Assembly: GCA_965368975.1 (NCBI GenBank)
Contig: CBDUPA010000013.1
Span: forward strand, 1-64,000
Length of the DNA: 64,000 nucleotides
Reading direction: 5' to 3'
Origin: an uncultured bacterium
GTDB lineage: Bacteria > Acidobacteriota > Thermoanaerobaculia > Multivoradales > JAHZIX01
The translations under genes and the position numbers were made by a program. This document shows, in pieces, positions 1-64,000 of this stretch. The notes beneath the pieces were generated by a model, which did not search any database, had not been told where the DNA came from, and saw nothing but the letters and a program-made list of their open reading frames with translations. Numbering within the stretch: the stretch's first letter is position 1; the number at the start of each line of letters is the position of its first letter.

Positions 1-161
1 TGGCTGCCGAAGGTCAGCCAGAGCCGCGACCGCCCGAGCTGGGCAGTCTTACTCGCATCCGCGTCACGTACGCGAACAAGCACAGCCTGATGGCGGAATT
101 GATCTCGGCTGCCGATGATGCACCGCGTCGTCCCGCTCCGCGCCTGCCCGTCGTCTCCTGA
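1..161 (+). CDS. miaB: 3' end of a TRAM-domain protein, probably tRNA methylthiotransferase MiaB (partial)
   Basis: Frame from position 3 reads ...LGSLTRIRVTYANKHSLMAEL...RLPVVS* (TGA 159-161), like a TRAM-domain end; miaB next to DUF151 is a common arrangement. Confidence 0.5.
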   Translation, partial: AAEGQPEPRPPELGSLTRIRVTYANKHSLMAELISAADDAPRRPAPRLPVVS

Positions 162-332
162 CAGCCTTCCGCCTCGGTTCCCACTCCATCCACCCCATCC
201 CATCCTGTCCGTGAAGGGCGGCCACCTGGGCCGCCCCGACACGGGGTTCCTCTCTCCGCCAGAGGCTCGCCACGGTTCCGACCCCCGGTAGGGCACCTTG
301 ACCTCCCCTGGTCACCACCACACAATAGAGGC

Positions 333-875
333 ATGAAGCAGTCACCTGAGGATTCGCACATGCCGCCCACCGAGCCCACGTTGGAGGATGAGATTGCCGT
401 CGAGATCAATGGTCTCATCTTGGACCCAAACACCAATGCTCCGATCCTGATCCTGCGCGAGCAGGGGAGCGCTAGCCTGCTGCCGATCTGGATCGGCCTC
501 TTCGAGGCCAACGCCATTGCCATGCGCATGGAAGGCAAGCAGGCCCCGCGGCCGATGACTCACGACCTGTTGCTCGAGGGGCTTCGACGTCTCGGAGGTA
601 CGGTGACAAAGGTGGTCATATGTGATCTGCGCGACAGTACCTTCTTCGCTGCTATCCACCTGCTGAGTGACAGTGGAGAAGAGCTGCAACTGGACTCCCG
701 CCCGAGCGATGCGATCGCCATGGCGCTACGTGCAGAAGCTCCGCTCTTCGTGAGCCGAAAGGTTCTCGATCAGGCCAAGCTCGCACAGCCCAATGAGGAT
801 CTCAGTGAAGAAGAGCGACTGAAGAAGTGGCTCGAAGATGCCAACCCAGAAGAGCTCGGAAAGTACACGATGTAG
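333..875 (+). CDS. Bifunctional nuclease family protein (DUF151)
   Basis: LPIWIGLFEANAIA, PRPMTHDLL and DSRPSDAIAMALR motifs. Confidence 0.92.
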   Translation: MKQSPEDSHMPPTEPTLEDEIAVEINGLILDPNTNAPILILREQGSASLLPIWIGLFEANAIAMRMEGKQAPRPMTHDLLLEGLRRLGGTVTKVVICDLRDSTFFAAIHLLSDSGEELQLDSRPSDAIAMALRAEAPLFVSRKVLDQAKLAQPNEDLSEEERLKKWLEDANPEELGKYTM

Positions 876-912
876 GTTCCACATCATGGTCTCGGGGCCA
901 AGCCGGCGGCAA

Positions 913-928
913 TGTCGGCGCGCCGACA
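913..928. repeat. 16-bp perfect palindrome TGTCGGCGCGCCGACA, copy 1 (candidate non-canonical parS)
   Basis: ATGTCGGCGCGCCGACAT at 912-929, upstream of parA. Confidence 0.75.
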
Positions 929-957
929 TGCAGGGTTCCAGATGCCGGCAGGACTAA

Positions 958-973
958 TGTCGGCGTGCCGACA
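958..973. repeat. Palindrome copy 2, TGTCGGCGTGCCGACA (candidate parS)
   Basis: AATGTCGGCGTGCCGACATT at 956-975, one mismatch to copy 1. Confidence 0.72.
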
Positions 974-1034
974 TTCGGCGAAGAGGGCGCGCGGAATAGG
1001 GGCAAGCCCCTTATTTATAATGGTTTAGAGCGAT

Positions 1035-1050
1035 TGTCGGCGCGCCGACG
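1035..1050. repeat. Palindrome copy 3, TGTCGGCGCGCCGACG (candidate parS)
   Basis: One mismatch to copy 1. Confidence 0.7.
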
Positions 1051-1171
1051 ACGAGGACTGGTGGGTTTCAAGGCTTTTCGTGTCTTGCCGTCCTGTCGAC
1101 AGAGTCCTCGCAGATCCCCCAGCAGGCAGCGCGGCGTCGGCACCCTGTCGGGGGATCTTCTAGGTCTGGTA

Positions 1172-1187
1172 TGTCGGCGCGCCGACA
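1172..1187. repeat. Palindrome copy 4, TGTCGGCGCGCCGACA (candidate parS)
   Basis: ATGTCGGCGCGCCGACAT at 1171-1188, identical to copy 1. Confidence 0.75.
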
Positions 1188-1303
1188 TGGATGGCGCCGC
1201 AGAAATGGCAACACCCGGAGCCCACTCGCAGGGTGCTGCGTCTACTGCCGGCGGAGAGAAGTCGAAAATCTCGACAATCTCTGCCAATGTCATCGCTTCT
1301 GTC

Positions 1304-1333
1304 TTGACCCTTCGGACGGTCGTTGCATACACT
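1304..1333 (+). promoter_or_regulatory. Putative sigma70 promoter of parAB
   Basis: TTGACC (1304-1309), 18-bp spacer, TACACT (1328-1333), 11 nt before the ATG at 1345. Confidence 0.5.
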
Positions 1334-1344
1334 CGCCCTTGCCC

Positions 1345-2103
1345 ATGATTATCGCGATCACCAATCAGAAAGGCGGCGTCGGCAAGACCACGACCGCCAT
1401 CAATCTAAGCGCCGCACTGGCCAGCAAGGGGCTACGTACCCTGCTGGTAGACATGGATCCTCAGGCCAACAGCTCGATGTCATTCATCGACGTTCATGAG
1501 GTCGAGGTATCCATGTACGAAGTTCTTACCGATCCCGAGATCTCGATCGAGCAAATCCTGCGGTCGGCGAACAAGCAACCTCATCTCGACATCGCACCAG
1601 CACGGATCAGCCTGGCGAAGATCGAGGCCAAGCTGCTCGGAGAGATCGACAACCAATACCGCTTGAAGGACGAGCTGGAGGCCCTTGTCGGTCGCTACGA
1701 CGTCATCATCATCGACACGCCGCCAACCCTGGGGATCATCACGGTGAATGCGCTGGTCGCCGCGACTCACGTGCTGGTGCCCATCCAAGCGAGCTACTTT
1801 GCGCTCGAAGGGACGGATGATCTGCTGGAGACGATCGACAAGATCAAGGCGCGGTCCAATCCTCAGTTGCAGATTCTCGGAGCGCTGATCACACTGTTCG
1901 ACAAGCGCACCCTGCTGGCGAAGGATATTCATGACCAGATGTCCGAAGTGTTCGGCGACAAGCTCTTCGAGACAGTCATCACCAAGAGTGTCCGGCTGGA
2001 GGAGAGTCCCGCCTATCGCGAGTCCGTCTTCACCTTCGCGCCAACGTCGTCAGGTGCCGAGGAGTACTACAAGCTGTCTGAGGAGATCATGACCCGTGTC
2101 TAA
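1345..2103 (+). CDS. parA: ParA/Soj family partition ATPase
   Basis: MIIAITNQKGGVGKTTT deviant Walker A, DMDPQAN, IIDTPP and VRLEESP motifs; start placed at ATG 1345. Confidence 0.95.
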   Translation: MIIAITNQKGGVGKTTTAINLSAALASKGLRTLLVDMDPQANSSMSFIDVHEVEVSMYEVLTDPEISIEQILRSANKQPHLDIAPARISLAKIEAKLLGEIDNQYRLKDELEALVGRYDVIIIDTPPTLGIITVNALVAATHVLVPIQASYFALEGTDDLLETIDKIKARSNPQLQILGALITLFDKRTLLAKDIHDQMSEVFGDKLFETVITKSVRLEESPAYRESVFTFAPTSSGAEEYYKLSEEIMTRV

Positions 2104-3040
2104 TGCTGTACCTCGCCGCCGTGGCTTGCCGCCGGGGAAGAAGATGCGTCACACCGCGCATTTTGTGGATGAACTGGAACCCCGCGCCAATGTGATCATC
2201 GATCCGGATTCGATCGTCGGGCGCAAGGTCTCCCTTTCCATGCTGGAGCCGGATCCGAAGCAGCCGCGCACCAACATGGGAGATCTGGCGGAGCTGGTCG
2301 CTTCGATTCGTGAGAAGGGCGTGCTGGAGCCAATTCTGGTGCGTCGCGTCGGTGAGGGCGGTTCCGGCGAGGGGCGTGCGAACGATGGCGGACCGGCCCG
2401 AGCACTGCCATCACGTGCCGGAGAAAGCTCCGTCAGTTATCGCATTATTTCCGGAGAGCGTAGATACCGCGCGGCACAGGAAGCTGGGTTGTCGCAGGTG
2501 CCGGTCATCGAGATGGATGTCGACGAACAGGAAGCGCTCGAGATCGCCCTGATCGAGAACCTGCAGCGGAAGGATCTGACCGCCTTCGAAGAGGCGGAAG
2601 GCTATGCCGCACTCGGTGAACAGTACGGCTATACCCATGAGCAGGTCGCGCATGCGGTCAGCAAGTCCCGGACGGTGGTTACTGAGAGCTTGACCTTGCT
2701 GCAGATCCCGAAACGCGTGCGGGAGATCGCCGACGGTCTCGGGGTACGTTCGAAGTCGGTCTTGCTCGAGGTGTGTAAGGCGGAGTCCGAGGACGAGATG
2801 GTCTATCTACTGGAAGCCGTCGCGAGCCAGGGACTCAGCCGTGATGACTTGCGGCGGAGGTTTCGCCAGGATCGCACGAAGCGCGGCGGACGGCGCAAGA
2901 AGCCATACGTCTTCAAGTTTCGTGCACCTGACAAGCGCTACAGCTTGTCGCTGAGTTTCCGTCAGAGTACCGTCGAGAAGCACGATCTGATCGAGGCTCT
3001 CGAGCAGATCTTGGTAGATCTGCGTCAGTCGAAAGACTGA
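2096..3040 (+). CDS. parB: ParB/Spo0J family protein
   Basis: QPR, GVLEPILVR, ISGERRYRAA CTPase box, IENLQRKDL, then an HTH; overlaps the parA stop. Confidence 0.95.
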   Translation: MSNAVPRRRGLPPGKKMRHTAHFVDELEPRANVIIDPDSIVGRKVSLSMLEPDPKQPRTNMGDLAELVASIREKGVLEPILVRRVGEGGSGEGRANDGGPARALPSRAGESSVSYRIISGERRYRAAQEAGLSQVPVIEMDVDEQEALEIALIENLQRKDLTAFEEAEGYAALGEQYGYTHEQVAHAVSKSRTVVTESLTLLQIPKRVREIADGLGVRSKSVLLEVCKAESEDEMVYLLEAVASQGLSRDDLRRRFRQDRTKRGGRRKKPYVFKFRAPDKRYSLSLSFRQSTVEKHDLIEALEQILVDLRQSKD

Positions 3041-3130
3041 GGTTCCTCACATGGTTGAGATCTCGGGAGTCTGAGGTCTTGGGCTGGCACCTTGCTCCTG
3101 GCACGATGCAGGTTTCTCAGCGCGTATTCA

Positions 3131-3158
3131 GAGTCCGATAAGTTGTATTATGTAAACC
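3131..3158. other. dif: XerC/XerD dif recombination site
   Basis: GAGTCCGATAA-GTTGTA-TTATGTAAACC has the 11-6-11 layout; right arm is 10/11 identical to the B. subtilis arm TTATGTAAACT; left arm ends in CCGATAA; AT-rich intergenic spot. Confidence 0.82.
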
Positions 3159-3234
3159 TAGATTCAGGTATGGAACTGTTGGCTGTTCCTGGGCTCGGAT
3201 TCTGGATTCCGCAGCTGGTACAATCCCCCGTCTG

Positions 3235-5667
3235 ATGCGTCGTCTCGACTGGTACCTGCTGCGTGAGATTCTGGGCCCGATGTTCTTGGGTTTCATGGTC
3301 TATACCTTCCTGCTGCTGCTGCAGTTCCTGTTCAGCTCAGCGGACATGGTGATTCAGCGCGGCCTCGATCTGGCGACCGTCGGGCGGATGCTGGCACTGG
3401 TGATTCCCAGCTCGGTCGTGCTGACGATCCCGATGGCGTTGCTGTTCGGCATTCTGATCGCCGTCGGCCGATTGTCGTCAGACAGTGAACTCGTGGCGAT
3501 GCGCTCGTGCGGGATCAGTCTGTTGAGCATGTATCGGCCGGTGCTCTTGCTGTCGGGCACGCTGACGGTGCTCAACGTCTGGCTGATGGTCGACGTGCTT
3601 CCCCATGGCAACCACCGCTTGCAGCAGCTCAACCTGGAGATTTTGACGACCAGCGTGTCGAAACAGGTAGAGCCGCGGGTGTTCTATGAGGAGTGGGACG
3701 GCAAGATCCTCTATGTCTTCGAGTCGCCCCCGGGTGACCCGCGCTGGAAGGGGGTGTTCGTCGCCAATGTCAACGACAAGGGCCTGACCAACGAGGTGGT
3801 CGTCGCTGAATGGGGCGAAGTGCGGGTGGACGACGACGGTGAGCGCGTGGTGCTACTGCTTGAGAATGCGACTACGCACACCGCCAACCTCGAGCAGCCG
3901 GGTAGCTACAACGTCTCGCATCACGCTCGCCTGGAGACGGTATTGGAGGACGGCTTCACGACGAACCGTCGGGCCAAGATCTCGGCCTCCAAGAGTGTTC
4001 GAGAGATGGATCTGGCCGAATTGCTGACGCGCTCCCGAGATCCGCGGACGTCTCCAGAACTGCGCAATCTGGCACGGGTCCAGTTGCACAAGAGCTTTGC
4101 TATCCCGGCGGCCTGCCTGGTCTTCGGCCTGCTGGCCTTGCCACTCGGCTTCAGTAACCGGCGAGGTGGCAAGGCATCTGGCTTTGCCTTGTCGATCGGT
4201 GTATTGCTGGTCTACTGGGTGATGCTGAGCAACGGCGAGGAAGCGGCTCGCTACGGCAAGTTGCCGGCGTGGTTCTCGATGTGGCTGCCCAACGTCCTGC
4301 TGACCGCTATCGGCATCTTCTTGTTGGTACGACGCAATCGCGACAAGAGCCTGATGCTGTCGCGCATCGACCGCTTCCTGCGCGAGGATCTGTGGGCCGG
4401 AATTCTGCGCTTGCAGCGGTGGCGGAAGGAGCGCCCCAAGAAGGGCGCGGCAGGCAAACGAGGGCGGCGCTCGGTGGTAAGGATCGGTGCAGGACACGGA
4501 GCCCCCGGTGACCGGCGTGACGGGAACCGCATCGTGTTACGACTCCCCCACCTGCGCCTGGCCTTCCCCAACCTCATGGATCGCTACGTCGTGCAGGTGT
4601 TCTTCCGGACCATGCTCTTGGTGGCTGCCAGTGTGGTGACGCTGTATATCGTTGCCGACCTGGGCGAGCACGTCGATGAGATCCTCAAGAACAAGGTGCC
4701 GCGCGCCGTCATCTTCGACTACTACAAGTTCCTGTCACTGCAGATCATCTACGATATCTCCCCCATCGTCGTCCTGGTGACGACGCTGATCACCTTCAGC
4801 TTGCTGACGCGTACCAACGAGATCACGGCGCTGAAAGCTTCGGGGGTCAGCCTTTTCCGCCTTTCGGTGCCGGCGGTTGTTTCGGCGCTACTGGTGACGG
4901 GCGGCTGCGTCTACCTGCAGTCCGAGGTGCTGCCATCGACCAACCAGCGGGTAGCTCAGCTGAAAGACCGGATCAAGGGGCGAGAGCAGGCGCGCACCTA
5001 CCGGCGTGCCGATCGGCAGTGGCTGTTCGGTGAGGGACGCTATGTGTACAACTACACGCGCTATGACGCCGGACGGCGGGAGCTGCGCGACTTGCAGGTC
5101 TTCGAGTTTGGCGATGACTTCGGTCTCACCCGCCGGCTGTACACGCAGCGTGCTCGCTACCAGCAGGGCACGACCTCCGAGGAGTCGTACTGGATTTTCG
5201 AAGGTGGCTGGAAGCGGGCCTTCGATGGCTTGGTGATCCGTGGTTTCGAGATTTTCGATGGCCCACGCCGGAGCGATTACGCCGAAACGCCGGAGTACTT
5301 CAGCTCCGAGATCCGGCCGCCGGAACAGATGAGTTATCTCGAGCTGGAGGGCTACGTCGAGGAGTTGGAGGACCGGGGCCAGGCCGTTCCCGAGTTGCGC
5401 GTCCAACTGCACAGCAAGATCTCCTTCCCCGCCATCTCGCTGATCATGTGCATGGTCGCCCTCCCCTTCGCCTTCCGTATGGGCCGGCAGGGAACGCTCT
5501 ACAGCGTCGGTCTGTCTGTGGTCCTCGGCATGGTGTTCATGGCCATCTACATTCTGTTCAGTACGTTGGGAGAGGCGGGGGCATTGCCCCCTCTGCTCGC
5601 TGTCTGGAGCCCGAACGCGGTGTTCGGCGTCTTTGCGCTCTACCTCTTCTTGGGTGTCCGTACCTAG
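3235..5667 (+). CDS. lptFG: Fused LPS export permease LptF-LptG
   Basis: Two YjgP/YjgQ modules: MRRLDWYLLRE...GRLSSDSELVAMRSCGIS and LMDRYV...NEITALKASGVS. Confidence 0.9.
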   Translation: MRRLDWYLLREILGPMFLGFMVYTFLLLLQFLFSSADMVIQRGLDLATVGRMLALVIPSSVVLTIPMALLFGILIAVGRLSSDSELVAMRSCGISLLSMYRPVLLLSGTLTVLNVWLMVDVLPHGNHRLQQLNLEILTTSVSKQVEPRVFYEEWDGKILYVFESPPGDPRWKGVFVANVNDKGLTNEVVVAEWGEVRVDDDGERVVLLLENATTHTANLEQPGSYNVSHHARLETVLEDGFTTNRRAKISASKSVREMDLAELLTRSRDPRTSPELRNLARVQLHKSFAIPAACLVFGLLALPLGFSNRRGGKASGFALSIGVLLVYWVMLSNGEEAARYGKLPAWFSMWLPNVLLTAIGIFLLVRRNRDKSLMLSRIDRFLREDLWAGILRLQRWRKERPKKGAAGKRGRRSVVRIGAGHGAPGDRRDGNRIVLRLPHLRLAFPNLMDRYVVQVFFRTMLLVAASVVTLYIVADLGEHVDEILKNKVPRAVIFDYYKFLSLQIIYDISPIVVLVTTLITFSLLTRTNEITALKASGVSLFRLSVPAVVSALLVTGGCVYLQSEVLPSTNQRVAQLKDRIKGREQARTYRRADRQWLFGEGRYVYNYTRYDAGRRELRDLQVFEFGDDFGLTRRLYTQRARYQQGTTSEESYWIFEGGWKRAFDGLVIRGFEIFDGPRRSDYAETPEYFSSEIRPPEQMSYLELEGYVEELEDRGQAVPELRVQLHSKISFPAISLIMCMVALPFAFRMGRQGTLYSVGLSVVLGMVFMAIYILFSTLGEAGALPPLLAVWSPNAVFGVFALYLFLGVRT

Positions 5668-5713
5668 AGAGACACCCGCGGAGATGTAACAGCAGAGCCC
5701 GGCGTGCCGGGGT

Positions 5714-6313
5714 TCAGCGTTGCAGCTGGTCGCGCGTGCAGAAGCCGGAGCGCACCATTTCGCGGCCAAGAGCGGACAGGCTGCGCGAAGTAATCTTACC
5801 CATGCTCGAGGGCTGATAGCCCAGCTCGCGCGCGATTTCCGGAGGCTCGTACCCTAAGCGATAGCGCAGACGGATCACGGCCTGGGCGCGCGGTGGCAAG
5901 TGCTCCATGAGGCCATCGAGGTCACGGCGCAAGTCCTGGTGCTCCTGGTGCGGCAACTCGCCCGGTGCCAACCACTCTAGGCGCTGCGTGTCGACGGCGT
6001 CATAGCGCCGCCGATGGTAGTCACGCCAGTAGACCAGGCACTTGTTTCGCAAGGTGCCGAGCAACCACGGCTCGGGATCACGAATGTGATCCCACTGGTA
6101 CACGAAGGCCAAGAGGCATTGCTGCAGAACGTCCTCGACGTCTTGCAAGGGAATCCGTTGCCGCATCAGAACGCGCCGCAGCTTCGGCTGGAGGCGATCC
6201 AGAAAGGCATCCAGTGGTTCGTTGCCGACGGCCATATCTTGCAAAGGTGGCAAGCTCTGGCTCTCGGTATCCTCGTTCAAGCCGCTACCGGTCAAGGCAG
6301 TGCCGGCATTCAT
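5714..6313 (-). CDS. ECF-type sigma-70 factor, paralog A
   Basis: Region 2 (QDVEDVLQQ...WLLGTLRNKC) and region 4 (LPPRAQAVIRLRY..GY...EIARELG). Confidence 0.85.
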   Translation of the reverse strand: MNAGTALTGSGLNEDTESQSLPPLQDMAVGNEPLDAFLDRLQPKLRRVLMRQRIPLQDVEDVLQQCLLAFVYQWDHIRDPEPWLLGTLRNKCLVYWRDYHRRRYDAVDTQRLEWLAPGELPHQEHQDLRRDLDGLMEHLPPRAQAVIRLRYRLGYEPPEIARELGYQPSSMGKITSRSLSALGREMVRSGFCTRDQLQR

Positions 6314-6684
6314 CGTACGACTCGGCCCATGCTGATGGCTGGTCTCACTCTTCCCCTCCTGTCACCGGTTCGATGCGAACAAGCCTTCGGACTTCTCGGG
6401 TCAGGATTCCCGTGCGACCGGTTCTTGCGTGAAGGCCTAATCGCTGGCGCCAAGATTCAGCGCTCTCGCGCCGCAACCGGGCGCGCAGGACAATCGACCT
6501 TGACGACACTGCACCGATACGCAGTGGGTGCACTGACAATGCAAAGTGCCGAGGCTAAGTGACTCCATACATACCTCAAGGGGCTACCTCGAAGCATGGC
6601 ATCACAGACGTCTCTACTTGTCAAGGCGAGATTCATTGCCGAGAGGGACCAGCGAGGTGGGGATTTTTTCCGATGCGGCGGGAC

Positions 6685-7281
6685 TCAGGGCGGAGGCAGG
6701 CTCTTGTTGATCTTGTAGCCGCGCAGCATGAGCTGGCGCGTCAAGGCCGCCAGGCAGCGGTTGGTCACTTTGCGGATGCTCGACGACTTGTAGCCCAACT
6801 CCTCCGCGACTTCCGCCGGCTTGTAGCCGAGGCCATAGCGCAAGCGTAGGATGTCGCGGCAGCGCTGAGGCAGGCGGGTGATCACGCGGTCGAGGTCGTG
6901 GGACAGTGCGCGTCGTTCCTGCGCCGGTCGTTCCGGTTCGGCGACCAGCTCTAGGATGGTCGAATCGACAGTGTCGTAGAGCTGACTGCGACGGCTACGC
7001 CAGTACATGATGCATCGATTGCGCAAAGTGGCCAGAATCCAGGGTTCCGGTTTCTGGACGGTCTTGCGCTTGTAGACGAGCGTCAACAGGGTCTGCTGCA
7101 GCAGATCGTCGGCGTCCTGCTGCGGGATCCTGTAGCGATACAGGATCTGCTTCATCCTTGGCTCAATCTTGGGTAACAACTCCTCGAGGGAAGAGTTGCT
7201 GTTGGGTTCTTCCAAAGTGCTGGCGTCCAAAGGGGTCATGGAAGGGCTCACAGTCCGAAAAGAGCCTTGAGATGCTAGCAT
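6685..7281 (-). CDS. ECF-type sigma-70 factor, paralog B
   Basis: QDADDLLQQ...WILATLRNRC and LPQRCRDILRLRYGLGY..AEVAEELG; start may be 7239. Confidence 0.87.
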   Translation of the reverse strand: MLASQGSFRTVSPSMTPLDASTLEEPNSNSSLEELLPKIEPRMKQILYRYRIPQQDADDLLQQTLLTLVYKRKTVQKPEPWILATLRNRCIMYWRSRRSQLYDTVDSTILELVAEPERPAQERRALSHDLDRVITRLPQRCRDILRLRYGLGYKPAEVAEELGYKSSSIRKVTNRCLAALTRQLMLRGYKINKSLPPP

Positions 7282-7419
7282 CAGCCCCCCTGTCTGTCCA
7301 GGCTAGCCAGCTTGGGCAAGACCTATTCTAGTCTCTCCGACGCACTGGTCGGCCTAGTTGACGAGTCTGACCAGACTGCTGTCCTTACGTTCCGAGGGGG
7401 CCCTGCTGTCGATACCGTC

Positions 7420-8226
7420 ATGATTACAAGTCTTCAGAACGAGACGCTCAAGCGTATTCGCCGATTGCGCCGCTGTAAAGGGGAGCATGCCTTGCTGGAG
7501 GGACCGAACCTGCTGGGCGAGGCGCTGGATGGGGGGCAGCTGCCGGAAACGGTGCTCATGACCCTGGAGTTGGCCGAGACTCCGGAGGGGGCGCAGCTGG
7601 CCGCCCGTCTCGCTGCGCCGCCACGTCTGGTGGCTGAGCAGGTGCTGGAGCGGGTGATGGACGCGGACTCTCCTCGCGGAGTTCTGGCGGTGGTCAAGTT
7701 GCCGCGTGGCGGTATCCAGGTTCTGCCGCAGGTGGACGCAGGTGTCTATGTATATGTCGACGGCTTGCAGGACCCGGGCAACCTCGGCGCCCTGGCACGC
7801 GTTGCCGAAGCGGCAGGGGCCCAGGGGCTGGCGCTGGCAGCTGGCTGCGTGCATCCCAACCATCCGCGAGCGTTGCGCGCCTCGGCAGGCAGCTTGCTGC
7901 GCTTGCCCGTGGCGTTGGGGGTCGGCGTCAAGGAGCTGGACGCGCATCTTCAGACAAGCGGTTCTGAGTCGGCACGCTGGCTGGCCTTGGAACCTCGGGA
8001 CGGTGTTTCGCTCTACCAGGCACCGCTCGAGGCCGGAACGCTGGTTCTGGCGTTGGGTGCCGAGGGACCTGGACTGTCCGTGGAGGTACGTCGGCGCGCC
8101 GACGTTCACCTGACGATCCCGATGGTGGCGCCGGTCGAGTCGCTGAATGCCGTGGTCGCCGCGGCGCTGGTGCTCTTCGAGGCACGTCGGCAGCGTTCTG
8201 CAGTGCTCTCCGCAAGAGACTGCTGA
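7420..8226 (+). CDS. TrmH/SpoU family RNA methyltransferase
   Basis: MITSLQNE, LQDPGNLGALAR, LGAEGPGLS and IPM...VESLNA SPOUT motifs. Confidence 0.92.
   Translation: MITSLQNETLKRIRRLRRCKGEHALLEGPNLLGEALDGGQLPETVLMTLELAETPEGAQLAARLAAPPRLVAEQVLERVMDADSPRGVLAVVKLPRGGIQVLPQVDAGVYVYVDGLQDPGNLGALARVAEAAGAQGLALAAGCVHPNHPRALRASAGSLLRLPVALGVGVKELDAHLQTSGSESARWLALEPRDGVSLYQAPLEAGTLVLALGAEGPGLSVEVRRRADVHLTIPMVAPVESLNAVVAAALVLFEARRQRSAVLSARDC
8089..8104. repeat. Palindrome copy 5, CGTCGGCGCGCCGACG, inside the TrmH gene (candidate parS)
   Basis: ACGTCGGCGCGCCGACGT at 8088-8105 is a perfect 18-bp palindrome with the same 14-bp core. Confidence 0.45.
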
Positions 8227-8319
8227 AACAGCAAGAGCGGCGGCCGGTTCATGCCCGGACCGCCGCTCATGTCAAGGCCGGCGTTCGACGCCGCGCGCTT
8301 CTCTACTCGTACCGAGCCC

Positions 8320-9312
8320 TCATCCGCGTGCTTCGCGAATGGCGGCCGTCAAGGCAGGCACGACCTTGTGCAGATCACCAACGATGCCGTAGTTCGATAC
8401 GTTGAAGATCGGAGCCTTCTTGTCTTGGTTGATCGCCACGATGCAACCTGAGCCCTTCATGCCGACCAGGTGCTGGATGGCGCCGGAGATCCCGATTGCC
8501 AGGTAGAGCTTTGGTGCCACCGTCTGGCCGCTGGACCCGATCTGGCGGTCACGCTCGATCCAGCCGCTATCGATCACCGGTCGACTGGCGGCCAGCTCGG
8601 CCCCGAGGACCTCGGCTAGTTCACGCAGTGGTTGCAGTTTGTCGGCATCGCCGACGCCGCGGCCGACGGCGACGATGACATCGACCTTGGTCAAGTCGAC
8701 CTGGTCGCCGGAGACTTCCTCGACACCGAGGATCTCGCGGTCGAGTTCGAGGGTCGCGACGGTGACCTCTTCGATCTGCGCGCTGCCGCTCGCCGCATCG
8801 TCTGCTTGGAAGGCCCCCGACTGCACGGACATCAACATGGGGCCGTCCCCCTTGATGCGCACGGTGGCGACCATCTTGCCCCCCAGAATGGGGCGCTGGA
8901 AGTGCAGCTCGCTGCCACCTTCACCGGTGACGGTCGCGAAGCTGGTGATCTCGGGCAGCAACCCGGCGTCGAGGGTCTGCGCCAGGCGCGGATAGTAGTC
9001 GACACTCTGATAGGTGTGGGGGAAGACGACGAAGGCCGGTGCCGCGTCGCGGATCAGCGGTGCAAGGACAGCACTATAGCCTCCCGGAGTGTAGTCGCCG
9101 AGGAGTTCGTGGTTGGCGACGTAGACGCGCGCCAGGTCGAAGCCCGCGACTTCCTGTGCCAACTCACCGACGCCGCTGCCCAGCAGGACGGCTTCGGCTT
9201 CTCCACCGATCTCGGCCGCCAGACGCTGACCGGCGGTGATCGCTTCGCGCGACATCCGGTGCAGCTTACCGTCGCGCTGCTGGAGGACGATCCAGATCTT
9301 GCTCGCCATCAC
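8320..9312 (-). CDS. etfA: Electron transfer flavoprotein alpha subunit
   Basis: [10 protein letters not shown] and [29 protein letters not shown]. Confidence 0.96.
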
Positions 9313-10115
9313 AGTACCCTCGCTTCCCGTTGCAGCTTCTCGACCAGAGCGCGCGCGGCGTCGGCCGGATCTCCTTCGATCATGTGGGCTCCTTCCCCAC
9401 TGTCGGGGAACGCTACCTGGACGACCTCGAGTCGCGAACCCGCGGCACCCACGGCGGCGGGGTCGAGACCGAGGTCAGCGGCACCAACTATCTTCTTTGG
9501 CTTCTTCTTGGCCTTCATGATCGCCGGCAGCTTGGGATAGCGCGGCTGGTTGAGGCCTGCCTGGATTTCGAGCACGGCGGGCATCTGCAGGCGCAGGATC
9601 TCGTTCATGCCGCTCTCCATCTCGCGCACGACTCTCAGGGTACCCGACTCCTCCACCTCGACGCCCATCACCAGCCATGCGTGAGGCCAGTCGAGGTGAC
9701 CAGCGAGCAGCGAACCGGTGCCGCCGTAGCCGACATCGTCGGACTGCGAACCGGTGAGCACGAGATCGAAGGCGCCGCCTTCTTCCGCCTCGGCGCGCAC
9801 GGCTGCGGCCAGGGCGCGGGCGATGGCGGTCGCATCGCCGCCTTCGAAGGCTTCGTCGTTCAGATGCACCGCCGACGCGGCGCCGAGCGCCAGCGCCTTG
9901 AGCAGAGCGTCGCTCACGCGCGCCGGCCCGAGGCTGAAGACGACGACTTCACCGCCGTGCTTCTCGGTCAGCTGGAGAGCTTCTTCGAGCGAATATCGAT
10001 CGCTCTCATTGATCACGAACGGCAGATCTTCTTCGTCGATCCACTTGCCGTCCTTGCCGACCCGAAGCCGAGCTTCGGTATCCGGCACTTGTTTTACACA
10101 AACCGCAATTCTCAT
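9309..10115 (-). CDS. etfB: Electron transfer flavoprotein beta subunit
   Basis: MRIAVCVKQVPD, GSQSDD and NQPRYP..IMKAKKK. Confidence 0.96.
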   Translation of the reverse strand: MRIAVCVKQVPDTEARLRVGKDGKWIDEEDLPFVINESDRYSLEEALQLTEKHGGEVVVFSLGPARVSDALLKALALGAASAVHLNDEAFEGGDATAIARALAAAVRAEAEEGGAFDLVLTGSQSDDVGYGGTGSLLAGHLDWPHAWLVMGVEVEESGTLRVVREMESGMNEILRLQMPAVLEIQAGLNQPRYPKLPAIMKAKKKPKKIVGAADLGLDPAAVGAAGSRLEVVQVAFPDSGEGAHMIEGDPADAARALVEKLQREARVL

Positions 10116-10173
10116 GGAGCCCTTCTCCTAAGGGGGTGAGTTGGCAGAAATCTGGGAACTGAATTTGGGAAGA

Positions 10174-10248
10174 GGCCTGTCGCGGCCCTGCCTGTCGCGG
10201 CCTCAACCTGGAGCGGCGCGGCCTGTCGCGGCCCTGCCTGTCGCGGCC
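10174..10248. repeat. Duplicated 29-bp block made of 15-bp units (CCTGTCGCGGCCCTG)
   Basis: GGCCTGTCGCGGCCCTGCCTGTCGCGGCC at 10174-10202 and 10220-10248. Confidence 0.8.
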
Positions 10249-10775
10249 CGACCGTGAGTCGCGCCACCTGGGTTGGCGCCTCCCTGCGAGGGCAGCAGCT
10301 GGTCCTGGAGCAGCGCGAGGTCCGGATTGAAGAGGTAGATACGATCGTCCAGAACCAGGCTGGGGACCACCCGCCGGCCACCGCTGCGTTCCAGGATCAG
10401 CGCCTCGGCCTTGTCATTGGTGTCGAGGTCGACCTCTAGATAGGTCACTCCCGCCCCTTCCATGAAACGCTTGACGCGCTGACAGTCAGGACACCAGGTG
10501 GCACTGTAGAGGACAATCTTGCGCGGTGCAGGGAGCTGACCATCGAGCAGGCGGTAGGCTTCTTCGCGGTCCATTCGCAGGCCGACGAGCCGTAGCTTGT
10601 TGCCTGCGTCCGTGAGCAGGAGTGCCGGCAGGTCCTTGCGTGGGGAGATTCCCAGTTTGATCAGCTGGTGAGCCGCCGAGGGGTCCCGCGCCAGGTCGGT
10701 GATGAAGCCAACCGCCGGTGGGATCTGGGGGCTCTGCGAGGAGTTGTAGATGTATCGACAGTCCAGGTGACTCAT
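10203..10775 (-). CDS. Glutaredoxin/NrdH-like protein with N-terminal extension
   Basis: LYSATWCPDCQRVK (CxxC) and GGRRVVPSL cis-Pro motif; start placed at ATG 10775. Confidence 0.78.
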   Translation of the reverse strand: MSHLDCRYIYNSSQSPQIPPAVGFITDLARDPSAAHQLIKLGISPRKDLPALLLTDAGNKLRLVGLRMDREEAYRLLDGQLPAPRKIVLYSATWCPDCQRVKRFMEGAGVTYLEVDLDTNDKAEALILERSGGRRVVPSLVLDDRIYLFNPDLALLQDQLLPSQGGANPGGATHGRAATGRAATGRAAPG

Positions 10776-11144
10776 ACTGCTTGCTGCATCTCCGCTTGCT
10801 GCATCCCTACGGGTGCGTCTCTCATGAGCTTGTGTCTCTGTGACGAGTTGTGTCGCAAATGAGTGGCATCTCCACGAGCAAGGCGTACAACATCGTACCA
10901 CGTGCCGTTGGTAGCGGTACAACGATACGGCAGAGCTGGAGTCGTTCTTGCATCATCTTCTAGAAACGTCGACTCTATGACGGTAGCTTCCGGCCGAGGA
11001 GTGGCACCGCAGAGTCGCGTGGACAGTGCAGGCACCGGCGTGCTAATTTCGCGCCGGTCGAAGCTATATGGGGCGACACCATCCGTACACTGAGGACTCG
11101 CCCACTGGCCGCAATCCAGATCGAAGAAAGGGGACGTCGACGCT

Positions 11145-11924
11145 GTGACCGCTCCGCTCGCCAACCTGACCCAGTCCGTCCATCTCCTGTTCAACTCGTC
11201 CCTGCCGTCCTTCGTCGCTCAGGTGACGCCCGCCGCAGCCGCTGACGAAGTCGGCTTGGTCGACTGGTTCCTGCGTGCAGGCCCTGTCGCCAAGATCATC
11301 TTCGGCATGCTCCTGCTGGCCTCGGTGGTCAGTTGGACGATCATGATCGGCAAGTTCCTGCAACTGCGCCGTGCCGAACGCCAGAGTGAAGAGTTCCTCC
11401 GCATTTTTCATCGTAGCGCCCGCTTCAGCGAGGTCAATGACGCCACGCGCGAGCTGACCGAGGCACCGCTGGTCGGCCTGTTCCGTTCCGGCTATGCCGA
11501 GATCGATACGCAGATCAAGAGTTCCCGACAGATGGATGACGAGCGGTCACGCTACCTGCTGCAGTCGCTGACCGGGCTGGATCGCAGCCTGCGTAGAGCG
11601 CTGCACGTGGAGTTGGCAAACCTCAGCCGCGGCACGCAATTCCTCGCCACTACGGCGTCGGCGTCACCGTTCATCGGCCTTTTCGGCACAGTCTGGGGCA
11701 TCATGATCGCCTTCCGCGACATCGCCAACTCCGGCTCGACATCGATCATCGCGGTCGCTCCCGGCATCGCCGAGGCGCTGATCAACACGGCCGCGGGTCT
11801 CGGGGCCGCCATCCCGGCGCTGATCGGCTACAACGTCTTCGCGCAGCGCTTGCGAGAGGTCCGGGCGCAGATGGAGGACTTCGTGCTCGAGTTCCTCAAT
11901 CTAGCCGAGCGCAACTTCACCTGA
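11145..11924 (+). CDS. tolQ: TolQ (MotA/TolQ/ExbB family)
   Basis: SPFIGLFGTVWGIM and VAPGIAEALINTAAGL; first gene of the tol-pal cluster. Confidence 0.93.
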   Translation: MTAPLANLTQSVHLLFNSSLPSFVAQVTPAAAADEVGLVDWFLRAGPVAKIIFGMLLLASVVSWTIMIGKFLQLRRAERQSEEFLRIFHRSARFSEVNDATRELTEAPLVGLFRSGYAEIDTQIKSSRQMDDERSRYLLQSLTGLDRSLRRALHVELANLSRGTQFLATTASASPFIGLFGTVWGIMIAFRDIANSGSTSIIAVAPGIAEALINTAAGLGAAIPALIGYNVFAQRLREVRAQMEDFVLEFLNLAERNFT

Positions 11925-11974
11925 GGCCCGTCAACTGACGTAGCGCCTCTGCGAATGCATCACCAGGAGTAACC

Positions 11975-12403
11975 ATGGCCTTCACCCCACAGGATTCCGA
12001 TGAAGGTGTGATCTCCGACATCAACGTCACACCGCTGGTAGACGTCATGTTGGTGCTCCTGATCATCTTCATGATCACGGCGCCGATGTTGCATCAAGGG
12101 ATCGAAGTGGCTCTGCCGCAGAGCAGTGCCAGTTCCCTGCCCCAGCGCGTCGAGGATCCGTTGGTCGTTTCGATCAACCAGGATGGCATGGTGTTCCTAC
12201 GTGACCAGCCGATCCATGAAACGCTGCTGGTCGACCGTCTCAAGGGCATGATCGAGAGTCGCGGCGACGACAGCGTGTTCCTGAAAGGCGACAAGGACGT
12301 TCCCTACGGCCGGGTCATCGAAGTGTTGGATATTCTCTATCAAGGCGGGATCACGCGTGTCGGCATGGTGACGGACTCGAGCCAAACGTCTCGTCGACGC
12401 TAG
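11975..12403 (+). CDS. tolR: TolR/ExbD
   Basis: INVTPLVDVMLVLLIIFMITAP. Confidence 0.94.
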   Translation: MAFTPQDSDEGVISDINVTPLVDVMLVLLIIFMITAPMLHQGIEVALPQSSASSLPQRVEDPLVVSINQDGMVFLRDQPIHETLLVDRLKGMIESRGDDSVFLKGDKDVPYGRVIEVLDILYQGGITRVGMVTDSSQTSRRR

Positions 12404-12456
12404 AGAGCATGCGCCACCGCGCAGGGGGCGAAAGGAAACCGAGGTAGCCAGAGTTC

Positions 12457-13251
12457 ATGGAAGTCACCGTCGAGAGCATCCTGGAACAGCGTGCCGAGAA
12501 CCGGAACCGCCGCCGCAACATCGCGGCGCTGGTGGCGGCTCTGCTCTTCCACGGCACCCTCGCCGCGGTGGTGATCTTCTTGCCGAGTTGGTTGCACGAG
12601 GAGCCACCACCGCTCAAGTACGTGTCGGTGCAGATCGTGCCCCTGCAAGCGCTCGGCGTCGAGGACGCGCCGAACCGCCCGCGCTCACGGCCGCGCCCAG
12701 CGCCGACACCGGAACCACCGCCGCCGGAACCACCGCCGCCCGCGCCGGTCCAGCCGCCACCGACGCCGACCACTACCGAAGAGCCGAAAGCGGTCGATCC
12801 CGAGTTGCCGAGCCTGGCAACGACACCGCAGCGACCCCAGCCGGCACCTCCCTCGTCGCCGCCAGCCACCGACCCGGCATCGCCGTCGCGCCTGTCCGAC
12901 GGCCCGACACAAGGTTCGGCGAGTGGCGATCCTCGAGGCACTTCCGGCTTTGGCGGCGGTAGCGTCAGCTTCGACAACCCGGAGTTCACCTACGGGTATT
13001 ACATCGACCGCATGCTGGCCAGTCTGCGGCCGCACTGGAAACGCCCCCCGGTGCAGACCGAGATCGAAGCTGAAGTCTACTTTCGTATCGCCCGCAACGG
13101 CGAGGTCAGCGATGTGCGCCTGGTGTCCTCGTCCGGGTACACACCGTTCGACTTGGCGGCGGAGAAGGCGGTTCGCGATGCCTCGCCCTTGCCGCCGCTG
13201 CCGGCTGGCTACCGACATCCCAGCCTGGGTGTCACTCTTGTCGTCCGTTGA
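12457..13251 (+). CDS. tolA: TolA/TonB family energy transducer
   Basis: TM helix with conserved His, Pro-rich linker, C-terminal SSG..FD.AA..AV..ASPLPPLP. Confidence 0.82.
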   Translation: MEVTVESILEQRAENRNRRRNIAALVAALLFHGTLAAVVIFLPSWLHEEPPPLKYVSVQIVPLQALGVEDAPNRPRSRPRPAPTPEPPPPEPPPPAPVQPPPTPTTTEEPKAVDPELPSLATTPQRPQPAPPSSPPATDPASPSRLSDGPTQGSASGDPRGTSGFGGGSVSFDNPEFTYGYYIDRMLASLRPHWKRPPVQTEIEAEVYFRIARNGEVSDVRLVSSSGYTPFDLAAEKAVRDASPLPPLPAGYRHPSLGVTLVVR

Positions 13252-13293
13252 CCCATCCCTAGAAACCCTCACTTCCCGGGAGCCGACCTAATC

Positions 13294-14697
13294 ATGAGCC
13301 ATCTCCGCCGGTCCTCTTCCTGCCCCGTCACGCTCGGCTTTGCCTCCACCTCGCTCCCCCGCCTGCTAGCGACCGCCTCACTGCTGGCCGCTGGCTGGCT
13401 CGCGATCGCCAGTCCCCTCACGGCTCAAGCGCCACCGCCCGCTAGTGAGGGCGACGACGTGCGCGTGGTGCTCGAGGATCGCGTCGCGGCCCGCCTGCGT
13501 CTGGCCTTCCCGAGGTTGGAGAAGGCACGGCCGATGAGCGACGAAGTATCGTTGGCGGCGGAAGAGCTGGAGCGCACCCTACGCGAGGATCTTGACGAGA
13601 CCCGTGTCTTCGATATCCAGGGGCCGTGGGCGCTGCAGGTGCTACAGCTGACCGGCGATCCGCAGCGTGATCTGATCGAATACCGTTCTCTCGGCAATCA
13701 GCTGCTGCTGCTCACCAGCGTGCGGGACGACGGCGGCCGGCTGGTTTTCGAGGGGCGGGTGATCGACGTCACCAACGGTGAATCGGTCTTGGGCAAGCGC
13801 TACCGCGGTACCACCGCAGCGGCACGCCGCATCGCTCACACGTTCGCCGACGAGATGCTCTACTTCCTCACCGGCCTGCGTGGCATTGCGCTCACCGAGA
13901 TTGCATTCGTCTCGAACCGTAGCGGTAATAAAGAGGTCTACGTCATGGACTACGACGGTCGCAACCAGCGTGCCGTCACCAGCCACCGGTCGATCTCGAT
14001 GGCACCTGAGTGGCACCCTCGCAACAGTGGCTTGCTCTACCTTTCCTACTACCAGGGGCGCCCCGGTCTCTATTTCGCCGAGCTCCCGAGCGGCGCCAAG
14101 CGTCCCGTGGTTTCCGATGACGCGCAGAACTTCTCGGCCGCTCTGTCTCCCGACGGACGCACCGTCGCGTTCGGGCGCTCACTGAGTGGCAACGTCGAGA
14201 TCTTCACCGCCAACTTCGATGGTAGTGGCCTACGACGCCTGACCCGTACCGGCTCGATCGACACAAACCCCGCCTGGAGTCCGGATGGTAGCCGTCTCGC
14301 CTTCACCTCCGGGCGCACCGGCCGGCCGATGATCTACGTGATGAACGCCGACGGCAGCGAGTCTCGCCGGGTCACGTTCGACGGCGAGTACAACGACGGC
14401 GCGGCCTGGCACCCGACGCAGCCGCGCCTGGTCTATGCCAGTCGCCGTAACGGTACCTTCCAGATCGCCGTCACGGACTTCGCCACGAACGAGACCTACA
14501 CTCTGACCAGTGGACCCGGCGACAAGGAGCATCCGGCTTTTTCTCCAGATGGGCGCCGTATCGCCTACAGTCACAAGCGTTCCGGACGCACACAGATCTT
14601 TGTCATCGACGCTGATGGCAGCAACTTGAAGCAGCTGACACAGGACGGAAACAACTTCTCGCCGAACTGGTCGTACTACCCTCCCGAAAGGCGCTAA
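13294..14697 (+). CDS. tolB: TolB beta-propeller protein
   Basis: RRIAHTFADE, IAFVSNRSGNKEVYVMDYDG and repeated PD40 (WSPDG) units. Confidence 0.93.
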   Translation: MSHLRRSSSCPVTLGFASTSLPRLLATASLLAAGWLAIASPLTAQAPPPASEGDDVRVVLEDRVAARLRLAFPRLEKARPMSDEVSLAAEELERTLREDLDETRVFDIQGPWALQVLQLTGDPQRDLIEYRSLGNQLLLLTSVRDDGGRLVFEGRVIDVTNGESVLGKRYRGTTAAARRIAHTFADEMLYFLTGLRGIALTEIAFVSNRSGNKEVYVMDYDGRNQRAVTSHRSISMAPEWHPRNSGLLYLSYYQGRPGLYFAELPSGAKRPVVSDDAQNFSAALSPDGRTVAFGRSLSGNVEIFTANFDGSGLRRLTRTGSIDTNPAWSPDGSRLAFTSGRTGRPMIYVMNADGSESRRVTFDGEYNDGAAWHPTQPRLVYASRRNGTFQIAVTDFATNETYTLTSGPGDKEHPAFSPDGRRIAYSHKRSGRTQIFVIDADGSNLKQLTQDGNNFSPNWSYYPPERR

Positions 14698-14880
14698 AAC
14701 CATTCCGTTACGAGGGGTTTACGGTTGCGGCGCGAACAGACCATCTGCTATGGTACCTCCGCAATGGCGTTGACCCAGCCTCACACCCAAAAGTCCAGTC
14801 CGACGACCACTTCCAACGCGTCGGAGCTGGAGCCACCCCTGTTGGAGAATTCACGGTCCGTGATTGAGGAGATGACGAGC

Positions 14881-15468
14881 ATGAGCCGCACTTGGATGCT
14901 TTGGAGTGCCGTGCTGTTGGCCGGGGCGATGATCGTCGTGACCGGCTGCCAGAAGGACGATCCGGTCACCCCTGAAGAGACGATTGAAGTCGTTCAGGAA
15001 CCGCCGCCACCGCCAGTGGAAGTCGAACCGCCGCCACCGCCACCGCCGGCGGATCCGGTCGAGAAGCCCTGGTTCGAGGACAAAGATCTACGCACGCTGA
15101 ACGACGAGGCGATCCGCCGAGGCTTCCAGCCCAACGTGCACTTCGCATTCGACAGCGCGGAGCTGACCGAAGACGCTCGCGAGAAGCTGGAACAGAACGC
15201 GCGCTTCCTGCGGGAGAACCCCTCGCTGCGCGTCAACATCGAGGGTCACTGTGACGAGCGTGGTACCAACGAGTACAACCTTGCCCTGGGTGAGAAGCGC
15301 GCAAGCTCGGCGATGGACTTCGTAGCCTCCCTCGGGGTTGAAGCCAACCGTATGCGCACGATCAGCTACGGCGAGGAACGTCCGGTTTGCACCGAGAGTG
15401 ACGAGAGTTGTTGGTGGCGCAACCGCCGGGCCTACTTCGTGCTGACCCTGGCTGACAGCGGCTACTGA
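14881..15468 (+). CDS. pal: Peptidoglycan-associated lipoprotein Pal
   Basis: Lipobox VTGC; IEGHCDERGTNEYNLALGEKRA, ISYGEERP and NRRA. Confidence 0.95.
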   Translation: MSRTWMLWSAVLLAGAMIVVTGCQKDDPVTPEETIEVVQEPPPPPVEVEPPPPPPPADPVEKPWFEDKDLRTLNDEAIRRGFQPNVHFAFDSAELTEDAREKLEQNARFLRENPSLRVNIEGHCDERGTNEYNLALGEKRASSAMDFVASLGVEANRMRTISYGEERPVCTESDESCWWRNRRAYFVLTLADSGY

Positions 15469-15547
15469 CACGCGGCGCTCGCTGAACTCGTCCCGTCGCT
15501 TCTCTATCGAGGCGGCGGGCTTTTCCGTGCCTGGAGAAAGGCCTTCC

Positions 15548-16438
15548 ATGACCCCGTCCGCCATGGTCCGACTCACGAAAACTCGGCTCACCTCCCCTTC
15601 CCCGCCGGCTGTCAGCTACCTAGCCGCCTCGTGGCTACTTGCTTTCGTGGTCACCACTACCGGCTGTAGCTCCGGTCCCAGTCCAGAGATGCGCAGCATG
15701 CAGGCACAGCTGGCTGACCTGCAGCGCCAGGTACTGCAGCTACAGCGCCAGGTGGCGACGCAGGAAGATGTTGCTACCCTGCAGCAGCAGCTCTCACAGC
15801 AAGGGGAAACGACTCTGCGTGCCAATGCAGACAGTCAAGTTCGCTTCGACAACTTGCGGCGTTCCATCGAACAGCTGGAGGCGCAGGTACAGGACGGCAA
15901 TCACCAGCTGTCACAGCTCTCCGAGCAACTCAATAGCGCCAACCGGGAGCTACAGCAGATCGCCGCCAATATCGGTACGGGTGGGCTACCCACGGTGCGC
16001 CCTCCAGCGAGTGCGCCCGCGAGTGCCGGTTCCTCGGGCTCACCTGGACAGACGCCAGAAGATAAGTACAGCGGAGCTTACAACGCCTACCTGCGGGGTG
16101 ACTTCGCCACCGCGATCCGTGGTTTCCACAGCTACGTGCGCGATCACCCGGACACCGACCTCGCCGACAACGCGCTGTACTGGCTCGGTGAGTGCCACTA
16201 TCGGCAGGGGCGCTACCGCCAAGCCATCGAGCAATTCGATGAGCTCCTGAGCCGTCACCTGAGAAGCGACAAGACGGCCAGCGCTCTGCTCAAGAAGGGC
16301 TATGCTTTCCTCGCGCTCAACGAGCGCTCCCAAGGCATCCTGCAACTGCAGCTGGTCGTTCGTGACTACGAGACCAGCGATGAGGCTGACCTTGCTCGTC
16401 AACGTCTAGCGGAACTCGGCGTTGACCCGACCTCCTGA
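15548..16438 (+). CDS. cpoB: CpoB/YbgF tol-pal TPR protein
   Basis: Coiled coil, then LADNALYWLGE and ALLKKG TPR motifs; follows pal; start uncertain. Confidence 0.88.
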   Translation: MTPSAMVRLTKTRLTSPSPPAVSYLAASWLLAFVVTTTGCSSGPSPEMRSMQAQLADLQRQVLQLQRQVATQEDVATLQQQLSQQGETTLRANADSQVRFDNLRRSIEQLEAQVQDGNHQLSQLSEQLNSANRELQQIAANIGTGGLPTVRPPASAPASAGSSGSPGQTPEDKYSGAYNAYLRGDFATAIRGFHSYVRDHPDTDLADNALYWLGECHYRQGRYRQAIEQFDELLSRHLRSDKTASALLKKGYAFLALNERSQGILQLQLVVRDYETSDEADLARQRLAELGVDPTS

Positions 16439-16654
16439 CTGTGGTAGTTTCTGCACCTACGAATGGACGTGAGTCAAGGTGGCTCGCGTCCTTCGTACGT
16501 TCGGTAACCCAGAACGTTCGGTCATCTAGAACGTAGAAGCCTCTAGCATATTGGGTCACCGAGACCGACGTCACCCGACGCACCTAATTGCATCCACGCA
16601 ACCGCCATTCAATAGCCCGATTCAGCCGAGCCGGACGAGGAGACGGAAGACAGC

Positions 16655-16921
16655 ATGGCCAACTCGAAGCAAGCCGAAAAGCGAATCCGCCAGAACGAGC
16701 GTGACCGGGAGCGCAACCGTGCTGCCCGCTCGCGCATGCGTACGGTGGTCAAGAACCTGCGCCTCGCGATCAGCAACGAAGACGCCGAGACCGCGCAGAA
16801 ACTCCTGGCACCGACCCTGAAGACGATCGACTCGACGGCGCAGAAGAGCGTCATCCACCGCAACGCTGCGGCTCGCTACAAGTCTCGTCTGACCAGGGCT
16901 GTCCAGGCTCTCGCTAGCTGA
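16655..16921 (+). CDS. rpsT: 30S ribosomal protein S20
   Basis: MANSKQAEKRIRQ...VIHRNAAARYKSRL. Confidence 0.97.
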   Translation: MANSKQAEKRIRQNERDRERNRAARSRMRTVVKNLRLAISNEDAETAQKLLAPTLKTIDSTAQKSVIHRNAAARYKSRLTRAVQALAS

Positions 16922-16978
16922 AGCACGCGTCGTACTCTACGACGACCAGGCAGCGCTGACGCCAAAGGGCGCAGAACG

Positions 16979-17011
16979 GCAAAAAGCCGGGGAACTTCCC
17001 CGGCTTTTTGC
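16979..17011. terminator. Bidirectional intrinsic terminator
   Basis: Hairpin GCAAAAAGCCGGGGAACTTCCCCGGCTTTTTGC between convergent rpsT and lptE. Confidence 0.9.
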
Positions 17012-17098
17012 GTGGTGCGCGAGCGAGTTTGGCTTGCTTCTACCCTGCTTTTCTTGCGCAAGATGTTCTTGCGGACGGGCTTCAGTGAGCGACGAGCC

Positions 17099-17677
17099 TC
17101 AGAAGCCTTCCAGCAAATCCGTCACCATCGTCTCAGCGAAGCGCTCCGCTAGTTCCGTGATGGTCTCATCTTCCCGGTTGAAGTAACCGGCCGCACTGAG
17201 GTCGAGCTCATAGGCTTGACGAAAGAGGTAACGATCGTTGCGCCAGATCACGGCACCGCCGTTGGCATCGGCCGGATCGATACGCTGGAAGATCACCTGC
17301 GCGGTCAGCGAGATTTCGTACTCGGTCGCGCGGCCATCTCCGCCAAAGCCTACCGGCGCAGTCGTGTAGCCGACCACGGCTCCGTGCAAGCGTGCGTCGG
17401 CCCCCGCAGGGCTAGTGACCACCTCGAAGCGGCGACGCGTGACGAGTTCGTCGATGATGGCTCGGCTGAGAATCTGCTCCACCTGCGCGCGCGCGGTCCG
17501 GTTCTCTAGCGGTTCGACGTACACCGTCCGCACGTCCTCCGGGATGTTGCTCGCCAGGCCGACCAGGGTATAGCCGCAGCCGCTGAGCGTACCCAAACCG
17601 AGGACCGCCAGCAGCCCAAGGAGCAAGAAGCGCGGAGCGGTGGCAAGAACAGAATCGCGGATGGTCATGTGGATCAT
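17099..17677 (-). CDS. lptE: LPS assembly lipoprotein LptE
   Basis: Lipobox LSGC, then GYTLVG...IPEDVRTVYV..LENRT. Confidence 0.82.
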   Translation of the reverse strand: MIHMTIRDSVLATAPRFLLLGLLAVLGLGTLSGCGYTLVGLASNIPEDVRTVYVEPLENRTARAQVEQILSRAIIDELVTRRRFEVVTSPAGADARLHGAVVGYTTAPVGFGGDGRATEYEISLTAQVIFQRIDPADANGGAVIWRNDRYLFRQAYELDLSAAGYFNREDETITELAERFAETMVTDLLEGF

Positions 17678-18795
17678 CTCCCTCGGGTTGCTGCGCCCCG
17701 TGTGGCAGGGCTGGAACTCAGGTACAGAGCGTGGCGGACGATTCCGGGAAGGCTCAGTTCACGGACAATGGGCTGATCATATCGGTCATGGACCTCGAGG
17801 CGATAGCGTCCAGGCGCCAAACCGACGAACGTGCCACGACCGTGCTGCAGCTGCAACTGCCGTCGCAGGCCACCACCGACCAGCAGAACGGTCGCGTCTG
17901 CCGCTTCTGCAACGCTGACCAGCAGCGCCGCGGCATGCTGGAGATCGCTGTTGCGGCGTGCGGCGACTCCCGGTGCGGCTGCATGATAGATATCGATCTC
18001 CTGCCGGCGATCGTCGCGCCAGACCAGCGAGACGGGCACAGCGACGGATGGACCGGCTGCGTCGTCCACGAGAATCGCGGTGGACACCTGCTCGTTGGCC
18101 AGCGGAACGTAGGTGGCCGGCACATGGTGGTGACTGGACAGAGGATCGCTGAACGCCCAGCCCCGCTGCGGGTAGTAGATCTCGACCCAACGGTGAAAGT
18201 AGCTGTCCGCGGGCGTTGGCACCACCACGATTCCTGGTACCTCGCGTGCCTCGACGCCGACTGCCTGGAGTAAGGCGACCGTGACGCGGGCGATGCCGGT
18301 GCAATACCCGCTGCGCCGAGCGAGCACTGCTTCCGCAGTCTGCGGTTGCGAGCGGTCCAGCTCATAGCGTACATGGCGACTGACCCAGGCCAAGATGCGA
18401 GAGACGGCTTGGTAGTGGGTGCCGGAGCCGGCGGTCACGGCGCGGGCCAGCACCTCGAAGCGATCCGGTTCAGTGTTGCGCAGCGGCGGCAGCTTGAAGC
18501 TTGCTGAGCTTTCGAGTGGCGTCAACTCGACGTTGACGTGGGCAAACCGCCTTTCCGTGCCAGTGCTGTTGACCGACAGTCGATAGCCCAGGTTCCGGTA
18601 GCTGCGCAGCGGGAGTTCGCCCAGCAGCTCGACGCGTGTGGCGTCTGTGCCAGCGAGCGCAACACCGGTAGCTTCGATAGGACCGGCGACACTGCCGGAA
18701 GTCCATGCCAGTGTCGCGGCCAGCAGGACCGCCGGGATCGCTCTGCTGCGTGCGGCCCCGTGGCTCCGACGTGGCGGGCACGGCGGTCGCAGCAC
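17674..18795 (-). CDS. Secreted transglutaminase-like protein
   Basis: Signal-like N-terminus; GYCTGIA (Cys), FHRWVE (His) and FSDP (Asp) triad; start uncertain. Confidence 0.72.
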   Translation of the reverse strand: MLRPPCPPRRSHGAARSRAIPAVLLAATLAWTSGSVAGPIEATGVALAGTDATRVELLGELPLRSYRNLGYRLSVNSTGTERRFAHVNVELTPLESSASFKLPPLRNTEPDRFEVLARAVTAGSGTHYQAVSRILAWVSRHVRYELDRSQPQTAEAVLARRSGYCTGIARVTVALLQAVGVEAREVPGIVVVPTPADSYFHRWVEIYYPQRGWAFSDPLSSHHHVPATYVPLANEQVSTAILVDDAAGPSVAVPVSLVWRDDRRQEIDIYHAAAPGVAARRNSDLQHAAALLVSVAEAADATVLLVGGGLRRQLQLQHGRGTFVGLAPGRYRLEVHDRYDQPIVRELSLPGIVRHALYLSSSPATRGAATRGR

Positions 18796-18799
18796 GGTC

Positions 18800-19516
18800 T
18801 CAGGCCCCCGTTTCCCTGCTGGTTGCGGGCCCACTGCTCGTTGCAGCGTCCCCACTGGCTTGCAAGTGACGCCGACTCTTCAGTAGACCATCGAGCAGAC
18901 CGTTGATGAAGCGAGCGGACTGCTCGGTACCAAAGCGCTTGGCCAGCTCGATCGCCTCGTCGACGACCACCAGCTGCGGCGTTTCAGGCTCGAACATCAG
19001 CTCGAACACTGCCAAACGGAGAACATTGCGGTCTACGGCAGGCATGCGCTCCAGGCGCCAGTTGTCCGCCTGTCCCTGGATCACCTGATCGATTTCCGCC
19101 AGATGTGTAACGGTTCCCTGGACGAGTTCTCGTCCCTTGCGGAAGGCCTGCTCGAATAGCTTGCGGTTGTGCGCCAGTTCTTGGCTGGCTGCCTGCTCGC
19201 CTTCTTCGCTGTCCTCCGGATGCAGGGCACGTACGTAGTCCTCGGGCCGGAAGGTCTCGAAGACCTGATGCAGAGTGCTATCGCCCATATCACGCTGGTA
19301 GAGCATCTGCACCGCCATCTCGCGGGCAACACGGCGCTTTCCCTTGGCACTGCCTGGGCTACCGCTACGCCCCTTGCCCCGCCCTCGACGCCGACCGCCG
19401 GAAGGCTTGGAGGCGCGGCTGCCAGGAGCCGTCTGGCTCGGTTCAGCCGTGCGGCCGTGGCCGTTCGCCGCACCTTCCTGGCTCCGCGTGTCGCTTTGCT
19501 CTTCGTGCTCCGCCAT
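18800..19516 (-). CDS. nusB: Transcription antitermination factor NusB
   Basis: RRVAREMAVQMLYQ, WRLERMPAVDRNVLRLA and EAIELAKRFG...FINGLLD. Confidence 0.95.
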   Translation of the reverse strand: MAEHEEQSDTRSQEGAANGHGRTAEPSQTAPGSRASKPSGGRRRGRGKGRSGSPGSAKGKRRVAREMAVQMLYQRDMGDSTLHQVFETFRPEDYVRALHPEDSEEGEQAASQELAHNRKLFEQAFRKGRELVQGTVTHLAEIDQVIQGQADNWRLERMPAVDRNVLRLAVFELMFEPETPQLVVVDEAIELAKRFGTEQSARFINGLLDGLLKSRRHLQASGDAATSSGPATSRETGA

Positions 19517-19541
19517 CACACTCGCTCCCCTTCCCTGGACA

Positions 19542-20069
19542 TCAAGCCGGGTCTCGTAGCTGGGCCAGCAGATCGACCATCTCGAGTGTAGCCAGGGCGG
19601 CTTCGGTTCCCTTGTTGCCCGCCTTGCCGCCACTGCGCTCTTCGGCCTGTTGCGGCGTATCACAGGTCAACAAGCCGAATCCGATCGGTAGGCTGCTGTC
19701 GGCCTGGACGCGTGCGACGCCACTGGTGCAGGCACTACAGACGTAGTCGAAGTGCGGCGTTTCACCCCGGATCACGACACCGAGGGCGATCAGGCCATCG
19801 AACGTACCGCGCTTGGCCAATACGTCAAGTGCCGGTGGGATCTCCCAAGCGCCGGGGACGCGTACCACTTTGATGTGCCGACGGTCGACACCGTGCCGAA
19901 CCAGGGCGTCGACGGCGCCATCGACCAGCAGCCGCACGTGGCGCTCGTTGAAGCGCGATGCGACGACGGCGAAACGCCGAGACGCGCCTTCGGGCGTGGT
20001 GCCACGAAGGTAGCCAGCCTGCTCAGAGAGCGGCGAATCTGCGTGCGGGGAATGGGAAAGGTCGCTCAT
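19542..20069 (-). CDS. ribH: 6,7-dimethyl-8-ribityllumazine synthase
   Basis: VPGAWEIP, GVVIRGETPHFDYV and GKAGNKG. Confidence 0.97.
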   Translation of the reverse strand: MSDLSHSPHADSPLSEQAGYLRGTTPEGASRRFAVVASRFNERHVRLLVDGAVDALVRHGVDRRHIKVVRVPGAWEIPPALDVLAKRGTFDGLIALGVVIRGETPHFDYVCSACTSGVARVQADSSLPIGFGLLTCDTPQQAEERSGGKAGNKGTEAALATLEMVDLLAQLRDPA

Positions 20070-20181
20070 TCTGCAAGCCTCGCGGTCAGGTCCGGTTGTG
20101 GGTACCGCGCGAGTGGAGCGGGCCGGAGCGGTGGATACGGACTGAGCTCAGGTACTCGAGCTTAGATGATCGGCTAAGGTG

Positions 20182-20258
20182 TGGTCGGGACGCCGGGATT
20201 TGAACCCGGGACCACCTGAACCCCATTCAGGTACGCTACCAGACTGCGCCACGTCCCG
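20182..20258 (-). tRNA. tRNA-Pro(GGG)
   Basis: CGGGACGTGGCGCAGTCTGGTAGCGTACCTGAATGGGGTTCAGGTGGTCCCGGGTTCAAATCCCGGCGTCCCGACCA folds as a cloverleaf with anticodon GGG. Confidence 0.96.
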
Positions 20259-20336
20259 TTCTGTCTCTAGCTGATTCTCTCTAGCTGACTCGTGTAAGCC
20301 GACTCCGGCTCTGCCGGGGGTCGAACCTAGCTCATC

Positions 20337-21101
20337 TTACTGCAGCGTCGACAGCAACTCTCGAGCTTGGCCCAGTGCCGTCTCGACGCCTTGGAGGAGG
20401 TTTTTTATCCTCTCTGCCTGCTGGCTGTCAAGTTCGTCCGCCTTTGCCGACGTCTTGGCTACCCGATCTTCCGTATCCTTGCCCAACAATTGCTTCTCTT
20501 GGCCTGGCGGCTGCTCGGGCGCGGCCGGCACAGGCGCGGCCGGCACAGGCGCGGCCGGCCTGGCTGAATCCCTGTTCGCTGTTGCGGGCTCTTTCTCCGC
20601 TGCAGGCTTTGTCTCCCCTGCACGCTTTGACTCCGCTGCAGGCCCTGTCTTCGTCTTCACTGTCGCCTTTGTCTTCGCTGGAGTCTTCTCGGCCAATGCT
20701 GGCTTGCTCGCGCCTTCCTGTTGCTGGACATCCTGGGGCTCGACATCCTGTTGCTGGGCTTCCAGGCGCTGGGCTTCCAGGAGCTGGGCTTCCAGGCGCT
20801 GGCGGGCTCCAGGCAAGGTCAGGCCTTCATCGTAGACCATGGCCTTGATGCGCCGGATGACCTCCAAATCGGCCTCTGAATACGAGCGTTGCCCAGATTT
20901 GCTCTTCGTCGGTTCGAGCACCGGAAACTCGCTCTCCCAGACGTTGAGCACGTAGGGCTGGATGTCGAGTAGCCGGCAGACTTCGCCGATCTTGTAGCTG
21001 CGGGCACCCTTGCTCGACGCCTTACTGGCGGAGGCCTTGCCAGGAGATGTCTTGCGCCGGGTTGTGCGGCGGGAAGCGGAGGTTCGTGCTTTGGACGCCA
21101 T
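20337..21101 (-). CDS. MerR family transcriptional regulator with low-complexity tail
   Basis: YKIGEVCRLLDIQPYVLNVWESEFP...GQRSY...YDEGLTLPGAR; upstream of tRNA-Pro, as is common for this subfamily. Confidence 0.88.
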   Translation of the reverse strand: MASKARTSASRRTTRRKTSPGKASASKASSKGARSYKIGEVCRLLDIQPYVLNVWESEFPVLEPTKSKSGQRSYSEADLEVIRRIKAMVYDEGLTLPGARQRLEAQLLEAQRLEAQQQDVEPQDVQQQEGASKPALAEKTPAKTKATVKTKTGPAAESKRAGETKPAAEKEPATANRDSARPAAPVPAAPVPAAPEQPPGQEKQLLGKDTEDRVAKTSAKADELDSQQAERIKNLLQGVETALGQARELLSTLQ

Positions 21102-21151
21102 CAGGGGGGTGAGTATAGCGCACCGCGCTGCGGCGAAGTCGCTGTGTCGTG

Positions 21152-22450
21152 CTAGCGGCGACGAGTGACCAGGCGCAGCGGCACGCCGGGCAAGTCGATG
21201 GCTTCGCGCAGACGGTTGATTAGGTAGCGCCGATAGGGATCGCTCTGCTTCAGCACGCGATTGGCGAACAGCATGAAGGTGGGCGGTGCTTCCCCCACCT
21301 GTGTGGAGTAGAACAGGCGCCAGGAGCTGCCCTTGTACGTAGGTGGTGGCTGTCGCGCCACGGCGCGTTCGAAAATGCGGTTGAGCTCACCGGTGGTGAC
21401 GCGTGTGTGGTAGCGCTCGAGCGTCCGTTCGACCGCAGGGAAGAGCTTCTGCAACCCTCGGCCGCTCGTCGCCGAAACATTGATGCGCTCGGGCACTGCC
21501 AAGAGCTCGTCGAGCCGAGGCCACGACTCGTCGAGCCTCTTGCGTGCTGCCTCGTCGAGTAGATCCCACTTGTTCATCACCACGACCGCGGCACGGCCGA
21601 GGTCCCAGATCGAACCGGCGATCGACAGATCGTTGGTCGTCACGCCCTGCGCCGCATCGATCACTAGCACGGCCAGATCGGCGCGCTCGATCTGGCGCCG
21701 CGCCATCATCACGGCTAGCTCTTCTGGATGCCCAGAGACCTTGCCTCGACGACGGATCCCGGCGGTGTCGACCAGCAAGTAGGGCTTGCCTTCGCGCTCG
21801 ATCAGGGTGTCGACCGGATCCCGCGTGGTCCCCGCGACCGGCGACACCAGGCTGCGCTCGCTACCGACGATGCGATTGAGGATCGAGGACTTACCGACGT
21901 TCGGCCGCCCCACGATGGCCAGCGCGGGGGCTTCCGTGACAGGGGGTTCGAGCGCCGTGTCGGGGAGTTGTTCACCAACGGCCAGGCGCAATTCTTCGAT
22001 ACCCGAACCGTGCTCCGCCGAGACCAGGTAGAGATCGAGGCCGAACGTGTAGAACTGGTCGGCCTGCTCCCGTGCTATGCGTGTATCGGACTTGTTGACC
22101 ACCAGGAGTGCAGGCTTGCCGCAGCGGCGCAGTGTTTCCCACACCCGCTCATCCGCCGGCACCGGCCCGGCGGTCCCGTCGACGACGAAGAGCAGCAAGT
22201 CGCTCTCCTCCACCGCCAGCAAGACTTGCTCGTTGAGGCCCAGTGGATCGTCACCGGGAACGAGTCCACCGGTATCGATCAGCTGGCACGTGCCCTCGTC
22301 ACCGACACGCGCGCTGCCGGTGATGCGGTCGCGGGTGATGCCGGGAAGATCATGGACGATCGCTTGGCGGCGTCCAACGAGGCGATTGAACAGGGTTGAT
22401 TTGCCGACGTTCGGGCGGCCCACGATGGCCACGGTCGGGGTTACAGGCAT
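21152..22450 (-). CDS. der: Ribosome biogenesis GTPase Der (EngA)
   Basis: Two GRPNVGKS P-loops, TRD, DTxG and NKxD motifs, KH-like tail. Confidence 0.97.
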   Translation of the reverse strand: MPVTPTVAIVGRPNVGKSTLFNRLVGRRQAIVHDLPGITRDRITGSARVGDEGTCQLIDTGGLVPGDDPLGLNEQVLLAVEESDLLLFVVDGTAGPVPADERVWETLRRCGKPALLVVNKSDTRIAREQADQFYTFGLDLYLVSAEHGSGIEELRLAVGEQLPDTALEPPVTEAPALAIVGRPNVGKSSILNRIVGSERSLVSPVAGTTRDPVDTLIEREGKPYLLVDTAGIRRRGKVSGHPEELAVMMARRQIERADLAVLVIDAAQGVTTNDLSIAGSIWDLGRAAVVVMNKWDLLDEAARKRLDESWPRLDELLAVPERINVSATSGRGLQKLFPAVERTLERYHTRVTTGELNRIFERAVARQPPPTYKGSSWRLFYSTQVGEAPPTFMLFANRVLKQSDPYRRYLINRLREAIDLPGVPLRLVTRRR

Positions 22451-22496
22451 CGCGGGCTCCGTATCAAGGGACTGCGTGGATCTTCAGAGGAGAAGT

Positions 22497-23024
22497 TCAG
22501 AGGGTTTCTTCCAACTCGCGGTGCAGCACCTGCCAGCCATCTCCCAGCCGCTTGAGCTGGTACTTGACCCGGTTTGGCTGGTCTTCGGCCGACGACATCC
22601 GGAAGTCAGTACCGACGGCGAAGACCTCCAGGTCCCAGGTCTCCAGCGTTGTGACGTAGGCATTGGCATGGTTCCAGATGACGATGTCTTCGATGGTGAA
22701 GGTACGCATCTTCGGTTCGAGCCGCCTGCCTTCCTGGCGCAAGTCGAAAATCCGTCGGTCGATGCGGGCCCGTTCGCGCTCAGCGGCCACGGCAGCCATC
22801 ACTTCGGCATCGCCGCCGCTGTAGGCATCGCCGAGCAGGGGCAGGTACGTGTCGAGCAAGGTGCGAATCTGAGCCCGATCCTCGTCGGTGACCTCGTAGC
22901 CGGAAGAGCAAGCCGTGACTAGGGCCAGACTCGCAACGAGTAGGCCAACGGCGAGCCAGGTCGCAACGAACGGATGTGCAGGAGTGTGGATCGGGGTCGG
23001 CGTGAGTCGTCGCATCGTGTTCAT
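22497..23024 (-). CDS. Hypothetical lipoprotein
   Basis: GGAGG SD before ATG 23024; hydrophobic stretch ending in lipobox LVTAC. Confidence 0.65.
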   Translation of the reverse strand: MNTMRRLTPTPIHTPAHPFVATWLAVGLLVASLALVTACSSGYEVTDEDRAQIRTLLDTYLPLLGDAYSGGDAEVMAAVAAERERARIDRRIFDLRQEGRRLEPKMRTFTIEDIVIWNHANAYVTTLETWDLEVFAVGTDFRMSSAEDQPNRVKYQLKRLGDGWQVLHRELEETL

Positions 23025-23145
23025 TCTAGCAGTTACCTCCCTTTGTGCATTGGACCCGCGCCGCGTCTTTGCAGTTCCCTGGACCCAGAGCTGCAGTGGC
23101 TCGAGGCCAGCACCGGTGCGGGCAAGAAAATTCGCCTCAGAGGGT

Positions 23146-23174
23146 TTGACAAGGGCCAGGTCGCACCCTACAAT
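23146..23174 (+). promoter_or_regulatory. Sigma70 promoter of tRNA-Leu(CAG)/rex
   Basis: TTGACA, 17-bp spacer, TACAAT. Confidence 0.75.
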
Positions 23175-23211
23175 ACGCATTCTGTTGCGGGCGCTACGGC
23201 ACCGGCGACAC

Positions 23212-23298
23212 GCGAAAGTGGCGGAATTGGTAGACGCGCAAGATTCAGGTTCTTGTGTCCGCAAGGACGTGGGGGTTCGAGTCCCCCCTTTCGCACCA
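23212..23298 (+). tRNA. tRNA-Leu(CAG)
   Basis: GCGAAAGTGGCGGAATTGGTAGACGCG, anticodon arm CAAGA-TTCAGGT-TCTTG, long variable arm, GGTTCGAGTCC, CCA end. Confidence 0.96.
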
Positions 23299-23397
23299 AC
23301 TTCTCGTCCTCCGCACCAGGAGAGACGCGCACACGGCTCTGCCTCGGCAGAGCTGTTTTGCGTCTGGCGTTTCTGCAGCTTGAGTCAGCCCACCAGC

Positions 23398-23415
23398 TTG
23401 TGACATTCTTCACAA
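23398..23415. promoter_or_regulatory. Rex operator (ROP)
   Basis: TTGTGACATTCTTCACAA matches TTGTGAA-N4-TTCACAA with one mismatch, 4 nt before the rex ATG. Confidence 0.8.
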
Positions 23416-23419
23416 CTAC

Positions 23420-24061
23420 ATGAGCATGCTACCGCCGCTGCCCAGCGAGGTCTCCCCGCTGACCCTCAACCGGTTGTCCCTCTACCTGCGTTGCCTACGC
23501 CAACTGCAGGAGGCCGGTATCTCACGCACGTCGTCGCAGAGCCTGGCCGACAGGTACCGGCTGTCCGCGGCGCAGATCCGCAAGGACCTGGCGCAGTTCG
23601 GCGAGTTTGGCATTCGCGGCGTCGGGTATGACGTCGACGACCTTGCCGGCAGGCTGAGTCGTATTCTGCGCCTGGACGAACCCCACCCAATTGTGATCGT
23701 CGGGATGGGAAACCTGGGCACTGCACTCGCCAGCTACCTAGGCTTCAATCACGGCTCGTTCCAGGTGGTCGCCGGGGTCGACACCGATCCGTCCAAGGTC
23801 GGTCGACAGGTCGCCAGCTTCGTCGTGCGGCCGACCGAGGAGCTAGCCGAGGTAGTGCGCGAGAGCCAGGCGGAGATCGGTGTGCTGACGGTGCCGGCCC
23901 AAGCGGCGCAAAGCAACTACGACCGGCTGGTCGAGGCTGGCGTGCGCGCGGTGCTCAACTTCGCCCCCATCCGTTTGCGTGAAGCCGAAGGTGTATCGCT
24001 GAAGAATGTCGACTTGCGTATCCACCTCGAAGAGCTGGCGTTCTTCCTGCCTGGCCTCTGA
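23420..24061 (+). CDS. rex: Redox-sensing transcriptional repressor Rex
   Basis: RLSLYLRCL, QIRKDLAQFGEFGIRGVGY, GMGNLG Rossmann motif and LNFAP. Confidence 0.96.
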   Translation: MSMLPPLPSEVSPLTLNRLSLYLRCLRQLQEAGISRTSSQSLADRYRLSAAQIRKDLAQFGEFGIRGVGYDVDDLAGRLSRILRLDEPHPIVIVGMGNLGTALASYLGFNHGSFQVVAGVDTDPSKVGRQVASFVVRPTEELAEVVRESQAEIGVLTVPAQAAQSNYDRLVEAGVRAVLNFAPIRLREAEGVSLKNVDLRIHLEELAFFLPGL

Positions 24062-24075
24062 GACTCCGGCCGACT

Positions 24076-25056
24076 TCAACCGGCACTCTGCACGTGCGTG
24101 TCCTTGGCTGCCGGCTTCTTCGCAGGGGGTGCGGAGGCCTTGCGAGCACGGGCTTCCTGAGCCACCTGTTCGAAGAATCCACTGATCAGTTCGCCGGCAC
24201 GCTGTACCATCTCACCGCCGTCCTGGATGCGGCTGAAGAGGGTCCGGTACGTGCTGTTGAGGGTGTCGAGATCACCGTCGCGCAGCAGCTTGACGACTTC
24301 TAGCAGCAAGCGTCGATTGTCGTTGTTCTGGCGACCGGCCCCCAGTTCCTGCTCCAGCGCCATCATGGCGAAGAAGAGCGGGTCCGGTAGCTGCTGCATG
24401 GTGTCGGGATCGGCCGCGGCAAGAAACGACAACGAGTCGGCGGCTCCGGTGTCGTCAAGATCCGACGCCACTTGCCCGTCGACAATTGCCTCTCCCGTGA
24501 CCTCGATCTCACCTGCGGCATGCTGCGGTCCGGCTTCGATCACCGCCTCGGCGGTCATCCGCGCGGCAGCGCCGCCTGCTGGCAGGCTCGCGACGCTGCC
24601 AGCCGGAGTGCGGCCGGCGGGCAGGAAGGGTAGCTCTTGGACCTGCGGCGCAAACCTCGAGAACAGGAAGAACAGCTCTTTCTCGGAACCGAAGTTGCCG
24701 ACCAAGCGTGCCCCCTTGGCAAGTTCGAGCTTCTCGGTGTCCTGCAGCACGATGTGCGCGCGCGCGCCGTCTTCGAGCTGCAAGCAGGAGGCCGCGACGC
24801 GCCAGGCGGTCAAGCTGCCCTGGACGTAGCAGGTCTCGGCGCAGCGTACGCTCACCGCCTCGACTTCCACGTTGGGCTCGACGCGGATCGACCCGCGCAC
24901 CGATTCCAGGTTACCGTAGTGGCCCGAGTGCTGGATCACCAAGTTGCCCGGGGCACGAACCGACAGCTGACCCCGTTCGTCGACGGTGATCTCGGTTCCC
25001 CGAGGGATGATCATGGTCGGAGCGGTTTCTTCGGCTCCGTTCATCGTCTTGGACAT
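24076..25056 (-). CDS. Hypothetical protein with a putative bactofilin-like beta-helix N-terminal domain
   Basis: IIPRGTEITV...GNLVI...GSIRV...YVQGSL...LEDGARA short beta repeats; directly downstream of an M23 peptidase. Confidence 0.55.
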   Translation of the reverse strand: MSKTMNGAEETAPTMIIPRGTEITVDERGQLSVRAPGNLVIQHSGHYGNLESVRGSIRVEPNVEVEAVSVRCAETCYVQGSLTAWRVAASCLQLEDGARAHIVLQDTEKLELAKGARLVGNFGSEKELFFLFSRFAPQVQELPFLPAGRTPAGSVASLPAGGAAARMTAEAVIEAGPQHAAGEIEVTGEAIVDGQVASDLDDTGAADSLSFLAAADPDTMQQLPDPLFFAMMALEQELGAGRQNNDNRRLLLEVVKLLRDGDLDTLNSTYRTLFSRIQDGGEMVQRAGELISGFFEQVAQEARARKASAPPAKKPAAKDTHVQSAG

Positions 25057-25075
25057 GCTGGGTCCTTCCACGGCC

Positions 25076-26128
25076 TCAGCGCGCGATGTTGCGCGGTAGG
25101 GGCTCGAAATCTTCGAAAGCCGGCGCCGTTCGACTGGCGACCAGCAGTTTCTCGCGATCCACCAGTTCCTGGTCGAGCATGTAGATCCGAGGATCGACCG
25201 GCTCTCCCCCGCTGCTCTCTTCGCTCAGCCGGCGAACTTCGTAGTGCAGATGTGGGCTGGTGCTCCAACCCGTACTGCCGACGGTGGCGATGATGTCGCC
25301 ACGTTGGACTCGCTGGCCGCGCTGGACTCGCACTTCGTGACAGTGAGCGTAGAGGGTGACGAACTCGTCACCGTGGCGCAACACGACCAGGTTGCCGTAG
25401 CGCCACCAATGGACGCTGCTGCGCAGGCGATAGCGGCCGGCGAAGGTCACGACCCCTGCCGCAGCTGCCTTGATCGTCGTTCCTTCGGGGGCGGCCATGT
25501 CGATGCCGTGGTGGAAGTCGCGCGCCTTGGTGAAGGGGTTCTGTCGATAGCCGAACGGGCTGGTGAGAACGAAGTCGTCCCGTTCCAGCGGACTCACCGT
25601 CGGTGTCTGAGCGACCTGCTCGCGGTGACTCTGCTCGAAACTACCGATTTCTTCGAGCAAGGTCTCGACGACTTCCAGCCGCTCCTCTATGCGTGCTTCG
25701 AGCACGTATCCGCGTTGAATGACGCCACGGTAGATCGACTCCGGGGCCTGCCGCGGCTCGATCGGATAGCCTCCCTGGCCGATGCTTTCGTCGACCTTCA
25801 AACCATAGGCCATCTGGATGTGCTGCACCTGCAGGTAGAGATGATCGGCGCGCTTGCGCAGCTCGGTCATCTCGCTTGCGTGCGCTTGTAGATCCGGGCG
25901 TACGGACTCACGCTCTCCTTCGAGCGTGGCGTAGCGGCTGCGCTGCAATAACTCGTACAGCACCCCTGGGGCGACGCTCAGACTCCAGCCGATGAACAGG
26001 AGGTAGGCGAACACCGCGGCGCCGCCGATGATCAGTTGCTTGCGGCTGAGGAACAGGTAGCGCACCGAGCGGCGAATGTCGCTCGGGTGGATCTGTATCT
26101 CGAGTCTAGAGTCCTTCTGCATGCTCAT
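25076..26128 (-). CDS. M23 family metallopeptidase (TM, coiled coil, M23)
   Basis: TSPFGYRQNP, HHGIDM (HxxxD), YGNLV and GSTGWSTSPHLHYEV (HxH). Confidence 0.93.
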   Translation of the reverse strand: MSMQKDSRLEIQIHPSDIRRSVRYLFLSRKQLIIGGAAVFAYLLFIGWSLSVAPGVLYELLQRSRYATLEGERESVRPDLQAHASEMTELRKRADHLYLQVQHIQMAYGLKVDESIGQGGYPIEPRQAPESIYRGVIQRGYVLEARIEERLEVVETLLEEIGSFEQSHREQVAQTPTVSPLERDDFVLTSPFGYRQNPFTKARDFHHGIDMAAPEGTTIKAAAAGVVTFAGRYRLRSSVHWWRYGNLVVLRHGDEFVTLYAHCHEVRVQRGQRVQRGDIIATVGSTGWSTSPHLHYEVRRLSEESSGGEPVDPRIYMLDQELVDREKLLVASRTAPAFEDFEPLPRNIAR

Positions 26129-26194
26129 AGGTCCTCGGCCAGGTTCACGGTGTGGCCAGGAGTTCTCCCGCATTCGCCAATGCGCGTACACAGT

Positions 26195-26289
26195 ACCATC
26201 TGCGCGGCTCCGCCGTCGACACCACCTGCGCGGCTCCGCCGTCGACACACCTGCGCGGCTCCGCCATCGACACCACCTGTGCAGCTCCG
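26195..26289. repeat. Tandem repeat, 25-26-bp unit, about 3.7 copies
   Basis: ACCACCTGCGCGGCTCCGCCGTCGAC-like units at 26195, 26221, 26247 and 26272, with no spacers. Confidence 0.85.
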
Positions 26290-26320
26290 GGAACGAGTGT
26301 CCTCCAAAGAGGACGTCGAT

Positions 26321-27259
26321 CTAGGGAGCCGCGCCTAGGCGACGGCCAAGTTCGGCTTCGTTAGCGTGACGACCGATCAAGGCTCGCAGAGGTTCATGCA
26401 AATCCGGTGCCCCAGCCACCAGATTGCCGGTCTCGAGATAGCGGTTGCCGCCATCGAGGTCACTAATGCGACCTCCGGCCTCCTCCACCAGCAGCGCACC
26501 AGCGGCAATGTCCCAGGCGGCCAGACCGAGTTCGAAGAAGCCGTCGTAGACACCGGCCGCCGTGTACGCGAGATCGAGGGCAGCGGCACCGCAGCGCCGC
26601 AGAGCGCGGCTGCGGCCGAAGACCTGGCGGAACATGTCGAGGTAAAGATCGGTGACGGCAGGTGAGCGTAGCGGGAATCCCGTTGCCAGAAACGCATCGC
26701 TCAGGGTGTTGCACTCAGAGACTCGCAGTGGTCGCTCATTCCAGCGACCTCCGAGGCCTCGGGCAGCGCTGAACAGGTGCTGACCGATCGGATCGAGAAC
26801 GACCGCGGCCTCGATCTGTCCCGCACTTGCAGCTTCCCTGCGCGCAGAATCTTGGTCCGAGAGCTCAGGCTGCGGCGGATTCTGCGACACCTGGCGGCAG
26901 GCGATCGAGACGCAGAACATCGGCAGCCCTTGCAGGAAGTTCGTGGTGCCATCGAGCGGGTCGATGATCCATTCGATGCCCGCCCCTTGTAGACCACCCA
27001 GGCCTGCCTCGGCTCCCCCCTCCTCGGCGAGAATCGCATGCTCAGGGAAACGGCGCCGAATTTCGGCGACTACCTGACGCTCACTGTCGGTATCGGCACG
27101 ACTGACCAGGTCACGATTGCTCCCCTTGGCGCGAACCTCCAACTGATCGCGCCGCCGGAAGTAGTGTTGGAGTACGTCGCCTCCTGCCTGAGCAGCCAGA
27201 ATCGCGGTCTCCAGGAGAGCTGCCGCCGTGATGGGGGTCTCAGGCACGGTCGGCAGCAT
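26321..27259 (-). CDS. suhB: Inositol monophosphatase family protein (SuhB-like)
   Basis: WIIDPLDGTTNF, RRCGAAALDLAY and WDIAAG. Confidence 0.9.
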   Translation of the reverse strand: MLPTVPETPITAAALLETAILAAQAGGDVLQHYFRRRDQLEVRAKGSNRDLVSRADTDSERQVVAEIRRRFPEHAILAEEGGAEAGLGGLQGAGIEWIIDPLDGTTNFLQGLPMFCVSIACRQVSQNPPQPELSDQDSARREAASAGQIEAAVVLDPIGQHLFSAARGLGGRWNERPLRVSECNTLSDAFLATGFPLRSPAVTDLYLDMFRQVFGRSRALRRCGAAALDLAYTAAGVYDGFFELGLAAWDIAAGALLVEEAGGRISDLDGGNRYLETGNLVAGAPDLHEPLRALIGRHANEAELGRRLGAAP

Positions 27260-27313
27260 CCTTGGACGGCCACCCCGGCTGCAGACATCGCAGGCCTGGT
27301 CGGTGGGCGCCGA

Positions 27314-28672
27314 TCACGCGGCCTTCGGATCGACGCTACGGCCAGCAAGCAGGGTGGCCACGGGCGCGCCGCGTAGTTTGCGGCCACCGAAGGGGGTGCT
27401 GCGGCCCTTGCTGTGGAAGGTCTCGGCGTCGACCGTGACGTTGCGATCGAGGTGGAAGAGCGTTACATCCGCGACGCTGCCGGGGACCAGCGTGCCGCCG
27501 GCAATGCCGAGGACGCTCGCGGGGCCGGTGGTCAGCAACTCGATCAGACGCGACAGGGAGAGTACGCCAGAGTGCACCAGCACGTCGAGGCACAGGCTGA
27601 GCGTCGTTTCGAGGCCGACGATGCCAAAGGGAGCGACGCTGAACTCGACATCCTTCTCGTCTGCATGGTGGGGGGCGTGATCCGAGGCGATGGCGTCGAT
27701 GGTGCCGTCGACCAAGCCCTCGATCAGCTCCTTGCGGTCGGCCTCGGAGCGCAGGGGTGGTTTCATCTTGCAGTCGCATGAGAAACCAGTCTGTGCCACT
27801 GCTTCGTCGGTCAGGACCAGGTGATGCGGCGTCACCTCACAGGTGACCTTGAAGCCGCGCGCCTTGGCCTCGCGCACCATGCGCAGGCTGCGCCCCGTCG
27901 ACAGGTGGGCGACGTGGTAGCGGCCGGCCGTGTCTTCAGCGAGGATGATGTCGCGCGCGACTATGACATCCTCGGACGCCCCCGGAATACCGGGCAGTCC
28001 TAGGCGCGTCGACCACTCCCCTTCGTGCATCACGCCCTTGCCCGTCAGGTCGAGGTCCTCGGCGTGTTGAATCACGGGGATATCGAAGTGACGCGCGTAG
28101 AGCAGAGCGCGGCGCATCAGCTCGGCGTTCTTCACCGGCAGTCCATCATCGGAAATGGCGACCGTGCCGGCGGCGACCATGTCGCCGATCTCGGCCAGTT
28201 GCTGGCCCGCCAGTCCCTTGCTCACAGCCCCGATCGGGTGCACGCGCGCGTAGCCCCACTTCTCGGCTTCCCCGACAATGTGCCGCGTCACCGACGCGTT
28301 GTCGTGCACCGGAGCCGTGTTGGCCATGCAGGCCACCGCGGTAAACCCGCCGGCTGCCGCCGCCCGCGTACCAGTTTCCACGGTTTCCTTGTACTCCTGC
28401 CCCGGTTCGCGCAGGTGGACGTGCATGTCGATCAGCCCTGGGCACACGACCAGGTCCGAGGCGTCGAGAACCTCAGCGCCCTTGGGAGCGTTCAGGCTCT
28501 CGCCGACCTGACTGACGTAGCCGTCTTCGATCAGCACATCGAGGAAGGCGTCGACATCCTGGCTTGGGTCGACCAGACGGCCACCGCGGATGAGCAATGC
28601 CTCACTGCTCTCTGCGTGCTTGGCACCGCGTTGCGTTGTCGGGGCCTTCGTCTTGTTCTGCGCCGCCGTCAT
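27314..28672 (-). CDS. pyrC: Dihydroorotase
   Basis: [17 protein letters not shown] and ASDHAPH. Confidence 0.95.
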
Positions 28673-29613
28673 GCCGCCTCCTCTTCCCGATAGCCGGAAA
28701 GCAGATAGAGCACCGCCATGCGAACGGCGACGCCATTGGAAACCTGTTCCAGGATCACCGAACGCTCGCCATCAGCGACTCGGCTGTCGATTTCGATGCC
28801 TCGGTTCATTGGCCCCGGGTGCATGACGATCGCCTCCGGATGCGCGCGCTCGAGGCGCTGCGGCGTCAGCGCGAACATGCGGAAGTATTCCTTGACCGTC
28901 GGTACCGTCATCTGTTCCTGGCGCTCGAACTGCATCCGCAGCATCATCACCACGTCCGCACCCTCGACTGCCGCATCGAAGTCGTGACTGACGGTAACTC
29001 CCATCTTCTCGACCTCCACCGGCATCAGCGTGTAGGGGCCGCAGACGGTGACGTGGGCGCCCATCTTGCTCAGCAAGTGAATGTTCGAACGCACTACCCG
29101 GCTGTGCTCGATGTCACCGACAATGACAACCTTCAGGCCTTCCAGCCGCCCCTTGTGTTGGCGGATGGTGAATGCGTCGAGCAAGGCCTGCGTCGGGTGC
29201 TCGTGTGCGCCATCTCCGGCATTGATGACGCCAGCGTCGAGACGCTTGGCCAGAAGATGCGGTGCGCCTGGGTGCGCGTGACGGATGACAATGAGGTCCG
29301 GGGACATCGCCTGCAGGTTGAGCGCGGTATCGATCAACCCTTCGCCCTTGGACAGCGCCGAGGTCGAGGCCGAGAAGTTGAGAATGTCGGCCGACAGCCG
29401 TTTCTGCGCCAGCTCGAACGAGGAGCGTGTGCGCGTCGAGGCTTCGAAGAAGAGGTTGATGACCGTGCGGCCGCGCAAGGTCGGTACCTTCTTGATCGGG
29501 CGAGCCGCGACCTCGCGGAAGCCCTCCGCGGTGTCCAGGATCAGCTGGATTTCCTGCGGACTGAGCTCGGCGATGCCGAGCAGGTCCTTGTGCTGCCAGG
29601 TGACTTCCGTCAT
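28669..29613 (-). CDS. pyrB: Aspartate carbamoyltransferase catalytic subunit
   Basis: [24 protein letters not shown] and MHPGP; start at ATG 29613 after GGAGG. Confidence 0.97.
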
Positions 29614-29629
29614 CGAACCTCCGTGCGTT

Positions 29630-30259
29630 TCACGCCTGCGCGGCTGGCTCTGCGTCCGCGATGGGTGAGCGTTCCAGAATACGTACCTGGTCGACACCGT
29701 CGACCGCCTTGAAGCGAACTTCGACGTGCTCGGTACGGCGCGTCGGCACCGCCTTGCCGACGGTGTCGGCCTGAATCGGTAGGTCGCGGTGACCTCGGTC
29801 GATCAGGACCGCTAACCGCACCGCCTTTGGACGCCCGTAGTCTTGCAACGCGTCGAGCGCCGCACGCACGGTGCGTCCACTGAAGAGAACGTCATCACAC
29901 AACACCAACACTTTGCCGTCGATCATGCCTGGAAGCCGCGACTCGCGCACCTCCGGATACGGACCGATGGCCGAGAGGTCGTCGCGGTACAACGTGATGT
30001 CGAGCTCGCCCAACAGGACCTCGGTGTCCTCGCTCTCACGGATCACCTGCGCCAGGCGCTCGGCGAGGGGTACACCGCGCGTGCGAATACCGACCAACAA
30101 CAAGTCGTCGACCCCGTCCTGTTCCACGATCTCGCCGGCCATCCGGCGGATGATGCGGCCGAGCTGCTTGGCGTCCAAGATGGTCGTCTTGGGCATCCAG
30201 GTATCGGGTGTGGTGCCGGATTTGTTGTCAGGCCTGCTATCAGACTTGCTGTCAGACAA
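29630..30259 (-). CDS. pyrR: PyrR regulator/uracil phosphoribosyltransferase
   Basis: [28 protein letters not shown] and DRGHRDLPI; TTG start after GGAGG (or ATG 30196). Confidence 0.93.
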
Positions 30260-30438
30260 GGCGTGCCTCCCTTCGCGATTCTCCTCGAACCGGCGGCATG
30301 GTACGACCGGCGGACGGCCGCTGTCAACGCAGCTGGCGACGCGGTATGGATATACCGTCACCTAGCTGCCGAGCACGCAGCAAAAAGGACCGCCAAAGCG
30401 GCCCTGATGCCAAACGAGCGTTGTTGCGAGAACTCAGC

Positions 30439-30969
30439 TCAGCTGGCAGCCTTGACCGCCTGCTGCGCCTGATTGCGCTTGTCGAGACCAGACTCGAGCG
30501 CTTCCTCGACCATCACACGCGCCGCGTCCTCGTCGACTTCGCGCACGTGGGCGACCTCGCTGACGATGAAGTACTTGGCACGCTCGAACATCTTCTTCTC
30601 GCGGAACGACAAACTCTTCTTCTCGCTCACCAGCCGCAGATTCTTCAGCACCTCGGCGACCTCGGTCAGGTTGCCGGTGCGCATCTTGTCGAGATTCTGC
30701 TTGTAGCGGCCCTTCCAGTCCTTGTAGGTGTCGATGTTGCCGTCTTCCAGAATCTTGAACAAGGCGTTGATCTCGTCCTGCTTGCACAGCGGCCGAAGAC
30801 CCACCAAGTCCAGGTTGTCTTCCGGAACCATCACCTTGGAATTGTTCGATAAGAGGCGGAGGTGATAGTAGGTCTGTTCGACGCCATCGATCTTGTCCGG
30901 CTGGATCTTCTCTACTACGCTGACGCCGTGGTTGGGATAGACCACCTTTTGGCTGACGCTGAATGTCAC
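30439..30969 (-). CDS. carD: CarD family transcriptional regulator
   Basis: VVYPNHGV, KVMVP..N...VGLR, WKGRY and LSFREKKM. Confidence 0.94.
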   Translation of the reverse strand: MTFSVSQKVVYPNHGVSVVEKIQPDKIDGVEQTYYHLRLLSNNSKVMVPEDNLDLVGLRPLCKQDEINALFKILEDGNIDTYKDWKGRYKQNLDKMRTGNLTEVAEVLKNLRLVSEKKSLSFREKKMFERAKYFIVSEVAHVREVDEDAARVMVEEALESGLDKRNQAQQAVKAAS

Positions 30970-31297
30970 TGAAGAACTCCCTTTGCACTGAGTGATGTGG
31001 ACGGATACCTCGTCGGTACAAAACCGGCCGGTAGTTCCGGTCCGTACCCGCTACTTGCACGCGGTTGGCTGGCTCGAGAGACTGCCGGACGGCGAGAGTG
31101 ACGGAGGATCCTGGACGAGTACCGGGTGCACGTTTGTGCCGGGGTCCGGCTAGCTTGGTTTCAGGTTCGCTACCCGGCTGATTTAGCTGCCTGCTTCAGT
31201 CGCCAGGGTTGCGGCGCTGGATTTGCGGCGCTGAGTTGCGTCGAGCGGTGCCCGGTGTACGACCTCAATAGATCTTTTGACACCACTCGTAGGCTCA

Positions 31298-31326
31298 TTT
31301 ATACAGCTTTATGGCCTATTTGTCAA
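31298..31326 (-). promoter_or_regulatory. Putative sigma70 promoter of carD
   Basis: Minus strand TTGACA (31326-31321), 17-bp spacer, TATAAA (31303-31298). Confidence 0.55.
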
Positions 31327-31355
31327 GATTTACACCCTCCGGACCACCGTGGCCA

Positions 31356-31385
31356 TTGACAGGAGGTCGGCGGGGTCGCTACCAT
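31356..31385 (+). promoter_or_regulatory. Putative sigma70 promoter of tRNA-Leu(CAA)
   Basis: TTGACA, 18-bp spacer, TACCAT. Confidence 0.6.
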
Positions 31386-31440
31386 TTCCGTCTCGTGGTC
31401 TTCGATCTCCTCAAACTCCTTCGGGGGTCACGAAAGCAAG

Positions 31441-31528
31441 GCCGGAGTGGCGGAATTGGTAGACGCAGGGGACTCAAAATCCCCCGCTCCTTGTGGGCTT
31501 GAGAGTTCGAGTCTCTCCTCCGGCACCA
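31441..31528 (+). tRNA. tRNA-Leu(CAA)
   Basis: GCCGGAGTGGCGGAATTGGTAGACGCA, anticodon arm GGGGA-CTCAAAA-TCCCC, variable arm, GTTCGAGTC, CCA end. Confidence 0.96.
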
Positions 31529-31564
31529 CACCTCCATCCTCCTCCGTGAGGTGTTCCCGACTTC

Positions 31565-31600
31565 AAGCCCGCCTCACCCTCTGGAGGCGGGTTTTCTTTT
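31565..31600 (+). terminator. Intrinsic terminator after tRNA-Leu(CAA)
   Basis: AAGCCCGCCTC-loop-GAGGCGGGTTTTCTTTT. Confidence 0.8.
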
Positions 31601-31602
31601 GC

Positions 31603-33045
31603 CTACGGGTTTTCTCTTGCTAAGGAGTCCGCAGGATTCGCGACCGGCAGTAGAACCTCGAAGCAAGCACCGATCGGCTGGTCGCGCAGGTGCACCTCGC
31701 CCCCGTGGAGGCGAGCGACCCAGCGCACCAAGTCAAGGCCGATACCGCCAACGCGGGACGATGATGGACGGGTGGCGGCACGCCCTTGGTAATGCCGCTC
31801 GAAGATGAAGGCGCGATCCGCCTCTGGAATGCCCGGCCCTTGGTCACGCACACGCAGCCGTACCCATGGGGCGTCGAAGTCGAGTTCGATGCGAACTTCC
31901 CCGCCCTGCGGGCTGTGCTTGACCGCATTGTCGAGCAGGTTGATCAGCATCAGCTCTAGCTGTGCTGAGTCGCCAAGCACCACTGGCAAGGTCTCTGCGC
32001 TGCCCAGTGCACCCACCGCGGAAGGGCAGGTAAACTCGATCTTCAGCTCAAGGCCGCGCTCTTCGATCGTTGCTGCGAGGGTACGCCGAGCGCAATCTGC
32101 AACGTTGTGCAGATCGACGGCGTCCCCGGGTGTTGGTCGTCCGGCCCGATCCTCACGGGCGAGCAACAGCAGTGCTTCCACCGACCGGCTGAGACGTTCG
32201 ATCTCGAGCAGCATCTCTTCACCGAGTTGTCGGTACTCGTCTTCACTGCGTGAGCGGCGGAGACACACCTGGAGGCTCGTGCGCAGGCTGGCCAGCGGTG
32301 AACGTAGTTCATGCGAGGCGTTGGCCGTGAAGCGCTGCATGCGGTGTACCGCCGCCTCGACGCGCGACAGCAGTCGATTGAAGGCTCCGGCCAACGCACC
32401 GATCTCGACTACGCGCCAGGGTTCCGGTACCCGCTGACTGAGGTCGTCGGGCGAGATCGAGTCGATACGCGACATCAGGCGCTGCACCGGTTGCAGAATC
32501 GAGCGCGTCAGATAGCGACTGGCCAGCAGGCTGATCGGCAGCAGGATCAGCCCCGTCAGCAGCAAGCTGTCGAGCATCGAGCGCAGGCGGCGGTCGATCA
32601 GGCGTGGACGCATGAACGCTTGCACACGCGTGTTCGGCTTGTTCCACACCGGGTGCTCTAGCCACACGAGGTGATCGCCGTCGGCGGCCTTGATGGAACG
32701 CAGGTTGTCGGCCTCCGCCTTCTCCCCGCTGGTTTGCCAGTCGTCCGGCAAGCCCGGGAACCCGGGAGTCGCCGCTACCACTTCGCCATCGCGCAGTACG
32801 CGCAGCCAGATCGGCCCGGGTGTGTGCTCCTCGTCCAACCGCACCAGCTCGGGAAAGTCGAGTCCACCGCCGGCCGCGAGGTAGGACGCCAGCGCCTCGA
32901 CCTCCGAGTACAGCAAGTAGTTCAGTTCCGTGCGATTCTGACGACTCTGGATGCCCAGTAGGATCAGGCAGCCGGCCAGGTAGAGCACCGCTGCAATGGC
33001 GGTGAAGGCCAGCTGCAGGATGGTCGAGAAGCGGAGCGAACGCAT
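31603..33045 (-). CDS. Sensor histidine kinase (HAMP, HisKA, HATPase)
   Basis: FTANASHELRSPL H-box, NLLDNAVKH, DQGPGI and GGIGLDL; two TM helices. Confidence 0.94.
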   Translation of the reverse strand: MRSLRFSTILQLAFTAIAAVLYLAGCLILLGIQSRQNRTELNYLLYSEVEALASYLAAGGGLDFPELVRLDEEHTPGPIWLRVLRDGEVVAATPGFPGLPDDWQTSGEKAEADNLRSIKAADGDHLVWLEHPVWNKPNTRVQAFMRPRLIDRRLRSMLDSLLLTGLILLPISLLASRYLTRSILQPVQRLMSRIDSISPDDLSQRVPEPWRVVEIGALAGAFNRLLSRVEAAVHRMQRFTANASHELRSPLASLRTSLQVCLRRSRSEDEYRQLGEEMLLEIERLSRSVEALLLLAREDRAGRPTPGDAVDLHNVADCARRTLAATIEERGLELKIEFTCPSAVGALGSAETLPVVLGDSAQLELMLINLLDNAVKHSPQGGEVRIELDFDAPWVRLRVRDQGPGIPEADRAFIFERHYQGRAATRPSSSRVGGIGLDLVRWVARLHGGEVHLRDQPIGACFEVLLPVANPADSLARENP

Positions 33046-33752
33046 CAGACCTCCCACCCGCGGTCGCTCTCGCCCGAGTCAGCCTGTTCGCGCAGCACGT
33101 AGCCCAAGCCCTTGACGGTGTGCAAGAGTCTTCGACCGCCAGCGGCGGCGATCTTGCGCCGTAGCCGCGAGATGACGACATCGATGACGTTGCTGTCGGG
33201 CATCGAGCTGTCGTCCCAGGCGTGCTCGAGCAGGTCGACGCGATCGATCACATGGCCGGGGTGCAGCAGGAACTGCTCGAGAACCGCCAGTTCCTTGGCC
33301 GTCAAGTTGAGCTGCTGGTCGCGCACACGAGCGGTTCGGGCGTCGCGGTCGAGGCGCAACTCTCCCAGGCTCAGTTCGCGCCGCGGCGCTACCTTCGGTC
33401 TCCGCAGCAAGCTGCGCAGACGTGCCAGCAACTCGTCGAAGTCGAACGGCTTGGTCAGGTAGTCGTCGGCTCCCTGGTCCAGGCCGTGCACCTTGTCTTC
33501 CAGCGTGTCGCGGGCGGTCAACAGGAGCACCGGCGCCACCAGCCCTTCGCGTCGCCACTGCCCGAGCAGGGTCAGACCGTCGCCGTCCGGGAGCATCAGG
33601 TCGAGGATGATCACATCATAGTCGTTGACCAGTGCCAGTTCGCTAGCGGCAGCCAGCGTAGCTCCGCAGTCGACCGCGTAGCCTTCCTCGCGCAGCCCCT
33701 GGACCAGCCGTCGCGCCAGTTGGTCTTCGTCTTCGATCAAGAGCACTCGCAT
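33045..33752 (-). CDS. OmpR/PhoB family response regulator
   Basis: MRVLLIEDE, LDLMLP, GADDYLTKPF, SNVIDVVISRLRRK and TVKGLGY. Confidence 0.95.
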   Translation of the reverse strand: MRVLLIEDEDQLARRLVQGLREEGYAVDCGATLAAASELALVNDYDVIILDLMLPDGDGLTLLGQWRREGLVAPVLLLTARDTLEDKVHGLDQGADDYLTKPFDFDELLARLRSLLRRPKVAPRRELSLGELRLDRDARTARVRDQQLNLTAKELAVLEQFLLHPGHVIDRVDLLEHAWDDSSMPDSNVIDVVISRLRRKIAAAGGRRLLHTVKGLGYVLREQADSGESDRGWEV

Positions 33753-33891
33753 ATCCAAGATGGTATCCCGATGCGGGGCTGGTCGCCATCGCGGGCCCGC
33801 CATCGCCAGTCCCTCAGCGGGGGCCTGTCTCGCGAGGCGGGCAGGCTCTGTCTCGGCACGCGTCTGCACGCAACTGGCGCTCCGCTTCGGT

Positions 33892-33925
33892 CGTTCATCT
33901 TCCGTTCATGTCGGCTCCATACACT
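33892..33925 (+). promoter_or_regulatory. Putative OmpR-family binding box plus -10 element of the yceI operon
   Basis: CGTTCAT direct repeat with 11-bp period (33892 and 33903), followed by TACACT at 33920-33925. Confidence 0.55.
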
Positions 33926-33976
33926 GTCCGCGGCTGGCCGGCAGTCAAGCCGGCGCTTCCTCTCAAGGAGATCTCC

Positions 33977-34639
33977 ATGAGGCCGACACCCACATCTCTG
34001 ACGCTCCTAGCTCTCCTCTTCACCGTCCCCGTCCTGCCTGCCGTCTCGACTCTGCCGGCACACGCCGCACAGCAGCAACTCGTGCTGTCGCCGGACGAGA
34101 CCGAGATCACGATCTTCCTCGAGGCGACGGGCCACGACGTCCACGGCACGTTCTATCTGCAAGCCGGGACCATCACCTTCGACACCGAGACTGGCGAGGC
34201 CGACGGTCTGATTACCGTCGATGCGACGCGCGGCGAGACCGGCAACAAGAAGCGCGATCGCAAGATGCACGGCACGGTGCTGGAATCCGACAAGTTCCCG
34301 CTCATCCAGTTCCGCCCCGAGCGCGTTCACGGCACCGTCGCGGCCCAAGGCGAAAGTCAGCTCGACCTGTCGGGCAAGCTGTCGATCCACGGCAGCGAGC
34401 ACGACGTCACCCTGGCCGCCGAGGTGCACCGCGAAGGTGACCAGCTGCGGGCCGAGACCGACGTGCCGGTGCCCTTTGTCGAGTGGGGCATGGAAGATCC
34501 GAGCATCTTCATCCTTTCGGTCGCCAAAGTCGTCCAGGTCCACCTGAGCGCCGTCGGCACGCTGAGCGCTGTCGCAGCCTCTGCTGCGGAGCCCACCGAC
34601 GAACCTGCCGCCGCGACCGCTGGCGGAGTCCAGCGCTGA
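33977..34639 (+). CDS. YceI family polyisoprenoid-binding periplasmic protein
   Basis: Signal peptide; HDVHGTF, ETGNKKRDRKM, FPLIQF and GKLSIHG. Confidence 0.88.
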   Translation: MRPTPTSLTLLALLFTVPVLPAVSTLPAHAAQQQLVLSPDETEITIFLEATGHDVHGTFYLQAGTITFDTETGEADGLITVDATRGETGNKKRDRKMHGTVLESDKFPLIQFRPERVHGTVAAQGESQLDLSGKLSIHGSEHDVTLAAEVHREGDQLRAETDVPVPFVEWGMEDPSIFILSVAKVVQVHLSAVGTLSAVAASAAEPTDEPAAATAGGVQR

Positions 34640-34668
34640 GCGCCCTACCACTGCTCAGAGACGGCACG

Positions 34669-35703
34669 ATGACATCCCATCCTGTGACCCCCTTTCCTTC
34701 TACCGATGGACGACCTTCCAAGCGCCGACGTGCCCGACTGTTGCCACCGCCACAGATGCGTTACTTGCTCGACGGTTTCCGAGACCTGCTGCCGCTCCAT
34801 CAGGGCATCGAGCCGCACCTGCAGGCCGTCCTGCGTGACACCCTGAAACATCCCGGCAGTCTGCTGCGGGCGCAGATCGCCTACAGCCTGATGCACCGGC
34901 ACGGCGTCGAAGCTCGGCGCGCGCGCGCCGGCGCCATCGCCATCGAGTACTTCCACACCGCGTCGCTGATCTTCGACGACATGCCGAGCATGGACGATGC
35001 CGAGCAGCGACGCGGTCACCCCTGTCCGCACCGGCTGTACGGTGAAGCCGCCGCGACGCTCGGTGCGCTGGCCCTGATCACCCAAGCCTACGCCCTGGTC
35101 TGGCAGTCGCTGGACCACCTTCCGGCCAAGGCGCGCGGTGAAGCGACCAAGCTGGTGTCGTCGTGCCTCGGCGTCGGCGGCATCCTCAACGGTCAATCCT
35201 ATGACCTCCACTTCGCCGAGGTCGACGCGACTGGGGATGCCGAGGCCGTACTGCAGGTCGCCGAAGGCAAGACTGCGTCTCTGGTGCGCTTGTCGTTGCT
35301 GCTGCCGGCCTGGATCGCTGAACTGGATCCACGACCGCGTCATCTGCTCGACCGCCTGGCCACGCTGTGGGGTCTCAGCTACCAGATCGTCGACGACTTC
35401 GGCGATCTGTTCCTCGACCCGAGCGTCAGCGGCAAGTCGAGCCAGCGTGACGATCTGCTCGGTCGCCCCAACCTGCCCATGGCCAGCGGTGCCGCGGCGG
35501 CGCTGGAGCAGCTCGAGAACCTGCTCACCGAGGCACAGGCGCTGCTGCGCGAGCTCTATCGGGGCGCTTCGCTGACGGCTGAGCCGTGGACGGAGTTGGA
35601 ATCTCTACAGGGCTTGTTGAACGACGAGGCAGTCCGCTTGCGCAGCGAGCTGGGCCTACGCGAGCAATCCGACGCCAACATACCGGTCGGGGCCTGCGCC
35701 TGA
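34669..35703 (+). CDS. Polyprenyl diphosphate synthase (IspA/CrtE-like)
   Basis: FARM HTASLIFDDMPSMDD...RRG, GQSYDL, KTASL and SARM YQIVDDFGD. Confidence 0.9.
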   Translation: MTSHPVTPFPSTDGRPSKRRRARLLPPPQMRYLLDGFRDLLPLHQGIEPHLQAVLRDTLKHPGSLLRAQIAYSLMHRHGVEARRARAGAIAIEYFHTASLIFDDMPSMDDAEQRRGHPCPHRLYGEAAATLGALALITQAYALVWQSLDHLPAKARGEATKLVSSCLGVGGILNGQSYDLHFAEVDATGDAEAVLQVAEGKTASLVRLSLLLPAWIAELDPRPRHLLDRLATLWGLSYQIVDDFGDLFLDPSVSGKSSQRDDLLGRPNLPMASGAAAALEQLENLLTEAQALLRELYRGASLTAEPWTELESLQGLLNDEAVRLRSELGLREQSDANIPVGACA

Positions 35704-35714
35704 AGGAGGCTGCG

Positions 35715-37214
35715 ATGGCGGTTGTGCCGGAGGACACGGTTCCGAGGTACACGGTGCCGGAGGACACGCGCGAGAACGTGCTGCGGCTGGTGACGGTCCA
35801 CAGCCTGACGTGGCTGGCGGTAGGCAACGCCGTCGGTCTGCTGCTGGCGACGCTGCTGCTGGTTCCGCGCCTGGGCGACTGGATAGCCCCGTTGACCTAC
35901 GGCCGCTGGATGCCGTTGCATCTCGACTTGCAGTTCTACGGCTGGTGCACGCTGCCGCTGGTCGCGCTCCTCTACCACCTCTACCTACCACCGCGGCCGG
36001 GGCGCTTGCCTTCGGTCGCGGTCGGGCTGTGGTCTGGAAGTCTGCTGTTCAGCGCCGTCTCCTGGTTGAGTGGCCACAGCAGCGGCAAGCTCTACCTCGA
36101 CTGGCAGGGTGCCGCTCGCTGGGCGCTGGCGCTCGGTCTGGCGGCACTGGCCCTGGCGATCATCCACGCCTACGGCCGCACGCTGCTGGAGTGGCGGCGC
36201 ATGTCCGCCACATCCGGCAGGGCTCGCGGCGACGGACGGATCCCGCGACAAGGACTCCTCCTCCGGGCCGCCGGCATCTTGCTACTCGTGCCGGCGCCTT
36301 TCCTGCTCTTCCTGGCCACCAGCCAGCGAGTCTACCAGCCAGTCAACCCAGCCGGCGGTGGTGCTACCCACACCAGCACGCTCGGTAGCGTCCTGGGTGT
36401 GGTGTTGATCGTGCTCCTCCTGCCCTCGCTGCTCGGCCTGCAACCGGCGACACCCGTGCGCCGTTTCGTCGTCCGCCTGCGCTGGCCGGCAGTTCTGCTC
36501 GGCTTCCACTTCCTCGTCTTCGCTCTCCTCGACCATGGAGACGTCTCGCACCGGGAGCCCCTGCAGTGGCTCTCACTGGTCACCCTCTTGCCCTGGCTGC
36601 CCTTGCTCACCGCCTACTACCGGCGCTTCGCCTGGCCGCGGGCTGCGCGGCCGTGGCTGCGCGCGATGGTGGTCTGGGGTGCGGTGCTGCTGCTCACCGG
36701 ACTGTTCGCCGGCCTGCCTGGTGGCCAGGAGCTGTGGAAGTTCACCAACGCCCTCGTCGGGCACGTGCACGCGGCGCTCGCCGGCCTGGTCTCGTGCTGG
36801 CTGGCTCTGCTCTTGCTCATGCTGGCCGTTCTGCAGAACGGCAGCCGCCGTGAGGACAGGAGCCCACGAACGCCGTTCGAGGACGGTTCCGCCTTCTGGG
36901 CCTGGCAACTGGGCGGCGCTGTGCACGTCGCGGCGCTGCTGGTTCTCGGGACCTTCGAAGGGCTCGACCCTCACCTTCTCACCACCCGCGGTACCGGTGT
37001 CGTTTTCGCCTACGCCTGCCGCTGGCTCGGTGGCCTGGCCATGTTCATCGCTGCCGCGCGCTGGTTGATCGCTGGCTTACGTTTGAGCGTCCCACAGAGG
37101 AAGCTCACGGAGATTCTCTCGCATGACCTCCACTCACCCGACAGCTTCTCCTCCGAGCCCAACCCCCACCTCGTCCCGTCTCCTGCTCTACAGTCTCGCC
37201 GCAGGGGGAGCTGA
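35715..37214 (+). CDS. Divergent cbb3-type cytochrome c oxidase subunit I (CcoN)-like membrane protein
   Basis: YGRWMPLH (cf. FGRLRPLH), GHSSGKLY (cf. GFTSSKEY) and FTNALVGHVHAALAG (cf. YTDWTIGHVHAGALG); AAGGAGG SD. Confidence 0.72.
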   Translation: MAVVPEDTVPRYTVPEDTRENVLRLVTVHSLTWLAVGNAVGLLLATLLLVPRLGDWIAPLTYGRWMPLHLDLQFYGWCTLPLVALLYHLYLPPRPGRLPSVAVGLWSGSLLFSAVSWLSGHSSGKLYLDWQGAARWALALGLAALALAIIHAYGRTLLEWRRMSATSGRARGDGRIPRQGLLLRAAGILLLVPAPFLLFLATSQRVYQPVNPAGGGATHTSTLGSVLGVVLIVLLLPSLLGLQPATPVRRFVVRLRWPAVLLGFHFLVFALLDHGDVSHREPLQWLSLVTLLPWLPLLTAYYRRFAWPRAARPWLRAMVVWGAVLLLTGLFAGLPGGQELWKFTNALVGHVHAALAGLVSCWLALLLLMLAVLQNGSRREDRSPRTPFEDGSAFWAWQLGGAVHVAALLVLGTFEGLDPHLLTTRGTGVVFAYACRWLGGLAMFIAAARWLIAGLRLSVPQRKLTEILSHDLHSPDSFSSEPNPHLVPSPALQSRRRGS

Positions 37215-39198
37215 CGCTCTTACTGGTCTGCTCCTTCTCTGCGCGCCTGGGCTGACGCTACGCTTGATGGGCGTGCAGGATATCCCCGCGGAGCCTGTGT
37301 TCCTGCGCTATCTGGGCGTTTTCGTTGCCGGCGTTGGCATCAGCTACCTCTACCCCTGGTGCCTACCGGCACCACGTCGACCGCGTCTGACCGTGGTGCT
37401 CGAAGTGACCGGCCTCCTACGTCTCGGAGTCGCCGCCTTCACCGGCATCGCCGTCGCGGCCGGTACGCTGGAACCAGCCTGGTTGCTGGTCACCGCCAGT
37501 GATCTGACACTCGCCCTGGTGCAACTCGGCCCCACTCGTCACTGGTTGCTCGCCAAACCGCCGGCCACGCCTTGGAGCCGACCGCCGCGCACTCCCGGTA
37601 TCGCCGCGATTGCCGCGACCTACGTCTACTTCCTGCTGTTCGCACAGTTTGCCTTTCTCGATCACCTCCAGCTGCAGCTCGATACCGAGGGTGTGCAGGC
37701 GGCGATGGCCGCCATGGGGCTGACCGGGCTGGCAGCCAGTGCCGTCACCGCCTGGGCGCTCCAGCGCGGTGAGCCCGCCACCTGGCTCCGCCGGGCCTTC
37801 TTGCTGTGTGCCGTCACCGCGGGCGTGGCGCCGTGGAGTCAAGGGATCGCTGCCTTGCTCGTGGTGTCCACGCTGATCGGCGCCGCACTGGGCATGTTGA
37901 CGGTCACCCTGGCCAGTCACCTGCGCCAGCTTCTGCCGGGCCCTCGCTTCGGCCTCGGCGTTGGCTTGGGTACAGGCATCGCCTACTTGATCTGCAATGT
38001 CCCGCCGCTGTTCGAAGCCTCGGTGACCGTACGCAGCCTGGTCTGTGCTCTGGCCGCGCTGGTGGGCGTCGCCCTGTTGCCCCGCCGTCTCGCCGCCGAG
38101 TCACACTGGCTCCCGGAGATTGGCGATGCTCGGCAGCCGTCCACGAAGCACGACGCCCGCGACGCCCACGGCCTCGCCTTCGTCACCCTCGTGCTGGCAT
38201 TGCTGGCGCTGGTGTGGCTCGACTCCGCCGCCTTTGCCATCATCCAAGAGACGCCGACACTCAAGGCAGTGACCTGGGGAGCCGGCGGCCGCAAGCTACT
38301 GCTGGGTCTCCTGCACTGCTGGGTCGCGGTGGCCGCCGGCTGGTGGCTGGACCGTGGACGGCTGCGGGCCCAGCTCCTGCTCACCTTCGTCCTCTTCCTA
38401 ACCGCCTTCAGCTGGTTGCAGGGCTTCCTGGCCGGCCCCCTGGAGCTAGCTGGTCCGCTGTACGTCGTGGGGATCTCGATCTACTCGACGCTGCTGGTGG
38501 CCTACCCTTCGCTCCACCCGGAGGGGCCCACCAGCGTACCGCGCCGTTGGCGCGCCGCAGCCGTCTACGGTGTCGCCGGCTGGCTGGGGTCTGCGCTCGG
38601 CGTTGGCATGGCGCAGAACCTGCGCCGCATTCCCGGGACCTTTCTGCTGGCCGCCGGTGCCTTGCTAGTGTTCGGCACCCTACTGCGCCAGCCGGCCGGT
38701 GTCGCCTTGCTGCGGGCTCATCGACTCACTCTCGGTGCCGGTGCTCTGGCCTTGATCTTCTATCTGGTCCTGCCCCGGGTGGGCGTGCCGGTCGAGGCTA
38801 CCGCGGACACGTCGAACACAGCCGTAGCGCGCGGTCGCCGGGTCTTCATCCAAGAGGGCTGCCTGCACTGCCACTCGCAGTACGTGCGCCCGGGCCGCGA
38901 CGAAGCCCTCTGGGGACCGCACCGCTCCGTCGATCGCCGGCAGTCTCCTCCGCTGCTCGGGGCCCGGCGCCACGGGCCGGATCTCAGCAACGTAGGCCAG
39001 CGGCGGACACACGACGAGCTCCGCCTGCAGCTGTTCGATCCGCGCGCCGACGGCACGCGATCGGCCATGCCCGCCTACGCCTATCTCTTCGCGCGCGGCC
39101 GCACGCAGGGCGAGGACCTCGTGGCCTACTTGTCGTCCTTGGGAGCAGTCTCCCCGGGAGCGGCTACCTCGAAAGCGTCCCATGGAGCTTCCCCGTGA
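37123..39198 (+). CDS. Polytopic (MFS-like) membrane protein fused to a C-terminal CcoO-type cytochrome c
   Basis: Many TM segments, then GRRVFIQEGCLHCHSQYVRP...RRHGPDLSNVG...SAMPAY. Confidence 0.8.
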   Translation: MTSTHPTASPPSPTPTSSRLLLYSLAAGGADALTGLLLLCAPGLTLRLMGVQDIPAEPVFLRYLGVFVAGVGISYLYPWCLPAPRRPRLTVVLEVTGLLRLGVAAFTGIAVAAGTLEPAWLLVTASDLTLALVQLGPTRHWLLAKPPATPWSRPPRTPGIAAIAATYVYFLLFAQFAFLDHLQLQLDTEGVQAAMAAMGLTGLAASAVTAWALQRGEPATWLRRAFLLCAVTAGVAPWSQGIAALLVVSTLIGAALGMLTVTLASHLRQLLPGPRFGLGVGLGTGIAYLICNVPPLFEASVTVRSLVCALAALVGVALLPRRLAAESHWLPEIGDARQPSTKHDARDAHGLAFVTLVLALLALVWLDSAAFAIIQETPTLKAVTWGAGGRKLLLGLLHCWVAVAAGWWLDRGRLRAQLLLTFVLFLTAFSWLQGFLAGPLELAGPLYVVGISIYSTLLVAYPSLHPEGPTSVPRRWRAAAVYGVAGWLGSALGVGMAQNLRRIPGTFLLAAGALLVFGTLLRQPAGVALLRAHRLTLGAGALALIFYLVLPRVGVPVEATADTSNTAVARGRRVFIQEGCLHCHSQYVRPGRDEALWGPHRSVDRRQSPPLLGARRHGPDLSNVGQRRTHDELRLQLFDPRADGTRSAMPAYAYLFARGRTQGEDLVAYLSSLGAVSPGAATSKASHGASP

Positions 39199-40286
39199 GC
39201 TCAACGGACAGCCGGGCGGCAACCGTCTCACACCTGCCTGCCGCACCGGCAGCCTCCTCCCGTAGGCCAACAAGTGCCGCCCGTGTGCTCCGCGCTGCCG
39301 GACGGTTCGCCTCACTGCACGAAGGCTTTGGCTGGCTGCGCCCCGAGCGCCCCTGGCCTGAAGCCAGCGGCTGGGACGAGATCCGAGAAACAGAGCGTCC
39401 ACGCACGACGTCGCACACGCACGCTGGCTACCTCTGGCAGGGACCCGACGCGCCCCGCTTGCACTGGCTCGGCCACTCCGGCTTTCTACTCCGCTTCGCG
39501 AATCAGCGCCTCCTGATCGATCCGCACCTCGGCAACCGGTGCACGATCTCGCGACGCCGGCTCGCCTGTCCGGTCACGGCCGAGCAACTCACTGAAATCG
39601 ACGCGGTGTTGTTGACCCACGCTCACTTCGACCACCTCCACCTACCAACGCTCGCCGCCCTGCCGTCGCCGGGACGCTTCGTGGTTCCCGCCGGCTGTGA
39701 GGGCTACCTGCAGTCGCTGACAAGCCACGGCGCGGTCGTCGACTCCGTGCTGCCGGGCGAGAACTTCCTTCTCGACGATCTCGAGGTGTGCGTCGAGGCA
39801 GCGCGCCACCATGGCGGCCGCTGGCATCCCTTCCGTGCCGCGGCCCCAGCCCTGAGCTATGTCGTGCGGCGGGCAGGAGTCGAAGCCGCCACCGGACGTC
39901 CGTTTGACGCGGTGTACCTGGCAGGCGACACAGCGTACGGCGACCACTTCCGCGGCGTGCGCCGCCACCATGCACCGCGTGCCGCGGTCCTGCCGATCGG
40001 TGCCTATGCTCCACGCTGGCCGCTGCGCCACCACCACATGAACCCAGAGGAAGCCGTGTGCGCCGCCCTCGAACTCAATGTCGAGACCGTGGTCCCTTGC
40101 CACTTCGGCACCTTCACGCTCAGCTTCGACCACCCTGCCGCCGCACTCCCTCGCTTCGCGCACGCCGCTTCCTGCGCCGGCCTGCAGTGGCAGCTTCCGC
40201 GGCTGCTGGCCCCTGCAGCTGCCAGCCCTATGGGCGGAGCCGTGGACGAGACCGCAGAACCACTCGCCGGGACAGCGTCTACATGA
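39195..40286 (+). CDS. MBL-fold metallo-hydrolase, NAPE-PLD/RomA-like
   Basis: WLGHSGF, THAHFDHL, AGDTAY, LPIGAYAPRW...HMNPEEA and HFGTF; GTGA overlap with the upstream gene. Confidence 0.87.
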   Translation: MSSTDSRAATVSHLPAAPAASSRRPTSAARVLRAAGRFASLHEGFGWLRPERPWPEASGWDEIRETERPRTTSHTHAGYLWQGPDAPRLHWLGHSGFLLRFANQRLLIDPHLGNRCTISRRRLACPVTAEQLTEIDAVLLTHAHFDHLHLPTLAALPSPGRFVVPAGCEGYLQSLTSHGAVVDSVLPGENFLLDDLEVCVEAARHHGGRWHPFRAAAPALSYVVRRAGVEAATGRPFDAVYLAGDTAYGDHFRGVRRHHAPRAAVLPIGAYAPRWPLRHHHMNPEEAVCAALELNVETVVPCHFGTFTLSFDHPAAALPRFAHAASCAGLQWQLPRLLAPAAASPMGGAVDETAEPLAGTAST

Positions 40287-42478
40287 GCCCCCGCCAGGAA
40301 ACCTGCCCCTTGCAGGGAACCGCGCGCCGTCTGGTGACTTTCAGCGTCCGTCACCCGCGCGCCGTGCTTACCACCTACCTGCTGGCGGTGCTCCTATCGT
40401 CCTTGATGGCGGTGCAGCGACTCGAGCTACACACCTCGAACCTCGACTTGATCGACGCTGATCTGGCACCGGTGGCGCGCTTCCGCGAAGCCGCACGCCG
40501 CCTGGGCACGCCGAATCTCTTGATCGTGGTGTTGGAAGGCAGTGCCGCAGAACTGGGACCGGCCGCCGATCAGCTCGGGCCGCGCCTACAGCAACTACCC
40601 GGAGTGCGTAGCGTGCTTTGGAGGGTGCCGTCCGCTGCAGATCAGGATGGGCGGGCTCGCGAAGAGCCACCTCTTGCTGTACCGGGCTTGGGCTACCTGC
40701 GCAGCCGCGACGGCGGCCTGGTCTTTCTCTTCGTACAGCCGGACGATCCGGACTCCGCGGCGACCACGCTCGCTCCTTTCGTCGACGCCGTGCGCAGCGA
40801 GCTGGCGTCGAGAGCAGAGAGCTGGCCGGGCATCCGTGCTGGCGTCACCGGTATGCCCGCCTACGCCCTCGACGATCGCGACGTCATCCAGCGCGACATC
40901 AGCCGTCTCTCCATCTTTGCCCTGCTCGCCGTTCTGCTGCTGTTCAGTGGCAGCTTCGGTGCCCTGCGCCGACCGCTGCTCGCCCTCACCGCTCTGCTGC
41001 TCGGTGTCGGCCTGATGCCCGGGCTGATCGCCCTGTACCCCGGGCACCTGACTCTGCTCTCCGCCTTCTTCGCTTCCATCCTCTTCGGCCTCGGCGTCGA
41101 CGCCGGCATCCACCTGCTGGCAGCGGTCGAGGAACACATGGCCCTAGGTCTGGCCGAAGCTGTCGCCCTGCCTCGCGCTGCCGCGCTGATCGGCCGCTCC
41201 CTGATTACCAGTACCGCGACCACGGCCTGCGTCCTCTTCGGCCTGCAGCTGAGCGGCTTCCGCGGCTTCGCCGAGTTGGGCGTGATCGCCGGCACCGGTA
41301 TGTTGCTGTGCCTGCTCGCCATGCTCACCGCCCTGCCTGCCCTGCTCGTCCTGTGGCCGACGTCGGGACGCGAAAAGGTGCTGCACGAACGCCGCAGCGG
41401 TCGTTTTCTGTGGGGCTTGCAGCAGCCACGGTGGCACCGTCCGCTCGCCGCGGTACTGATTCTGCTCGTGGTCTTCGGCGGCCTGACCGGCGGCGCGGGC
41501 TTCGACACCGACTACCTGAACCTGCAGCCAAGAGGGTCGGAAACGGTGCGCCTCGAGCGCGAGATGGTGCGCCGTTCGGAGTGGGCGCCGGTGTTCGCCC
41601 TTTTTCTCACCGACGAGCGCGAACGGGCGGTCGAGCTGCAGCGCCAGCTGCGCGCTGAGCCAACCGTCGCGGCGGTGCATTCGTGGCTCGACGTCGAGAC
41701 GCTACTCGGTCCCATGGCAGCCCGGCTGCTCCCCCCCCAACTCGCACAGGCCTCGCGCCCTCGAGGCGGGGGTTGGGCGATCTACGCCTATCCGCAGGAC
41801 GACGTTTGGCAGCCGCAGGCCCAGGCCGACTTCGTCCACCGGATGCAGACGCTCGATCCCGAAGTCACCGGCATGCCGATCCTCGGCCACTTCCTGGTGC
41901 AGCGTTCGCTGCGGGCGCTACGTATCGCGGGTGCGCTCGGGCTGGTGCTGCTGGCCCTCTGCGTCTGGCTCGACTTCCGTCGACCCTGGCCAGCGCTGCT
42001 GGCGATGTTGCCAGCACTCGCCACGGTGCCCGTGCTGCTCGGTCTGATGCGCCTGCTACAGCTCCCCTTCAACCCACTCAACGTCATGGCGTTACCGCTG
42101 ATCCTGGGCATCGCCGTCGACGATGGCGTGCACCTGGTGCACCGCTTCCTGCACGAGCACGGCGACCTGCGCGCGGTCCTCGCCGGCAGCGGGCACAGCA
42201 TCCTGCTGACGTCCCTCACCACCCTGGCCGCCTTCAGCAGCCTCGCCGTCACCAGCCACAGGGGTCTTGCCTCTTTTGCGCTGGCCCTGAGCCTCGGCGT
42301 CGTCGCCGCCTTCGCACTCACGGTTTCTTGGCTGCCTTGGCTGCTGCAGCGCTGGCCGCCTACCGCTTCCTATCCAAGACGATTGCTCTCGAGATCCCGC
42401 TCCTCTCAAGGGCAGCTCCTTGGTGGCCACGCGGCCGCCCACTATACTCAGGGCCTGCCGGCGGCACGGAATGTCTGA
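40283..42478 (+). CDS. MMPL/RND family transporter (HpnN-like)
   Basis: Duplicated halves with GLGVDAGIHL and GIAVDDGVHLVHRF; ATGA overlap. Confidence 0.85.
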   Translation: MSPRQETCPLQGTARRLVTFSVRHPRAVLTTYLLAVLLSSLMAVQRLELHTSNLDLIDADLAPVARFREAARRLGTPNLLIVVLEGSAAELGPAADQLGPRLQQLPGVRSVLWRVPSAADQDGRAREEPPLAVPGLGYLRSRDGGLVFLFVQPDDPDSAATTLAPFVDAVRSELASRAESWPGIRAGVTGMPAYALDDRDVIQRDISRLSIFALLAVLLLFSGSFGALRRPLLALTALLLGVGLMPGLIALYPGHLTLLSAFFASILFGLGVDAGIHLLAAVEEHMALGLAEAVALPRAAALIGRSLITSTATTACVLFGLQLSGFRGFAELGVIAGTGMLLCLLAMLTALPALLVLWPTSGREKVLHERRSGRFLWGLQQPRWHRPLAAVLILLVVFGGLTGGAGFDTDYLNLQPRGSETVRLEREMVRRSEWAPVFALFLTDERERAVELQRQLRAEPTVAAVHSWLDVETLLGPMAARLLPPQLAQASRPRGGGWAIYAYPQDDVWQPQAQADFVHRMQTLDPEVTGMPILGHFLVQRSLRALRIAGALGLVLLALCVWLDFRRPWPALLAMLPALATVPVLLGLMRLLQLPFNPLNVMALPLILGIAVDDGVHLVHRFLHEHGDLRAVLAGSGHSILLTSLTTLAAFSSLAVTSHRGLASFALALSLGVVAAFALTVSWLPWLLQRWPPTASYPRRLLSRSRSSQGQLLGGHAAAHYTQGLPAARNV

Positions 42479-42521
42479 CGCCCCGGTGACGGTTGGCTTG
42501 CACCAGGAGGCTGAAAGACCC

Positions 42522-43838
42522 ATGCTCGAGATCCGCACCACCCCCAAGGCGATTCTGACGTCCAAGTCGATTCTGACATCCACCGCGACTCCGGCGGGCG
42601 CGCCCCGCCCCGCCAACCTGCCGGCCCTGCTCTGCGCTGCCCTGGCCGTGCTCCTGCTGTGGCCCGGCACCGCCGAGGCGCGCGACCGTACCGGCATCCT
42701 CGCCGGCATCGTCCTCGACGAACTCACCGGTGACGCCCTCGCCGGAGTCCAGGTGACGGTGGTCGACCCGGGATCCGAAGGGCGTCTGAGCGCGACCACC
42801 GATGCGCAGGGCCGCTTCCGTGTCACCCTGCCGGACACGCGCAACGAGTACCTGTTCCGGCTCGAGAAGGAAGACTACGAGACCTTCCTGGTCAACCTCA
42901 CTGGCGAACGCGGCAAGATCGTCGAGCAAACCTTCCGCATCATGCCCCTGGCCGGTCCGCAAGCCGTGCAGCAAGAAGCCGCGCGCATCTACAACGAGGG
43001 GGCCGACGCCTACAATGCCGGAGATCTCGAAGCGGCGCAAGCCAAGCTGACCGAGGCACTCGAACTCGACCCAACACTGCATGGAGCCTGGCTCGGCCTG
43101 GCGCGCATCTACATGGCGCAGCAGGACTTTACCGGCATCAAGGTCGCCACCGACAAGCTGATCGAAGCCGATACCGCCGATTCCGGCGTCTGGCAACTGC
43201 GGTTCGCCGCCGGCCTTGGCCTGGACGACCCCGACCTATTGCAGAGCGCCAGGGAAAAGATCGCTCCCGAGCACCACGCCACACTGGCGATCGACGCCTA
43301 CAACGACGGCGTGCACGCCAGCCAGAACGGCGACAACGACCGTGCCATCCGCCGCTTCCAACTCGCCGTCGACCTGGACCCGCAGCGCGCCGAAGCCTTC
43401 ACCGGTCTGACCACCCTCTACTACAACCGGCAAGAGTTCGCCGAAGCCGCCGAAGCCGCGCGTCGACTGCTCGAACTGGACCCGGGCAACCAGCACGGCC
43501 TCAAGGTGCGCTACCTGGCCCTAGATGCGCTGAACGACCCCGAGGCCGCTGCTGCCTTCCAAGCCTACCGGCAGGGCAATCCCACCTCGGCCGTCGAAGA
43601 ACTAGTCGATCGCGCCGACGAACTCTTCCGTCGCGGTGCTGCCGGTGAAGCCAAGAAGCTCGCCCAGCAGATCCTCGACACCGACACTAACCACGTGCGC
43701 GGCAACTTCCTGATGGCCATGTGCCTGCTCAACGGCGGCGACACCGCGAAGGCCAAGACCTACTTCCAAAAAGTCGTCGAGTTGGCGCCGGACTCCCCGT
43801 CCGCTGACGAAGCGCGCGAGATGCTGAGCTACCTATGA
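42522..43838 (+). CDS. Secreted protein with carboxypeptidase-regulatory-like domain and TPR repeats
   Basis: Signal peptide, GIVLDELTGDALAGVQV...TTDAQGRF, then several TPRs; start uncertain. Confidence 0.8.
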   Translation: MLEIRTTPKAILTSKSILTSTATPAGAPRPANLPALLCAALAVLLLWPGTAEARDRTGILAGIVLDELTGDALAGVQVTVVDPGSEGRLSATTDAQGRFRVTLPDTRNEYLFRLEKEDYETFLVNLTGERGKIVEQTFRIMPLAGPQAVQQEAARIYNEGADAYNAGDLEAAQAKLTEALELDPTLHGAWLGLARIYMAQQDFTGIKVATDKLIEADTADSGVWQLRFAAGLGLDDPDLLQSAREKIAPEHHATLAIDAYNDGVHASQNGDNDRAIRRFQLAVDLDPQRAEAFTGLTTLYYNRQEFAEAAEAARRLLELDPGNQHGLKVRYLALDALNDPEAAAAFQAYRQGNPTSAVEELVDRADELFRRGAAGEAKKLAQQILDTDTNHVRGNFLMAMCLLNGGDTAKAKTYFQKVVELAPDSPSADEAREMLSYL

Positions 43839-45124
43839 AGCTCCTCCGCACTCTCGGCCCCGGTATTCTGCTAGCCGCCACCTGCGTCGGTTCCAGCCAC
43901 ATCGTCATGAGCCCGGAGGCGGGGGCACGCTTCGAGTACCAGTTACTGTGGCTGATCGCCTTGACGCACTTGCTCAAGTATCCTGCCTTCGAATTCGCGC
44001 CGCGCTACGTGGCAGCACAGCGGGAGTCGTTGCTCGACGGCTACGCCAAGGTGCCGGGACGGAAGAACTGGGCTCTGTGGTTCGGGCTTATCGACATGGT
44101 GATCCAGGCGTCCGGCGTGCTGGCAGCACTGATCGGGCTGGCGGCAGCGTTCTTGGTGGTCGGCCTCGGAGGGCTGGGTCTGCTTGGTTGGAGCGTAGTG
44201 ATCGCCATAGCGCTGCTCGGCATGCTCGCCTGGGGACGCTATGCCTCATTGCGCTGGATCAACGTGATCCTGATGCTAGCGCTGGCGATCGGGACGTTGG
44301 TGGCGTTTCTCGGCGCGCCACCGTCGCCAGCAGCGATTCCTGCACTCGTGACGCCAGCGGTGCCAGAGGGTTCGATCTTGCTGTTGGCAGCGCTGCTTGG
44401 CTTCATGCCGACATCCGTGGCCGTGTCCGTCTGGCAATCGCTGTGGGCTGTCGAGCAAGGACGCTTCAAGCCCGGAACGCCGGACTCCCCTACAGAACGC
44501 CGCGAGCGCTTCCGCGCTGGGCTCTTCGATCTGCGCGTGGGGTATCTGCTGTCAGCCGTGTTGGGAGTTGCCTTCATGTGCCTGGGAGCGGTGCTGCTGT
44601 TCCCTCGCGGACTGGTACCGGAAGGGCCAGAAATGGCGGTGACGCTGTCGCAGCTCTACACTGACGTGATGGGCGAATGGATGCGACCAGTGTTTCTTAG
44701 CGTCGCGTTCTTCGCCATGTTCACCACCTGCTACACCTCGATGGACGGCTTTCCGCGTACCTTTGTGGCAACGCTGCGGGTGCTGCGCGGTCAGCGGTCC
44801 AGCAGCTTTGGGGAGAGCCCCGCTGGAGACAGTGCCGCGCCGACGCAACGGCCCTACTGGCTGTTCATCTGCACCGCGACCTTCGGCGGCATGGCACTGG
44901 TGGCGGCAGTGCCGGATCCGGCGATGGTGGTCAAGGTGGTGGGCGCGATCGGCCTGTTGACCTCACCGGTGTACATCGGTCTCAACCTGTGGGTGGTGAC
45001 CCACTTGATCGAAGATCCGAAGCTGCGACCGAGCAAGTCGATGGTCGGCCTGGCGCTCGGCGGTATCGTTCTCTTGGTGCTGGGAGCCGGCCTGCTGGTC
45101 TACGCGACGGTCACGGGGGCCTGA
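43835..45124 (+). CDS. Nramp-family divalent metal transporter-like protein
   Basis: LGPGILLAATCVGSSH, ESLLDGY, LLGFMP and FFAMFTT. Confidence 0.75.
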   Translation: MKLLRTLGPGILLAATCVGSSHIVMSPEAGARFEYQLLWLIALTHLLKYPAFEFAPRYVAAQRESLLDGYAKVPGRKNWALWFGLIDMVIQASGVLAALIGLAAAFLVVGLGGLGLLGWSVVIAIALLGMLAWGRYASLRWINVILMLALAIGTLVAFLGAPPSPAAIPALVTPAVPEGSILLLAALLGFMPTSVAVSVWQSLWAVEQGRFKPGTPDSPTERRERFRAGLFDLRVGYLLSAVLGVAFMCLGAVLLFPRGLVPEGPEMAVTLSQLYTDVMGEWMRPVFLSVAFFAMFTTCYTSMDGFPRTFVATLRVLRGQRSSSFGESPAGDSAAPTQRPYWLFICTATFGGMALVAAVPDPAMVVKVVGAIGLLTSPVYIGLNLWVVTHLIEDPKLRPSKSMVGLALGGIVLLVLGAGLLVYATVTGA

Positions 45125-45155
45125 GTTGCCCTCCACAACGAGCGTCTCGAGGAGG

Positions 45156-46469
45156 TTACGTCAGCGGCGCATCCACCAGTAGCAAGCGATCCCAGCGTGG
45201 TTCTTGATCGGTGACCGCGGCCAGTAGAGCGACACCACAGCCGGAGATACCGGTCAGGAAGCCGTGCTCTTCGCGGAGCTCGATCTCTTCGGCCGAGATC
45301 GGCTCCAGGCTCGGGAAGCCGCTGCGCCACTCGCCACCCTCTTCCGGGCCTTTCTCGGGCACCCACTCGAGGGCGTGGCGGTACCAGTCGATCGCGGTAT
45401 CGCGGCACACCTCGTCGCCAGTGGCCTGGTGCAGGCGGTTGAAGATGTGGGCCAGGCCGAGCGCACCGTGACACAGGCCGCAATCGCGAATGCCGGCGTC
45501 GTCCTTGGGGCGGCGAGCACAGCCGTGGGCGACGTCGAGACCGGCTTGCACCCATTTCTCATTGCCCGCTTGCTTGCCGGCCAGCACCAGTGTTGCGGCG
45601 ACGCCGGGATCACCGTAGCACCAGGCGAGCCGGCAGCGCTCGGGCTTGGCATCGGGCGCCATCATGCTGCTGAAGGACCAGTCGTCGCCCTCGTGTCGAC
45701 GGCCGAGCAACCAGGTGACGCTGGCATCGAGCATGCGGCGCGCGCGCGCCGAGACCGATAGATCAGCCGCCACCACGTGTCCGAGCAGCCCAACGACGCC
45801 GGGGACACCGTGCGCGACGCCTAAGTTGTAGTAGCCGTCGGGAAACAGCACGCGCTGGTGTTCGGGGAGAAGGTCTGGCTTGGTGAACCAGGTGAGGCCG
45901 CCGTTCTCGGGCTGACTCATCTCTTCCAGGTGGTCGAGCACGCGCTCCAGGATCGGTTCGCCTGTCGGGGCGTGCCGGCGTTCGAGTCCGTAGACGCCGA
46001 GGCCGACCAGGCCGCTGATCAGGTCGTAGTCGAGACGCCAGGGCTTGTGGTCCAGGAAGGTGAGCAAGGCCTCGTCGATGTCGGCGTTGCCGTCTTCCTC
46101 GTCTTCCTCGAACAGCAGGCCTTCGAGATGCTGCGCGACCCATGCGGTACCTGCGAAGCCGCCATAGAGCGTGGCGTTACTGAGCTGCTCCGCGAGCTTC
46201 TCCACCGCGCTGTCGAGGCAGCTGATTGCTTGGTCTGCGGCGGTGTCGTCGTCCTGGGCCACCGCATAGTAGGTCCAGAACAGAGCCTCGCCGGGCCCAC
46301 CGGAACCCACGCCCTGCTCGGAGCGCACCATCTGTGCACCAGCCTCGCGGCGTTTGTGGCTGGCGGCGCGCACGGCGGGCAGTTGCTCTGCGATGGTCTG
46401 GATGCGGCGGCGGGCCGTCTCGGCGTCGGTGCCCTGCAAGAGCGGGCGCCAGGTGCGGGATTCGGTCAC
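45156..46469 (-). CDS. lanC: Lanthionine synthetase LanC (copy 1)
   Basis: YDLISGLVG, NLGVAHGVPG, RLAWCYGDPG and GLCHG motifs. Confidence 0.93.
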   Translation of the reverse strand: MTESRTWRPLLQGTDAETARRRIQTIAEQLPAVRAASHKRREAGAQMVRSEQGVGSGGPGEALFWTYYAVAQDDDTAADQAISCLDSAVEKLAEQLSNATLYGGFAGTAWVAQHLEGLLFEEDEEDGNADIDEALLTFLDHKPWRLDYDLISGLVGLGVYGLERRHAPTGEPILERVLDHLEEMSQPENGGLTWFTKPDLLPEHQRVLFPDGYYNLGVAHGVPGVVGLLGHVVAADLSVSARARRMLDASVTWLLGRRHEGDDWSFSSMMAPDAKPERCRLAWCYGDPGVAATLVLAGKQAGNEKWVQAGLDVAHGCARRPKDDAGIRDCGLCHGALGLAHIFNRLHQATGDEVCRDTAIDWYRHALEWVPEKGPEEGGEWRSGFPSLEPISAEEIELREEHGFLTGISGCGVALLAAVTDQEPRWDRLLLVDAPLT

Positions 46470-46545
46470 GATGGGTCTCCTCCAGGTCGATCAGAAAGGC
46501 CGCGTTCGCTAAACAGGATGGAGCGACGCGGGAAGGGGCAGCATA

Positions 46546-47820
46546 TCAGTCACGCAGCAGCAAGCAGCGGTCCCAGCCGGCAGTGTAGGTCTCGGCCGTG
46601 TGAATATCGGCCGTGCGATCACCGGCCGCAGCCAGCAGCACCAACCCGACGCCAGCGGCGCCGCGCAGCAGACCACCACGCTCCTGCAGCTGTGCGACGT
46701 GGCCGGGCGGCGCGGTGTGGGGGCCGAAGCGATCTTCGAGCACGCCGGTCGTCGGGCTGGCACGCTTCGTGGGCTCGATCTGGTCGAGCAACTCGGCGAT
46801 CCAGGCACGCGCCGCGTCCGCCAATATCGGGTCGCCGGTCAGCTGGTAGAGGCGGTGGAAGGTGTGCGCGACGCCCGCGGTTCCATGGCAGATACCGGCA
46901 TCGCGCAGCCGGCTCGCTGGGCGTTCGGCGGCGGCGCGTGCCATCTCGACGCCGACGCTGCGCCATGCCGCTTCGTCCAGCAACTTCCCCGCCAACACCA
47001 GAGCCGCCGCCCGGCCGCACGCACCGGAGCACCACGACGGCACCTCTGGGCGGCCGCCTTCGGTGGCGCGCAGCCAGGCCACGGCCTCGTGCAGCATGTC
47101 ACCGCAGGCGTCCGTGCGGATGCCGCTGGCGGCGATTCGGGCGAGGGTGACGACCACGGCCGGGACGCCGTGTGCCAGGCCACGGTGAAACGCGCCATCG
47201 GGATGGGCGCCCTGGCGATCTTTGGGCAGTGCACTGACGGGAATGTTCCAGCTGCGTCCGTGCGGGGTCTCGACGCGCATGTGCAGCAAGTGCTCGACGA
47301 TGCGTTCCAGGCAGGCAATCGCCATCTCGCGCACGCGCTCGGATGGCCGGCGATAGCGTTCGAGGGCATAGACCGCGAAGCCTGCCAGCCCTTTGGGCAG
47401 GTCGTAGGCAAAGCTGCCGGGAGGCGCGCCGAGCGCGGTCGCCAACGCGGTGTCGATGTCGTCGTTGGCATCTTCCTCCTCGACCAGCCCCAACCGGGTC
47501 TCGACGTGCTCCACGGCCCAAGCGGTGCCACAGAAACCGGCCCACAGCGACGGTGTCAGCGACGGGATCTGACCGAGTTCGTCGATCGCCTGGTCGAGCG
47601 CCGCCTCCGCCGGCTCCGGCCGCGGCGGCTGGCTGTAGGCCCAGAACAGCGCGTTGCCAACGCGGCCGCAGTCCAGGCACATCGATCCTTGCAGGCGGGC
47701 GCGGGGGTTGTCGCTGTAGCCGACGGGCAGCGCATCGAGATGCTGGTGGATGCGCGCAGCCGCGGCGCGCGCACGCTCTGCGGTCAGTGCGTCGAGTACT
47801 GGGTCTGTCGCGGAGTGCAT
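46546..47820 (-). CDS. lanC: Second, divergent LanC-like cyclase
   Basis: YDLPKGLAG, GLAHGVPA, SWCSG and GICHGTAG motifs. Confidence 0.85.
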   Translation of the reverse strand: MHSATDPVLDALTAERARAAAARIHQHLDALPVGYSDNPRARLQGSMCLDCGRVGNALFWAYSQPPRPEPAEAALDQAIDELGQIPSLTPSLWAGFCGTAWAVEHVETRLGLVEEEDANDDIDTALATALGAPPGSFAYDLPKGLAGFAVYALERYRRPSERVREMAIACLERIVEHLLHMRVETPHGRSWNIPVSALPKDRQGAHPDGAFHRGLAHGVPAVVVTLARIAASGIRTDACGDMLHEAVAWLRATEGGRPEVPSWCSGACGRAAALVLAGKLLDEAAWRSVGVEMARAAAERPASRLRDAGICHGTAGVAHTFHRLYQLTGDPILADAARAWIAELLDQIEPTKRASPTTGVLEDRFGPHTAPPGHVAQLQERGGLLRGAAGVGLVLLAAAGDRTADIHTAETYTAGWDRCLLLRD

Positions 47821-47840
47821 TTGGGTATGCTAGCGCAAGT

Positions 47841-47866
47841 GAGAAGGGGCGCCCCCCCCCCTTCTC
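47841..47866 (-). terminator. Stem-loop downstream of the lanA genes
   Basis: GAGAAGGGG...CCCCTTCTC inverted repeat; weak U tail. Confidence 0.5.
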
Positions 47867-47888
47867 GGCAATCAGCCCTACGGTGGGA

Positions 47889-48104
47889 TCAGGCGCAGTT
47901 GACCGGCTCGACGGTATCCGTGTAGGGACAGATACAGCGAGACGGACCACACTGCGTGAAATCCGGTGACGGGTAGACCTGGCAAGAATCCGTGCACTGA
48001 ATACTGCCGCAGCCGAAGGCACCACCGGCACCGTTCAGCTGTGCGGCGTCCAGGTTTTGCAGGGTTTCACGGCTCAGGCTCAGCTTGCGGGCTCGCTTCT
48101 TCAT
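47889..48104 (-). CDS. lanA: Lanthipeptide precursor LanA2 (71 aa)
   Basis: AAGGAG SD; leader MKKRARKLSLSRETLQNLD...GAGGA; core FGCGSIQCTDSCQVYPSPDFTQCGPSRCICPYTDTVEPVNCA with 7 Cys and 8 Ser/Thr. Confidence 0.88.
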   Translation of the reverse strand: MKKRARKLSLSRETLQNLDAAQLNGAGGAFGCGSIQCTDSCQVYPSPDFTQCGPSRCICPYTDTVEPVNCA

Positions 48105-48209
48105 GTTCTTGCTCCTTGGGAAGATCCAGGGTTGGAGAATCAGAGGGCAATGCAGGAGCCCGAGCGCTGAAGGCAAACACCACCGTCAACGATCAGACTC
48201 CTCGCGTCT

Positions 48210-48422
48210 TCAGCAGTACTCCGGAATACCTGTCGCCGTCGCGGCGCAGATACAGAGAGTCGGACCACACTGCGTGAAGTTCGGCGCGGTGTACTCACAG
48301 GACTGCGAACAGTCGTCGCTGCCGCAAGCGAAACCGCCAGCTGCAGCTTGCTGCACATCGCTGGCGTCCAGGCTTTGCAGGGTCTCTCGCAGGAGACGGA
48401 GCTTACGGGCTCGCTTCTTCAT
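48210..48422 (-). CDS. lanA: Lanthipeptide precursor LanA1 (70 aa)
   Basis: GGAGG SD; leader MKKRARKLRLLRETLQSLD...AAAGG; core FACGSDDCSQSCEYTAPNFTQCGPTLCICAATATGIPEYC with 7 Cys and 8 Ser/Thr. Confidence 0.88.
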   Translation of the reverse strand: MKKRARKLRLLRETLQSLDASDVQQAAAGGFACGSDDCSQSCEYTAPNFTQCGPTLCICAATATGIPEYC

Positions 48423-48589
48423 CTTCGTGCCTCCAAGTCAGGAAGTGAGTAGAGATTCAACTTCCAAGAAGTCTATCGCAAGCCAGAAGACTCTCTTTTG
48501 TGCAAGGCCTTTTTTTACAATTATTTACATTCCGACTGATCGATGCTTCCTCTGGATTCTCGTCGGGACGACCTCCCATGCCTGGAGTC

Positions 48590-51500
48590 TCAGGCGGTGC
48601 CCTTCTTCTCCTTCTTCTTCTGCTTCTTTTTCCCCTGCCGCTGTCGAGCTAGCAAAGAGACGTACGTCTGTTGCAGCAAGTCGTACATCACCATTTCCTG
48701 CGCGCGTTGGCTCGAACGCATCAGGCGGTTGACGAACATGTGGCCGTAGCTGGGCACGATATCGCGCACCCGCCCGCGCAGTGCGCCTTCTTTCTCGAGC
48801 GCGAACAACTGCTCGATCACGGACTTCGAGCGCTTGGAGCGGGCATGCAGGGCAGCGAAGCCGGGCCAGAGCTCGCTCTCCTGATCCTGTGCTGGATCGA
48901 GGAGCGAGAAGAGATCACGCCGATGCTTGCGCACCAGGTCGGCGAGTTGGGCCTTGACGCCCTTGTTGTCGTTGGCGTCGTACTCACGACCGTACATCGA
49001 GCGCATCTGCGTCGCCAGCTCCAGCTTCTGGTCGAGGCCGAGGCCGAAGTCCTCGAACAGCATGTCGAGGCCGCGAACACCGAGGCGCCAGCGATACTCG
49101 GCGCCTTCGTCGCCATCCAGCATCCGGACAATAGCCAGCACGGCTTCGCTGTCGTACTCGAACAGCTTCTCGCTCGGCTCCATGCCGGCGGGACCGCCGT
49201 AGCGTTCCATCTCGCGCTCATAAGTGTCGAGGCGCAGGCGCCACAGACGGCCGTCGCCGAGCATTGGTGCAACCCCTTGGCGCAGCGCCGGCAAGACCTC
49301 GGCCGCCAGGCGACCGGGATCACCATGGAAGCGCAGCCGTAGATGCAGATCCGGATCCGCGTAACGGATGAAGAACCAGCTGTCGGCGGCACCGGAGCGC
49401 AGCGCTTGTCGAACCACAGGAGCGATGCCGTCCGCCAGGACCTGGTCGGCCGAGGCGGCACCCCCATAGAGCGTGGCGTACAGCCACTCCGAGCCTGGCT
49501 CGAAGCTGCGGGTGACCTGACGCGCTAGCTGCCTGTCCTGGACCTTGCCGGTAGCCGCGCCCTCCTGTGCCTCAGGCTGTGGTGGCCGGCGAGTGAACGG
49601 TAGGTTGATCTCGTGCACGAAGCGACCTTCTGGACTCTCGACGCACAGCGCTGTGTCCTCGGGGCTCGGGAACGGCTCCACCAGGCGCAGCTGCGTGCGA
49701 TCACTCACCAGCTCTACGAAGCTATCGACCAGCAGCGGGTTGGTCAGGTCGAGCAAGAGCTCATTGTCGGCGTCGGCCAGAGATACCCAGCGCGGCAGCC
49801 AGCGCTCACGGCGCCAACGCTCGACCGCCAACAAGCGCTCGGTCTCCTTGACCTTGGTCAGCGCTTCGATCTCGCTGCGCGTCACCTGCCAGCTGGCGCG
49901 CGCCAGGAGCAGATTGCCGCGCCGCACACGTGGCAAGAAGGGCAGGTTGTCGAGCGGGCCCCAGGTCCACATGACGCCCGGTGCCAGGTTCTGTGCCTGC
50001 AGTTCGCACAAGAAACGGTAGACACCAACGCTGCGACCACTGTAATTGTGGGCGCTGGTTAGCCGCGGGATGACTTCCTTGCCGAGGCTACGCGAACGTA
50101 GCAGGATGCGATTGCCGGCAACGGTCACCGTCAAGTCCGAAACCGGTAGTTGACGCTCGGCGTCGGCACCCGAGCGCCCGAGGTAGGGAATCTCATAGGT
50201 GCGCAGCACTGGCCGGCACAGGATGTTGCCGATCCGGCCTTCCGGAAGGTGCACGATCTCGGCGAACACGGCGTCGGGGCGCAAGGCCTCCTCCAGATCC
50301 ACGTGGTCGCGGACACCGGCTTCCAGCTCCGGGTCGCCGTGGCAGAAGCGGCCGAGCAGACGTGCGCCGGACGGGCCATAGGCACCGCGCAAGTGCAGGT
50401 CGAAGTCGCCCTGTGCCACAGCCTCGGACGAGGCGCCGGCGAGCACGATCATCGCCTGGAAGGCGTCGGGTAGCGGCGCCGGGTCCGTCTCGCTCAGGGC
50501 TTCGAGGTCCTTGTCGTCGAGCTCGAGTTCACGCTCCCCCGCCGCGCTCGCCAGCTGCACTCGCCGCAGCAGCCAGCTATCGCGACGGTTCCAGTTGATC
50601 TGGTTCTGCTGTTGCCGCGGTGAGCCGAGCGCCAGCCCCTGGAGCAGCGGCGCGACATCGGCACTGCGCGAGCCACTGAAACCGATGCCGGCCTCTTCGT
50701 CCAGGACGTCGAACAGCGGCATCTCGCGACCGTCACCGTAGCGCTCGGTGAACTTCTCGCGGAAGTCCGCCAAGCCCCCGCGCGAGGGCCGCGGCGTGAT
50801 GCGGTACAGCAGCTCCATGGCTTCGAGGGTCCGTTGCGACACCGCCGCCGGTAGGTGCAGGCTCTCCGCCGGTTTGACCATGTCGACCTGGAACAAGCGT
50901 GACAGTTCGACGTCGGTCGGCAGTGGATCGAGGATCTCGGCGATCGCGCGATAGCGTTGAGGTTCGGAGCCGAGCCCAGCGTTATCGATCGCGTCGATGT
51001 CGTTGCGCACACGGTCGAGCAGCTGTGCCACTGGCTTGCCGGTCTCCAGTTCCGCCAACTGTGGCACCAGAGCGTGGATCGGTTCTGGGCCGGTGACCGG
51101 TGGGCTCAGATCGCTGACCAGCAGCTGACTATCGATCAATTCGTAGACGTAGCCTAGCGCCTCTTCCTGGGTGATCTCACCGTCTGGGTCGAGGGCCACC
51201 AGCACCTGGCTCAACTCGGCGACGTTCGCTCCGTCCGGTCGGGACGCGGCCGCCAGGGCTGCCTGCAGGTACTCGTCCTCATCGACCGCCACCAGGTGGT
51301 GGGCCCGTGCCTTGCCTTGCAGACGTGCCTCGGCGTAGCGCAGCCGTCCGGCCGCGCGATACAGGCTACTCGACGGCCGGAAACGCAGCTCGCCACGCAG
51401 CGCCGGATCCTTGCTCAGCTGTTCCGTAAGAGCGAAGAGGTAGTCCATGTCCAGGCGAGTGTGGCGCTGGTAGTCGGCGAGCGGTCCGAGGTGCAACCCT

Positions 51501-52069
51501 CCAGAGGCCGGCTTCGCGGGAGCGCTTTCTCCCTCGTCGGCCGGCTGCATGTCGCCGGGTTGACCCGCTACCGGCTGGTCTTCTACGGGCTGAGTTTCTA
51601 CAGGACCGACTGAACAACCGGAGAACAGACCGAACGGCGTCGCACGGCTGGTCATGCGCAAGAAATAGCGCACCAGAGCGGCGATCGCGCGGTCGCTGGT
51701 CGCGGCTTCTCCACCCTCGACCCAGGAGGTCAGCTCTGCTTCGAGCGACGGCGAGGCGACGAAGACGGCCTCGCGCAACTCAGGGCGGCGGAACAGGTTT
51801 CGCAGCCGTTCACGCAGCAGCTTGCTGTCCGCATCGGCGGCCTCGGTCAAGTGTGCGCGCCGAGTCTCGTCGGCCCCTACGGTCTCGAGCCCAGCCGCAT
51901 CGAGCCCGGCCAGCATCTCTGGGACTTGCAGCGCATCCTGCCAGCGCAGCAATTCGTCGAAGGCCAGCAGGGGTGTGCGCAGGACGAAGAACGAGGCGGC
52001 CGCCAGCTCGGGCAGGCCGGGTACTTCCGGCAGGCCTTGGCCCGACGTGTTCCGATCAGATCGCGACAT
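48590..52069 (-). CDS. lanB: Class I lanthipeptide dehydratase LanB (glutamylation and elimination domains)
   Basis: VLRTPLL, RMTSRATPFGLFSG, LLGRF, RIGNILCRP, WFFIRYADPDLHLRLRF, YEREMERYGG and HMFVNRL. Confidence 0.94.
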   Translation of the reverse strand: MSRSDRNTSGQGLPEVPGLPELAAASFFVLRTPLLAFDELLRWQDALQVPEMLAGLDAAGLETVGADETRRAHLTEAADADSKLLRERLRNLFRRPELREAVFVASPSLEAELTSWVEGGEAATSDRAIAALVRYFLRMTSRATPFGLFSGCSVGPVETQPVEDQPVAGQPGDMQPADEGESAPAKPASGGLHLGPLADYQRHTRLDMDYLFALTEQLSKDPALRGELRFRPSSSLYRAAGRLRYAEARLQGKARAHHLVAVDEDEYLQAALAAASRPDGANVAELSQVLVALDPDGEITQEEALGYVYELIDSQLLVSDLSPPVTGPEPIHALVPQLAELETGKPVAQLLDRVRNDIDAIDNAGLGSEPQRYRAIAEILDPLPTDVELSRLFQVDMVKPAESLHLPAAVSQRTLEAMELLYRITPRPSRGGLADFREKFTERYGDGREMPLFDVLDEEAGIGFSGSRSADVAPLLQGLALGSPRQQQNQINWNRRDSWLLRRVQLASAAGERELELDDKDLEALSETDPAPLPDAFQAMIVLAGASSEAVAQGDFDLHLRGAYGPSGARLLGRFCHGDPELEAGVRDHVDLEEALRPDAVFAEIVHLPEGRIGNILCRPVLRTYEIPYLGRSGADAERQLPVSDLTVTVAGNRILLRSRSLGKEVIPRLTSAHNYSGRSVGVYRFLCELQAQNLAPGVMWTWGPLDNLPFLPRVRRGNLLLARASWQVTRSEIEALTKVKETERLLAVERWRRERWLPRWVSLADADNELLLDLTNPLLVDSFVELVSDRTQLRLVEPFPSPEDTALCVESPEGRFVHEINLPFTRRPPQPEAQEGAATGKVQDRQLARQVTRSFEPGSEWLYATLYGGAASADQVLADGIAPVVRQALRSGAADSWFFIRYADPDLHLRLRFHGDPGRLAAEVLPALRQGVAPMLGDGRLWRLRLDTYEREMERYGGPAGMEPSEKLFEYDSEAVLAIVRMLDGDEGAEYRWRLGVRGLDMLFEDFGLGLDQKLELATQMRSMYGREYDANDNKGVKAQLADLVRKHRRDLFSLLDPAQDQESELWPGFAALHARSKRSKSVIEQLFALEKEGALRGRVRDIVPSYGHMFVNRLMRSSQRAQEMVMYDLLQQTYVSLLARQRQGKKKQKKKEKKGTA

Positions 52070-52195
52070 AGTGAGTCCTCCAGGGGCGGAAAGCTACCAT
52101 ACGCATCCTCTCGATTTCAGGCTTGCGGGCACGCGCCGGGTGCCCCTACCTGCTGGCGGCGCTATACTGGAGCTGCCACCAAAAGGAGGTGTGCG

Positions 52196-52396
52196 ATGGT
52201 CAAGATGATCCATGGCAAAGACCCGCTGAGCGGCGCCGAGATCGACGTCGAAAGGTCCGAAGACGATGTCGTCGAGATCGAGGGCCGGACCCGCGAGTTC
52301 AAGCAGTCCTACCAGGCGCACTTTGGTCATGCACCGGGAGAACGGGAGCTTGAACGTTGGTACGAAGAAGGGATGCCGGAGTTCGTCCAGGACTGA
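52196..52396 (+). CDS. Small hypothetical protein (66 aa)
   Basis: AAGGAGGT SD and upstream TATACT; MVKMIHGKDPLSGAEIDVERSED...; divergent from lanB. Confidence 0.65.
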   Translation: MVKMIHGKDPLSGAEIDVERSEDDVVEIEGRTREFKQSYQAHFGHAPGERELERWYEEGMPEFVQD

Positions 52397-52417
52397 TCTC
52401 GGCGCTGGCGTCACCTG

Positions 52418-54337
52418 CTAGGGAGCCGGGCCGAAGCCGGCTTCGAGTTGGAAGCGATAGCCATCGCTCGGCTTCGGAGCGTCTTCGGGCATTGCCAGGT
52501 CGAGCTGGTACAAGTAGACGCCATCGGCCAGCCGGTCACCCTGCAGCCACCACATGCGGTGACGAGCGCGGGGCTCCTGCAGATAGATCTGGAAGCCAGT
52601 ACCGCCGGTAGCCAGGAAGACCGTGTCGCCGAGGATGCCGCCGTCGACATTGAGGCGGGCACTGCCCGGTGGTTCGAAACGGAGATAGAGGCTTTCCAGC
52701 GGTTGCGAGCTGCCAATCAGCAGCCCTCCACGCTTGCCGGTCGCCAGACGTAGGCGCTGGGCTTGCGCTCCGCCATCGCTGGCATGCAGATCGTCGGCGC
52801 TCAAGCTGGTGTCCAGCAGCTTGATCCACAGACCGTTGTGCAGGAAGTCCTCCTGGCCAGACGGCTTGAGGTGACTCTGCGTCGTTTCATAGGGCAGCCA
52901 CGCACGTGCCTGGGCTGCAACGTACGCGTAGCCGCCGCTGGCGTCACGCAAGAAGGCGCGCGGATGCAGCCAGGTGGGATAGAGAAACGGGGCGCCTAGC
53001 AGCACGGCGGTAACGGCCAGACCCACCAAGGTGCGCGGGCTCCTCTGCTGCCGCGACCCTCCCCCGCCCACCTGGGTCACGAGGAACCAGAAGGCCGGGT
53101 ACAGCGGTAGGAAGTAGCGGTTCGCCAGAGCACCGCCGCCGCCGTAGAAGTTGAAGGGGCGCACCAGCAGGAAGCACGTGACGGCCAGGGCGACCGCCAA
53201 CAGCAGCGCCCAGCGTCCGCGCCGTGGGCGGAAGGCGAGCAGGCCGAGCAGCAGCGGCAGAAAATAGGGAATGACTCCCACGTGGCGGCCGACAAGGTAG
53301 TAGACGAGGTTCCAGCGCAGCTGCGCCGCCTCGACGTCCGGCATCAAGCTAGCCGCCCGCGTCCACGAACCACCGCGTTCCTCGACTCCGCGTCGCCACG
53401 CCCCTTCCGGGTAATCGACCTCGGGAAAGCCGGTGTAGCCGTAGAAGCCTTGCCGTTCGCCGCCGTAGCTGGTCCACGTACCGCGCACCAGGAAGTTGAC
53501 GCCGATGCTGAGCACGATCACGACGGCTGCGCCAGCGACCAACGCCAAGCGTCCTTGCCGGCGGCTACTCTGGATGCGCTCCGCACCGGTATCGGCTTCC
53601 CGCAGGGCCTGCAGACCACGGGGCACCGCGAGGAAAGCGGGCAGGAAGAGCGCAGCGTAGAAGGGGCGCGAGACGGCGACAATCGCCAACAACGCTCCGA
53701 CGGTCACCCAGCGGAGAAGGAACGGCCGCCCGCCTTCTTCGCCCGGGGGCCGATAGACGTCGGGCAGCTCGTCATGGGCCCACACGGCATCGGCGCGCCC
53801 ACGGTAGGCCAGCGCCAGAGCGATAGCGCTACAGCTCATCAGAAAGAGGTCAGCGTGGACCCAGAAGACGTGGGCGAAGGTCACCGAGCCGAAGACGAAG
53901 ACGGTGACCCACAGCGGCGCTGCCAGCGAGCCCAGGCGAGGCACGAGCGTGCGTGCCGCCAGGAACGACGCGAGTGTCAGCAGAAGTACATTGGCGATCA
54001 AAGGCCCACGGACCGGCGCCAGGCGTACAAAGGGAGCCAGGTACGCCGAATAGAAGACCGGCTTGCCGTAGACGAAGGATTGCCCACCGTCCGGACTCTG
54101 CAAGATCAAGCCGTCGGGACGCCGCTGCCAGGTGTCGAGGAAGCGGTCGTAGTCAGCGCGTGAGTAGGTGATGTCGAGGTCGTAGGCGAGGCTTCCCGCT
54201 TGCATCAAATAGGCGGCTTCGTCGCCCACCAGCTGCGGCCACTGGCGGCGGTCGAAAGTCAGGGCACCGAGCAACAAAGCCAGCAACAGACTGCCGAGGA
54301 GCCCCCAGCCGACGAATGCGCTCAAACGTGCTTTCAT
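52418..54337 (-). CDS. Polytopic membrane protein, probable GT-C fold glycosyltransferase
   Basis: First TM followed by a GDEAAY acidic loop, many TMs, and an NRYFLP motif. Confidence 0.6.
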   Translation of the reverse strand: MKARLSAFVGWGLLGSLLLALLLGALTFDRRQWPQLVGDEAAYLMQAGSLAYDLDITYSRADYDRFLDTWQRRPDGLILQSPDGGQSFVYGKPVFYSAYLAPFVRLAPVRGPLIANVLLLTLASFLAARTLVPRLGSLAAPLWVTVFVFGSVTFAHVFWVHADLFLMSCSAIALALAYRGRADAVWAHDELPDVYRPPGEEGGRPFLLRWVTVGALLAIVAVSRPFYAALFLPAFLAVPRGLQALREADTGAERIQSSRRQGRLALVAGAAVVIVLSIGVNFLVRGTWTSYGGERQGFYGYTGFPEVDYPEGAWRRGVEERGGSWTRAASLMPDVEAAQLRWNLVYYLVGRHVGVIPYFLPLLLGLLAFRPRRGRWALLLAVALAVTCFLLVRPFNFYGGGGALANRYFLPLYPAFWFLVTQVGGGGSRQQRSPRTLVGLAVTAVLLGAPFLYPTWLHPRAFLRDASGGYAYVAAQARAWLPYETTQSHLKPSGQEDFLHNGLWIKLLDTSLSADDLHASDGGAQAQRLRLATGKRGGLLIGSSQPLESLYLRFEPPGSARLNVDGGILGDTVFLATGGTGFQIYLQEPRARHRMWWLQGDRLADGVYLYQLDLAMPEDAPKPSDGYRFQLEAGFGPAP

Positions 54338-54346
54338 GGCCGCAGT

Positions 54347-55036
54347 CTACTCCGCTCCGGCCTGCATTGGGGTGGCTGCTGCTTTCCTCTGGACGGCCTC
54401 GTACATGGCCTCGACCACCGCCTCGGCTTCCAGTCCGCTGGTATCGAGCACGGTGTACGAGGCGTCGTGGGTCAGCGGTGACTCTTCACGGTTGGCGTCG
54501 CGTTCGTCACGAAGCACGATCTCCGCTTCGAGAGCTTCGCGGTCAACGCTCTCACCGCGTTCCTCCAGCTGGCGAGCTCGCCGCTCGGCGCGCACACCTG
54601 GGTGCGCGGTGAGGAAGAACTTGTGCGGCGTCTCGGGCACGACGCGCGTGCCGATGTCGCGACCTTCGAGCACACCGCCGAGGCGGTGGGCCGACTCCTG
54701 CTGCAACTGCACCAGGTAGCGCCGCACTGCCGGCTGGACCGCCACGCGCGAGGCGGCTTGCCCGGCTGCTTCCGTGCGGATGTGTGCCTCGACGTCCTCG
54801 CCATCAAGCAGCACGTGCACGGTGCCACCCTCCGCGGCGAGACGCAAATCCAGCCCCTCGACCAGCGCGGTGATGGCGTCGCGGTCCTCCAGGTCGATAC
54901 CGCGTCGCAAGGCCTGCAAGCCGACCGCCCGGTACATGGCACCAGTATCGAGATAGGGAATCCCGAGGCGTGCGGCGAGCGTACGGGCAGCGGTGCTCTT
55001 ACCGACGCCGGCCGGCCCGTCGATGGCGATGATCAC
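54347..55036 (-). CDS. cmk: Cytidylate kinase
   Basis: IAIDGPAGVGKST, LDTGAMYRA and EGRDIGT. Confidence 0.97.
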   Translation of the reverse strand: MIIAIDGPAGVGKSTAARTLAARLGIPYLDTGAMYRAVGLQALRRGIDLEDRDAITALVEGLDLRLAAEGGTVHVLLDGEDVEAHIRTEAAGQAASRVAVQPAVRRYLVQLQQESAHRLGGVLEGRDIGTRVVPETPHKFFLTAHPGVRAERRARQLEERGESVDREALEAEIVLRDERDANREESPLTHDASYTVLDTSGLEAEAVVEAMYEAVQRKAAATPMQAGAE

Positions 55037-56229
55037 CGACCTCTACCTCCGCGCCCTGAACCTCCCCCTGGCCTCGAGCGGCCAGTACCCGAGCGGCCAG
55101 TACCCGGGCGGCCAGTACCCGAGCGGCCCTTCCCTGGACCTCCTGACTTCGGGCCTCGCGAACCCGGCACCGCCTTCTTGGGGCTACGCGGCGAGGAGCC
55201 CTTACCAGAGGGGCCCTTGCCGACGCCCACCTTGCCGGGGCCGCGGCTCTTGCCAGGACCGGGACTCTTGCCTGTACTGCGGCCCTTGGCTGGACTTTCC
55301 GCCGAGCGACTCGTCGGCCGCTTGGTCCGACCTCTGCCCCGCCCAGCACCCCGCGCGTCACCGTCGGCCGCCGGCTTGCGACGTGGGAAGCGTGGCTTGC
55401 GGATCTTGGTCCCAGCGGCTTTGGACGCTTCCTTGGCCTTGGCCTTGGCGTCGAGCCGGAACTCGACGTCGCCGCGGGCTACCGTCTTGCTAGTGCTCTG
55501 CATCAGCGCCCGCACTTCGCCTTCGGTCAGTTCACGCAGCTGGCCCATAGGCAACGAGATGTCGCTGATGGGACCGATTGCCACGCGGCGCAGCTTCTGG
55601 GCGGAATGACCGATGCGGAAGAACATTTCGCGGATCTGGCGGTTGCGCCCCTGGGCCAGCTCGACCCGCCACCAGGTGTTGTCACCACCGTCTCCCGGTG
55701 GACTCGGCATGGCCTCGATGCGGCAAGTGCCGATCGGTTTGTCATCGATTTTGAGGCGTCCTTGGCGCAGGCGGTCGAGAGCGGCTTCGTTCGGCCTGCC
55801 ATGCACCTTGACCTCGTACAGCTTGGTGCAACCGTAGCGCGGATGGGCCAGGCGGTGCGCGAAGTCACCATCGGTGGTCAGCAGCAGCAGGCCGGAAGTC
55901 TGGAAATCGAGACGACCGACCGGCACCAGCCCCTTGCGCAGGCCCGGCGGTACCAGGTCCAGGACAGTCGTGCGATCGCCTTCGCTGTCGATCAACGCGG
56001 TCAGCACGCCGCGTGGCTTGTGCATGAGCAGGTAGCGGTGCGGCACCGCCTGCAGGTCCAGACGCTTGCCATCCAGCTTGACGGCATCGCGTGCGGGATC
56101 AGCCTTGTCGCCGAGTCCGGCAACCTGTCCATTGACGGTCACTCGGCCGGCGGCGATCAACTCCTCGGCGTGTCGGCGCGAACCGTGGCCGGCACGAGCG
56201 AGCAGTTTTTGAATACGTTCTTCGCTCAT
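55033..56229 (-). CDS. rluB: 23S rRNA pseudouridine synthase (RluB-like) with basic low-complexity tail
   Basis: S4 domain ERIQKLLARAG, VGRLDFQTSGLLLLT and GRNRQIREM; downstream of scpB. Confidence 0.9.
   Translation of the reverse strand: MSEERIQKLLARAGHGSRRHAEELIAAGRVTVNGQVAGLGDKADPARDAVKLDGKRLDLQAVPHRYLLMHKPRGVLTALIDSEGDRTTVLDLVPPGLRKGLVPVGRLDFQTSGLLLLTTDGDFAHRLAHPRYGCTKLYEVKVHGRPNEAALDRLRQGRLKIDDKPIGTCRIEAMPSPPGDGGDNTWWRVELAQGRNRQIREMFFRIGHSAQKLRRVAIGPISDISLPMGQLRELTEGEVRALMQSTSKTVARGDVEFRLDAKAKAKEASKAAGTKIRKPRFPRRKPAADGDARGAGRGRGRTKRPTSRSAESPAKGRSTGKSPGPGKSRGPGKVGVGKGPSGKGSSPRSPKKAVPGSRGPKSGGPGKGRSGTGRPGTGRSGTGRSRPGGGSGRGGRGR
55078..55127. repeat. 15-bp tandem repeat GCGGCCAGTACCCGA, about 3 copies
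   Basis: Encodes GRSGT/GRPGT units in the RluB tail. Confidence 0.8.
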
Positions 56230-57092
56230 CAGTCTTCCGTTTCTTCACCGTCCGCGTCGTCCGCGGCCGGTTCGTCGGTGTCGGGATCATTCTCGACACC
56301 TTCCTCTGCAGAACGTTCCTCTGAAGAACCGTCTCCTGCAGCGTCCTCAGCCTCTTCGGCAGTGTCGGCAGGCGCTTCGTCGAGATCGATTTCGTCGGCC
56401 TCCTGCTCCGCCTCCGCGGCCTGCACCGCCAGCTCGTCTTCCACTTCGGCTTCCTTCGCCTGGTGCTCGGCCTCTGCCTCTTCGATCTCTTCGGCGCTGC
56501 GCAGCAGCAGTTCCTCTTCGTCCGAACCGGGCAGCAGATCGTCCCCCATCTCGGCGGCCAACGCCTCCTCGAATTCTTCGAGCGGCGGCAGGTCCTTCAA
56601 GCTGGGCAGGCCGAAGTGAACCAGGAACTCGCGTGTCGTGCAATACAGGAAAGGCTTGCCGACGACTTCCTTGCGGCCGGCGATGCGGATCAGCCGCCGC
56701 TCGAGCAGCGTCTTGAGCACACCGGAAGGGTTGACACCGCGCAGTTCCTGGATCTCGGGACCGGTGACCGGCTGCCGGTAGGCGACGATGGCGAGGGTCT
56801 CGAGGGCGCCCATCGACAGCCGGCGGTGACCTCCGGACTCGAAGAAGCGGCGCAGCCAGTCGTGAACCTCCGGCCGGGTCACCAAGCGTACGCCACCTGC
56901 CGCCTCGTCGAGCATGACACCTCGGCCGTCACCACCGCCGCGATAGCGTTCGAGCACGGCGTCGAGCGCGGCCTCGGCCTGCTCCTTGTCGCCATCGTCG
57001 AACATGTCGGTCAGACGCTGGCGAGACACCGGCTCAGCCGATACGAAGAGCACGGCTTCGATCGCCGCTTGCATGTCGTGGACTTCGGTCAT
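56229..57092 (-). CDS. scpB: SMC-Scp complex subunit ScpB
   Basis: IEAVLFVS, ALETLAIVAYRQPVT..EI..LRGV and FLVHFGL..L.DLP. Confidence 0.95.
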   Translation of the reverse strand: MTEVHDMQAAIEAVLFVSAEPVSRQRLTDMFDDGDKEQAEAALDAVLERYRGGGDGRGVMLDEAAGGVRLVTRPEVHDWLRRFFESGGHRRLSMGALETLAIVAYRQPVTGPEIQELRGVNPSGVLKTLLERRLIRIAGRKEVVGKPFLYCTTREFLVHFGLPSLKDLPPLEEFEEALAAEMGDDLLPGSDEEELLLRSAEEIEEAEAEHQAKEAEVEDELAVQAAEAEQEADEIDLDEAPADTAEEAEDAAGDGSSEERSAEEGVENDPDTDEPAADDADGEETED

Positions 57093-57982
57093 CCCTGAAT
57101 GCTCTCCAGATGTTCACTCTCCAACTCCCGCGTCGTGCGATACAGGAGCACCTCACCGTCGTCAGTCTGGTGGACCCGGATCAGGCTCAGGCGGGCCAGC
57201 TCGAGAATCGCCAAGAACGAGGCGATCGCTTCGGCGCGGCACGAGCACAGGCGTAGATCGTCGAGGACGTCGAAGGGCTTTTCCGGCCGCAGCTTGCCGA
57301 GGAGGCGATGAAACTGATCCTTGACCGAGAAGGTCTCGCCGCGCAGGTGGATCGGCGGCGGATTCTCGCGATGGAAGCGGTCCATCGCGGTCTTGAAGGC
57401 CGACAGCAAGTCGAACAGGGACAGCTCCCCCAGGTCGACGCTTTCGTCACTCTCGTCCACCAACTTGGGGGGCGGAGCCTGGCGTGTCCACAACCCGCGC
57501 CGTAGCAGCGACACTTCCGCTAGCGACTGGGCGGCCTCTTTGAGCCGGCGGTACTCGAGCAGGCGCTGCACAAGCTCCTCGCGCGGATCCTCTTCGGCCT
57601 CGCCGTCCTCGTTCTTCATCAGCGGCAGCAGCAGTTTTGACTTCAGGCGCACCAGCATGGCGGCTTCGTAGATGAACTCGCCCGCGATATCGAGATTGAG
57701 GTCCTCCATCAGCTGCAGGTACTGGTGGAATTGGTCACAGATCTGTAGCACCGGGATGTCGTAGATGTCGACCTTGTTGACCTTGATCAGGTGCAGCAAG
57801 AGGTCGAGTGGACCTTCGAAGATCGGCAGATGCACCTTCCAGGCATCGGGCAGACCGCTGCCGGCAGCATCCACTTCCTGCTGGACAGCTTCGAACTGAG
57901 CCGCCGCGAGCTGATCTACGGGTAGCTCGACGGCGGACGCATCCTCGGAGGTCTCTTCTGGAGGACGATCTTGCGGCGTCAT
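57089..57982 (-). CDS. scpA: SMC-Scp complex subunit ScpA
   Basis: FEGPLDLLLHLI, KSKLLLP, DPREELV.RLLEY and FLAILEL. Confidence 0.95.
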   Translation of the reverse strand: MTPQDRPPEETSEDASAVELPVDQLAAAQFEAVQQEVDAAGSGLPDAWKVHLPIFEGPLDLLLHLIKVNKVDIYDIPVLQICDQFHQYLQLMEDLNLDIAGEFIYEAAMLVRLKSKLLLPLMKNEDGEAEEDPREELVQRLLEYRRLKEAAQSLAEVSLLRRGLWTRQAPPPKLVDESDESVDLGELSLFDLLSAFKTAMDRFHRENPPPIHLRGETFSVKDQFHRLLGKLRPEKPFDVLDDLRLCSCRAEAIASFLAILELARLSLIRVHQTDDGEVLLYRTTRELESEHLESIQG

Positions 57983-58497
57983 GCCTCGACTCCAGGCGCG
58001 GAGTTCATCGTCGCCGCGCCGTCACGGATCTGGACCAGCAAGCGGTCGTTGTCGCGCAGCACTTCGGCGGTACGCACGACCGCCAGCACGTGACAGACCA
58101 TTCCGAGCAACCACAGCAACCCGTGCAGCCTTGGCGGCATCAGGCCGGTGAGCACTTCCGTGCCGGAGAGAAACAGAGCCGCATTGAAGACCACTGCCGT
58201 GGTCAACCAGGGCAAGACGCGTCGACGGTGCTGGGCATGTCGTGCGCCCGCCTCCTGCTGCAGGCTGGCCGCCGCGGCTTCACGCAGCAGCCCGGAGCGC
58301 AGGCAGATCAGGTAGAGGCCGACCCACACGTGGCTGAGCAACAGCAACAGCAGACCGACCAGGCCGATCGCCAGATGCCGGCTCACGGCCTGCCGGTTGG
58401 TGTAGTCGAGAAAGACTCCGGTCACGCCGACATACGCCAAGACCAGCGCCGCCACGACCCCGGCGGTCAGGATAGCCCTACGGATCATCTTGTTCAT
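57979..58497 (-). CDS. Hypothetical membrane protein (about 4 TM, several His)
   Basis: 4-bp overlaps with both neighbours; hydrophobic helices. Confidence 0.65.
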   Translation of the reverse strand: MNKMIRRAILTAGVVAALVLAYVGVTGVFLDYTNRQAVSRHLAIGLVGLLLLLLSHVWVGLYLICLRSGLLREAAAASLQQEAGARHAQHRRRVLPWLTTAVVFNAALFLSGTEVLTGLMPPRLHGLLWLLGMVCHVLAVVRTAEVLRDNDRLLVQIRDGAATMNSAPGVEA

Positions 58498-59726
58498 GTT
58501 TGGATCGCTCGTAGCCAGTGTTGGGCCGCGTGGTGTGGTCGGAAGTTGTCGTCCAGGCGCCGCCGACCGGCTGCGCCCCGGCGGCGACTCTCGCCCGGCT
58601 GGCTCCAGGCCTCGACGAGTGCCGTCCGCAGTGCATCGACGTTCTCGGCTGGCACCAGCCAGCCTGTCTCACCGTCGACCACGACTTCGGGAATGCCGCT
58701 GACCCTGCTGGCAATGACCGGTGTCCCAGCCTCCATGGCCTCGAGGACGACCAGCGGCATCCCCTCGTAGATGGAGGGTACCACCAGAGCGCGGGCGGCG
58801 GAAAGCAGCTCGCGCACGCGCCGGGCATCGCAGCGGCCGAGGAAGGTGACGTCCGACAGCGCGCGCTGCCGGCACGCCTCCTCCAGTGCCTGCCGGTGTT
58901 CGCCCTCCCCTGCGATCCAGAGCCGGGCGTCCGGGTGCTCCGCGTGCAGCGCTTCGAGTGCCGCCAGCAGTACCTCGACGCCCTTGCGCAGGCGCAGCCG
59001 GCCGACGAAGAGAAAGGCGGTTTCGGCGTCCTCGGACACTGGGGCAGCAAAATCCTTGGCGACCGTCTCCCGACCTTCGAGCACCGCACCGGTGACGTTC
59101 GGCAGGACTTCGATGCTCTGTCGCTCGACACCGTAGTCGCGGGAGACCTCGTCGGCAGTGACCGCGCTCGGCGTCAACAGCTGGTCGGCGAGTCGAGCGG
59201 TCAGCCAGCCGAGCACGATGTGCAGCGGGGCCTTGAAGCGCCGGAAACGGCGTTCGACGGCCCCGGGGCGCCCCAACTCCCTGCCGTGCTCGTCCCGCAG
59301 CGGCCTCACCGCGTGACGCTCTCGGCAGTAACTGACCTGCAGCAAGGCCAGCAGCCGCGGTGTCGCTGCGCCGTCCTCGCTGCGCCCGCGCGCCGAGGCA
59401 CGGAGAAAGCGCCGCAGTAGGCGCGTGACCAGCGCGGCCAACGCACCGTCGCTCTCGTGCACCTGCACGACGTCCGGTCGGTCGCGCCACACGGCTAGGG
59501 CGGCCGGCAGCGCCACCGTCAGCGGAAACAGCAGCTTGGGACCGCGCGCGCCACCGTCGCCACGGCCCAGCACGTGCACGTCGACGCCTTGCTCGCGCAG
59601 ACCGGCAGCCAGTTGCAGTACTTGCTCGCCGACGCCGGAAATATCGTGCGGTGGCAGGGTATTGGCGATCAGCAAGACACGCAACGCCGTGTGTTGCCCC
59701 GTGTGGCGCCGACTGGACGGCTTCAA
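58494..59726 (-). CDS. Glycosyltransferase family 4
   Basis: FVGRLRLRKG and EGMPLVVLEAM.AG.PVIASRVSGIPEVV. Confidence 0.93.
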   Translation of the reverse strand: MKPSSRRHTGQHTALRVLLIANTLPPHDISGVGEQVLQLAAGLREQGVDVHVLGRGDGGARGPKLLFPLTVALPAALAVWRDRPDVVQVHESDGALAALVTRLLRRFLRASARGRSEDGAATPRLLALLQVSYCRERHAVRPLRDEHGRELGRPGAVERRFRRFKAPLHIVLGWLTARLADQLLTPSAVTADEVSRDYGVERQSIEVLPNVTGAVLEGRETVAKDFAAPVSEDAETAFLFVGRLRLRKGVEVLLAALEALHAEHPDARLWIAGEGEHRQALEEACRQRALSDVTFLGRCDARRVRELLSAARALVVPSIYEGMPLVVLEAMEAGTPVIASRVSGIPEVVVDGETGWLVPAENVDALRTALVEAWSQPGESRRRGAAGRRRLDDNFRPHHAAQHWLRAIQT

Positions 59727-60505
59727 CTGATGTGGAAGGTCATGTTGACCACGCCGAAGCGCAACTCGTCCTGGTCCTTGACCTCGACCGGTACCCCGGT
59801 CTCCAGGCGTGTGCCGTTGACAAACGTGCCGTTCATCGTGCCGATCTCTTCCGACGCGTAGAACTTGCCGGCACGGCGGTAGACCTTGGAATGGCGACGG
59901 CTGGTCGAGCGCTGCGTGTCGACGGGCGTCAGGTCGACATCCGGGTAGATTCCGGTCACCGGGTCACGGCGGCCGACCGTCGTCTCCTCGCCCTGCGCCA
60001 GCAGGAACTCCATGCCCGACTTGACGTGGACCAGGCGCTCGGGCCCGTACTTCTTGTCCTTGTCGATGTCCGGCGCCGGCATTTCGGCCATCAGGCCGGC
60101 CGACGATTCGGTCGTTCCCAGGGCTTTCTTGAGCAGCGTGTCCGTCTCGCGCAAGCGGCGCGAGAACTTGCGCATGATGCGCACTGCGATCTCGGGATCC
60201 TTGCGCAGCATCTGGGCGAAGGTCGCGCCGTTGATGCGCACCAGCTTCGCCGGATTCAGCGCGCGCGCGGCAGCATTGCGCGGCATGTCGTCGAGCAGCG
60301 ACATCTCGCCGAAAAAGTCGCCCTTCTCGAGGACGGCCAGCTGCTTGAGATCGCTGCCGACCCGTTTCAGGATCTCGATCTGCCCCTCGTGGATGATGAA
60401 CATGTCCGTGCCGAGGTCGCCCTCGTCGAACACCATCTCCCCCGCCTTGAATTCGGCGGTGTAGTTGCCACTCTGGCCAGTTGCTTTGAAGACAGGTTTG
60501 CTCAT
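59723..60505 (-). CDS. Cyclic-nucleotide-binding plus FHA domain protein
   Basis: GDFFGEMSLLDDMPRNA (CNB); VGRRD...SRRH...NGTFVNG (FHA). Confidence 0.88.
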   Translation of the reverse strand: MSKPVFKATGQSGNYTAEFKAGEMVFDEGDLGTDMFIIHEGQIEILKRVGSDLKQLAVLEKGDFFGEMSLLDDMPRNAAARALNPAKLVRINGATFAQMLRKDPEIAVRIMRKFSRRLRETDTLLKKALGTTESSAGLMAEMPAPDIDKDKKYGPERLVHVKSGMEFLLAQGEETTVGRRDPVTGIYPDVDLTPVDTQRSTSRRHSKVYRRAGKFYASEEIGTMNGTFVNGTRLETGVPVEVKDQDELRFGVVNMTFHIS

Positions 60506-60545
60506 CGTCGCTCAGCTCGGGTTCGTCACTCACCCTTCCGGAGCA

Positions 60546-61453
60546 CTACCCGAGTTCGAGGACGCCTTCGCCAGGGTCCAAACGGGCCTGCATTCCCAAG
60601 GGCAAGGTGAGATTAGGACATTGGTGGCCTGCCGGCAACTTGCCGGCCAACGGCCGTTCGGGAAGTGTTTCGCGGCAGGTCTCTATGAGTGCCTTCCAGG
60701 CCATGTCGGAATTGACCGACTCTGGCCACCAGATATGGCCGATACACATGCCCGAGATTGTCGAGAGCCTACCCGACAGGTGAAGGTGAGTCAACATTCG
60801 ATCCAGCCGGTAGAGGGGTTCTTGTAGTTCTTCCCAGAACAATACACAGCCTTCCAAGTTCGGAGCATACGGCGTTCCGAGCAGCGACACGAGCAAGCTC
60901 AAGCAACCACCGAGCAGCGGGCCGCACACCGCCGGTGCCTGACGATCGGCCCACCACTGCGGCTCCAGGCGCTGCGGGTAGCGGCCAGCCAGGGCGTCGA
61001 GCAGGCTGCGCTCCTCGTCTACTTCGAGTCCACGCGCCAGGTCGACGGCCGGCATCGGCCCGTGGAAAGCGACGAGGTGCAGGCGCCGCACCACTTCGAG
61101 CAGGAAAGGAGTCAGGTCCGAGTAGCCGAGATACGCCCGCGGATTCGCTGCCAGTAGGTCCCAGTCGAAGTGCGGCAGCAGCCGCATCACTCCATAGCCA
61201 CCGCGTGCGAAAGCGATGGCGCGCAAACTCGGATCGGCGGCCAGCTCGTGGAAGGCATCGAGCCGCTCGGCATCACTGCCGGCGAACAGGCCGCACGCCG
61301 AACGGCTGCGCAGGTTGGCCGCCGGCACCGGCTCGAAGCCGAGGTCGCGCAGCGCCTGCAGACCAGCGTCGACACGCTGCGGTTGCACCGGCCCGGACAG
61401 CGCGGCCACGCCGATCCGGTCTCCGGGCTCGACAGGTGGTGGAAGAACAGCAG

Positions 61454-61469
<16 letters not shown>
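60546..61469 (-). CDS. ldcA: LD-carboxypeptidase (peptidase S66)
   Basis: ARGGYG, GYSD (catalytic Ser), GGCLS, FWEE and AGH. Confidence 0.9.
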
Positions 61470-61851
<382 letters not shown>

Positions 61852-61909
61852 CCGACGGCCATTGTAGCAGCCTGTCGGCCTCAGCTACCCTCGCTGACTC
61901 GTTCCCGGT

Positions 61910-63457
61910 TCAAATGCGTGCCAGTCGCTCCAGCGCCACCTTCGCTTCGGCGTGCTTCGGGTTCAACTCCAATACCATCTGGTAGTGGCGGCGCGCTTGG
62001 TCAAGCTGCTGCAGGCCAGCGTACACCTCGCCGAGATTGAGATGTACGTCGGCGAGCCGGATCTGCTTGCCCTGCGGGTCTCGACGCAAGGCCTCGTCCA
62101 AGCTCTCTCCAGCACGCCGCAGCCAGTTCGGGTTGCGCATTTGCACCTCGCCCAACAGCACGTAGTACTCTGCCCGCGGATCCCGTCGCACAGCATCGTT
62201 GAGAAGCTCGTGGGCTTGGTGAAAATTTGCCGCCGCGAGCATGCTCCGCGCTCGCTCGACGTGTGCCTGTGCCAGCAACCGCTCCCGCTCCGCTGGTTCC
62301 GGCTCCTCCGTCGCCCCTTGCAGCAGGCCAGGTTGACGGTTGTACTCGCGTCGCCGGGGCGGCGAGCTGAGCACGCGATAGGCTTCGGTAACTTGCTCGA
62401 AGAGGCGCGCCAAGGCGCTCGCTTCCTGCGGCATGCCCAGCCTGACGGCGTGACTCGGGTGCACCAGTCGAGCCACGCGTTCAAAGGCCTCGCGGACTTG
62501 CACGTCGTTGGCACTCAGGGGGACATCGAGCAGCCGGTAGTGGTCGAGGCGGACACCACGAGCCAGCAAGTCCTTCAGCTTCGCCCGGTGATCGTCCGGC
62601 CGCAGATTCGAGGGTTGACGCTGCAACTCGTGGCCAATACGTTCCAGCAGACGCTGTGGCAAGGGGACGGACACCTTCGGTGCTGCTGTGTCAGCCGCCT
62701 TGTCGCCGGATGGGCGGGTAGGTTTGTCGTGGACCTCAGCGGTTTCGGGACGCACACTGGCGGCAGGTCGCTGCGGCGCCTCGACAGCGCGAATCCAGCC
62801 AACAGCCAGCAGGCGGCACAACCGCGGCAAGGCTTCTCTTGCCGTCAAACCAGTCTCGCGCGGCAACGCCGCCAGCACCGCTGGCTGTGCCAGGCGCGCG
62901 AGCAAGAAGCCGCTCGAGGGATCGAGCCAAAAAGCCGATGTCAGCTCATCGCTGTGTCCCGCGGCTTGCAGCCAGGCCTCGTCCCCTCCGAGGCGCTGGC
63001 GCAGGACGGACTCGTCCTCATCACCGTCAACCGCCAGCCGCATCACGAGGCAGGCTGTCGGCAAGGGGCCGGCCGCAGTCGGTGAGACCTCCTCGTTCGC
63101 CGCGGCGGTGAACGTCAACTCGTCCAAGCCGCGCCCTCGTAGACTGTCGGCCAGGTGTTCGAGCAGCGCTTTGACCTCGGGCTGCGCTTTGCGCGGCAGG
63201 GTCTTGTTCTCAGCAGACTCCAGCAAGCCGGCCAGCCGGCGCGCTGGCAAGTAGTCGGAAGGCAGAAACAGGGCGCCATCGACGAAGATCAGGCGCACAG
63301 ATAGGCCCGTTTGTACGGTCAGCACACCGGATCGACGTTGCTGGTAAAGCTCGTTGAGCAACGGTAGTGCCGGGGGCACAGTACTAGCGCTCGGGGTCGG
63401 CAACACTACGGGTGCGGCACTATCTTCTGCTGAAGCCATTGAGGCAGAACGAGTCAT
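61910..63457 (-). CDS. DUF4388-like, J-like domain and TPR protein
   Basis: RRSGVLTV N-terminal motif, DHYRLLDV...VHPSH...EAYRVLS J-like domain, C-terminal TPRs. Confidence 0.7.
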   Translation of the reverse strand: MTRSASMASAEDSAAPVVLPTPSASTVPPALPLLNELYQQRRSGVLTVQTGLSVRLIFVDGALFLPSDYLPARRLAGLLESAENKTLPRKAQPEVKALLEHLADSLRGRGLDELTFTAAANEEVSPTAAGPLPTACLVMRLAVDGDEDESVLRQRLGGDEAWLQAAGHSDELTSAFWLDPSSGFLLARLAQPAVLAALPRETGLTAREALPRLCRLLAVGWIRAVEAPQRPAASVRPETAEVHDKPTRPSGDKAADTAAPKVSVPLPQRLLERIGHELQRQPSNLRPDDHRAKLKDLLARGVRLDHYRLLDVPLSANDVQVREAFERVARLVHPSHAVRLGMPQEASALARLFEQVTEAYRVLSSPPRRREYNRQPGLLQGATEEPEPAERERLLAQAHVERARSMLAAANFHQAHELLNDAVRRDPRAEYYVLLGEVQMRNPNWLRRAGESLDEALRRDPQGKQIRLADVHLNLGEVYAGLQQLDQARRHYQMVLELNPKHAEAKVALERLARI

Positions 63458-63637
63458 GATGTGCTTTCCGTTTTCCGACAAGTGATTCGAACTCCCGCAT
63501 GCAGGAGGAGTCGGGCTAGCGGAGCAGAAAGCAAAGTAAAAGAATGAATACAAGTATAGCGCAAACTATGGCGAGAACGGAATCGCTCTCGCCATAGCCA
63601 GGCTCAACGTCGCTGGACGTCCGCCAGAGAAGAAACG

Positions 63638-64000
63638 TCAGCGGAACTCGACGCGCACGGGCTCGTCCAGCTGCATCTTGATACCGGGAACACCCTCGAG
63701 CATGCGCTGCAACTCGGCCGGCGAGCCCGGCTCGCCACCTGCCATCAGCTCCTCGAGCACACCCGGCGCGGCCAGCAGCTGGTCGAAATCGAGTTCCATC
63801 AGTGTGATCGTGCCCTGGTCGTCTACGTAGCGGGCGTTGGTGCTCAGCACCTCACCCTCGGGTACGAGACGCATGCGGACTCGCAATCCCTGGAAGAATT
63901 GCTTCATCATGGCCAGCGCCATCTCTTCCTGTGCTAGCTCCTCGGGTGTCTTCTCCGCTTCCGGCTCGTCGGCCTCAGCGCTGTCCGTCTCGTCGCTTTC
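63638..64000 (-). CDS. Hypothetical protein, C-terminal part (starts beyond the window)
   Basis: Frame is open from the window edge to TGA at 63638. Confidence 0.6.
   Translation of the reverse strand, partial: ESDETDSAEADEPEAEKTPEELAQEEMALAMMKQFFQGLRVRMRLVPEGEVLSTNARYVDDQGTITLMELDFDQLLAAPGVLEELMAGGEPGSPAELQRMLEGVPGIKMQLDEPVRVEFR

Follow-up and report, generated by a model that had tools for sequence, protein, structure and literature searches.

The window analyzed here is the whole 64,000-nt stretch at the start of contig CBDUPA010000013.1 (C13 of this genome, G000), and the locus of interest lies close to its beginning. It contains a gene pair coding for a ParA ATPase and a ParB protein, named here parA2 and parB2, with a cluster of 16-bp palindromes (parS2) ahead of the pair and a dif site behind it:

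333..875, plus strand: BFN/DUF151 (bifunctional nuclease domain) gene, Pfam PF02577 (1.8e-39), the conserved upstream neighbor of parA2
913..928, strand not given: parS2 site 1, an exact copy of TGTCGGCGCGCCGACA
958..973, strand not given: parS2 site 2, TGTCGGCGTGCCGACA, half-sites intact, with a change in the free central dinucleotide
1035..1050, strand not given: parS2 site 3, TGTCGGCGCGCCGACG, one outer mismatch
1172..1187, strand not given: parS2 site 4, an exact copy of TGTCGGCGCGCCGACA, 158 nt before the parA2 start
1304..1333, plus strand: sigma-70-like promoter match TTGACC-18-TACACT between the last parS2 site and parA2, a consensus match only
1345..2103, plus strand: parA2, a deviant Walker-A ParA ATPase of 252 aa, Pfam AAA_31 (9.5e-58) and CbiA
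2096..3040, plus strand: parB2, a ParB/Spo0J-type CTP-clamp protein of 314 aa, Pfam ParB_N (3.1e-25) and HTH_ParB (6.4e-14), TIGR00180 (6.2e-41)
3132..3159, plus strand: dif, a 28-bp XerC/D-type 11-6-11 site, AGTCCGATAAGTTGTATTATGTAAACCT, unique in the genome and at the skew switch
3235..5667, plus strand: fused lptF-lptG gene, the conserved downstream neighbor, given for context only
8089..8104, strand not given: outlying parS2-like site CGTCGGCGCGCCGACG, 14-bp core intact

A first-pass annotation had described four 16-bp palindromes upstream of parA, an intact parA-parB operon, and a 28-bp dif site about 90 bp after the parB stop codon, and all three descriptions held. Two of the palindromes are exact and two carry one mismatch, the domain matches support the operon, and the GTG start of parB2 overlaps the end of parA2 by 8 bp, an arrangement of translational coupling, while dif (3132-3159) begins 91 nt past the parB2 stop. 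The absence of dnaA from the window was also confirmed, the gene being on contig C9. The minus-strand orientation noted for most housekeeping genes between 17 and 64 kb amounts to only a moderate bias, with 20 of 32 heuristically called ORFs in that orientation.

ParA2 has the deviant Walker A motif (KGGxGK[ST]) with the signature lysine that defines this type of ATPase. Residues N7, Q8, K9, G10, G11, V12, G13, K14, T15, T16 and T17 are invariant in 41 ParA2 sequences, and 104 of the 252 positions are at least 90% conserved in 57 orthologs, including the NQKGGVGKTTT stretch (mean column identity of 65% in alignment A2). The gene is more conserved than parB2. In the tree, the ParA2 clade is separate from that of ParA1, the ParA of the canonical system described below, although the tree has two flaws: it places two saturated rows, which belong to a third ParA-like type (branch length 10), within ParA2, and it groups the ParA of a replicon 2 (branch length 10) with ParA1. 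We therefore rely on the split itself (SH-aLRT 91) and on the difference in identity (57-78% versus 37-43%). A search of a plasmid database recovered no close homolog of ParA2, the best identity being at most 45%.

ParB2 fulfills what is expected of a ParB, that is, a ParB_N domain with the GERRxR and ENLQR boxes plus an HTH, and in Pfam and NCBIfam it matches ParB families only. It keeps the CTP-binding motifs GERRxRAA and ENLQRxDL, the QPR box and the HTH; 41 sequences show no variation at G120-E121-R122-R123, E154-N155, R158 and Q56-P57-R58, and residues 86-113 form a low-complexity insert. The structure model (mean pLDDT 85) has the Myxococcus xanthus ParB bound to CDP as its top fold match, with KorB and Noc structures also among the matches and Noc among the best. 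A branch with an SH-aLRT of 95 has all of the 59 ParB2 sequences in the tree on the same side; two others were left out of alignments and tree, one (L089) with an in-frame stop under the chosen start and one (L097) cut off at 197 aa near a contig end. The clade has its own N-terminal motif, KRGLP-x4-MRHD-x-HFVEEL, where the ParB1 of the same genome has KRGLGRGLDAL. As for ParA2, no close homolog was found in the plasmid database (best identity at most 38%). A complex model that combined ParA2 as a dimer, ATP and the first 45 residues of ParB2 (alignments A2 and A1) scored 0.29 against a mark of 0.32 without controls, and we count it neither for nor against binding.

The palindromes are very scarce in this genome. 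Allowing two mismatches, TGTCGGCGCGCCGACA has five matches in the window against 0.10 expected from shuffles, and none of 100 shuffles reached five. With at most one mismatch, the whole 7,125,974-bp genome contains only the four window sites and one more at C3:443811, about 6.5 kb upstream of the locus across a contig gap. The shorter GTCGGCNNGCCGAC core occurs nine times, seven of them within about 20 kb around the junction between the end of C3 and the start of C13. The locus thus has what is required of the site component of a ParABS system, a few palindromic centromere-type sites near the par operon, their binding by ParB2 being inferred. No canonical parS was found in the window. The canonical site TGTTTCACGTGAAACA and parS2 are both 16-bp palindromes with outer TGT...ACA, but the inner 10 bp differ.

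Several lines of evidence place the locus at the replication terminus. A dif weight matrix built from the sites of 20 relatives, with the genome's own site excluded, gave 45.4 bits for the site beside parB2 and 12.8 bits for the next best in the genome, so the first-pass proviso that a better dif might exist elsewhere was not borne out. The genome also codes for XerD (340.6 bits, above the cut-off) and has a second Xer-like recombinase gene (291.9 bits). A single 28-bp 11-6-11 site at the skew switch in a genome with Xer genes is what defines a dif, and the site here has these features; recombination itself is inferred. Synteny connects contig C3 (mean skew +0.042) to C13 (-0.036), and once the two are joined, the cumulative GC-skew maximum falls in the 20-kb bin containing dif, as the first-pass annotation had proposed to check. 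Two closed relatives from different classes (G137 and G302) show the same switch from plus to minus at parAB2, and the distance between parAB2 and dnaA is 0.416-0.50 genome lengths in all 25 single-contig relatives (G024, G056 and G237, with chromosomes split over contigs, were left out of these figures).

A second, canonical parAB, also foreseen in the first-pass annotation, is indeed present in the genome. This parAB1 lies at C9:151652-153336, 65 kb from dnaA (C9:217 kb), and two canonical parS sites adjoin it (C9:154644 and 154692). In five of five closed genomes ParB1 is 11-29 kb from dnaA. At no more than one mismatch, canonical parS was found in only one of five closed relatives (G348), which makes it unusable for mapping the origin, so the positions of ParB1 and dnaA were used instead. 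The parAB2 locus has neither the origin-proximal location nor the canonical parS of the usual chromosomal system.

The order BFN-parA2-parB2-dif-lptFG recurs throughout much of the phylum Acidobacteriota, so that the gene order that the first-pass annotation had suggested comparing in related genomes is conserved far beyond close relatives. The BFN gene is directly upstream of parA2/parB2 in 21 of 22 loci from the same order, 19 of 19 from the same class (outside this count is L087, G140:C1:1-16000, which contains no match) and 18 of 20 from other classes. A dif site is present in 21 of the 22 same-order loci and in 30 of the 39 others; the weight matrix found none within 12-16 kb in 9 of the 20 other-class loci, so tight linkage to dif is not universal. 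Of the 301 genomes sampled from the phylum, ParB2 was detected in 176 and ParA2 in 165, while 118 had ParB1-level matches only and seven had none, which indicates that many lineages can do without the second system. Genomes that are related do not count as independent observations, and the tallies include seven genomes flagged as unpublished (G004, G104, G135, G175, G179, G246 and G341), from which no loci were taken and which support nothing beyond these tallies. The nearest protein clusters in the Atlas are mostly from Acidobacteriota.

The sites are also restricted to the terminus in the relatives. Exact TGTCGGCNNGCCGACA (TGTCGGC-NN-GCCGACA) occurs 19 times in 15 closed or nearly closed genomes, always in the terminus region: every copy is no more than 363 kb from parAB2, and 17 of the 19 are no more than 76 kb from it. 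A control with the reversed pattern had no exact match in the 10 genomes to which it was applied. As exact copies are confined to the terminus in 12 of the 12 closed or nearly closed genomes with any copy, we read the palindrome as a genuine, separate centromere-type site, which is shown as far as a terminus-restricted sequence is concerned, the loading of ParB2 on it being inferred. The number and spread of sites vary, with five over 130 kb of the terminus in G302 and four over 53 kb in G348. Family f12 has no site in the operon, only single exact sites 23 and 231 kb away, and a search for an alternative palindrome shared by its loci found none.

Eleven genomes from four families (g5, f27, f42 and f89) code for ParB2 without ParA2, and since 165 and 11 add up to the 176 ParB2-positive genomes, there is no genome with ParA2 only. 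In all 11, ParB2 lacks the N-terminal motif: the profile match begins at position 31-32, compared with positions 1-4 in the 150 other matches examined, one per genome and all of them at the ParB2 level. The joint loss of parA2 and the motif is shown, and gives only indirect support to the inferred role of the N-terminal peptide in stimulating the ParA2 ATPase. In the genus g5, ParB2 has retained both its CTP motifs and its C-terminal domain, and the core GTCGGCCGGCCGAC is found 2-10 times per genome, spread in a matS-like fashion over approximately 0.4-1.2 Mb. Of these 66 sites, 62 lie no farther than 500 kb from parB2, and 65 no farther than 725 kb; the reversed pattern, used as a control, matched 11 times, at positions not known. 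Because 11 genomes keep ParB2 and its sites without ParA2, movement driven by ParA2 cannot be the whole function.

Taken together, the locus is likely to be a terminus-specific ParABS system (ParABS2) that acts beside the usual origin-proximal one. Its parts, terminus location, restricted sites, and phylum-wide conservation are shown; its function is inferred, without experimental or expression evidence, and this applies to the binding of ParB2 to parS2, CTP clamping, the stimulation of ParA2 and the cellular outcome. A search for sequencing runs containing this DNA returned no RNA run and a single DNA run, with a share of 0.05 of the sampled words. The first-pass suggestion of a second partition system with its own centromere at the terminus is thus supported in location, sites and conservation. 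In the mechanism that we propose, the 16-bp sites clustered within some 20 kb around dif would be where ParB2 loads as a CTP-dependent clamp, and from them it would spread over the neighboring DNA, so that dif, 2 kb off, would fall inside the ParB2 zone. ParA2, as a nucleoid-binding Walker ATPase, would be stimulated by the N-terminal motif of ParB2 and, by analogy with plasmids and other ParA cargoes, would place the single ParB2 cargo at mid-nucleoid before termination and push the two copies apart afterwards. The predicted outcome is that the terminus and dif are brought to the division plane and that sister termini are helped apart.

ParABS systems are known as segregation machines of origins or plasmids, and the handling of the terminus is ascribed to unrelated factors of restricted distribution, such as MatP, ZapT, RefZ or FtsK with XerCD; to our knowledge, no terminus-organizing factor has been identified for most bacterial phyla. 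We found no description of a terminus ParABS in the literature searched, including the terminus passages of a review (PMC7022226), and neither the palindrome nor three variants of it appear in any paper searched, nor did a search on DUF151 give any link to ParAB. Within these limits, the first-pass remark that no such system was known still stands. The conserved neighborhood and the dedicated sites at dif probably point, by inference, to an undescribed way of handling the end region of the chromosome.

ParABS2 shares much with chromosomal ParABS (Soj/Spo0J), namely, the protein families, the Walker-A ParA, the ParB_N, HTH and C-terminal domains, the GERRxR and ENLQR CTP motifs, a site often inside parB, and a coupled parA-parB operon, but it differs in being at the terminus beside dif, in its N-terminal motif, and in coexisting with the origin system. 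MatP/matS of enterobacteria and vibrios is similar in site distribution only, in that a sequence-specific protein has sites confined to the terminus around dif. The protein families and folds of MatP and ParB2 are not known to be related, and, unlike MatP, most lineages with ParABS2 have one to seven tightly clustered sites and a ParA partner, with a spreading CTP clamp expected instead of site-bound dimers. Noc/NBS of Bacillota is likewise a ParB paralog with changed DNA specificity and retained CTP motifs that works beside a canonical ParB. Noc binds membranes, has no known ParA partner, and has sites throughout the chromosome that are scarce at the terminus. ParB2, in contrast, has sites only at the terminus and a dedicated ParA2 in 165 of 176 ParB2-positive genomes, and it reaches only 133 bits with the NCBIfam nucleoid_noc model (cut-off 315), so that an identity as Noc was rejected.

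The systems of plasmids and secondary replicons, such as ParAB2/parS2 of Vibrio chromosome 2, are also second, orthogonal systems with their own centromere sequence and probably share the mechanics of positioning a single cargo on the nucleoid; the difference is that here both systems are on the same replicon, at origin and terminus of single closed chromosomes. Finally, in MipZ-ParB (Caulobacter) and PomXYZ (Myxococcus), a ParA-family ATPase places a landmark relative to the division plane via the nucleoid or ParB, and the host of ParABS2 resembles these in being without Min. They depend on the ParB of the origin or on a cluster of proteins, unlike ParA2 with its putatively terminus-bound ParB2, and a tie of ParA2/ParB2 to FtsZ is conjectural.

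The most serious competing explanation, which we nevertheless consider unlikely, is that ParB2-parS2 is mainly an organizer of the terminus domain or a landmark coupled to division, with ParA2 as an accessory. ParB2 would then condense or mark the terminus, communicate with FtsK/XerCD, SMC or the divisome, and time or place division, similarly to MatP/matS, a reversed Noc, or the logic of PomXYZ/MipZ. In its favor are the survival of ParB2 after the loss of ParA2 in 11 of 176 genomes with no case of the reverse, the g5 sites spread around parB2 in the absence of parA2, the CTP motifs and C-terminal domain retained by the g5 protein, and the lack in the present genome of MinC and of any MinD above the family cut-off. 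Against it, parA2 is kept in 165 of 176 genomes, is translationally coupled, and is more conserved than parB2, which argues for an essential role of ParA2 where it is present; any link to the divisome, SMC or FtsK is conjecture without data.

Less plausible still, and in our opinion very unlikely, is that the palindromes are mere operators and ParB2 a KorB-like autorepressor or local transcription factor whose terminus location is incidental. Autoregulation of par operons at the centromere is common in plasmids, the four sites in the window lie between the BFN gene and the promoter-like match of parA2, and KorB is among the fold and sequence matches of ParB2. This reading does not explain the many families in which the sole site is part of the parB2 coding sequence, some 1.3 kb beyond the start of parA2, the sites tens of kilobases off on both sides of the operon in G302 and G348, the up to 10 sites over about 1 Mb in g5, or a location opposite dnaA in 25 of 25 closed genomes. 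The remaining possibility, that a plasmid or a Xer-exploiting integrative element (IMEX) once inserted at dif and left the locus behind as a relic without any chromosomal role, can be almost completely discarded. dif is an integration site for such elements, and the operon is compact with its own centromere, but there is no second flanking dif (second-best matrix scores are at most 10.4 in the loci and 12.8 in this genome), the BFN/lptFG synteny is phylum-wide and looks vertical, neither ParB2 (at most 38%) nor ParA2 (at most 45%) has a close plasmid homolog, and ParA2 is under strong purifying conservation. With one dif per locus, the hallmarks of an IMEX or integrated plasmid (two flanking dif sites or a patchy, mobile spread) are absent.

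Returning to the terminus-specific ParABS that we favor, it would, if true, provide a large and ecologically dominant soil phylum with a terminus factor, a dedicated ParABS with an embedded dif. The CTP clamp formed by ParB and the gradient motor formed by ParA would have been put to a new use at the other pole of the chromosome, giving a natural pair of orthogonal ParB/parS systems, and the lineages without parA2, with their sites spread in the manner of matS, would offer a natural experiment in going from partition complex to domain organizer. A bolder reading, toward which we remain tentative and lean slightly against, is that one chromosome is served by two orthogonal ParABS systems, one for origins and one for the terminus, and that the lineages without ParA2 have converted ParB2 into a MatP-like organizer. 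If so, this lineage would rely on ParB2/ParA2 to keep the terminus and dif at the plane of division and then to part the sister termini, the same device might also act as a division-site cue in cells without Min, and the conversion, by multiplication of sites over about 1 Mb, would be an observable path from partition motor to domain organizer.

The four sites directly upstream of parA2 in the window could possibly also serve autoregulation. Across the phylum, the position of parS2 varies and yet stays with the operon, upstream of parA2, inside parB2, or downstream of parB2. Inside parB2 the site encodes C-R-x-A-D, and in a lineage of 35% GC its central ATG is the start codon of parB2.

The locus opens contig C13, whose first 64 kb form the window, in a genome (G000) of 7,125,974 bp, 59 contigs, and 65% GC. 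The four palindromes, parA-parB pair, and 28-bp dif site described in the first-pass annotation all held as written. We call the system ParABS2 (parA2, parB2, and the centromere-like site parS2), as distinct from ParABS1 near the origin.

Features of the locus (window coordinates)
333-875, BFN/DUF151 (bifunctional nuclease domain) gene, preceding the palindromes
Starts 913, 958, 1035, and 1172, four copies of the palindrome TGTCGGCGCGCCGACA, two exact and two with one change
1345-2103, parA2 (Pfam AAA_31, 9.5e-58)
2096-3040, parB2 (ParB_N, HTH_ParB, and TIGR00180, 6.2e-41)
3132-3159, dif-like 28-mer AGTCCGATAAGTTGTATTATGTAAACCT, 91 nt past the parB2 stop
3235-5667, fused lptFG (810 aa), after dif, both NCBIfam equivalogs over their cutoffs

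The parA2 and parB2 genes overlap by 8 bp. At up to two mismatches, the palindrome occurs five times in the window against 0.10 expected, and at up to one mismatch the whole genome contains only the window's four copies and one at C3:443811.

Four lines of evidence place this locus at the replication terminus (ter), namely a contig join combined with GC skew, the skew of two closed relatives, the distance to dnaA, and the existence of a separate origin system. The genes found upstream of BFN in relatives, miaB among others, map to the final 20 kb of contig C3 and, because C3 ends in poly-G inside miaB, we infer that C3(+) runs on into C13(+). The miaB gene is broken between the two contigs, with a run of ~19 G inside it at the end of C3 and the rest of it at window positions 1-160; a homopolymer artifact, and not a replicon end, accounts for the assembly breaking at the terminus. 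Mean GC skew is +0.042 in C3 and -0.036 in C13, and the cumulative skew of the joined contigs reaches its maximum in the 20-kb bin holding dif, so that the skew inflection anticipated near the locus by the first-pass annotation was indeed there. This reading assumes the usual G-rich leading strand, an assumption consistent with where dnaA and ParB1 lie. In G137, a closed genome of the same order (5,224,191 bp), skew stays positive between dnaA (0.893 Mb) and 3.52 Mb and turns negative from there on, with a cumulative maximum at 3.514-3.534 Mb, a region containing parS2 (3,532,264), parB2 (3,533,113-3,533,964), and the single dif (3,534,100). In G302, closed, of 6.49 Mb, and from a different class, the sign flips somewhere between the 900-920 kb sample and the 940-960 kb sample (2 of 20 samples were off-trend), with parAB2 at 928-930 kb and dnaA at 4.0 Mb. 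The distance between parAB2 and dnaA was 0.416-0.50 of the genome in all 25 single-contig genomes (18 of the same order, some with rounded sizes, plus 3 of the same class and 4 of other classes with exact sizes) and 0.44-0.49 in six further genomes with both genes on one large contig.

The dif assignment was evaluated with a weight matrix trained on sites from 20 relatives, excluding the window's own site. That site scores 45.4 bits against 12.8 bits for the runner-up in the whole of G000, and the case that would have refuted the locus, a better dif elsewhere, was not met there. In 21 of 22 same-order loci, parB2 and lptFG have a dif of the same type between them, in either orientation, and such a site is present within a few kilobases downstream of parB2 in 19/19 other loci of the class and 11/20 of other classes; as the matrix was trained on one order, diverged sites may escape it. 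The site is unique in G137 and in G193, another closed relative.

The origin is served by its own canonical ParABS. A second, canonical parAB with parS near dnaA had been proposed as a check, and we found it on contig C9 of G000, with parA1/parB1 at C9:151,652-153,336, two canonical parS sites at C9:154,644 and C9:154,692, and dnaA at C9:217 kb. ParB1 is located 11-29 kb from dnaA in five closed relatives. Canonical parS was not found at up to one mismatch in four of five closed relatives (G137, G193, G302, and G287); ParB1 adjoins dnaA in all five tested, and the origin centromere sequence could conceivably have drifted in those four lineages. A third, very divergent ParA-like/ParB-like pair (~29% identical to ParA1 and 36-39% to ParB1) is present elsewhere on the chromosome in G193 (L114, C1:3772001-3778000) and G137 (L115, C1:49001-55000).

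The components of ParABS2 are bona fide members of the ParABS family. Across 41 ParB2 sequences, the QPR box, GERRxRAA, and EIALIENLQRKDL are invariant or nearly so. ParB2 also retains an HTH, reading GKSRTxITESL versus GKARTTVTNSL in G000 ParB1, and a beta-beta-alpha C-terminal domain. The top Foldseek matches of the AlphaFold model (mean pLDDT 85) were Myxococcus xanthus ParB-CDP and ParB-CTPγS, with Noc, Caulobacter ParB, and KorB ranking next. The N terminus carries a clade-specific motif, KRGLP-x4-MRHD-x-HFVEEL (G10, L11, P12, H22, and V24 invariant), whose ParB1 counterpart is KRGLGRGLDAL. Residues 86-113 of the window's ParB2 (window:2351-2434) form a low-complexity insert of ~28 residues, rich in Gly, Ala, Ser, and Arg, that splits ParB_N, is missing from most orthologs, and is modeled with low confidence. 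Conservation of ParA2 is unusually high: 104 of 252 positions are at least 90% identical over 57 orthologs, which share 57-78% identity with the window's protein, compared with 37-43% for ParA1. In the ParB tree, a branch with SH-aLRT 95 has all 59 ParB2 sequences on the same side, and the 57 ParA2 sequences split from ParA1 (branch length 1.58, SH-aLRT 91), except for two rows of the third ParA-like type, which have saturated branches. The best identities in a plasmid database (ParB2, ≤38%; ParA2, ≤45%) were no better than those to chromosomal ParAB.

The unit TGTCGGC-NN-GCCGACA is kept across the phylum and accompanies the operon, with a variable position. It is upstream of parA2 or BFN in the window's order (in L092 and L093, upstream of BFN and not between BFN and parA2), inside parB2 in many families, where it encodes Cys-Arg-x-Ala-Asp and the unconstrained NN at its center is the third codon's wobble, and, in families f40 and f22, downstream of parB2 by ~370 bp. 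In two loci of family f42 (L116 and L117, 35% GC), the exact GC-rich TGTCGGCATGCCGACA is kept in an AT-rich genome, its central ATG starting a parB2 that is shortened at the N terminus and has no parA2 beside it. Among 15 closed or nearly closed genomes, 12 contain exact parS2 (19 sites), 17 of these sites no more than 76 kb from parAB2 and the remaining two at 231 and 363 kb; with the pattern reversed as a control, the ten genomes searched by exact matching gave zero. On both flanks of the operon, G302 carries five sites spread across 130 kb and G348, another relative, four across 53 kb, and in G000 7 of 9 GTCGGCNNGCCGAC cores are within ~20 kb around the C3/C13 junction. Canonical parS clusters around oriC, a pattern that parS2 mirrors around ter. 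A parS2-like CGTCGGCACGCCGACA also occurs away from the terminus at G000:C32:25288-25303, on a 48-kb contig of 57.5% GC, perhaps by chance or within a mobile element.

We considered two other readings. The palindromes might be simple operators of the operon, which those located in the coding region or tens of kilobases off cannot be. The module next to dif might be an integrative element exploiting Xer (IMEX), which is disfavored as no second dif-like site flanking it was found. A terminus partition system remains our preferred reading.

The order BFN-parA2-parB2 is kept in 21/22 loci of the same order, 19/19 of the same class, and 18/20 of other classes, so the conservation of gene order that the first-pass annotation proposed to test held across the phylum's sampled loci. 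BFN/DUF151 is directly upstream of parA2 in 58/61 loci (window plus L006-L107), which may reflect either a functional link or merely frozen synteny; no DUF151-ParAB link was found in the literature searched, at listing level only. Downstream of dif, lptFG is the conserved neighbor in loci of the window's class and in roughly half of the remaining ones. When 301 evenly sampled genomes of the phylum were searched with a ParB2 profile, 176 gave strong matches (E ≤ 3e-72), 118 gave only ParB1-level matches (E ≥ 6.7e-58), and 7 gave no match; ParA2-level matches (E ≤ 2.5e-77) came from 165; the tallies take in seven genomes flagged unpublished, and many genomes are metagenome assembled. Eleven genomes have only ParB2, from genus g5 (5) and families f27 (3), f42 (2), and f89 (1). 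In all 11 the match begins at profile position 31-32, the N-terminal motif being gone, with the CTP motifs and C-terminal domain retained; in each of 150 listed ParB2-level matches (one per genome) it starts at 1-4. The joint loss of motif and parA2 is our main argument for reading the motif as the ParA2-activating peptide, a role that we consider likely, although inferred. In 12 closed g5 genomes, the core GTCGGCCGGCCGAC is present 2-10 times per genome (66 in total), 62/66 within 500 kb of parB2, 65/66 within 725 kb, and one 2 Mb off. The reversed control had 11 matches at positions not known, and the g5 genomes are closely related, so their counts cannot be treated as independent. This spread is a matS-like distribution.

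In established ParABS systems, parS is where ParB dimers load; once closed as CTP clamps, they slide along the DNA for kilobases, and nucleoid-bound ParA-ATP is fired by their N-terminal peptides. A lone ParA cargo comes to rest mid-nucleoid, and two repel each other to quarter positions. By analogy, ParB2 would load at the parS2 sites around dif, and as dif is only 2 kb from them, we infer that it is within the ParB2 complex. In this most likely mechanism, ParA2 would keep the complex at mid-nucleoid, the future septum, and, after termination, decatenation, and XerCD/FtsK action, help to separate the two copies. As ParB2 persists without ParA2, ParB2-parS2 must also have a ParA-independent role, possibly in compacting ter or as a landmark that FtsK/XerCD, SMC, or the divisome could use. 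In G000 (99.3% complete), MinC_C had no match and MinD none that passed the family cutoff, so a part in choosing the division site is conceivable. The evidence is entirely computational, and each of these functional steps is inferred.

ParABS2 differs from canonical ParABS, with which it coexists on one chromosome, in site sequence, N-terminal motif, and location at ter beside dif. MatP/matS, to which the locus had been likened, is among the nearest functional analogs, but MatP is an unrelated protein. The other nearest functional analogs, orthogonal plasmid and secondary-chromosome ParABS, act on a different replicon. Noc comes closest as a precedent for a chromosomal ParB paralog with changed specificity, but has the opposite site distribution. 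No description of a terminus ParABS or of the palindrome was found in the literature searched (incompletely, mainly listings and abstracts), and ParABS2 at ter is apparently, and probably, undescribed.

Finally, G000 codes for XerD (340.6 bits, over the cutoff) and a second Xer-like recombinase. Over a dozen further paralogs of the Xer-like tyrosine recombinase type (~107-117 bits to the XerD model, matching positions ~55-271) are on contigs C28, C37, C41, C46, C49-C51, C54-C57, and C15, mostly small and of 55-62% GC versus 65%, a pattern suggestive of repeated mobile elements.
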